This document shows, piece by piece, positions 1 through 32,000 of a DNA stretch of 32,000 nt (position 1 is the first letter of the stretch; each line of letters opens with the position of its first letter). This stretch comes from an uncultured cyanobacterium. Lineage in GTDB: Bacteria; Cyanobacteriota; Cyanobacteriia; Cyanobacteriales; Nostocaceae. The position numbers were made by a program, and so were the translations under genes. The stretch lies in NCBI GenBank assembly GCA_963740315.1, contig CAVUDP010000001.1, forward strand, positions 551,003 to 583,002. The letters run 5' to 3'. The notes under the pieces are model-generated. The model had not been told where the DNA came from and searched no databases. It saw only the letters and a list, made by a program, of their open reading frames with translations.

Positions 1-160
1 CAAAATCGGGATAGCCAGAAAACGGACATTTACAGGTAAATTCTGGCAACGTAATACTAATATTGTATCTTCTTCCCACACGCGGATTCGGAAATGTAAT
101 TAAATTTCCTTCGTCAATCTCGCGCTCGCCATACTTAACTTCTGTATTTATCTGAGCCAT
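1..160 (-). CDS. queF: NADPH-dependent 7-cyano-7-deazaguanine reductase QueF, N-terminal part (gene continues beyond the window edge)
   Basis: Minus-strand translation from the ATG at 160-158 gives [53 protein letters not shown]. This contains the type-I QueF signature (ITFPNP ... [16 protein letters not shown]). It is not in the ORF track because it is truncated by the window edge. Confidence 0.85.
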
Positions 161-290
161 TTATAATCAACAATAATTAATCACTAAATTGGGCATGGGC
201 AATAGGGCATTGGGTGTTGATTCACAAAGTTTCACCCTTAACCTTATATACCTTGTTTTTTAATTTTTAACTCCTAACTCCGCGAGCTAA

Positions 291-689
291 CTATTCCTCT
301 TCCCAATCGGGACAATTTTCATCTTCATATCCTGAAGGATGCATACCGCAAACTAGTAAGTTACCACTGTAAACTTGTCCGTGGTAGTTACGACAACCCA
401 TACAGGCGGGGTTCTTTTCTGCTGTCGGTTCTACGGGATAAGGAAAATGACCATTCATATCATCTCCTAAAACATCCTCAAAATCCCAATAAACTTCTAA
501 AAACGGTTCGGCTAAATCTTGTAAATATTGATCTACTTCAGAAAGTAACGAACTTTGAACTTGTTCGCTAAGCTCTTCAGTCATTTCAATAAAACTATCC
601 ACTACCTCTGTCATACCCACGAAGAAGCGTTCCACTTCATCAGATACGGATTTAACAACGTCCGAAAAATCTTTTTGCCACTCATCCAT
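291..689 (-). CDS. Hypothetical acidic protein with a C-terminal four-Cys module (CxGC ... C ... C), likely metal-binding
   Basis: 132-aa ORF with an acidic helical N-terminal half. The C-terminus ACMGCRNYHGQVYSGNLLVCGMHPSGYEDENCPDWE looks like a conserved cyanobacterial Cys motif. No family name recognised with certainty. Confidence 0.6.
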   Translation of the reverse strand: MDEWQKDFSDVVKSVSDEVERFFVGMTEVVDSFIEMTEELSEQVQSSLLSEVDQYLQDLAEPFLEVYWDFEDVLGDDMNGHFPYPVEPTAEKNPACMGCRNYHGQVYSGNLLVCGMHPSGYEDENCPDWEEE

Positions 690-924
690 AAAAAATAGTC
701 CTCACTTACAACAATAATAGGACATTTATTTCAACGCTTCGATCGCGTCTTCCGGAGGGTGGCAATTAACGATCGCAACATTTTAGCGCTACACCAAGCA
801 TTTTGGTCAATACTTGATATTAAAAGTACACCCCACCAATGGATATTTTATAACAATCATTTTGGAATGGCTGTTATAAATTTAAATCGTTGCTCCCGGC
901 GCGGACGTACTTTGAGTTAATTAA

Positions 925-1305
925 TTATTTATCGCGCTGCAACCGACGCAATTCGTCTTGCATCCGCTTAACTTGATCGCGTAATCGATCGACATCTTCA
1001 GGGGGGGAATCTTTGGCAGTTGGTTCCTCATCATCGCTTAAAATTTCTATGCGACGGGGTTCGGTGCGAGATGTGGTTTCACCGCTTGCGTCACTGGCTC
1101 CGGATTGGGCTTGCTTCATCATGTCTTCCACAAAGCGACGGGCTTCTTCGGCGTTCATTTCGCCCTTCGCAACCATTTCATCTGCCAGTTTTTGGGCTTG
1201 CGATCGCAATTCTGCTAAAGTTCCACCAGCTTTCTCGCCAGCGTAAGCAGCTAGCCCAACACCAAGATAAAAAGCTCTTTTAGCGATATCTCCAAAACCA
1301 GGCAT
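925..1305 (-). CDS. Phasin-like / thylakoid-associated small helical protein
   Basis: 126-aa ORF. The N-terminus MPGFGDIAKRAFYLGVGLAAYAGEKAGGTLAELRSQAQKLADEMVAKGEM resembles phasin-family proteins, and the C-terminus is a charged coiled-coil tail. The two overlapping plus-strand ORFs are antisense artefacts. Confidence 0.6.
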   Translation of the reverse strand: MPGFGDIAKRAFYLGVGLAAYAGEKAGGTLAELRSQAQKLADEMVAKGEMNAEEARRFVEDMMKQAQSGASDASGETTSRTEPRRIEILSDDEEPTAKDSPPEDVDRLRDQVKRMQDELRRLQRDK

Positions 1306-1327
1306 TATATGAAAATTCTCTCTAAAA

Positions 1328-1432
1328 ATAGGGCGACCCGGAGTCTACGCCTACTGTAAGCATCCCGTATTGCTGCTACCTTCCGGTCCTGACAAGATTT
1401 GGGCGTTGCAGTTGCATAGGTCCAGGTCTAGA
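1328..1432 (-). ncRNA. ffs: Signal recognition particle RNA (4.5S/ffs, small bacterial SRP RNA)
   Basis: The minus strand reads GACCUGGACC...UUGUCAGGACCGGAAGGUAGCAGCAAUACGGGAUGC...GACUCCGGGUCGCCC. The core GUCAGGaCCGGAAGGuAGCAGC closely matches the universal SRP domain IV motif (E. coli GUCAGGUCCGGAAGGAAGCAGC, GGAA tetraloop). The ends GACCUGGA and UCCGGGUC pair to close the hairpin, and a T-rich tract follows. Ends are approximate. Confidence 0.8.
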
Positions 1433-1486
1433 AACAATATAGCATTAAACTGTTTAAATGTGTAACGGATAGTTGGGGATTTTTAG

Positions 1487-1753
1487 CTATTCAACTAGAA
1501 GCCGCCATTCATATAACTTATAGGTAACGCAATCATTTTTAATTAAAGGATCGCCCGCTACAATCGCTTCTGCTTCATCCATCGAAGCGGCTTCAAAAAG
1601 CAACATTCCGCCACCATATTGCGCCCAATAACCCGTTTTTGCTTGATGTCCTTTCTGCTTCAACTCTTCCACATAAGCTTTATGCGCGGGGACATATCGA
1701 TCGAAAATCGATTTATCAACTTTACCTTCTTCTATTTTCACAAACCACGGCAT
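1487..1753 (-). CDS. YciI-like (YCII-related) small protein
   Basis: 88-aa ORF. Length and pattern (VPAHKAYVEELKQKGH ... GGGMLLFEAASMDEAEAIVAGDPL) are typical of the YciI family. Confidence 0.8.
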   Translation of the reverse strand: MPWFVKIEEGKVDKSIFDRYVPAHKAYVEELKQKGHQAKTGYWAQYGGGMLLFEAASMDEAEAIVAGDPLIKNDCVTYKLYEWRLLVE

Positions 1754-1990
1754 TTTCTTCTAATTCCTCCTTTGACGGGATTCATCTTAGTTTAATATCT
1801 GCTGGAGTTGGCGTTAGTTTTTCCTTGTTGAAAGTAATATCAAGTTTGGTATGTGGCGATCGCGATCGAATTAGAGTAATGCAATTTTTACAAGAGCGAT
1901 CGATATAATCCCGGCTTTTTCTCGATGAAAATACGGTTTTATGATTTTTTTAGTGATATTAAATACTATTTTTGGTTAAGTGGAAAAAAT

Positions 1991-2095
1991 CTACGGTTGG
2001 GTTAAACACCAAAAAAATTGATTGTAACGAAAATTTAAATCTGGTGTCGTAACCCAACATCATCGCTGTGGATAAGTACTTAGGCAAAATTAATT
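1991..2095. mobile_element. MITE family A, left half only (truncated or interrupted copy)
   Basis: ctacggttgggttaaacaccaaaaaaattgattgtaacgaaaatttaaatctggtgtcgtaacccaacatcatcg aligns with the left halves of the full copies at 2280 and 3430. The right half is replaced by a different GC-rich element. Confidence 0.6.
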
Positions 2096-2270
2096 GTGCA
2101 TTTGTCCGAAGCGAGTGGAACGTTCACGCGGAGCGTGCGGCGAGGGCGAAACGAAGCATTCACCCGTAGGGTGCGGTTCATCGCAAAACCTGAGAAAGAT
2201 CCGCTGTCGCATGTCCTATCGGACACGCTGCGCTAACGCTTCGGACACAAATAATGAAGGCACACCCACT
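2096..2270. repeat. GC-rich small dispersed-repeat-like element with imperfect terminal inverted repeats, nested between MITE A copies
   Basis: The termini atttgtccgaagcg and cgcttcggacacaaat are near reverse complements. The composition is much more GC-rich than the flanks. The 71-aa ORF at 2094..2309 lies entirely inside it and is judged spurious. Confidence 0.45.
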
Positions 2271-2279
2271 TATAAGTTC

Positions 2280-2444
2280 GTAGGTTGGGTTAGACACCAA
2301 AAAAATTGATTGTAACGAAAATTTAAATCTGGTGTCGTAACTCAACATCAATATTGGGGATAAATAAAAATATCACTCAGTTACGACGCTATATAAATTC
2401 GGCAATTAAAACCCTATATCATAGATGCGTTTAACCCAACCTAC
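2280..2444. mobile_element. MITE family A, full copy (about 165 bp)
   Basis: Terminal inverted repeats gtaggttgggttagac and gt(t/c)taacccaacctac. The internal sequence is nearly identical to the copy at 3430..3594. Confidence 0.7.
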
Positions 2445-2453
2445 AACTATTCC

Positions 2454-2693
2454 CTAATTAATACAAGTAATCGCTTCCCTGGATGAATTAATATCGGGAG
2501 AAACTCTTAAAAAATGGATAAATCCGGTATTTGGACAAGGCATTTTTAGGCTCTGAATAATTTTATTGATTCGGCTAAGTTGCAAATCGCAACTTAACCG
2601 TAATCGAGCCAAAGAATCTATTGTGTCATCCCGAAAATTTTGGCTCTTCATTACATAGTATGCTAAATCATGGGTAATGAATAGCTGTAACAT
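2454..2693 (-). CDS. Hypothetical small protein (weak call)
   Basis: 79-aa ORF bounded by a MITE copy on one side and a heptamer repeat on the other. No recognisable motif. It may be a gene remnant or non-coding. Confidence 0.3.
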   Translation of the reverse strand: MLQLFITHDLAYYVMKSQNFRDDTIDSLARLRLSCDLQLSRINKIIQSLKMPCPNTGFIHFLRVSPDINSSREAITCIN

Positions 2694-2758
2694 ATACTGA
2701 ACAAGGGCTTTGATTCTTGTTTACTTCATTTGTTACTAATATCTTCCTTTTTTCCCTT

Positions 2759-2786
2759 CTGCCTACTGCCTACTGCCTTCTGCCTT
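2759..2786. repeat. STRR-type heptamer tandem repeat (ctgcct[a/t]) x4
   Basis: Read directly: ctgcctactgcctactgccttctgcctt. Confidence 0.85.
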
Positions 2787-2830
2787 TTTACGACTATTTA
2801 ATTAGCATAACAAGTGCTGAAGAACCATTA

Positions 2831-2865
2831 AAACCTATATCAAAGATGCGTCTAACCCAACCTAC
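2831..2865. mobile_element. MITE family A, solo right-end fragment
   Basis: aaacctatatcaaagatgcgtctaacccaacctac matches the right terminus of the full copies. Its terminal cta (2862-2864) is the TAG stop of the minus-strand DoxX-like ORF. Confidence 0.5.
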
Positions 2866-3290
2866 AATTGTTCACTGTTCGCTGCTTTCCCCAACTTCAC
2901 CGTTAACCATTCATCTTTATCTCGTAGTAAAAATAAAGCAATCAATCCACCTAAAGCGGGAACCGCAGCCCAAAATAATGTATTTGGACTTTCATAGGGA
3001 TTGAATAGCTTTTGGTATGTAGAGAGTACCGATACAATATGCATTCCTAAAATTGCTCCATAAGTCCAGGTTTTAAATAAACCCACCATGAATGCAATAA
3101 TGATTAAAGTTTGGATAGCGCCAACGACGTAAGAAAATATAGGAGATACTTCCATAAAATAAAAGCTGGAAAATATCTTTTGCGTTGATTCTGGCTGAAT
3201 TATTTTCCGCAACGACCAAACAAGGAAGAATATTGCTGTGGAAATGCGGATTATTGCTAAACTAATTTGTAACTTTCTTTCGTCTGTCAT
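2862..3290 (-). CDS. DoxX-like small integral membrane protein
   Basis: 142-aa ORF with about four hydrophobic helices. The N-terminal pattern LAIIRISTAIFFLVWSLRKI resembles DoxX-family proteins. The stop codon is supplied by the MITE fragment. Confidence 0.6.
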   Translation of the reverse strand: MTDERKLQISLAIIRISTAIFFLVWSLRKIIQPESTQKIFSSFYFMEVSPIFSYVVGAIQTLIIIAFMVGLFKTWTYGAILGMHIVSVLSTYQKLFNPYESPNTLFWAAVPALGGLIALFLLRDKDEWLTVKLGKAANSEQL

Positions 3291-3429
3291 GATTTTTTAC
3301 CTATTACCTATTACCTATTACTTCCGTAATGGTGGCATTCTCCCGCCATTTTGGTAGAGAGCAGTATTGCAAACAAATATGACATAGAAATGACTTGAAT
3401 TGAGCATTGAGCATGGTAAATAGTTATTC

Positions 3430-3594
3430 GTAGGTTGGGTTAGACACTAAAAAAAAATTGGTTGTAACGAAAATTTAAATCTGGTGTCGTAACCCAACAT
3501 CATCGTTGTAGATGTAATAAAAGATAAGGGGTTACGACGCTATATCAATTCTTAATTAAAACCCTATATCACAGATGCGTCTAACCCAACCTAC
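3430..3594. mobile_element. MITE family A, full copy
   Basis: TIRs gtaggttgggttagac and gtctaacccaacctac. It ends 22 nt upstream of the ATG of the 2H phosphoesterase gene. Confidence 0.7.
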
Positions 3595-3615
3595 AACTAC
3601 AACTGCTAACTGAAA

Positions 3616-4155
3616 ATGAGCCTTTATTTCATCGCTTTATTACCACCGCAATCAATCCAAGATTACGCTACTGAAGTTAAGCAATATTTTGCCGATCGCT
3701 ACGACAGCAAGCACGCTTTCAAATCACCACCCCATATTACGTTACAACCTCCTTTTGAATGGAATACGCATAAAATAACCGATTTGGAGGAATGTTTGCA
3801 GAAGTTTGTTATGGGAAGAAATTCAATCCCAGTCACTCTTAATGGTTATAATGCCTTTGTTCCTCGCGTTATCTATATTGATGTAGTTAAAACCATTAAG
3901 TTGATGAATTTGCAAGCCGATTTAATGGTTTATTTAGAAAACCATCTGGAGATAGTTGACAAGGTTGCTAAATCTCGCGGTTTTACTCCTCACATGACAG
4001 TTGCTTTTAAAGATTTGAAGCGAAATCATTTTCAAGCTGCTTGGATGGAATTTGAAAATAAAGAATTGCATTTTGAGTTTAATGCGAGGAAGTTGACGCT
4101 GTTGAAGCATGAAGATAAAAAATGGAATATTGTTTCATTGTTTGAATTTGTATAA
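3616..4155 (+). CDS. 2H phosphoesterase superfamily protein (2'-5' RNA ligase / LigT-like)
   Basis: 179-aa ORF with the two diagnostic HxT/S motifs (PPHITLQPP and TPHMTVAF) at the spacing expected for 2H enzymes. Confidence 0.85.
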   Translation: MSLYFIALLPPQSIQDYATEVKQYFADRYDSKHAFKSPPHITLQPPFEWNTHKITDLEECLQKFVMGRNSIPVTLNGYNAFVPRVIYIDVVKTIKLMNLQADLMVYLENHLEIVDKVAKSRGFTPHMTVAFKDLKRNHFQAAWMEFENKELHFEFNARKLTLLKHEDKKWNIVSLFEFV

Positions 4156-4183
4156 TCTTCAGGTATAACTTTGAAGTAAATCA

Positions 4184-4215
4184 CCTTGTTTGTATAAACA
4201 GGCTTTTTTTTTTTG
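4184..4215 (+). terminator. Putative rho-independent terminator after the 2H phosphoesterase gene
   Basis: Imperfect hairpin ccttgttt-gtat-aaacagg followed by a run of about 11 T. Confidence 0.5.
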
Positions 4216-4373
4216 ATTTTTTTGGAAACAGCTAAGTATATTTCCGGAAACTTAAAAAGAGCAATGAAGCCCGGTTTCTCGATCTTCTATTTAACCTTAA
4301 AAGTATGTTTTGTCCTGCGTATATTTCCGGAAAATTTCAGGGAGGTATGTAGTTAAAAGAAGGAAATACAATA

Positions 4374-5450
4374 GTGGAAGGTACTATGACTACTAGCTTT
4401 ATTGTTCTTGAAGCAGGCACAACTGGATTAAAAGTATCAAAATTACAAGAAGGTTTAAAACAGCTTAACTTTTATTTTGGTGCGATCGATGGCGTTTTTG
4501 GTGCGAAAACCTCTTCAGCATTAATTAAGTTTCAACAGCCTTACAATCATCTGCCGTCGAATGGAATTGTAGATGCAGAAACGATTTTACAACTGGATGA
4601 AGATGTATGGTTATCGCGAAAAGAGGTTTTGCGGGAAGGTTGTACGGGTGAAGAAGTCAAAGCACTTCAAGAGATGTTTACTAATTACGATTTACAAAGC
4701 TTGAAAATAGATGGATATTTTGGCAGAAAAACCAAAGAAGCTGTAATTTGGTTTCAGCAAAATTGGGGTTTGCAAGCAGATGGGATTGTAGGAAAACAAA
4801 CTTGGGCTGCTTTATATCGCCATCAAGTTCATGATGTACCTTATGGAGACAGAGTTAGTTATTTCTTTGGGGAGTTGGATATAGAATTAATTAAGTTACC
4901 ACTTAAAAAAGGTGATGGAAGTCACGATGTTTTAATTTTGCAAAAATTCCTGAATTACGTTTCTGGAAGTACTAGCTCCATTTTAGAAGATGGTGATTTT
5001 GGGCAAGCAACCGAACAAGCTGTAAAAAACTTTCAGCAACGTCAGGGTTTAATTGCTGATGGAGTTGTGGGAATGCAAACTTATCAAGCCATGATTTCTG
5101 AAGGATTAAATCAGCAGGTGATAGATCAACTTTTAAGTTACCGTTACGGAAAATTATTAGACTTTACTCAAGGAAAAGAGATTGAGATTGTAGAAGATGC
5201 AGCGGTAAGAGGTGAATCTGTTATTTACAGACTTGAGGTAGCACCCGAACAAAGTTTTCTTATTGTAATTACTTCTTTGGAAAATAACGCCGTATTTGAT
5301 TTAGTTAGAGTTGGCGATGGTGAAGTTTATGTCCAAGAATCAACTAATTGTCAGGTTTTTCTAAAAGCGGGTAAATATTCTATTAATGTAGGTGGAACTC
5401 GCGGTAATGCTAGCTATACTTTAAAGGTTGAGTCCATAGTTGGTTGTTAG
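4374..5450 (+). CDS. Protein with three peptidoglycan-binding (PG_binding_1-like) repeats and a C-terminal beta-rich, PPC-like domain
   Basis: 358-aa ORF with three repeats of the pattern G..G..V..LQ......DG.FG..T..AV..FQ....L..DG.VG..T. The C-terminal 100 aa resemble a pre-peptidase C-terminal type beta-sandwich. An alternative ATG start lies at 4386. Confidence 0.8.
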   Translation: MEGTMTTSFIVLEAGTTGLKVSKLQEGLKQLNFYFGAIDGVFGAKTSSALIKFQQPYNHLPSNGIVDAETILQLDEDVWLSRKEVLREGCTGEEVKALQEMFTNYDLQSLKIDGYFGRKTKEAVIWFQQNWGLQADGIVGKQTWAALYRHQVHDVPYGDRVSYFFGELDIELIKLPLKKGDGSHDVLILQKFLNYVSGSTSSILEDGDFGQATEQAVKNFQQRQGLIADGVVGMQTYQAMISEGLNQQVIDQLLSYRYGKLLDFTQGKEIEIVEDAAVRGESVIYRLEVAPEQSFLIVITSLENNAVFDLVRVGDGEVYVQESTNCQVFLKAGKYSINVGGTRGNASYTLKVESIVGC

Positions 5451-5568
5451 TTGTTTGCAATATTTAGCTGTATTCTCAACAAAAATAGAGTGTTTGAATG
5501 AGAAAGTTATAACGGGTAATGGATTCTGGATAGGTTATAAATTTTAAGTATTTTTGATAATTAAGAAA

Positions 5569-5596
5569 CCTGATTTTACTAAAAATCGGGTTTTTT
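5569..5596. terminator. Putative bidirectional terminator between convergent genes
   Basis: Hairpin cctgattt-tacta-aaatcggg followed by TTTTTT on the plus strand and preceded by an A/T-rich run for the minus strand. It sits between the 3' ends of the PG-binding gene and the kinase gene. Confidence 0.55.
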
Positions 5597-5629
5597 AACG
5601 TTAAAATCGCGATCGTTATTTAATCCCTG

Positions 5630-7771
5630 TTATCTTCTTAAAATGTTCCAAAACCCAGAAATTTTATCTTTATCCTTCTCTTTTTGATTTTGTTCTAATT
5701 TCTCTCTCTCTTTTTCTTCTAATTTCTCTTTTATTTTCTTACTAGCTCTAATTGCTTCTTGATAATCTGGCTTATATTTAATTGCGGTATCGTAAGCTAA
5801 GATCGCTTCTTTCTCTTTTCCTAAATTAATTAACGCATTACCTTTGCTATACCAGCTTTCGGAATGGTCTTTTTTGTAGCGAATTGCGCGATTGTAAGCC
5901 GATATTGCTTCTTGATATTTTTGCAAATTATAAAGCGAATTGCCGCGATTGTACCATACTTTGTAATCGTTTCGCCGGACTGCGATCGCTTTGTCGTAAG
6001 ATGCAACTGCTTCTTCATAACGTTGAATTTGATGCAGCGCCCAACCTATGGAGTATAAGGCATCAAAGTTTTTGGGATTATATTTTAATACTTCTTGAAA
6101 AGATTCGATCGCGTCGGGATAGCGTCGCAAACTTATCAGTACGTTACCTCTCGATAACCAAGCTTGGTAAAAATTAGGTTTGTACTGTACTGCTTTAGAG
6201 TAAGCTTTAAATGCATCGTTCTTGCGATCTAAATTAATTAGAGCATTACCGCTATTGTACCAAGCAAGTGAATTATTTGGCTTTAAATCGATAACTTGTT
6301 CGTAAGTAGAAAGCGCATCTTTATAGCGTTTCAAATTAAATAACGCCCAAGCTTTGTTATACCAAGCCCGTTCGTACTCTGGCTGTAATTCTACTGCGCG
6401 ATCGTAAGATTTTATTGCTTCGTCATATCTTTTTAAATTGCTTAAAGCCTCTCCTTTAGCATTCAAAACGTCGGGAGATTCTGGCTGTAATTTCAAAGAT
6501 TTATCAAAAGAGTAAATAGCCTCTTGATATCGCTGTAGTTTACTTAATGCAAAACCTCTTCCACTCCAAGCATCTTGATAACTTGGTTCAATTTGAATTG
6601 CTTTATCGTATGCCCAGAGTGCTTCTTGGTGTGAGTTTAACTCATATAGTGCTTTGGCTTGTCCGTTCCATGCTTGAGCGTATTCTGGTTTAATTTCTAA
6701 TGCTTTTTTATAACTAGAAAGTGCGTCTTGATAGCGCTGCAATTCATAAAATGTATTAGCTTTTTTATATAGATCGCCAGCGTTAGCAGAATTAATACTG
6801 TTAATAATAAATATAGATGCCGTTGCCCCAATTCCGGTTAACAACATCGCCATAAAAGCTTTGATAAATAATTTTTTTACTTTTATCTTTTTACGAGGCT
6901 TGGGAGTTGGAGGGTAAGGCGCAATATTCAATACCATCGTGCCATTCGATTGCTGATTTAGATTTTTTAAAGCTTCTAATGTTTGAGTCGCCGAAGCATA
7001 ACGCACTCTAAAATCATAACGCACCATTTTATCTAAAATTTCAGCAAACTCAGGACTGACTTTAGCGTGTTTTTGCCAAACAATTTCGTTAGTATCATCA
7101 TCCTTTTCCAATTCCTCTGGAGACAACCCGGTAAGGGCGCTAATACTCATTATCCCCAAAGCATAAATATCGCTACTAAATCTTGGCTCTCCCTGTGCTT
7201 GTTCGCTGGGAATGTATCCGGGAGTACCAATAGCTACAGTAATTTGTGTTTGATTTTTCGGAGAAACTATTTGAGTAGTAATTTGTTTAACCGCACCAAA
7301 ATCAATTAAAACTAATTTACCATTCTCGTGTCTGAGGATATTTCGGGGATTAATATCGCGATGAATTACCTTTTGCTGATGGACAAATTCTAAGATTTCT
7401 AGTATCTCTTGTAAAAGGGAAATAACTTTATCTTGACTTATAGGTTCAGAGGGCTTTATTTCTTCGTTTAAATCATGCCCGTTAATATATTCCTGTACCA
7501 GATAAAATTCTTGATTTTCCTCGAAATAAGCTAAAAGTTGGGGAATATGTTCGTGTATTCCTAACTTATACAAAACCTGAGCTTCGGTATCGAATAAGCG
7601 TCTTGCCGTTTGTAATGTAACGGGATCGGTTGCTTGCGGCTTCAGCTTTTTCACAACACATTTAGGAGAACCCGGTAAATGCGTATCGTAAGCTACAAAG
7701 GTTTCACCAAATCCCCCACCTCCCAAATTGCTAATTATTTCGTATCTTCCAACAAGTGTATTTCCCAACAT
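5630..7771 (-). CDS. Ser/Thr protein kinase with one transmembrane helix and a C-terminal TPR repeat domain
   Basis: 713 aa. Hanks kinase motifs are present: GGGGFGETF glycine loop, VVKKL lysine, HRDINPRN catalytic loop, DFG, and a PGYIPSE activation segment. A hydrophobic helix (FMAMLLTGIGATASIFII) follows, then about 11 canonical 34-aa TPR units and a Lys/Glu-rich tail. Confidence 0.92.
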   Translation of the reverse strand: MLGNTLVGRYEIISNLGGGGFGETFVAYDTHLPGSPKCVVKKLKPQATDPVTLQTARRLFDTEAQVLYKLGIHEHIPQLLAYFEENQEFYLVQEYINGHDLNEEIKPSEPISQDKVISLLQEILEILEFVHQQKVIHRDINPRNILRHENGKLVLIDFGAVKQITTQIVSPKNQTQITVAIGTPGYIPSEQAQGEPRFSSDIYALGIMSISALTGLSPEELEKDDDTNEIVWQKHAKVSPEFAEILDKMVRYDFRVRYASATQTLEALKNLNQQSNGTMVLNIAPYPPTPKPRKKIKVKKLFIKAFMAMLLTGIGATASIFIINSINSANAGDLYKKANTFYELQRYQDALSSYKKALEIKPEYAQAWNGQAKALYELNSHQEALWAYDKAIQIEPSYQDAWSGRGFALSKLQRYQEAIYSFDKSLKLQPESPDVLNAKGEALSNLKRYDEAIKSYDRAVELQPEYERAWYNKAWALFNLKRYKDALSTYEQVIDLKPNNSLAWYNSGNALINLDRKNDAFKAYSKAVQYKPNFYQAWLSRGNVLISLRRYPDAIESFQEVLKYNPKNFDALYSIGWALHQIQRYEEAVASYDKAIAVRRNDYKVWYNRGNSLYNLQKYQEAISAYNRAIRYKKDHSESWYSKGNALINLGKEKEAILAYDTAIKYKPDYQEAIRASKKIKEKLEEKEREKLEQNQKEKDKDKISGFWNILRR

Positions 7772-7785
7772 TTTTATACAGTTAA

Positions 7786-7829
7786 CAGTGAGCAGTAACC
7801 AGTGAGCAGTTATCAGTGAGCAGTTATCA
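7786..7829. repeat. Tandem repeat, about 14-bp unit cagtgagcagt[a/t]a[c/t]
   Basis: Read directly: cagtgagcagtaac cagtgagcagttat cagtgagcagttat, immediately upstream of the kinase start. Confidence 0.85.
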
Positions 7830-8007
7830 TTATTAGATTATTTTCTACTTTCTAATTCCGAAGTTCTAACTCCTAACTTCTAACTTAACAACAGACGTAG
7901 CAGTGCGGAGCTCTCTACAATTTTTAATCCAAAATCTAAAACTTGTGCTGAGCAGTTCGACGTAGCTCACTGTAAGACTTGCCGAAGTATCTAAAATCTA
8001 AAATTAT

Positions 8008-8712
8008 ATGATTCCTATTGGCGATAAAATTTTTCTTTCAAGTAATAAAAAACCGTTAGTTGTTTGGTTTTTGATTGGTATAAATATTGCTTTATTTTTA
8101 TGGGAAGTAAAATTAGAAATTAATGGCGAGCTAGCTACTTTTTTCAATAATTGGGGTGTGATTCCGGAACAATTTGGTACGGCTTTCGGTAGTGCCATAA
8201 ATGGAAATCCGGCGGCTTGGTTAATTGTTTTTTGGCGTTCGTTGTCAATCTTTTCAGGGATGTTTATTCATGGAAGTTACAGTCAAATTATCGGGAATTT
8301 GATATTTTTGTGGGTTTTTGGCAATACTTTAGAGAAGATTATTGGTAGCGGACGTTTTTTATTATTTTATCTATTTTGCGGCTTTTTGACTGGAATAGTA
8401 CAAATATTCGCCGAGCCGAGTTTATCGGTACCTTTGATTGGTGCGAATGGTGCGATCGCATCTGTTTTAGGAGCATATATTTATAAGTTTCCTAAAGTAA
8501 AAATTGACTCTATTTTACCTTTGGTAATTTTATATATCCCCGTCGAACTACCCGCTTTTTTCTATTGTTTCTGGTGGTTTGTGCAACAATTGTCTTACGG
8601 TATTGGCAGTTTAAATATTCAGGGTGGTGTCAATCCCATCGGTACAGGTTATTTAGCGCAGGGTGCTGGTTTATTTATTGGTGTCGCTTGGATGGTAATT
8701 ATGAGATTATGA
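8008..8712 (+). CDS. Rhomboid-family membrane protein lacking the catalytic dyad (predicted pseudoprotease)
   Basis: 234 aa with six predicted TM segments and the rhomboid scaffold. Compared with canonical HGGWxHLxGNMxxLWxFG / GASGAI / AHxGG, this protein has FIHGSYSQIIGNLIFLWVFG / GANGAI / AQGAGL. Confidence 0.85.
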   Translation: MIPIGDKIFLSSNKKPLVVWFLIGINIALFLWEVKLEINGELATFFNNWGVIPEQFGTAFGSAINGNPAAWLIVFWRSLSIFSGMFIHGSYSQIIGNLIFLWVFGNTLEKIIGSGRFLLFYLFCGFLTGIVQIFAEPSLSVPLIGANGAIASVLGAYIYKFPKVKIDSILPLVILYIPVELPAFFYCFWWFVQQLSYGIGSLNIQGGVNPIGTGYLAQGAGLFIGVAWMVIMRL

Positions 8713-8725
8713 TCGTATTTATTTT

Positions 8726-8764
8726 GCGATCGCTCCACTTTCTTCAACGCGATCGCCATTTTTT
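8726..8764 (+). terminator. Possible terminator formed by two HIP1 palindromes
   Basis: The GCGATCGC at 8726-8733 can pair with the GCGATCGC at 8749-8756. CATTTTTTC follows, 14 nt downstream of the rhomboid stop. Confidence 0.35.
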
Positions 8765-9186
8765 CAAATACTACTCGAAAAAAAACTTTTAATGGCAACC
8801 CTTATCTGATAAGATTATTTATATAAAGACACGTTCTAATAATGGGAATATTCGCGGTTTTTTTTAACTAGGCACAAATTTCCATTATAAAAAAAACCAT
8901 TTCTTATCTATTACTAATTATCTCACATCGCGGACATTTTTTTCTCCCTAATTAAATTTATATTTTTTTTTAAAATTACTCCCGTCTCGGTCCTGGGGAT
9001 TATCTATAAAATTTCTACCCCCTCTACCCCCTCTACCCCCTCTCCCCAACATAAAGAACCTCTACCCCCTCTCCCCCTCGCTAATCATAAAGCCGGGGAG
9101 GAAAAAGCAAGATTCTAGCAACGCTCGCTTTCTTCTATGAAACAATAGAATAAAGGTGTTATAGATTAGCTTCGTTGCTTGCAGCC

Positions 9187-10017
9187 ATGTCAGAAATTAC
9201 AGTATCTGAGGAAAGTACACCACCCCCAACACAATACGAACTTCCTTGTGATGATGGTGTACCAATGGAAACTCAACGGCATAAACTTCAGATGGATATG
9301 CTCATAGATACTCTATCACCTTGGTTGGCGATGCGAAATGATGGGTATGTGGGCGGTAATATGTTTGTGTATTTTAGTTTGGCACAAATTAGAACCCAAG
9401 ATTTCCGGGGACCCGATTTTTTTGCGGTGTTAGGAGTACCTAAAAAAGAACGACTTTCTTGGGTGGTTTGGGAAGAAGGAAAAGCTCCTGATGTGGTGAT
9501 TGAGTTGTTATCGGAAAGTACTGCCGCACGGGATAAAAATGAGAAGAAGTTGATTTATCAAAACCAAATGCGGGTACCCGAATATTTCTGGTTCGATCCT
9601 TTTAACCCGGATGATTGGGCTGGTTTTTCCATGCAACATGGAGTATATCAAACTATAGCTGTAAATACTCAAAATCAACTGGTAAGTCAATCTTTGGGTT
9701 TAGCTTTAACACGTTGGCAAGGTATTTATAAAGGTATTGAAGCAGTTTGGTTGCGTTGGGTGACAATCGAAGGTGAGTTATTACCAACTTCTGATGATAT
9801 AGCCGAGCAAGAAAAACGACGTGCCGAACTTGAAAGACGACGCGCAGAACAACAAAGACAGCTTGCCGAACAACAAAGACAGCGTGCGGAACTTGCAGAA
9901 TCTCAATTAAAACAAGTTGCTGTTAATTTATTGCAGCAAGGAATGGCGGTAGAAGAGGTAGCGAGATTAACAAATTTATCAGTTTCTCAAGTTGAAGAAT
10001 TTGGTAGAGGGGGATAA
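9187..10017 (+). CDS. Uma2-family (DUF820) restriction-endonuclease-fold protein with a C-terminal Arg/Gln-rich coiled coil and an HTH-like tail
   Basis: The pattern ...METQRH..., GGNMFVYF, PDFFAVLGV, APDVVIELLSEST..D...K...Y...VPEYFWFDP is typical of Uma2. The C-terminus is RRAELERRRAEQQRQLAEQQRQRAEL followed by GMAVEEVARLTNLSVSQVEEF. The ORF track offers an upstream TTG at 9175; the ATG at 9187 is preferred. Confidence 0.85.
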   Translation: MSEITVSEESTPPPTQYELPCDDGVPMETQRHKLQMDMLIDTLSPWLAMRNDGYVGGNMFVYFSLAQIRTQDFRGPDFFAVLGVPKKERLSWVVWEEGKAPDVVIELLSESTAARDKNEKKLIYQNQMRVPEYFWFDPFNPDDWAGFSMQHGVYQTIAVNTQNQLVSQSLGLALTRWQGIYKGIEAVWLRWVTIEGELLPTSDDIAEQEKRRAELERRRAEQQRQLAEQQRQRAELAESQLKQVAVNLLQQGMAVEEVARLTNLSVSQVEEFGRGG

Positions 10018-10019
10018 AT

Positions 10020-10499
10020 ATGGGTAAACTAATACTGCCAAATCTTCAGGGAAAACAGATGGGGCAAGTAATTGCTACTCTTACCGTTACGAATAGAATT
10101 GACCAAGTTTTGGCTGAACGAGGTTTTATTACGCCAGAAGAAGTACGAACAAGTATTTTGACTGATGTTTTAGTTGATACGGGGGCTACTTTATTGTGTT
10201 TGCCTTCTGCTGTAATTAGTCAATTAGGTTTAGTTGAAGGGGGAGAAGCAAGAGTAGATAGCGTTGGAGTTCAAAAGGGACGGATTTTTCGTGATGTTGA
10301 TTTATGTATAGAAAATCGTCAAGGTACTTTTGATTGTTTGGAGCTTACAGAAGTTTCCTTTGCTTTATTAGGTGTAACTCCAATGGAAGTTTTAGGTTTA
10401 GAACCCGATTTAAGAAATCGTAAGTTAAGAGTTTTACCAATGAATTCGGAGCAAACTTATCTTAGTCTGTTTCCTTCGCAAGTCGTACAGAGGATGTAA
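10020..10499 (+). CDS. Retropepsin-like (clan AA) aspartic protease
   Basis: 159-aa ORF with the catalytic VLVDTGATLLCLP (DTGA) motif and the size of a single-lobe retropepsin-like protease. Its ATG lies 2 nt after the Uma2 TAA (taaatATG). An internal Met at codon 14 is an alternative start. Confidence 0.75.
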   Translation: MGKLILPNLQGKQMGQVIATLTVTNRIDQVLAERGFITPEEVRTSILTDVLVDTGATLLCLPSAVISQLGLVEGGEARVDSVGVQKGRIFRDVDLCIENRQGTFDCLELTEVSFALLGVTPMEVLGLEPDLRNRKLRVLPMNSEQTYLSLFPSQVVQRM

Positions 10500-10571
10500 A
10501 CTATGATACGTTCAAGCAAATAATAGACTGCTAGAATACAACTGTATAATCTCTTACTTGTATTTTTATTT

Positions 10572-10979
10572 ATGGAACCTTTAAGTACTGCTGCGATCGC
10601 TATCGGTTCTGTAGTTGCTACCAAAGCTTTAGAAAAAACGGGCGAAAAAGTAGGCGAAGCATTATGGGATAAAACTGGTAAGTTTCTCGTCACGCTTAAA
10701 AAACATTCTCCCCATACCATTACTGCAATTGAAAAAGCACCCGTTCAACCAATTGATTACGGTAAAGCTGTAGTAGAAGTAGAATCTGCTGCTCAAGAGA
10801 ATCCCGAAGTAAATCAAGCAATGGAAGAAGTAGCAGCAGCAGCCAAGGCTGATCCAAAAGTAGCTCCCATAATAAATAACATTAACTCTGAATCACCAAC
10901 CGTTGTAAATAACACGAAGTTAGCTGAGTATATTAAAAACGTATTTCAAGGAAATACTATAATTGGTGGTAATTTTTGA
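10572..10979 (+). CDS. Small helical protein with a hydrophobic N-terminal helix, probably the detached N-terminal (effector or adaptor) module of the downstream NB-ARC-TPR gene
   Basis: 135 aa beginning MEPLSTAAIAIGSVVATKALEKTGEKVGEALW and ending in the Asn/Gly-rich NVFQGNTIIGGNF. It terminates at TGA 10977-10979, in the same reading frame as the next ORF. Confidence 0.5.
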   Translation: MEPLSTAAIAIGSVVATKALEKTGEKVGEALWDKTGKFLVTLKKHSPHTITAIEKAPVQPIDYGKAVVEVESAAQENPEVNQAMEEVAAAAKADPKVAPIINNINSESPTVVNNTKLAEYIKNVFQGNTIIGGNF

Positions 10980-11072
10980 ATCGAGTCGTCCGAACGGGAA
11001 CGGGCAAAGTTAAATCCCCCAAAATACATTCCATACAAAGGCGTTAACAACTTTGTTGGTAGAGAAGAAGAA

Positions 11073-13646
11073 ATGAAACTGCTGCATGAGAAGCTACAAC
11101 AATCAAATGCAGTGGCAATTTCTGCGATCGCTGGTATGGGGGGAGTAGGTAAAACGGAATTAGCAACACAGTATGCACGGCAACATGAAACTGATTATCC
11201 AGGAGGAATTTGCTGGTTAAATGCTAGAGATACAAATCTAGCAGCCGAGATAATCCAGTTTTATCAGTTTTATGTAAATAATCAGCGAGAGATTCCCCAA
11301 GAGTTAGGGGGAAGACAGTTAACAATATCCGAACAAGCTATTTGGTGTTGGGAAAATTGGCAGCCTTCGGAAGGACTTATATTAGTTGTTTGGGATGATG
11401 TTACGGATTTAGGTAGTTGCCAGAAACTACTACCAAAAAACAATCGTTTTCGTCTGCTGATTACTACAAGATTACGGAATCTCGACCCCAATATTGTTGA
11501 AGAAATTCCCCTAAATGTATTATCTCCAGAAAAATCTATAGAATTACTGACAGCATTGGTAGGGAAAAAGCGAGTAGAGAAGGAATTAGAAACAGCAACA
11601 GAATTATGTAAATGGTTGGGATATCTTCCATTGGGGTTAGATTTAGTCGGACGATATGTAGCAGATGACCCTGACTTATCATTGCAAGAAATGTTACAAA
11701 GCCTGAAAAAACAGCGATTGGATGACGAGGCTCTAGAACATGGTTCGGAGAGTTGGACAACAGCACAGCGAGGGGTATTAGCAGCTTTTGAATTAAGCTG
11801 GCAGAAGCTGGATGTCATGACGAAGCAGGTAGCAGAGTTATTAAGTTTATTTGCACCAGATGTGATTCCTTGGGGTTTAGTTAAATCTTCTTGTGAAAGA
11901 TTGGATTGGAGCAAGCCCGATATTAATAAAGCCAAAAAACAACTTTACAAGCATTATTTAGTACAACGTTTAGAAGATAGAGAAAGTGGCTATACAATTC
12001 ATCCCCTAATCCGTCAATTCTTGCAAGTAAAGTTAAATTTAACATCATCAGCTTCGGAGTTGAGGCAGGCTTTCGTTACAGAAATGCTGTCAGTTGCAAA
12101 AACAATTCCCAGTATTCCTATCCTTTCAGATATTGAGTCAGTAAGTGATGCTATACCCCACCTAAAAGAAGTTGCAGAAAACTTGATTGCTGTGGTGGAA
12201 GATGAAGAGTTAATCTCAGCTTTTATAGGAATCGCTAGGTTTTATAAAGGACAAGGGTTATATGCATTGGAAGAGCCTTGGAGGAAGCAGTGTATATCAA
12301 CGTTACAAGCTCACTTGGGAGAAGAACATCTTGATGTGGCTACCAGTTACAACAATCTGGCTCTCCTCTACGATTCCCAAGGAAGGTACGCAGAAGCGGA
12401 ACCTCTATATCAAAAAGCATTAGAACTATACCAACGGCTGCTGGGAGATGAACATCCCTTGGCGGCAACCAGTTACAACAATCTGGCAGGACTCTATCGT
12501 AGCCAAGGAAGGTACGCAGAAGCGGAACCCCTATATCAAAAAGCATTAGAACTATACCAACGGCTGCTGGGAGATGAACATCTTGATGTGGCAACCAGTT
12601 ACAACAATCTGGCAGGACTCTATCGTAGCCAAGGAAGGTACGCAGAAGCGGAACCCCTATATCAAAAAGCATTAGAACTATACCAACGGCTGCTGGGAGA
12701 AGAACATCCCAATGTGGCTACCAGTTACAACAATCTGGCTCTCCTCTACGATTCCCAAGGAAGGTACGCAGAAGCGGAACCTCTATATCAAAAAGCATTA
12801 GAACTATACCAACGGCTGCTGGGAGAAGAACATCCCAATGTGGCTACCAGTTACAACAATCTGGCAGAACTCTACCGTAGCCAAGGAAGGTACACCGAAG
12901 CAGAACTGCTGTATCAAAAAGCATTATCACTAAGCCAACGGATACTGGGAGAAGGCCATCCCGATGTTGCACAAAGTTTGATCAACTTGGCAGGACTCTA
13001 CGAGTCCCAAGGAAGGTACACCGAAGCAGAACCGCTATATCAAAAAGCATTATCACTAAGCCAACGGCTACTGGGAGAAGAACATCCCGAGGTGGCAAGG
13101 GGTTACAACAATCTGGCAGTACTCTATCATAGCCAAGGAAGGTACACCGAAGCAGAACTGCTGTATCAAAAAGCATTATCACTAAGCCAACGGCTGTTGG
13201 GAGAAGATCATCCCTCAGTCGCAACCAGTTACAACAATCTGGCAGGACTCTATCGTAGCCAAGGAAGGTACACCGAAGCAGAACCGCTGTATCAAAAAGC
13301 ATTATCACTAAAGCAACGGCTGCTAGGAGTTGAACATCCCTCGGTGGCAACCAGTTACAACAATCTGGCTCTTCTTTACGAATCTCAAGGACGTTACACG
13401 GAGGCCGAAACCTTGTACAAACAAGCATTAGAACTATACCAACGGCTGCTCGGTGAAGAACATCCCTCGGTGGCAACCAGTTACAACAATCTGGCAGCAC
13501 TCTACCGTAGCCAAGAGCGGTACACGGAAGCGGAACCGCTGTATCAAAAAGCTTTAGCTATTTTTGAGCAACAACTAGGAACGGAGCATCCCAATACTAT
13601 TACTGTCCGAAACAATCTTGAATACCTTCACGATAATATGAGCTAA
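11073..13646 (+). CDS. NLR-like STAND NTPase: NB-ARC domain plus about 10.5 TPR (TPR_10/12, kinesin-light-chain type) repeats
   Basis: Motifs present: Walker A GMGGVGKTELA, Walker B LILVVWDDV, RLLITTR, GYLPLGL (GLPL), and an MHD-like IHPLIRQF. The repeats follow the pattern EEHPxVATSYNNLAxLYxSQGRYxEAEPLYQKAL. The frame stays open upstream to 10980 (IESSERERAKLNPPKYIPYKGVNNFVGREEE) with no ATG, GTG or TTG. The annotated ATG therefore probably truncates an ancestral 10572..13646 gene. Confidence 0.88.
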   Translation: MKLLHEKLQQSNAVAISAIAGMGGVGKTELATQYARQHETDYPGGICWLNARDTNLAAEIIQFYQFYVNNQREIPQELGGRQLTISEQAIWCWENWQPSEGLILVVWDDVTDLGSCQKLLPKNNRFRLLITTRLRNLDPNIVEEIPLNVLSPEKSIELLTALVGKKRVEKELETATELCKWLGYLPLGLDLVGRYVADDPDLSLQEMLQSLKKQRLDDEALEHGSESWTTAQRGVLAAFELSWQKLDVMTKQVAELLSLFAPDVIPWGLVKSSCERLDWSKPDINKAKKQLYKHYLVQRLEDRESGYTIHPLIRQFLQVKLNLTSSASELRQAFVTEMLSVAKTIPSIPILSDIESVSDAIPHLKEVAENLIAVVEDEELISAFIGIARFYKGQGLYALEEPWRKQCISTLQAHLGEEHLDVATSYNNLALLYDSQGRYAEAEPLYQKALELYQRLLGDEHPLAATSYNNLAGLYRSQGRYAEAEPLYQKALELYQRLLGDEHLDVATSYNNLAGLYRSQGRYAEAEPLYQKALELYQRLLGEEHPNVATSYNNLALLYDSQGRYAEAEPLYQKALELYQRLLGEEHPNVATSYNNLAELYRSQGRYTEAELLYQKALSLSQRILGEGHPDVAQSLINLAGLYESQGRYTEAEPLYQKALSLSQRLLGEEHPEVARGYNNLAVLYHSQGRYTEAELLYQKALSLSQRLLGEDHPSVATSYNNLAGLYRSQGRYTEAEPLYQKALSLKQRLLGVEHPSVATSYNNLALLYESQGRYTEAETLYKQALELYQRLLGEEHPSVATSYNNLAALYRSQERYTEAEPLYQKALAIFEQQLGTEHPNTITVRNNLEYLHDNMS
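12321..13643 (+). repeat. Tandem array of 126-bp (42-aa) TPR-coding units, about 10.5 copies, highly homogenised
   Basis: Units start at 12321, 12447, 12573, 12699, 12825, 12951, 13077, 13203, 13329, 13455 and 13581 (partial). Unit 1 versus unit 4 differ at 3 of 126 nt, and unit 2 versus unit 3 at 6 of 126 nt. Confidence 0.95.
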
Positions 13647-13857
13647 TTGTAAGTGCTTATTTGGAGGAAAAAAAAGCGATGTGATGAATTAATGTAGTAT
13701 GATTTGCGTCCATCACTGTTCGTGACTTCTCCACAGCATCTGTTCTAGATTGTCAATTCTTGTGTCTATATATGAAAGATTACCAATCAAAACGGGGTAA
13801 ATGTATCCAAAAGTTTCAATAGAACAACACCCCCCCAAGAAAGAAACTGCTAACTGC

Positions 13858-13883
13858 AAAAAAAAACCTCTCATTGTGAGAGG
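13858..13883 (-). terminator. Rho-independent terminator of the 1062-aa repeat-protein gene
   Basis: The minus strand reads CCTCTCA-caa-TGAGAGG followed by nine T, about 40 nt downstream of the stop codon. Confidence 0.7.
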
Positions 13884-13921
13884 CTTAATAATTTAGCGAA
13901 GACAATTTGAATTGATTTAAA

Positions 13922-16900
13922 TTAATCCAAAGGTACATTACTTGCTACAGCTAAGGCTCCTGCGATCGCAGAGAATAAACCGGAGACAACTGCTGTTCCA
14001 AATAACCACCAAGCTGCTGATGCTGCTGCTTTACGGGTTTCTTCGGCTTGTTTTTGGGCTTGGTGTTTAACTTCTTCTAAGCGTCGCTGTGCTTCTTCTT
14101 GAATTCTTTCGGCTCTTCTTAATACGGTATTACGCGCATTCTCGATTTGATCGATGACTTTGTTCGCATCATGTTCGGAAATATCATCGCGAGAACTCAT
14201 CAGTGCTACATAGGTTTCCCGATTGAAAGATGATAACCTACCGCGTAATGCATCAAATCCGGCTTGGGGATCGTGAAACAGTTCGCGAACATCGCGCTTG
14301 ATGCCATCGTAGTTGAGTTCGGGACGTTCCAGCCCGTTTAAATAATTGCGGATATTGTCGAATACTCCATCTATTGTATCTTGAATCCGCCGCTCAATAC
14401 CTCTTACTTGAGCCACAAATTGCTCGCGTACTGACATGATGCTATCGGCAATTTGCTCTGCTTCCTGGTTGCTCATATCTCCGCGAATTTTCAGTAAAGC
14501 GGCGATTGTAGAACGATCGAAGTGAGAAAGGCGATCGCCTAAGCTATCGATTCCGACTCGCGGATCGTTTAACAACAGATTTAGGTCGCGCTTGATACCT
14601 TCTGGATTGAGTTCTTGTTTGCCAGTTCCCCGGAGGTATTCTTCTAAATATGTTTGGAAGCCTTGCGCTCTTTCTTGAGTACGTGTAATCATGCGTCGGG
14701 GCGCACGGATGACTTGACGAATTGAAGATTGTACCGAGTCGATGACTTGGTTAACTTCATCTTCGCTCATGTCTCGTCGCTGGCTCAGTAGTTTTACTAA
14801 GGTGTCTCTATCAACTTGCGACAATCTGCGACGTAATGCAACGGCACCTTCTTGGGGATTCTCAAACAGTTTATTAATGTCGCGTTGAATACCATCGGGA
14901 TTAAGTTCCGATTTACCAGTATTCCGTAAATAATCTGCAATTGTGGTGGTTACGTTATCGTACTCGGCTTGAGCTTTATCTACAATCTTGCCCGGTGCGT
15001 GACGAACGCTATTCCAAGAATGTTCTACGCTATCAACGGTTTCATTAATTTGGTCTTCACTCAAATCTTGGCGTTGATTGAGCAACTGTACCAAAGTATC
15101 CCGGTCAAAACGCGACAACCGCGACCGAATTGCTGACATTCCGGCTTGGGGATCTTGTAATAAAGTTTTCAACTCACCGCGAATTGCATCGGGGTTGAGT
15201 TCGCCTTTACCCGTGTTACGCAGATATGATTCTAAATTCAACCACAGGCTTTCTGCTTGATACTTGGCTTGATCTGCAAGTCCTTTGGACTCAACTAAAG
15301 CTTCGTCGCGCTGCTTTTCTAATTCATCGAGAATCGGGTCAATTTCTCCGGAGGAAATATCGTTGCGCTGTGCCAGTATCGAACGCATTTGTCCCCGTTC
15401 AAATCGAGACAAGCGCATGGCTAAGGTTTCGTAATCTGCATCTCCATCTTCCACAATCGGTTTGAAATCTTGCTTGATTCCTTCAGCATTCAAGCTTGAC
15501 TTGGGAGTTACTAACAGATAACTTTCTACCCGACGCTGCAAATCTTCAACTATTTCTTTTTCTTCATCAGCCCTTGCCTGTACCAAGACAGCTTTACGAA
15601 CCATTTCCAAGCGATCGGCGATTTGCTTGATCTCCGTTTGAGTTAGTAAACCCCGCTGTTTGAGAATGCTGACAAAATCGCTGCGATCGAGCTTTTCTAA
15701 CTCACGACGTACCGTACCGGGATCTGCTGCGGGATCGTAAATTACGTCGCGAAATTCCTGCTCAACTTTCTCGTTGCTAAGCTGCCAAGCATAGGTATTA
15801 TGCAGATAATTTTCCACATCGGCGCGAATCGTACTAAAAGACTGCGATGCTGTGGGAAGTCCTATCTTATCTGCTTGTTCGGTGGCTTTATCTTTAGCGC
15901 TGGTAATGGTGCTAAGAATTTTTTCCACATCCAAGTCGGAAAGATCGGCCCTTCCCATGACTACACCACCCAGAGTTGTCAAAGCTTGCTGTATCGTTTC
16001 CTGAACTGGACCACCGGCTGATTGTTGTGATGATTGTCCTGCATTCCCACTTTGCTTTTGGGAACGCATTTCGCTCATAGCTCGATCTAACTTAGCTTCG
16101 AGTTCATCAGTTTTGCTTTGTCCCGGTGCAACTGATTTGAGATAGCTAACCAACTCACCCAAACCGTTTCCACCGCCACCCGAACTACCTTGAGATGAGC
16201 CTACCGTCTGCTTCCAAACATCATATAAAGTATCGGCAATGCGTTTAACTTCTTTTTTGGAAAGGTCAGTACGACTGCTAACTAATTCTACAAACTTTTG
16301 TTTATCAATATTACGCAGTTCTGCCGCACCTGCAACCGACTGAAGTGATGCATCTGAAAGTAGATTTTCAAATTCTTTACGTATAGACTGCACGTCCAAT
16401 TCTTTAGGACGTACCGTATCCAAGTAATCTTCTAAATTTTCCTTGATGCTTTCGGGATCGATCGCATTACCGATTTCGTTACGTACAGCCGAGGCTGCGG
16501 CTTCTGCTGTGGCTACAACTTGTCTGTTGACGGCTTTTGCTCCTAAAGCAGCGGTAGCCGTTCCCATAATTGTCTGCAATCCAGAAGTTGCCGCGTTAAC
16601 AACATTACCAATTAAAGAACCTACCGTTGTCGAACTTACCCACACCAGCAGACAAAAGTACGCTGCCCAAATTACCAAACCTAAAATCGCGCCCACGCCT
16701 AAATCTAAAGACAGCAAGCTGAGTTTTACCGCTAGGAAACAAGCAACAAAAAGGGAAAGTGTGACTGAAATCAGCGTACCTAAGCCGACAGCAGTACCAA
16801 TTTTACTAATCGTACTACCTAAACTTTCACTATCGTCATTATTATGACTTGAACTTGAACCCGAATCCGAATTGGATGAGCTACCCAAAAAAGAGATACC

Positions 16901-17110
16901 CGCAGCCACCGCAAGATTTGTTAATACCAACTGAATGGCAAAAGCTAGGATAATACCGGAAATCAAAGCGATAAAAAACTTCGGTCCGGAAAAAGCAACG
17001 GAAGCATCTGCTGGCGTTATGGGTTGCGGTGGTTCTACTAAAATCGGAGCCTGAGCTATCCAAGTCATAGACTTAGATAGCAAAAGCGTTATGTACGTAC
17101 TTTCAATCAT
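13922..17110 (-). CDS. Large membrane-anchored protein with seven tandem helical repeats of roughly 100 aa (function unknown)
   Basis: 1062 aa. The N-terminal roughly 200 aa have about 3 hydrophobic helices and a Ser/Gly/Asp-rich loop, and the C-terminus has a TM helix (AAWWLFGTAVVSGLFSAIAGALAVA). The repeats follow xxYLRNTGKxELNPxGIxRDxxxLxxDPxxGxxALRxRLSxxDRxTLVxLLxQRxDxSExxxNxxxDxV. A GGAG-like RBS (agaggaag) precedes the ATG. Confidence 0.85.
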   Translation of the reverse strand: MIESTYITLLLSKSMTWIAQAPILVEPPQPITPADASVAFSGPKFFIALISGIILAFAIQLVLTNLAVAAGISFLGSSSNSDSGSSSSHNNDDSESLGSTISKIGTAVGLGTLISVTLSLFVACFLAVKLSLLSLDLGVGAILGLVIWAAYFCLLVWVSSTTVGSLIGNVVNAATSGLQTIMGTATAALGAKAVNRQVVATAEAAASAVRNEIGNAIDPESIKENLEDYLDTVRPKELDVQSIRKEFENLLSDASLQSVAGAAELRNIDKQKFVELVSSRTDLSKKEVKRIADTLYDVWKQTVGSSQGSSGGGGNGLGELVSYLKSVAPGQSKTDELEAKLDRAMSEMRSQKQSGNAGQSSQQSAGGPVQETIQQALTTLGGVVMGRADLSDLDVEKILSTITSAKDKATEQADKIGLPTASQSFSTIRADVENYLHNTYAWQLSNEKVEQEFRDVIYDPAADPGTVRRELEKLDRSDFVSILKQRGLLTQTEIKQIADRLEMVRKAVLVQARADEEKEIVEDLQRRVESYLLVTPKSSLNAEGIKQDFKPIVEDGDADYETLAMRLSRFERGQMRSILAQRNDISSGEIDPILDELEKQRDEALVESKGLADQAKYQAESLWLNLESYLRNTGKGELNPDAIRGELKTLLQDPQAGMSAIRSRLSRFDRDTLVQLLNQRQDLSEDQINETVDSVEHSWNSVRHAPGKIVDKAQAEYDNVTTTIADYLRNTGKSELNPDGIQRDINKLFENPQEGAVALRRRLSQVDRDTLVKLLSQRRDMSEDEVNQVIDSVQSSIRQVIRAPRRMITRTQERAQGFQTYLEEYLRGTGKQELNPEGIKRDLNLLLNDPRVGIDSLGDRLSHFDRSTIAALLKIRGDMSNQEAEQIADSIMSVREQFVAQVRGIERRIQDTIDGVFDNIRNYLNGLERPELNYDGIKRDVRELFHDPQAGFDALRGRLSSFNRETYVALMSSRDDISEHDANKVIDQIENARNTVLRRAERIQEEAQRRLEEVKHQAQKQAEETRKAAASAAWWLFGTAVVSGLFSAIAGALAVASNVPLD

Positions 17111-17636
17111 CCTAATAACTTCCTCTAGGTTAACTTTTGGTGTGGGGAGAACAAAAACTTAAAATAATGCAAAAAGCAAAAATTGACTTTGTTTATTCAT
17201 GCAATACCCGTCTCTTGAGCTTAGAATCCAGCAATATAGTCCTTCAAAGCATCCCTCTCAAGTGAGAAAAATCCCTTCAACTGCCTCCAGCGTTAGATAG
17301 AAGTTTTTCGATAATGCTTTATTACCTGTAATTAAATAAGCAGCAAACTTTCTAGGTTCTACTTAAATACTTACTATTTTAAACTTGCGAAAGCTATGGT
17401 ACGACTTGTTTGCATTTTATTTTTAACAATATTTAAGTGGCAATATTAATATCATTTGTTAAGCATCAAGTCACATTTTCTTAACATATGTTCATAATTA
17501 AACTTTTTATCACCCTCTTTAGGTAGATTTATCAGGGTAAAGAAATGTAACGAGTTTGTGCCTTTAGGAAGAAACAGGTTTTTCTGTGAATCGTTACATT
17601 AGAAACAAGAAACAAATACAACCGCAATTATTAATT

Positions 17637-17840
17637 ATGCAATCTCCAACAAAAACCGATTTACCACCAGTAGCACCTGCATACAACGGCAAAGACCGCA
17701 ACGCTTTTCTTTTTGGCTTCAATCCTCAAGCTGAACTATGGAACGGACGTTTAGCAATGATTGGTTTTGTAGCTTACCTAGCATGGGATTTGGCTGGATA
17801 TAGTGTAGTTCGCGATATCCTCCACCTTGTTAAATACTAA
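17637..17840 (+). CDS. hli: High-light-inducible protein (HLIP, CAB/ELIP/HLIP superfamily, one-helix protein)
   Basis: Contains the chlorophyll-binding helix motif AELWNGRLAMIGFVAYLAWD. The ORF track starts at GTG 17586 (84 aa). The ATG at 17637 gives a 67-aa product of typical HLIP size. Confidence 0.85.
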   Translation: MQSPTKTDLPPVAPAYNGKDRNAFLFGFNPQAELWNGRLAMIGFVAYLAWDLAGYSVVRDILHLVKY

Positions 17841-17879
17841 TATTTAATTTATAGCAAGAGATAAGAATAAATAAATGTA

Positions 17880-17907
17880 GAGACTTTGCGATCGCGAAGT
17901 CTCTTTT
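17880..17907 (+). terminator. Rho-independent terminator after hli, built around a HIP1 site
   Basis: gagactttGCGATCGCgaagtctc hairpin followed by TTTT. Confidence 0.65.
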
Positions 17908-17922
17908 AATTTGTGTACTTAA

Positions 17923-18040
17923 TAGACATCTCCGGTTAGGAAAAAGACCTCTCTCCAAACCTCTGTGGGCATCGGAGTTGCGGCTTAATTTTCCCCCTTC
18001 CCGCTTTTAGGAAGGGGGGTAGGGGGGTTAGGTTTCTTTG
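17923..18040. mobile_element. MITE family B, partial copy (left TIR present, right TIR missing)
   Basis: tagacatctccgg...aaaaagacctctctccaaacctct...ttcccccttccc...ggaaggggggtaggggggttaggttt aligns with the full copy at 24542..24723. Confidence 0.5.
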
Positions 18041-18113
18041 TAAATACAAATACAAAAAATTTATTGGCTGTAGTTTTATTAACAGTTATCTGAGAAAATA
18101 TAGAAAATGGTTT

Positions 18114-18830
18114 TCAATCCCCTACCGCAACTGTAGGTATATCAGCTTCAGCAGGATTTTTAGCCAACTTACCATCTTCCATATATATAATGCGATCGGC
18201 TATATCCAAAATCCGATTATCATGCGTTACCAACAAAATCGTACAGCCTTGTTCCTTCGCCAAGCCTTGCATTAAATTCACCACATCTCGACCAGATTTT
18301 TTATCAAGCGCCGCAGTTGGTTCATCTGCCAATACAATCTTGGGATGATCCACCAAAGCTCTGGCGATCGCTACTCTTTGTTTTTGCCCACCAGATAAAT
18401 CATCTGGGTAATAACCGATCCGATTTCCCAAACCAACTAAATCGAGCATATCAACCGAACGGGTATGCATTTCTTTAGGTGAAATATTTCCATGTACTTC
18501 CAAACCCATTCGGACATTCTGTACTGCCGTCAAACTTTCATGTAAATTATGTGCCTGAAAAATATAACCGTTATTGCGTCGCGCTCGTACTAATTGTTTA
18601 GGTTTAGCACCACAAAGTTCTTTTCCCAACACCTGCAAACTCCCCTCCTGAGCCGATCGCAACCCACCAATCAAAGTAAGCAGCGTAGTTTTACCAGAAC
18701 CAGAAGGACCAGTCATAATAATAATATCACCAGCATTTATTTCTAAACTAATATCAAATAATACCTGTTTACGAAGTTGACCTTTTCCGAAAAAATGATT
18801 GAGATTGCGGACAGAAATAACGGAATTCAT
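18114..18830 (-). CDS. devA: DevA-family ABC transporter ATP-binding protein
   Basis: 238 aa. Walker A is GPSGSGKTT, the signature is LSGGQKQR, and Walker B is ILADEPT. Overall similarity to Anabaena DevA is strong (NLNHFFGKGQLRKQVLFDISLEINAGDIIIMTGPSGSGKTTLLTLIGGLRS...). It is the third gene of a devB-devC-devA-ordered cluster. It cannot be decided here whether this is the glycolipid exporter orthologue or a paralogue. Confidence 0.9.
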   Translation of the reverse strand: MNSVISVRNLNHFFGKGQLRKQVLFDISLEINAGDIIIMTGPSGSGKTTLLTLIGGLRSAQEGSLQVLGKELCGAKPKQLVRARRNNGYIFQAHNLHESLTAVQNVRMGLEVHGNISPKEMHTRSVDMLDLVGLGNRIGYYPDDLSGGQKQRVAIARALVDHPKIVLADEPTAALDKKSGRDVVNLMQGLAKEQGCTILLVTHDNRILDIADRIIYMEDGKLAKNPAEADIPTVAVGD

Positions 18831-18833
18831 TTA

Positions 18834-18912
18834 TTAGTTGTTAGTTGATAGTTGTTAGTTGTTAGTTGCTAATAATTAACTGATTACTGCTCACTGTTCA
18901 CTGTTCACTGTT
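18834..18912. repeat. STRR-type heptamer repeats (gttagtt-like, then cactgtt-like units) in the devC-devA spacer
   Basis: Read directly: ttagttgttagttgatagttgttagttgttagttgc ... ctgctcactgttcactgttcactgtt. Confidence 0.85.
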
Positions 18913-20092
18913 AAAACATATCTGCTGGATCTGCGGATTGAACTTTGCGAGTAGCTACAGCACCGGAAATAACACACATAATAATAGTCATTACCTGTAC
19001 TTGAATTACTCGCGCTACGGTCATGTAAAGCGGTAAGTTGGTTGCATTGCGGGTAAGTGCGTAAAGTCCGGTTGAAATTGCAGCCCCAGGAATAAAACCT
19101 AATATAGCTAGAATTATCGCTTCTTCAAAAACTACGCTTAATAAAAAGAAGTTTTTATATCCCATCGCTTTAAAAGTAGCGTATTCTTTTATATGAGCGT
19201 TAACATCGGTGGAAAGTACTTGATAAACAATAATTATTCCCACGATGAAACCCATCATTGCACCTAAACTGAAAATAAATCCGATGGGAGTATTGGTTTG
19301 CCAGTAAGCTTTTTCAAACTCAATAAATTCTTCTTTAGTTAATACTTTAATATCGTCAGCATTTCTTAAATGATATTTTAATTGCTCTGCAACTTTTTCG
19401 GGTTCGTAACCTGGTTTTAAACGAATTAAACCTAAATTTGTGCTTCCCGAATCTTGTCCGGGAAATAGTCTTAAAAAGTTTTGATCGCTGGTCATTAAAG
19501 TACCATCGGCGGCAAAAGAAGCTCCGACTTTAAACACATCAGCAATAGTCATTGTTCGTCCTTTGACTTCTGTTGTGACAGTTTGACCTTGCTTAATTTG
19601 AGCAATTACTTTGTCATATGTTCCTCTAGTTGCTTCGTCAAATAAAATGGTATCTGGTAACTTAATTGCATCAATCTTTTGATTAACTTCTGGTAAATCA
19701 AACGCTGGTTTATCGGGATTAAATCCGATAATCATTACTTGTGTCTTCAGACGAGTTTGGGGATTTCTCCAAGTCACAAGACTGTTATACATTGGTTCTG
19801 CCGTTGCGACTCCGGGTACATCCATTGCTTGATATAGTCGCCGTCGAGTAAAGGTAGACAAATCTTGTAAGTTAAGTGCTTGCGGACTCATCAGTACTAA
19901 ATCTGCCCTCAAACTATCATGCAAACGAGTAGCGCTATTAAATAATGCACTTTGAAAACCAAGCTGCATCAACATCAATAAATCTGCAAAAGCAACACCC
20001 GATAGCGCTACTAATAAACGTCCTTTTTGACGAGTTAATTGTAACCAACCTAAAGGAGTTCGTCGTTGTAATTGTTGGATAAATCCAATCAT
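18911..20092 (-). CDS. devC: DevC-family ABC exporter permease (FtsX/MacB-like fold)
   Basis: 393 aa. It has an N-terminal TM, a large periplasmic domain and three C-terminal TMs, and sits between the DevB-like and DevA-like genes. Confidence 0.88.
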   Translation of the reverse strand: MIGFIQQLQRRTPLGWLQLTRQKGRLLVALSGVAFADLLMLMQLGFQSALFNSATRLHDSLRADLVLMSPQALNLQDLSTFTRRRLYQAMDVPGVATAEPMYNSLVTWRNPQTRLKTQVMIIGFNPDKPAFDLPEVNQKIDAIKLPDTILFDEATRGTYDKVIAQIKQGQTVTTEVKGRTMTIADVFKVGASFAADGTLMTSDQNFLRLFPGQDSGSTNLGLIRLKPGYEPEKVAEQLKYHLRNADDIKVLTKEEFIEFEKAYWQTNTPIGFIFSLGAMMGFIVGIIIVYQVLSTDVNAHIKEYATFKAMGYKNFFLLSVVFEEAIILAILGFIPGAAISTGLYALTRNATNLPLYMTVARVIQVQVMTIIMCVISGAVATRKVQSADPADMF

Positions 20093-20096
20093 AATA

Positions 20097-20298
20097 ATTT
20101 TAGATTTTAGATTTTAGATTTTGGATTCAAATATTTATTAACAAATGGGAATAGGGCATTATAAAGAGTTAGGACCACCGGAGTTAGGACTACCGGAGTT
20201 TTAACCTTTAACCTTTAACCTTTAACCTTTAACCTTTAACCTTTAACCTTTAACCTTTAACCTTTAACTTTTAACCTTTAACCTTTAACCTTTAACCT
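20097..20298. repeat. Composite STRR block: (tttagat)n, a duplicated 16-bp aggaccaccggagtt unit, then about 14 copies of the heptamer cctttaa
   Basis: Read directly. The cctttaa array spans about 20202-20298 and runs into the TAA stop of devB (20298-20300). Confidence 0.95.
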
Positions 20299-21716
20299 TA
20301 TATTTCAACAACTGCTCTTACTTGTAAATTAGTAAATCTCGCTGCTTTTTCGCTGGATTCATCGTCTAATCGCACGTGAACTTCTATGACTCTTGAATCT
20401 ATATTTGTTGATGGATCGCTATTAACTACATTTTGCCGCAATACCTGCAAGCCAATTCGATCCACAATACCCTTCAATTTACCCGGTACTGCATCAGCTA
20501 AAAGTTCTACTTCTTGTCCCAAACGTATTTTGTTAACGTCGCTTTGGTAAACTTCTACTACTGCGTACATAGTGCTAGTTTGACCAATCTCGACTATTCC
20601 TTTGTTGGAAACTTTTTCCCCAGGACGAGTATTAATGTCAAATATTTGACCGCTTTGAGGGGAACGCACGTAAGCTTGTTTTAAGTTTGCTTCTGCCCGA
20701 TTCATTGCTGCTACAGCACGGTTGACTTCTGCTTGAGCAACTAATACATCTACGGGACGAACTTCTGTAACGCTTTCTAATGTTGCTTTACCTTGATTTA
20801 TCTGTTGTTCTAAAGATGATTGAATCCGCTCTAAATTAGCTTTTGCTTCTGCTACTTGCTGCTCTTTAGATGATTGAATGCGTTCTAAATTCGCTTGTGC
20901 TTCTGCTACTTGCTGTTCTTTAGAAGCTTTAATCAGCTGTAGATTTGCTCTAGCTTCCGTTAACTGCTCTTTTGCTGTTTGTAAAACTAGATTCTTGGTA
21001 TCCTTTAAAGATGCTGAAATAGCTCCTGCTTTATACAATCCTTGATAACGCTGATTTTCTAAGCGAGCATTTTCTAACTGTGCCTCTAAACGAGCAATAG
21101 TTGCTCTTTGCGCTTCTATTTCTCTAGCTCTTTCAGCTTGCAAACGAGCCACTGCTGCAAGTTGAGCTTTAGTTTCAGTACTTTTTTCAACTTGTAATCG
21201 ATTGACGGCTGCTTGTTGAGCTTTAATTTCGGTGGTTTTTTCCGCCTGTAAACGAGCAACACCAGCTTTTTGTGCGTCGATGTCTCCTGTTTTTGCGCCT
21301 GCTTTTACCTTCTTCAGATTTGCCTGAGCGACTCTTACGTTTTCTTTCGCTTCTTTCAAAGCAGCCATCAAGCGATCGCGACTATCTAAAATCGCTATTA
21401 CCTGATCTGTTTGTACTTTGTCTCCTTCCCTTACCAGCAGCTGCTCAACTCGACTTCCTTCTGCTCCCATCGCCGGAGCAGATAGCTGAATTACTTCTCC
21501 TTTGGGTTCGAGTCTTCCCAGTGCTGTCACCGTTTCTATCTGTGGAATTGCTGGAATTGGTGTTTGCGGTTTTTGTGCTACCTCTCCACCTTTAAACTTT
21601 TGCAGCGTGTAAATACTGGCTCCACCCATCGCAAAAGCCGCTACCGTCACTATTAACCGCGACGAGCGAGAAACTTCTGGAGACTGTGAGTTGTCTAATC
21701 GAAGGTCATCTAACAT
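20298..21716 (-). CDS. devB: DevB-family membrane fusion protein (HlyD-like) of the ABC exporter
   Basis: 472 aa. It has an N-terminal TM anchor, a lipoyl-like segment (GEVIQLSAP...VREGDKVQTDQVIAILD), a long Ala/Gln-rich coiled coil, and C-terminal beta-barrel motifs. It is the first gene of the devBCA-ordered cluster. Confidence 0.88.
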   Translation of the reverse strand: MLDDLRLDNSQSPEVSRSSRLIVTVAAFAMGGASIYTLQKFKGGEVAQKPQTPIPAIPQIETVTALGRLEPKGEVIQLSAPAMGAEGSRVEQLLVREGDKVQTDQVIAILDSRDRLMAALKEAKENVRVAQANLKKVKAGAKTGDIDAQKAGVARLQAEKTTEIKAQQAAVNRLQVEKSTETKAQLAAVARLQAERAREIEAQRATIARLEAQLENARLENQRYQGLYKAGAISASLKDTKNLVLQTAKEQLTEARANLQLIKASKEQQVAEAQANLERIQSSKEQQVAEAKANLERIQSSLEQQINQGKATLESVTEVRPVDVLVAQAEVNRAVAAMNRAEANLKQAYVRSPQSGQIFDINTRPGEKVSNKGIVEIGQTSTMYAVVEVYQSDVNKIRLGQEVELLADAVPGKLKGIVDRIGLQVLRQNVVNSDPSTNIDSRVIEVHVRLDDESSEKAARFTNLQVRAVVEI

Positions 21717-21767
21717 GGCATCCCAAGAAATACTGAATTTTTATTATTTCTTATTTATAATACAATT

Positions 21768-21791
21768 AAACTAAACCGACTAGTTTAGTTT
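21768..21791. promoter_or_regulatory. Perfect 9-bp inverted repeat (aaactaaac-N6-gtttagttt), candidate TetR operator in the devB/tetR divergent promoter region
   Basis: Read directly. It lies about 52 nt upstream of the devB ATG, between divergently transcribed devB and the TetR gene. Confidence 0.4.
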
Positions 21792-22026
21792 AGTTTTGCT
21801 TCTGATAGGTTTCACGGATGCACGAACAGGTAAGTATAAACTTAGTCTATTTTTGACAGCAAATCTATAACGGTTTTATGCGGAAAATATACATATTTTT
21901 AGTAAATAGAGAAACTATAGAAAATAATATTTTATGTTAGGTATGTATGCCTACTTTGTATAATTTTCCGTTCCGTTTGTTTTTACTTTATCCCCATGCG
22001 ATCGCTCAACTAAAAATAAGTCAAAA

Positions 22027-22644
22027 ATGAAACTATTGAAACTTAGCGAAACTCACACCGAAAATTCAAAAGACAAAGTAGAGCAAATCCTACAAGGAGC
22101 GATGCAGGAATTTTTGGTGCATGGCTACGCTGGTACGAGCATGGATAAAGTAGCAGCGTCGGGAGGTGTTTCAAAAGCAACTGTCTACAGCTACTTTCAA
22201 GATAAACAAGGACTTTTTAAAGCGCTGGTAGAAAGATTAGCAAAAGAAAGATTTCAATCAGTTTTTGGAACTGAGGATTTAGTTGGAGAACCAAAAGTTG
22301 TACTGCACGAGCTAGTAGTTAAAGCATTAAATGAGATGCTCCTCGATGACGAGTATATGGCATTTATGCGGGTATTAATTGGAGAATCGGGGCGTTTTCC
22401 AGAAATGGCTCAATTTTGTGTTGCCAGCTTAGTAAAACCTGCTATAGATACTCTTCACCATTATTTATCATCTCATCCCGAACTAAATATATCCGATCCA
22501 GAAGCTACAGCAAGAATTATCATAGGTTCGCTAGTTCACTTTGTAATGACTCAGAAAATGATGCACGGTGCGGATATTTTACCAATGGAAAGTCATCGTT
22601 TAACAGATAGTTTGACAGATTTATTGTTAGGAATTAGGAGTTAG
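22027..22644 (+). CDS. TetR/AcrR-family transcriptional regulator
   Basis: 205 aa with an N-terminal TetR HTH (ILQGAMQEFLVHGYAGTSMDKVAASGGVSKATVYSYFQDKQGLF). It is divergent from the exporter operon. Confidence 0.9.
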   Translation: MKLLKLSETHTENSKDKVEQILQGAMQEFLVHGYAGTSMDKVAASGGVSKATVYSYFQDKQGLFKALVERLAKERFQSVFGTEDLVGEPKVVLHELVVKALNEMLLDDEYMAFMRVLIGESGRFPEMAQFCVASLVKPAIDTLHHYLSSHPELNISDPEATARIIIGSLVHFVMTQKMMHGADILPMESHRLTDSLTDLLLGIRS

Positions 22645-22700
22645 GAATTAGGAGTTAAGAGTTAAGAGTTAGGAGTAATTTAACCTTTAACCTTTAAACT
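22628..22700. repeat. STRR block (aggagtt/aagagtt-type units, then cctttaa units) between convergent genes
   Basis: Read directly. It overlaps the last codons of both the TetR ORF (..LGIRS*) and the HD ORF (..LKVKG*). Confidence 0.9.
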
Positions 22701-23372
22701 TGTTTCTATTTCTGTTCTTAGATTATTTCGTGCAATTTTCTCTTTTGTCTGCTGCATTAATGGAGTAAAGTAAATATTTTCCCGTTGTAAGAAATTTTGT
22801 AATATTCGTGTTCTAGCTGCAAAGTATTCTGCTTCCGGTACCCAGATGTATTCTTGACGAATTGCCTGAGTATATTTACTGTATTTATCGGGATTGCTGC
22901 CTAGTATTGCTAAATCTGCATCTAATAATACTTGAGCGTTGCGATAAGCCGGAGGCTTGACGCTCCGCGTAACGCTAGTTTTAACTTGATGATTTTTGGT
23001 TGTTAGAATCAAGCGTTTAACGTTTTTAATCACATCAGACGGAATTGATAACGACGAAAGAACGGATACAGCGTATTCAGCGCTTTTTTCTTCGTTATCT
23101 TTTGAAGAGGTATCGTAAACTATGTCATGAAACCAAGCAGCAAGTTTAACAGTTTTGGGTTCAGAATTTTGAGTTTGAGATTCTAATATTTGAATTACTT
23201 CTAAAACGCGATCGATGTGTTCTAAAGTATGATAGTAGCGATTTGGACTTGAGTAACTTTCAACTATTTGAGTAAAAGTTTTTTCCGCCGCAGCTTGGTT
23301 AATATCAAAACTTTGCAGTAATTGCCGCCAATCCTGGAATAATTTATCTGTAATTTCATAGGAATTGGGCAT
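22680..23372 (-). CDS. HD-domain metal-dependent phosphohydrolase (COG4339-like)
   Basis: 230 aa with YHTLEHIDRV and AAWFHDIVYD motifs (H...HD) characteristic of this HD subfamily. Confidence 0.8.
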   Translation of the reverse strand: MPNSYEITDKLFQDWRQLLQSFDINQAAAEKTFTQIVESYSSPNRYYHTLEHIDRVLEVIQILESQTQNSEPKTVKLAAWFHDIVYDTSSKDNEEKSAEYAVSVLSSLSIPSDVIKNVKRLILTTKNHQVKTSVTRSVKPPAYRNAQVLLDADLAILGSNPDKYSKYTQAIRQEYIWVPEAEYFAARTRILQNFLQRENIYFTPLMQQTKEKIARNNLRTEIETSLKVKG

Positions 23373-23478
23373 AACATATAAGAATCTAGATGATTTGCAT
23401 AGCTTTACGAAGCATTACGACATTCTTAATAATTAACTTTAACATGCAGACCTTTAACATGCAGACCTTTAACCTGAT

Positions 23479-24087
23479 TTAATTAGGTTGAAACATAAAC
23501 CAGTTTTTGACGTTTTCTAATTCTACTGTATTAGAAACACCATAACCAAAACGTTGATAATAGGCGACATTTTCTTGTGTTTGAGTATCAAGAGCAACAC
23601 CGTGAGAATCGGGATTTTGTTCTGACATTTGATGTACTTGTGAAAGAATTGCGCTACCAATCCCTTTTCTTTGACTTTGCGGATGTACACCGAGAGCGTT
23701 GATGTAGAAATGAGGAGAAGAGGGTTTATTTGCCTTTTTTAAATTAGAATACGCTTCGATTCGCATCAGAGCTTCTTCTCCAATTGCCATTGCAAATTCT
23801 TCTTCTGAAGATGTTGGTGTACTTTCAACATCGTTATTCTTTTGTTTTTGCGGGGGAGTTATAAAAGCAACTCCTTGCAATTTTCCTTCAATAAAAGCAC
23901 CTAGAAGCAAATTATCAACAATAGATTCTTCATCGCACATTGATTTTAACAAGTGTTTCATCGATTGATTATATGCATTGCCAAAGAAGTATTGCATGAG
24001 TGGATAGTTTTCAAAGGTATTGAAAAATATTTCAATAATATTTTCTGTATGTTTTGTATTTAAACGAGCGATTTGGATGTTAGACAT
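23479..24087 (-). CDS. GNAT-family N-acetyltransferase
   Basis: 202 aa with the acetyl-CoA binding motif A (LGVHPQSQRKGIGSAIL) and a C-terminal YQRFGY element. Confidence 0.8.
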   Translation of the reverse strand: MSNIQIARLNTKHTENIIEIFFNTFENYPLMQYFFGNAYNQSMKHLLKSMCDEESIVDNLLLGAFIEGKLQGVAFITPPQKQKNNDVESTPTSSEEEFAMAIGEEALMRIEAYSNLKKANKPSSPHFYINALGVHPQSQRKGIGSAILSQVHQMSEQNPDSHGVALDTQTQENVAYYQRFGYGVSNTVELENVKNWFMFQPN

Positions 24088-24327
24088 TTTTTTGAGTAAT
24101 GATATTAGATTAGATTAAATACTTGTTATTAATAGGACTTAGCAAAAAGGCACATTTTTATTGTAGGGTGTGTGACGCCGCCTCGAAAATTTGAACGTAG
24201 CAATAAGGTTTGTAGCGTCACGCACCATCAACCATTTGTGACGATATCGTAAGTCTTATAAATATTAGATTTTATAGTAGTTCCAATTATTTTTGGTAGT
24301 GCGAGCATCTTGCTCGCTAGTTATAAC

Positions 24328-24384
24328 GTAATCAGCAAGATGCAATGTAATCAGCAAGATGCAATGTAATCAGCAAGATGCAAC
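24328..24384. repeat. Tandem repeat, 19-bp unit gtaatcagcaagatgcaa[t/c] x3
   Basis: Read directly. It is preceded by the hairpin gcgagca-tct-tgctcgc. Confidence 0.85.
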
Positions 24385-24541
24385 GTAAAAAGAAACCCGG
24401 TAAAAGTCGTGAAAACGTGAATATCTCGTTGTGAAATCACAAAGAAACCGGGTTTCTGAAACTGGTGCAAGATTTGCGTTACGGCATGATTAAATCAGTA
24501 ATGTTAAAGAATATATAGTCGTGCCGCAGGACACCCTACAA

Positions 24542-24723
24542 TAGACATCTCCAGAAATGAAAAAGACCTCTCTCCAAACCTCTCTCCTACGACGAGAGAG
24601 GCTTAAGTTTCCCCCTTCCCATGACCTAAGAGGTCACGCTACGCCCTCCGTAGGGAAGGGGGGTAGGGGGTTAGGTTTTTGCGTAAAGAAGGAAACCACA
24701 TAAATTTTTTCCGGAGATGTCTA
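24542..24723. mobile_element. MITE family B, full copy (about 182 bp)
   Basis: TIRs tagacatctccagaaa and tttccggagatgtcta. Internal hairpins are cctctctcc...gagagagg and cccccttccc...gggaagggggg. Confidence 0.65.
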
Positions 24724-24856
24724 ATTGAAAAAACTACTGGGTCCAACTTTTATCTAACGCAACAGCTATTTAACAAAGAAATGCTAAACAACTTTTGTAT
24801 CAAGACAAAAATTAAACCCAGTAAAAAAGTGTTATTTATTTCTTGAAATTAAGAAC

Positions 24857-25633
24857 TTAGAAGCGGTTGCCGCCTCCACGAGAAGGTACTAAGTTTAAGT
24901 AATCTAAGCTGGAAGCCTTGATGGTTTGAGCGTAGTTACCTTTATTGCTAACAGAAGCAGCCATGTCCGCATATTTACGGGGGTCGCCTTCAGAAAGTCG
25001 CTGGTTTTTAGCTTTTTCGGAGTAGAATTTATCCAAGGTAAAGCGCCAGTCGGTTTTGACGGTTCCGGCGGTTTCTCGGAAGTCTTCGTTGTAACGAGGA
25101 GTTACCAAGTTAAAAGGACGACCTTCCATGCGTTTGCGCTGGTAAGGTACGGTGTTATCGCCGAAGCTGTTGGTATACTCTTCGCTATCCACAAGGGCAT
25201 TAACAAAGCCGTCGAAACCTAAAGTCGCAATTTTGATTGACCAAGCAATTTCTTCTTCTTTATTGTAAGCCGCACGTCCTAATAAACGTCTGAGACAGAT
25301 ATCTACTAAGCGATAGTTGTTGTTAACTTCAACTACTACGCGGTAAAAAGCTTCAGACTGGGCTAAACCACGAATAAAGTCGCGTGTTGTAATAGAACCG
25401 TTTTTCAACTGAGATTCTAAATTCTTTTGGCGGTTAAAATTTAGAATTTCATGTTCGCTGAAAAGTTGACGATATCCTGCCCAAATGATGTTTTGAATAT
25501 CGGTGTAGTCACCTACGTCTTCTAAACGATAGATATATGGTGTATCTTCGTTTCTGTCAGCTTTACCAAAGCTTTTGACTCTTTGATTTTGAGTGGTGGG
25601 TTTGTATTGAAGTAATGGCAATACCATTTGCAA
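24857..25633 (-). CDS. cpcG: Phycobilisome rod-core linker CpcG, third paralogue (CpcG4-like)
   Basis: 258 aa with a PBS-linker domain ([11 protein letters not shown]...[18 protein letters not shown]...[21 protein letters not shown]...). It is the last gene of the cpc operon. An alternative start lies two codons downstream. Confidence 0.9.
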
Positions 25634-25703
25634 TTATCCTCTGATTTTATTAAGTGTTTCAATCCTTTTACTTATTTTCCCTTATGACGGTCAAAGTAAA
25701 TAA

Positions 25704-26447
25704 TTATCGCAAGGGGAAACTTGCCGTTGTACTTATAGAAACCGGAATTCCTTCGGGTTTGCTTTCTTTTGTCATGTCGGGAATTTCGATGTTAGCGGTG
25801 CTAACTGGCTTATGCTCGACTATTCTTATTGAAGCCGAATTCGCCATATCCAAGAAATTATTGATATCACCCCATTTGTAGCGACTAACTTCTTGCTTAT
25901 CGCGCCAATAGTCGGCGTAACGAGGAGTTACTAAGTTAAATGGTCTACCTTTGTAACGGCGACGTTGGTAGGGAACCGTATTTTCTCCAAAGTTAGTTTG
26001 ATATTCTTCCGAATCAATCAAAGCATCAACGAAGTTACCCCAACCCAAGGTAGCAATCTTAATTGACCAAGCAATTTCTTCTTCTTTATTGTAAGGCGCA
26101 CGTCCTAAAAGACGTTTGAGACAAATTTCAATCACGCGATAGTTGGAGTTTGTCTCAACTACCAAACGTCGAAATGATTCTGACTTCGCCAAACCCCGGA
26201 TAAAATCGCGCACGGTAATTGCCCGATTCTTCAACTGAGATTCTAGATTCGATTGACGGTAAAACTTGAGAATTTCGTGTTCGCTGAATACTTGGCGATA
26301 TCCAGCCCAAATTAATTCCTGAATCTCGTCATAGTTAGGAGAATCTTCCAAGCGATAAATTCTAGGTGTATCTTCGCTGGGAACTTCATAACCCTCAACC
26401 CGCTGGTTTTGAGAACTGGGTTTGTATTCTAATAGTGGAATTGACAT
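25704..26447 (-). CDS. cpcG: Phycobilisome rod-core linker CpcG, second paralogue
   Basis: 247 aa starting [22 protein letters not shown], with a PBS-linker domain. Confidence 0.92.
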
Positions 26448-26658
26448 GGTTTTCTTAGGTTAAAGGTTAAAGGTCCAAAGGTTGGGAGCTAGGAGTGAGG
26501 AGTGAGGAGTTGTGTAATTTTGGATTTTGGATTTTGGATTTTGGATTTTGGATTTTGGATTGGGAATGAGGAGTTATTAATAATTATTTTCCCCTTGTCC
26601 CCTTGTCCCCTTGTCCCCTTGTCCCCCCATCTCCCCATCCCCCCATCTCCCCATCTCT
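26448..26658. repeat. Composite STRR block between two cpcG genes: (aggttaa), (ggagtga), (ttttgga)x6, (cccttgt)x4, (ccccatct)-type units
   Basis: Read directly. The whole spacer is built of heptamer or near-heptamer arrays. Confidence 0.95.
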
Positions 26659-27501
26659 TTAAGTAGTCTTCCTACCGGGTACGTAGCGGTAGGGTAAAGC
26701 AACTTCTGTAGGCTTGATGCTAACTTGAGGTGTGGTAGATTCGCGTGTCATATCCGGAATCTCCATGTTTCTAACTTGAGAAGTTACTGTAGCAATGGTT
26801 CTTTGGTAGTTCCGCTCTTCGGTTTTGATACCGCTAGCCATTGACATAAAGTTGCTGGGAATAACTTTGCGAATTTCTTCTCCGGTTGCGTAACCTCCCG
26901 ATGTCCGAGCGGTGTAGTAAGAACCACCTCCATAATTCCGCATGGACAGACGGTTACGGAAGTCTGCACCGTAGCGGGGATTTACTAAGTTAAATGGTCT
27001 GCCTTCGTAACGGCGACGCTGGTAGGGTACGATGTCGTTACCGAAGTTCTGGCGGTACTCGTCGCTGTCTACTAAAGCATCGATAAATCCATGCAAACCT
27101 TTGGTGGCAATAATAATTGACCAAGCTATTTGCTCTTTTTTGTTGTAGGTTGCACGCCCCAAAAACCGTTTGAAGCTGATATCAACTAAGCGGTAGTTGG
27201 AGTTGGTTTCTGCTACTTCTTCCCGGTAAACGTCTGTCTTTCCTAAACCTCGGATGAAATCGCGCACGTCGATCGCCCGATTCCGCATTTGCGATTCTAG
27301 ATAGGGTTGGCGATATGTCTGTAATATCAAGTGTTCGCTGAAAATTTGACGATAACCAGCCCAGATGATTTCATCAATATCTTGATCTGAGGTGGCATCT
27401 GTCAATCTATACATAAGGGGCGTGTCTTCGCTAGGCACTTCATAGCCTTCGACACGCTGATTTTGAGAACTGGGTTTATAATCAAGTACTGGGATTGACA
27501 T
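26659..27501 (-). CDS. cpcG: Phycobilisome rod-core linker CpcG, first paralogue (CpcG1-like)
   Basis: 280 aa starting [22 protein letters not shown], with a PBS-linker domain and a long C-terminal extension. Confidence 0.92.
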   Translation of the reverse strand: MSIPVLDYKPSSQNQRVEGYEVPSEDTPLMYRLTDATSDQDIDEIIWAGYRQIFSEHLILQTYRQPYLESQMRNRAIDVRDFIRGLGKTDVYREEVAETNSNYRLVDISFKRFLGRATYNKKEQIAWSIIIATKGLHGFIDALVDSDEYRQNFGNDIVPYQRRRYEGRPFNLVNPRYGADFRNRLSMRNYGGGSYYTARTSGGYATGEEIRKVIPSNFMSMASGIKTEERNYQRTIATVTSQVRNMEIPDMTRESTTPQVSIKPTEVALPYRYVPGRKTT

Positions 27502-27581
27502 AAGTATTATTTTATGTAATTGGACATCTGTAAAAATCCCCCCAACCCTCCCAATTTGCCGCTAATTTGAGGGGCTTTTTA

Positions 27582-28202
27582 TTAACTGGCGACTTGCTGT
27601 GTCGCTAAAACTACGCGGGCGCGAACGGCTGCTTCAGCATCGCTTGCACGCATTTGAGAAAACTTTGCTGCAATTTCCTGGTGTAAACTCGGAATTTTTG
27701 CTAACTCCTGCAAACCAACAACAGCAGCATAGCGAATTGCCCAGTCTGCATCTTGAGTAATTGAAAGCAGGGTGGAAAGTGCTTTTTTTTGCGCGATCGC
27801 CCGACAATTTTCATCGAGAAGGTGCCACTGTAAGCAACCCAGCCCTTTGGCAGCAGCCCGACGCACGCTAGGAGCAAAGTCTGTTTGGGCGGCTTCTAAT
27901 AATAAGTCTAAGGCATCGGGGTGAGCGATCGCTGCTAAGGTGCGAATTGAATAAGCTCGTGCGCCATAGTTATAATCATCAATTTGTTCGAGCAGTTGCG
28001 GTACGGCTATTTCCCCAAACTCTGTTAACCCAATAACCGCTATTACTGCGGCGGCGGGATTGTTATATCCAAATACGGCAATCAAAGTGGGAATTGCTGC
28101 CGTGTCTTTTACTGCTACTAAGTTGTTTACTGCCGACACCATTCCGACAGACGAATCAGCCTCGGTGACGGCGCGAATTAAGTTTGGGGTGTCGGCGATC
28201 AT
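27582..28202 (-). CDS. cpcF: Phycocyanobilin lyase subunit CpcF (HEAT-repeat protein)
   Basis: 206 aa with HEAT-like repeats (VRRAAAKGLG, IRYAAVVGL). It sits directly after cpcE in the cpc operon. Confidence 0.88.
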   Translation of the reverse strand: MIADTPNLIRAVTEADSSVGMVSAVNNLVAVKDTAAIPTLIAVFGYNNPAAAVIAVIGLTEFGEIAVPQLLEQIDDYNYGARAYSIRTLAAIAHPDALDLLLEAAQTDFAPSVRRAAAKGLGCLQWHLLDENCRAIAQKKALSTLLSITQDADWAIRYAAVVGLQELAKIPSLHQEIAAKFSQMRASDAEAAVRARVVLATQQVAS

Positions 28203-28449
28203 GAATTTTAGATTTTAGATACTTCGGCAAGCTCAGCACAAGTTTTGGATTTTGGATTAAAAATATTTTGCTAAGATTTCGGATTTGGGAATTAGGGGTT
28301 AGGAGTTACGAGTTAGTTGTAAATAAAATATTACCGTTTGAATTAGGTTTTTGCGTCGTTTCGTGATTCTAATAAATGTGGATAAGACGTAGCAGTGCGG
28401 AACTCTCTACAAAGTGACTTGTAGGCAATCAAAATCAACTAACAACTAA

Positions 28450-29280
28450 CTATAAAAGCGAATCCATTAGTTGCATTAACTTGATGGCGTTATCGTTGAG
28501 GGTAAATGGTTCTCCTTGAAGCTGATTTTCCAGCAAACCCTTGAGGGCTATTAGTTTGAAGCTGTTTTCAACGGAGGCAGTTTTAATTGTGTCTGCTGCT
28601 TCCATATATCCCACGGCACCCAAATCACTTAATGCCATGCGACGCAGTTTCAAATCGCTGTTTTGCAATACTTGTACCAACCGCTCTCCATATTCTGGTT
28701 TTCTTGTTAATTGGTACATTGCTCTAGCGGCAGCACACTGCACCCGGATTACCGGATGTTCGAGAAATGGCTGAATAATATCTATAGTTTCAACTGCACC
28801 AATTGCACCTAAAGCTTCTAATACTGCTTCGTAAGGCTGGGTTAAGTGAGGTCTTCCGGGTACTTTTACGGCTGCCTCTACACCTCCATCTAATAGCTGT
28901 AACAGTGCAGGAGTAGCGCTTGCATCGCCCAGCATTTCTAAAGATTGGGCTGCGGCTTCACGCACGTAAAAATCCGAGCATTCCAAGCATTTAATTAAAC
29001 CTGGTACCGCTCGGTTATCGCTTAATTTACCTAAAGCTCTTGCAGCATTACGTCGTAGAGGATAGCCCCCTAATTCCGTGCGATCGGCAACGTCAGCTAA
29101 AGCTGCAATTAAGGCATCAACGACTTCCGGATTATTGACGCGAAACTTACCCAGCCACCAAGCAGCATAATAGCGGAGACTTAAGTCTTCAGATTGCAGA
29201 TTAACAATTGCTTGCTGTGGGGTGAGTTGTGGTGCGTTTTCTGTAGTATCTTCCGCACTCGGTTCAATCATCGCCCTCAA
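28450..29280 (-). CDS. cpcE: Phycocyanobilin lyase subunit CpcE (HEAT-repeat protein)
   Basis: 276 aa. It has the conserved LRYYAAWWLGKFR motif near the N-terminus and multiple HEAT repeats (RRNAARALGKL, VREAAAQSL, VQCAAARAM). Confidence 0.9.
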   Translation of the reverse strand: MRAMIEPSAEDTTENAPQLTPQQAIVNLQSEDLSLRYYAAWWLGKFRVNNPEVVDALIAALADVADRTELGGYPLRRNAARALGKLSDNRAVPGLIKCLECSDFYVREAAAQSLEMLGDASATPALLQLLDGGVEAAVKVPGRPHLTQPYEAVLEALGAIGAVETIDIIQPFLEHPVIRVQCAAARAMYQLTRKPEYGERLVQVLQNSDLKLRRMALSDLGAVGYMEAADTIKTASVENSFKLIALKGLLENQLQGEPFTLNDNAIKLMQLMDSLL

Positions 29281-29286
29281 AATATA

Positions 29287-29583
29287 CTATTTTTTCTTTT
29301 CCGATTTAGATTTTTTTCCTTCAGATTCGCTATCAGGCTTAAGTGCAGATTCAGCGGTAACTTGCTCAATATTCAGAATCTTACCGCCCATGCGGGTAAT
29401 CCGCTGCATTTCTTCGTTCATGCGGTTGTATGGTACCGTCATGAATACGCTACCGCTACGACGAATTTGATAGTTATTCTTATCAGTTTCCTCGTTCTGA
29501 CGTAAACCTACAACTTCATAACGAAACATCCGGCTTTTTGCACTAGAAATTCCGTTAGTACCAACTGTTGTTTGTCCGTACAT
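29287..29583 (-). CDS. cpcD: Phycobilisome rod-capping linker CpcD (small CpcD domain) with a Lys/Ser/Glu-rich C-terminal tail
   Basis: 98 aa. The sequence SRMFRYEVVGLRQNEETDKNNYQIRRSGSVFMTVPYNRMNEEMQRITRMGGKILNIE is a canonical CpcD domain. The tail KPDSESEGKKSKSEKKK is extra. Confidence 0.9.
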   Translation of the reverse strand: MYGQTTVGTNGISSAKSRMFRYEVVGLRQNEETDKNNYQIRRSGSVFMTVPYNRMNEEMQRITRMGGKILNIEQVTAESALKPDSESEGKKSKSEKKK

Positions 29584-29602
29584 TAAATTACTCCCCCGTT
29601 AC

Positions 29603-29782
29603 GATTTTAGATTTTAGATTTTAGATTTTAGATTTTGGATTTTGGATTGAGAGTTAGGAGTGAGGAGTGAGGATCACCGGAGTTAGGACCACCGGAGTTA
29701 GGAGTTTTCTACCCCCTCTACCCCCTCTCCCCTTGTCTCCTTGTCTCCCCATCCCCCAATCTCCCCATCCCCCCCTCTCTCC
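29603..29782. repeat. Composite STRR block in the cpcC-cpcD spacer
   Basis: The order is (tttagat)x4, (ttttgga), (ggagtga), the duplicated caccggagttagga unit also seen at 20168-20200, and then C-rich ccccctcta / ccttgtct / ccccatc units. Confidence 0.95.
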
Positions 29783-30643
29783 CTAAGCTGGCGTTACGCT
29801 AACAATCTTCCCGCCTTGACGCACAATTTGCTGCATCTTATCTGAAAGGCGTTCGTAAGGTACGACGATCGCGTAGCTGCTGCGTCTGACTTTGGGATAT
29901 TTTGGAAAAAGCTGACCTGTTACTTCGATGCGATACGAGCGATCGCCTGTTCCGACTGCATTTCCAATATTTTTTCTTGGTGATACATCGTTAGTTGCAC
30001 GGTAGTTCCAGTTACTGTTACTACCCGATGGTCCCACAATCGAAGACGCGCTGTTGGTTCCTAATTCTCTGGCTAAACGAGACTTGCTGCCTTCTACCTG
30101 AGCGCGATCGCTATTTGCATAACCCCGGTATAAACGGAACATCCGGTTAAAACCGACAGTTTTCTGTCCCGGTTGGGTTGAAAATCCGCGATAGTAAGGT
30201 ACTATGTTATCTCCGAAATTTTCCGTATACTCCATCGAGTCTATGTATGAGTCTATGTCAACGTCGTACCCTTTGTTATGGTACACATCGTTGTGATAGC
30301 TTACTTCCGACTCATCGTAAGGAGCGCGTCCTAATAAATGTTTGTAGTTTAATTCGATAAACCGAGTCTGGAAACTGTTGTAGAAAAACTTATTCTTATA
30401 CAATTCAGATTTTGCTACCGCACGCACAAACTCGCGCACTGTCATATTTCCATCACACAAAAGTGACTCTGCACTTTTGAGTCTTTCCGCAGCCATTAAA
30501 TAATCATTACCTAAAAGCTGCAAATATACCGCACGAATTACGCCTTGTACATCTTCCTTTGTGGCGTTCGGACGTAATTCGACTCTTGGTAACTCATCAA
30601 AGGCTTCCGTTCCCAGCCTGGATGCTGCTGATGTAATCGCCAT
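29783..30643 (-). CDS. cpcC: Phycocyanin-associated rod linker CpcC (PBS-linker domain plus C-terminal CpcD domain)
   Basis: 286 aa with an N-terminal PBS-linker domain ([16 protein letters not shown]...[15 protein letters not shown]...[13 protein letters not shown]). The C-terminal SYRIEVTGQ...[24 protein letters not shown] is a CpcD-like domain. Confidence 0.93.
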
Positions 30644-30713
30644 TGTTAATATCCCCTTTATTTTCCCGCTTGCAGTTGAAGCGATTTTTGATAAAATTTT
30701 TTATCTAACTAAC

Positions 30714-30787
30714 TGTCAAAAACAATGCCCGGAAACCGATACAACTGCTAGGTGATAAACCCCATCCAGCAGCACCACTCTCCGGGC
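30714..30787 (-). terminator. Long stem-loop downstream of cpcA (candidate partial terminator or mRNA-stabilising structure within the operon)
   Basis: On the minus strand, GCCCGGA...(about 47 nt with inner pairing)...TCCGGGC is followed by aTTGTTTTT, about 12 nt after the cpcA stop. Confidence 0.45.
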
Positions 30788-30798
30788 AGAACGCTCTA

Positions 30799-31287
30799 CT
30801 AACTTAAAGCGTTGATTGCGTAATCGATGTAGGTGTTGGCTTCGTTAGCAGCTTGACCGCTTAAACCGTGACTGTTTTTGATGTTCTTCAAAGCTTCTAC
30901 GTACCAGCTAGGAGACAATTCAAAAGAACGGTTGATTTCATCCAAACCTGCAATCAAGTACTCATCCATAGGACCTGTACCACCAGCTACCAAGCAGTAA
31001 GTTACCATGCGTAGGTAGTGACCTACGTCACGAGCGCACTTGGACTTACCACGAGAATCAGCAGCGTACTGAGGTCCCTGCATCTGAGTGGTGTAAGGAT
31101 ATTTCTGATACACAGCTTGAGCCGCGCCATCAATCAACTGCTGAGCTTTGGAAGTCAAAGCGCGAGCAGCTTCCATGCTAGCAGCAGCGCGATCGAAACG
31201 ACCGTTAACAGCTTGCAATTCGGTGTTGCTTAAGAAGCGACCTTGGGTATCAGCAGATGCAATTGCTTCAGTAATTGGTGTTTTCAT
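30799..31287 (-). CDS. cpcA: C-phycocyanin alpha subunit
   Basis: 162 aa, [27 protein letters not shown]...[51 protein letters not shown]. This is a canonical CpcA, including the Cys84 bilin site context. Confidence 0.97.
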
Positions 31288-31385
31288 GTCTTACAATCTC
31301 CTTTAATGTCTTGTTCTTTTTTTTGCCTGAATACCGATTTCTCGGTTCCGGGTTTCTTTACTCGTGAGATAACAGTATTTCGCTA

Positions 31386-31904
31386 TTACGCAACCGCAGC
31401 AGCAGCACGGTCAAAGTAACCACCCAATTCAGACATCAATTGGCTGCAATCACCCTTGGTGATACCGTTGGGATCGTTAGCCATCTTGATAGCAGTATCC
31501 TTCATTTTCTGAACGCCAACTGCTACGGAAGAACCGGGAGTACCCAAAGCTTGGTAAGTTTCGCGCAAACCATTCAAGCAGCGATCGTCTAATACACTTG
31601 CGTCACCAGCCAACATAGCGTAGGTAACATAGCGCAAGATGATTTCCATATCGCGCAAGCAAGCAGCCATACGACGGTTGGTGTAAGCGTTACCACCAGG
31701 AGCAATTAACTGGGGCTGCTCTTCAAACAATGAACGAGCCGCATCGGTAACGATTTGAGAAGCATTGCTGGTGATGCGGTTTACGGTATCCAAACGAGAA
31801 TTCTTATCCTTAATCATGTTGCTTAGAGCATCTAGTTGCTCTGAGCTTAAGAATTCACCTCTGGAGTCAGCTTGGGAAACTACCTTAGCGAATGCGTCTA
31901 ACAT
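31386..31904 (-). CDS. cpcB: C-phycocyanin beta subunit
   Basis: 172 aa, ...[85 protein letters not shown]... This is a canonical CpcB with both bilin-attachment Cys contexts. Confidence 0.97.
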
Positions 31905-32000
31905 CGACTTTTCTCCTGATTGCTTAGTTTTTAAGTATTGCCTTGATTAAAAATGGCAGCGTTTTATCAACGGACGGGATATAACAGATGTTGTTTAAAC

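Follow-up and report, generated by a model that had tools for sequence, protein, structure and literature searches.

The stretch of DNA analysed here, a window of 32,000 nucleotides from an uncultured cyanobacterium of the Nostocaceae, carries two neighbouring open reading frames that are parted by a single stop codon, and the question this locus raises is whether that stop is a lesion in a once continuous gene, the boundary between two genes or a signal read by the ribosome. The ORF at 10572..10979 (ATG, 135 aa) and the ORF at 11073..13646 (ATG, 857 aa) lie on the + strand in one common frame, in which the TGA at 10977-10979 is the only stop between them and which is otherwise open for ~1024 codons. 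The 31 codons from 10980 to 11072 are stop-free and translate as IESSERERAKLNPPKYIPYKGVNNFVGREEE; the first in-frame ATG, GTG or TTG 3' of the TGA is codon 32, the annotated ATG of the second ORF. A shared frame, a single TGA and 31 open codons devoid of a start had been claimed in an earlier note on this DNA, and inspection of the ORFs and codons bears this out. The coding features on both sides of the stop are as follows.

10572..10976, + strand: small effector ORF, 135 aa (ORF call, homologue alignment, AF2 model)
Residues 1 to ~95 of the small effector: Bell-like helical domain, beginning M-E-P and continuing into a hydrophobic helix
10908-10976, + strand: Gly/Asn/Gln-rich C-terminal motif NNTKLAEYIKNVFQGNTIIGGNF, residues ~113-135 of the small effector
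10980..11072, + strand: 31-codon 'intergenic' gap, encoding a linker and the STAND hhGRExE motif FVGREEE (11052-11072)
11073..13646, + strand: NB-ARC/TPR ORF, 857 aa (Pfam/NCBIfam profiles)
11133-11156, + strand: Walker A, GMGGVGKT
Extending to ~11723, + strand: NB-ARC match (PF00931, 52.3 bits against a cut-off of 23.5)
12316-13557, + strand: TPR array with a 126-nt period and 9.9 copies

The small effector begins with M-E-P-LSTAAIAIGSVVATKAL, which places an acidic residue at position 2 ahead of a hydrophobic first helix, and E2 or D2 is found in nearly every aligned homologue. Such an N-terminus is a feature of the Bell effectors of the Bell/BASS systems, described as proteins of 120-140 aa with a five-helix N-terminal domain of ~100 aa, an acidic residue at position 2-3 and a C-terminal motif (Dyrka et al. 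2020 preprint, 10.1101/2020.01.06.895854). The AF2 model of the small effector (pLDDT 73) predicts helices at residues 6-22, 29-43, 47-54, 63-76 and 78-93, and both the length of 135 aa and the five helices contained within residues 6-93 agree with the Bell description. A homologue search with this protein returned 512 clusters, the best 120 of which measure 102-155 aa (117 of them at least 127 aa) and contain no Pfam domain; the homologues are called as stand-alone genes everywhere. Judged by these sequences, the small effector is a member of a large cyanobacterial family of Bell-like proteins of about 130-150 aa, built from a helical bundle and a short Gly/Asn/Gln-rich C-terminal motif. One example of the C-terminal motifs in this family is NVFQGNTIIGGNF. 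Scans against Pfam, NCBIfam and PADLOC assigned no family to the small effector, a profile search of the PDB gave only spurious low-complexity or HIV-capsid matches, and Foldseek comparison of the AF2 model with the PDB found nothing significant; its best hit, Bcl-xL, was discarded as meaningless (E ~0.65, TM ~0.23). Bell membership is putative, drawn from descriptive features and gene context and not from a profile or fold match, which counts against the explanation favoured below. The idea of a Bell/HeLo-type effector, put forward in the earlier note, is in keeping with the relatives described below, which show the paired C-terminal/N-terminal motifs that define Bell/BASS-NLR gene pairs.

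The downstream protein is an NLR-like, NB-ARC-type STAND NTPase with a TPR sensor, all features of this architecture being present, and TPR_12 matches it in 11 stretches. Both N-terminal profile matches start before the annotated ATG, NB-ARC by 3 residues and the NCBIfam FxSxx_TPR by 9, confirming that the segment ahead of the ATG is part of the NTPase; the proposed gene layout, a small helical N-terminal module with a hydrophobic first helix followed by a STAND NTPase and TPRs, likewise proved correct. Across the loci of the same arrangement introduced in the next paragraph, gap codons 14-31 have a higher entropy at the third position (1.02) than at the first (0.70) and second (0.57), and the amino acids FVGR are invariant while third positions vary. 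The first 13 gap codons show constraint at synonymous sites. The gap acts as coding sequence under protein-level selection. No Shine-Dalgarno-like sequence precedes the ATG at 11073, and neither a terminator on the + strand nor a promoter above chance was found in the gap (10980-11072).

We examined 84 loci with relatives of the small effector and found 49, the window and 48 others, to be of the same junction class; the nearest relatives of the window locus are in Tolypothrix, Calothrix and Nostoc. Given the same TGA junction in 49 of 84 related loci, the in-frame arrangement is far beyond chance. At these junctions, the median open stretch after the TGA is 733 codons in frame 0 and 10 codons in the two other frames (maximum 78), and frame 0 runs for 100 codons or more without a stop in 46/49 loci. 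Many genera preserve the TGA together with its context, as do several paralogous loci within a genome and assemblies that are independent of one another, and decayed copies of the junction are rare (L007, L050, L011, L033 and L039). A homologue with a sense codon at the TGA position was found neither in the 512 homologue clusters nor among the best 150 of 346 profile hits. The TGA between the effector and the NB-ARC/TPR gene is, on this comparison, probably not a mutation.

What lies on either side of the junction varies considerably. The in-frame extensions encode NB-ARC/TPR, NACHT/HEAT, CHAT/TPR or a PsbP-like domain. Upstream, two effector subfamilies and five or more types of C-terminal motif are represented, and the NLR lineage of the window itself is found behind three different effector tails; the modules on the two sides have been shuffled and the junction between them has persisted. 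The extension mostly lacks a start before the first motif conserved in it; hhGRExE sits at about codon 25 after the TGA. In six loci (L001, L015, L016, L026, L048 and L068) the first in-frame start falls at codons 50-53, beside or inside Walker A, and in the PsbP-type loci it lies 3' of a predicted transmembrane helix. A few exceptions with an early in-frame GTG (codon 1 in L008, codon 6 in L056) count against readthrough. The junction itself is made up of the following elements.

10977..10979, + strand: in-frame UGA, candidate leaky stop (TGA in 49/49 junction-type loci)
10980..10987, + strand: 8-nt spacer AUCGAGUC, family consensus CUR NAG YC
10988..11005, + strand: RNA hairpin, with 5' arm GUCCG (10988-10992), loop AACGGGAA (10993-11000) and 3' arm CGGGC (11001-11005)
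11006..11018, + strand: conserved A-rich tail AAAGUUAAA, then UCCC (columns 42-44 and 48 at least 90% conserved)

The invariant TGA is followed by C at the +4 position in 46/49 loci, and the window is the sole locus with A in its place, which counts against readthrough; among the long ORFs of the window, TGA is the least common stop (3/23). The distance from the TGA to the stem shows no indel across 47 distinct junctions, with columns A20, G21 and C23 at least 90% conserved. At 8 nt 3' of the stop stands a hairpin with a 5-bp stem and an 8-nt loop, which RNAalifold finds independently. In the alignment, 97.4% of the stem cells are paired, as against 15-41% when the partner is slid, and compensatory changes occur at three of the five stem pairs (UA 26/CG 17; CG 28/UA 5; GC 41/CG 3). 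The stem often contains G-U pairs (26 cells), and because these are tolerated the structure can be assigned to the RNA level and to the sense strand. Third codon positions are constrained across the hairpin region. A covariance model of the junction matched only at such junctions in 759 kb, and a search of Rfam with the junction returned no family. Taken alone, the window hairpin is short and folds weakly (-6.8 kcal/mol, z = +1.2), no better than shuffles, which again counts against readthrough, and single-sequence folding revealed no unusual hairpin stability relative to shuffled controls. The UCCC of the tail could tentatively pair with GGGA in the loop to form a pseudoknot; this candidate pairing did no better than a slid control, with 82% of cells paired compared to 72% at slide -1 and little covariation, which also counts against readthrough. 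Ribosomal bypassing was rejected because the junction has no matching take-off and landing codons. Three of the features by which recoding sites are recognised are found together here: an in-frame stop with an open, coding-type extension, a conserved stop and context, and a covarying structure at fixed spacing.

The relatives that lack the junction look different. Their effectors end in TAA (25) or TAG (6), and in 28 of these relatives the NLR has its own ATG, is placed in frame 0, 1 or 2 relative to the effector in 9, 8 and 11 loci, respectively, and is separated from it by gaps of 17-544 nt. In at least 20 two-gene relatives the N-terminus of the NLR repeats the C-terminal motif of the effector, so that, to judge by their motifs, they correspond to the known paired-motif amyloid-signalling layout. 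By contrast, the loci of the junction class carry the effector motif in a single copy, before the TGA, and none at the N-terminus of the NLR. The motif type of one of them (L090, copy 1) is that of a paired two-gene locus (L060).

We think it likely that the window locus exemplifies a class of recoded effector-sensor genes that is conserved in cyanobacteria and expressed by programmed UGA readthrough, and among the three explanations that the earlier note had left open, a recoding site is the best supported. The hairpin, the conservation of the junction across the family and the contrast to the two-gene relatives had no part in that note. Termination at the UGA (10977-10979) would yield an abundant 135-aa effector that combines a Bell-like, putatively membrane-targeting domain with an amyloid-type signalling motif. 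Some ribosomes, helped by a weak UGA context and by the hairpin exactly 8 nt downstream, would insert an amino acid at the UGA and pass it, giving a rare readthrough product of ~1024 aa with effector, motif, linker, NB-ARC and TPR. The NLR of the junction loci has no motif of its own and mostly no start of its own; the fusion would therefore supply both. If HET-S/NWD2 and Bell/BASS are a guide, a ligand might cause the rare fusion to oligomerise and thereby to nucleate the motif fold, and the nucleated motif would then recruit the abundant short effector, leading to membrane damage or cell death, with the rate of readthrough setting the sensor:effector ratio. On balance we also lean towards a broader claim, that UGA, 8-nt spacer and hairpin form a dedicated recoding signal in bacterial cellular genes, a portable junction used with many effectors and sensors (NB-ARC, NACHT, CHAT, PsbP-like), by which one frame would give both an effector and a low-abundance effector-NLR fusion, replacing the two-gene, two-motif arrangement. 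To our knowledge, readthrough stimulated by a structure has been established in viruses and eukaryotes but not in bacterial cellular genes, a further point against it here. A search of the literature for NLR systems of cyanobacteria or other bacteria that use readthrough or recoding found nothing relevant, which does not prove that none exists.

The strongest competitor, which we nevertheless consider unlikely, is that two separate proteins are made, with translation stopping at the UGA and the NLR arising from its own initiation, at ATG 11073 in the window and elsewhere at non-canonical codons or by reinitiation; the hairpin would then serve translational coupling, mRNA processing or stability, and the shared frame would be left over from a former fusion. 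There is no doubt that the short protein is encoded, and the annotation of its homologues as stand-alone genes agrees with this, so that the two-protein split considered in the earlier note was partly right in expecting two products; as a split and nothing more, it is less supported than recoding. With the window ATG at codon 32, a separate NLR would moreover lose only hhGRExE, and a Shine-Dalgarno sequence is absent from many cyanobacterial genes. However, a relic frame would not be expected to persist intact in 46/49 loci when the two-gene relatives are spread over the three frames as 9/8/11. Separate initiation is also at odds with the many loci in which no start precedes hhGRExE, Walker A or the transmembrane helix, and with the coding-type selection in the gap, and an NLR made in this way would miss the very motif that links sensor and effector in the paired relatives.

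A dedicated decoding of the UGA, by selenocysteine with a SECIS-like hairpin or by a specialised suppressor tRNA instead of near-cognate readthrough, seems quite improbable. It draws on the fact that the stop is always UGA and is followed by a conserved hairpin and loop, an arrangement generally seen in the selenoprotein genes of bacteria. However, the junction loop sits nearer to the UGA than does the loop of known SECIS elements in bacteria. The UGA here falls in an inter-domain linker and not in an active site, neither a Cys nor any other sense-codon homologue was found in the clusters and best-ranking profile hits searched, and no tRNA gene is linked to the 49 loci or present in the window. 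An ARAGORN call of 'tRNA-???' in L088, which spans the junction on the opposite strand, is probably spurious. In the passages on cyanobacteria of two published surveys, the selenium traits given are selD and ybbB only, with no Sec-decoding trait among them.

That the junction is a DNA-level recombination site at which effector and sensor cassettes are swapped, translation across it being irrelevant, would account for the shuffled modules on both sides and for the three effector tails found with the NLR type of the window, but we regard it as highly improbable: the 26 G-U cells of the stem would not count as pairs in DNA or when read from the other strand, the invariant TGA, fixed frame, open extension and absent starts are left unexplained, and the shuffling may simply follow from the conserved sequence. 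A nonsense mutation or sequencing error in one effector-NLR fusion gene, suggested by a single stop within an otherwise open frame of ~1025 codons and by the decayed copies elsewhere, is refuted by the identical TGA position in 49 loci of many genera, paralogues and independent assemblies and deserves practically no credence. The very recent pseudogene of the earlier note goes with it, and its plain ancestral single gene that was cut is not supported, the uninterrupted orthologues it had advised looking for being absent from the clusters and profile hits searched.

If programmed readthrough holds, we know of no earlier case of a structured readthrough signal in genes of a bacterial chromosome, nor of translational recoding as a step in an NLR immune pathway, and a conserved, covarying signal in dozens of loci would open readthrough to study in bacteria. 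It would also explain why the C-terminal motifs of many Bell-type effectors are without a partner on the adjacent NLR; in the survey of Dyrka et al. 2020, about half of 117 motifs had no gene pair (10.1101/2020.01.06.895854). Many cyanobacterial NLR genes would then also carry wrong annotations, for instance starts called inside Walker A, and termination efficiency may be what sets the sensor:effector ratio in a suicide pathway and could respond to stress or infection.

Among known systems, the coat/A1 gene of phage Qbeta uses UGA readthrough to make, in a set ratio, two products with a common N-terminus. The gag-pol junction of murine leukaemia virus, for which PMC7026636 (citing its references 41-43) describes a stop, an 8-nt spacer and a pseudoknot, shares with the window a stop and a structure spaced 8 nt from it. 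It differs in that the present family is bacterial and chromosomal, its stop is UGA and not UAG, and a 5-bp hairpin is supported whereas the pseudoknot is tentative. Bacterial selenoprotein genes resemble the window in having, inside the coding sequence, a UGA with a conserved hairpin soon after it, and differ in the linker position of the UGA here, the lack of Cys homologues, the hairpin geometry and a host phylum for which Sec decoding is not known. In the Bell/BASS pairs (10.1101/2020.01.06.895854) and in Bab/Agp of E. coli (10.1101/2024.11.07.622273), the effector is, as in the window, collinear with and directly 5' of the NB-ARC/NACHT gene, and both the Bell/BASS pairs and the family of the window occur in Nostoc, Calothrix, Microcystis and Fischerella. 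The described Bell/BASS pairs are separate or overlapping ORFs, and no mention of a stop codon or readthrough was found in that preprint (10.1101/2020.01.06.895854); in the 49 junction loci, that of the window included, the NLR lacks an N-terminal motif copy and usually a start, and a UGA and hairpin link the frames. The same logic is known from HET-S/NWD2 of Podospora anserina, where a motif on the NLR templates the same motif on a neighbouring pore-forming helical effector. There, two genes carry two copies of the motif, whereas in the window one copy would serve two translation products.

The ORF and codon analysis of the window bore out what an earlier note had read there, namely a shared frame, a single TGA and 31 open codons devoid of starts. 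The sole stop between the two ORFs is the TGA at 10977-10979, the 31 codons separating it from the annotated ATG are open, and the first in-frame ATG, GTG or TTG is codon 32.

Features of the window locus
10572..10979, + strand: small ORF, 135 aa, in the same frame as ORF 11073..13646
10988-10992 and 11001-11005, + strand: hairpin stem, GUCCG paired with CGGGC, alignment-based
11052-11072, + strand: STAND hhGRExE motif FVGREEE, in the supposed intergenic gap
11073..13646, + strand: NLR ORF, 857 aa, NB-ARC and TPR protein

Matches to the NB-ARC profile and the FxSxx_TPR model both start 5' of the annotated ATG 11073, so that the hhGRExE motif falls within the supposed gap; with FVGREEE located there, the pre-P-loop segment is, as had been proposed, part of the NTPase. 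The TPR array (12316-13557) is a near-perfect DNA tandem repeat (126-nt period, 9.9 copies, 84% matches) of the highly internally conserved type that has been described in NLRs of fungi and bacteria, and gives rise to spurious long ORFs on the - strand. Directly upstream of the small ORF, within 9175-10499 (+), lie two genes just 2 nt apart, one encoding a putative endonuclease of the Uma2 family (PF05685, E = 2e-19) that has an HTH and, C-terminally, a Gln/Arg-rich coiled segment, the other a protein of 159 aa whose match to retropepsin-like aspartyl proteases is weak (E about 1e-3, below cut-off). Convergent with the NLR is a 1062-aa ORF (13922-17110, -) with a hydrophobic segment at each end, an internal repeat of 85-90 aa present in about seven copies (…ELNPDGIQRDINKLFENPQEGAVALRRRLSQVDRDTLVKLLSQRRDMSEDEVNQVIDSV…) and a terminator-like hairpin beside it (13886-13864, - strand).

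We compared 84 related loci, 49 with and 35 without the junction of TGA, spacer, hairpin and in-frame extension. The junction consensus after the TGA reads CTR NAG YCG YCY GAM SGG GAA CGG RCA AAG TTA AAT CCC. Across the 49 loci the median open length after the TGA is 733 codons in frame 0 (at least 100 codons in 46) and 10 codons in the other two frames, which never exceed 78. The L037 extension ends after 45 codons, near its contig end, those of L011, L033 and L039 decay after 113-138 open codons, and L007 and L050 each carry one extra nonsense codon. These extra stops (TAG at codon 2 in L007/L099, Brasilonema angustatum; TGA at codon 41 in L050) interrupt otherwise intact extensions with about 540 and 560 open codons, and reflect either very recent inactivation or a further tolerated leaky stop. 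In the 35 loci without the junction the small ORF stops mostly at TAA (25) or TAG (6) with no extension, and in 28 of them the downstream NLR has its own ATG, in frames 0/1/2 in 9/8/11 cases and after gaps of 17-544 nt. Such an NLR carries at its N-terminus a repeat of the effector's C-terminal motif (for example, effector end ...KLADKIGQVVMPGGTGNIENMSF, NLR start MPEDSGKFADKIGVYAAPGSQVNIGTQ...), the layout of Bell-domain/BASS-NLR gene pairs (10.1101/2020.01.06.895854). Past the motif, the two-gene NLRs continue with a segment (QKQLTPTKSIPYRGSVHFVGRE) homologous to the peptide that follows the TGA in the junction class (ERTKLTPTKSIPYRGSVNFVGRE); what junction-class NLRs lack is therefore exactly the head made up of Met and motif.

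Codons 1-13 after the TGA have position entropies of 0.55/0.39/0.39, third positions being constrained as much as first, and several third positions are invariant though the residue changes (NCG, for instance, encodes S, P or T). RNAalifold on 47 distinct junctions returned one 5-bp stem with an 8-nt loop, beginning 8 nt past the TGA, with 97.4% of stem cells paired (15-41% in slid controls) and a covariation score of 0.473 (at most 0.13 in the controls). Three stem pairs show double changes (UA 26/CG 17; CG 28/UA 5; GC 41/CG 3), and since G-U pairs are tolerated, it is the sense-strand RNA that pairs. The spacer is free of indels in every junction; the loop is longer by 1 nt in L056 and by 3 nt in L037. 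A covariance model scanned over 759 kb found one element per junction locus, two in L090, one in the window and none elsewhere. The single-sequence fold of the hairpin is weak, a pseudoknot with a downstream UCCC was tested and found unsupported, and an Rfam search of the junction gave no matching family. In L088, a 'tRNA-???' that ARAGORN called on the opposite strand (7320-7410 (+)), with an anticodon of four bases, spans precisely the junction; the only such call in 49 loci, it is probably spurious.

Codons 14-31 show a coding pattern in 22 NB-ARC loci (0.70/0.57/1.02 at positions 1/2/3), the FVGR amino acids being invariant and their third codon positions variable. Counted from the TGA, NB-ARC junction loci have FVGR near codon 25 and Walker A near codons 49-52, and the first in-frame start is often past FVGR (codon 32 in the window; codon 39 in L012, L028 and L031) or beside or inside Walker A (codons 50-53 in L001, L015, L016, L026, L048 and L068, where gene callers put the NLR start within AVAGMGGVGKT). 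In PsbP-type loci it comes at codons 78-115, past a predicted membrane helix. Among junction loci checked for in-frame starts, no Shine-Dalgarno-like sequences were found at the start codons of extensions. Judged from sequence, the extension would need translation through the TGA.

The small ORF has 512 homologue clusters, of which the best 120 are unannotated proteins of 102-155 aa (117 at least 127 aa) from Nostoc, Tolypothrix, Calothrix, Brasilonema, Rhizonema, Microcystis, Woronichinia and others. Searched with a profile of this family, 1.84 billion representatives yielded 346 hits; nearly all of the best 150, which we inspected, measure 54-217 aa, and in the five long proteins among them (364-895 aa), which all lack the junction, the family domain is fused directly to other domains. 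By comparison with these homologues, the small ORF is a stand-alone family member, not a fragment. Conservation across the family is high over the first ~95 residues, and the C-terminal 25-40 residues are of several motif types. Size, acidic residue 2, hydrophobic first helix, five-helix bundle, taxa and NLR adjacency all agree with the description of Bell domains, and the window protein is Bell-like in this descriptive sense, rather than by profile or fold. The Bell-like N-domain is fused directly to dynamin-like GTPases in two proteins (P0192 and P0257; 823 and 895 aa), and Dynamin_N/MMR_HSR1 genes lie near two junction loci (L001 1-407, L004 9944-11866).

The junction leads into extensions of NB-ARC/TPR, NACHT/HEAT/NCC-H, NACHT/nSTAND3, CHAT/TPR and membrane-anchored PsbP-like type. 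The last (L004, L010, L017, L038, L049, L058) comprises about 215 in-frame codons and is not an NLR; it has a predicted membrane helix and, just below cut-offs, matches to PF18933/PF01789 (E = 1e-5 to 1e-4). This suggests a sensor outside the STAND class, possibly extracytoplasmic, that the same junction joins to the same effector. Scanning metagenomes with the junction sequence added 24 loci, some of which have as effector a divergent Bell-like sister, with tails of other types (e.g. EKIGLVIQGGNVNINEVKF, APVIQGGSGHNITFN). The NLR lineage of the window (…KYIPYKGVNNFVGREEEM…) stands behind three effector tails (window; L020; L096/L106), and several genomes hold at least two junction loci. The metagenomic contig L090 carries two complete systems in tandem (6318-8357 and 10396-12624), with different effectors and tails and closely related NB-ARC heads. 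Its copy 1 tail (NWQGINVKGGNNTISGNTFNF) is of the same motif type as that of the paired two-gene locus L060, indicating that unpaired tails are of the same kind as paired signalling motifs.

UGA followed by C is the weakest termination context in bacteria. The junction stop is always UGA, with C at +4 in 46 of 49 loci; because these features accompany a fixed 8-nt spacer and a covarying hairpin, and because the frame is conserved, the gap coding, start codons lacking and the motif missing on the NLR, programmed UGA readthrough explains the data best. We thus regard a conserved recoding junction as the best explanation of the locus, and a fairly probable one. Ribosomes stopping at the UGA would yield the short product, the effector, and readthrough a rare effector-motif-NLR fusion, which may nucleate signalling once sensing has occurred; mechanism and product roles are inferred. 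In the window, ATG 11073 could allow the NLR to be initiated independently or non-canonically, but this does not fit the junction family. Decoding of the UGA as selenocysteine or by a special tRNA is unlikely, as the UGA lies in a linker, no Cys homologues were found, no tRNA gene is linked to the junction loci or the window, and the survey literature, as excerpted, reports no Sec trait for cyanobacteria. The G-U pairs, frame and stop are not accounted for by a recombination site acting purely on DNA. Among the options of the earlier note, a nonsense pseudogene and a sequencing error are ruled out by the conservation of the junction, and the recoding site is the best supported. The prediction of readthrough is sharp and cheap to test.

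Full-text literature searches found no description of an effector-UGA-hairpin-NLR arrangement, and the BASS preprint (10.1101/2020.01.06.895854) mentions neither stop codons nor readthrough. The murine leukaemia virus signal (references in PMC7026636) likewise consists of stop, 8-nt spacer and structure, a geometry parallel to that of the junction. The window locus resembles Bell/BASS-NLR pairs in small-protein features, taxa and adjoining NLR, but lacks their defining paired motif unless readthrough occurs, hence our description of it as functioning in the manner of a Bell/BASS-NLR system. By this comparison, a recoding junction would take the place of the second gene start and second motif copy, an arrangement that appears new to the Bell/BASS-NLR type.
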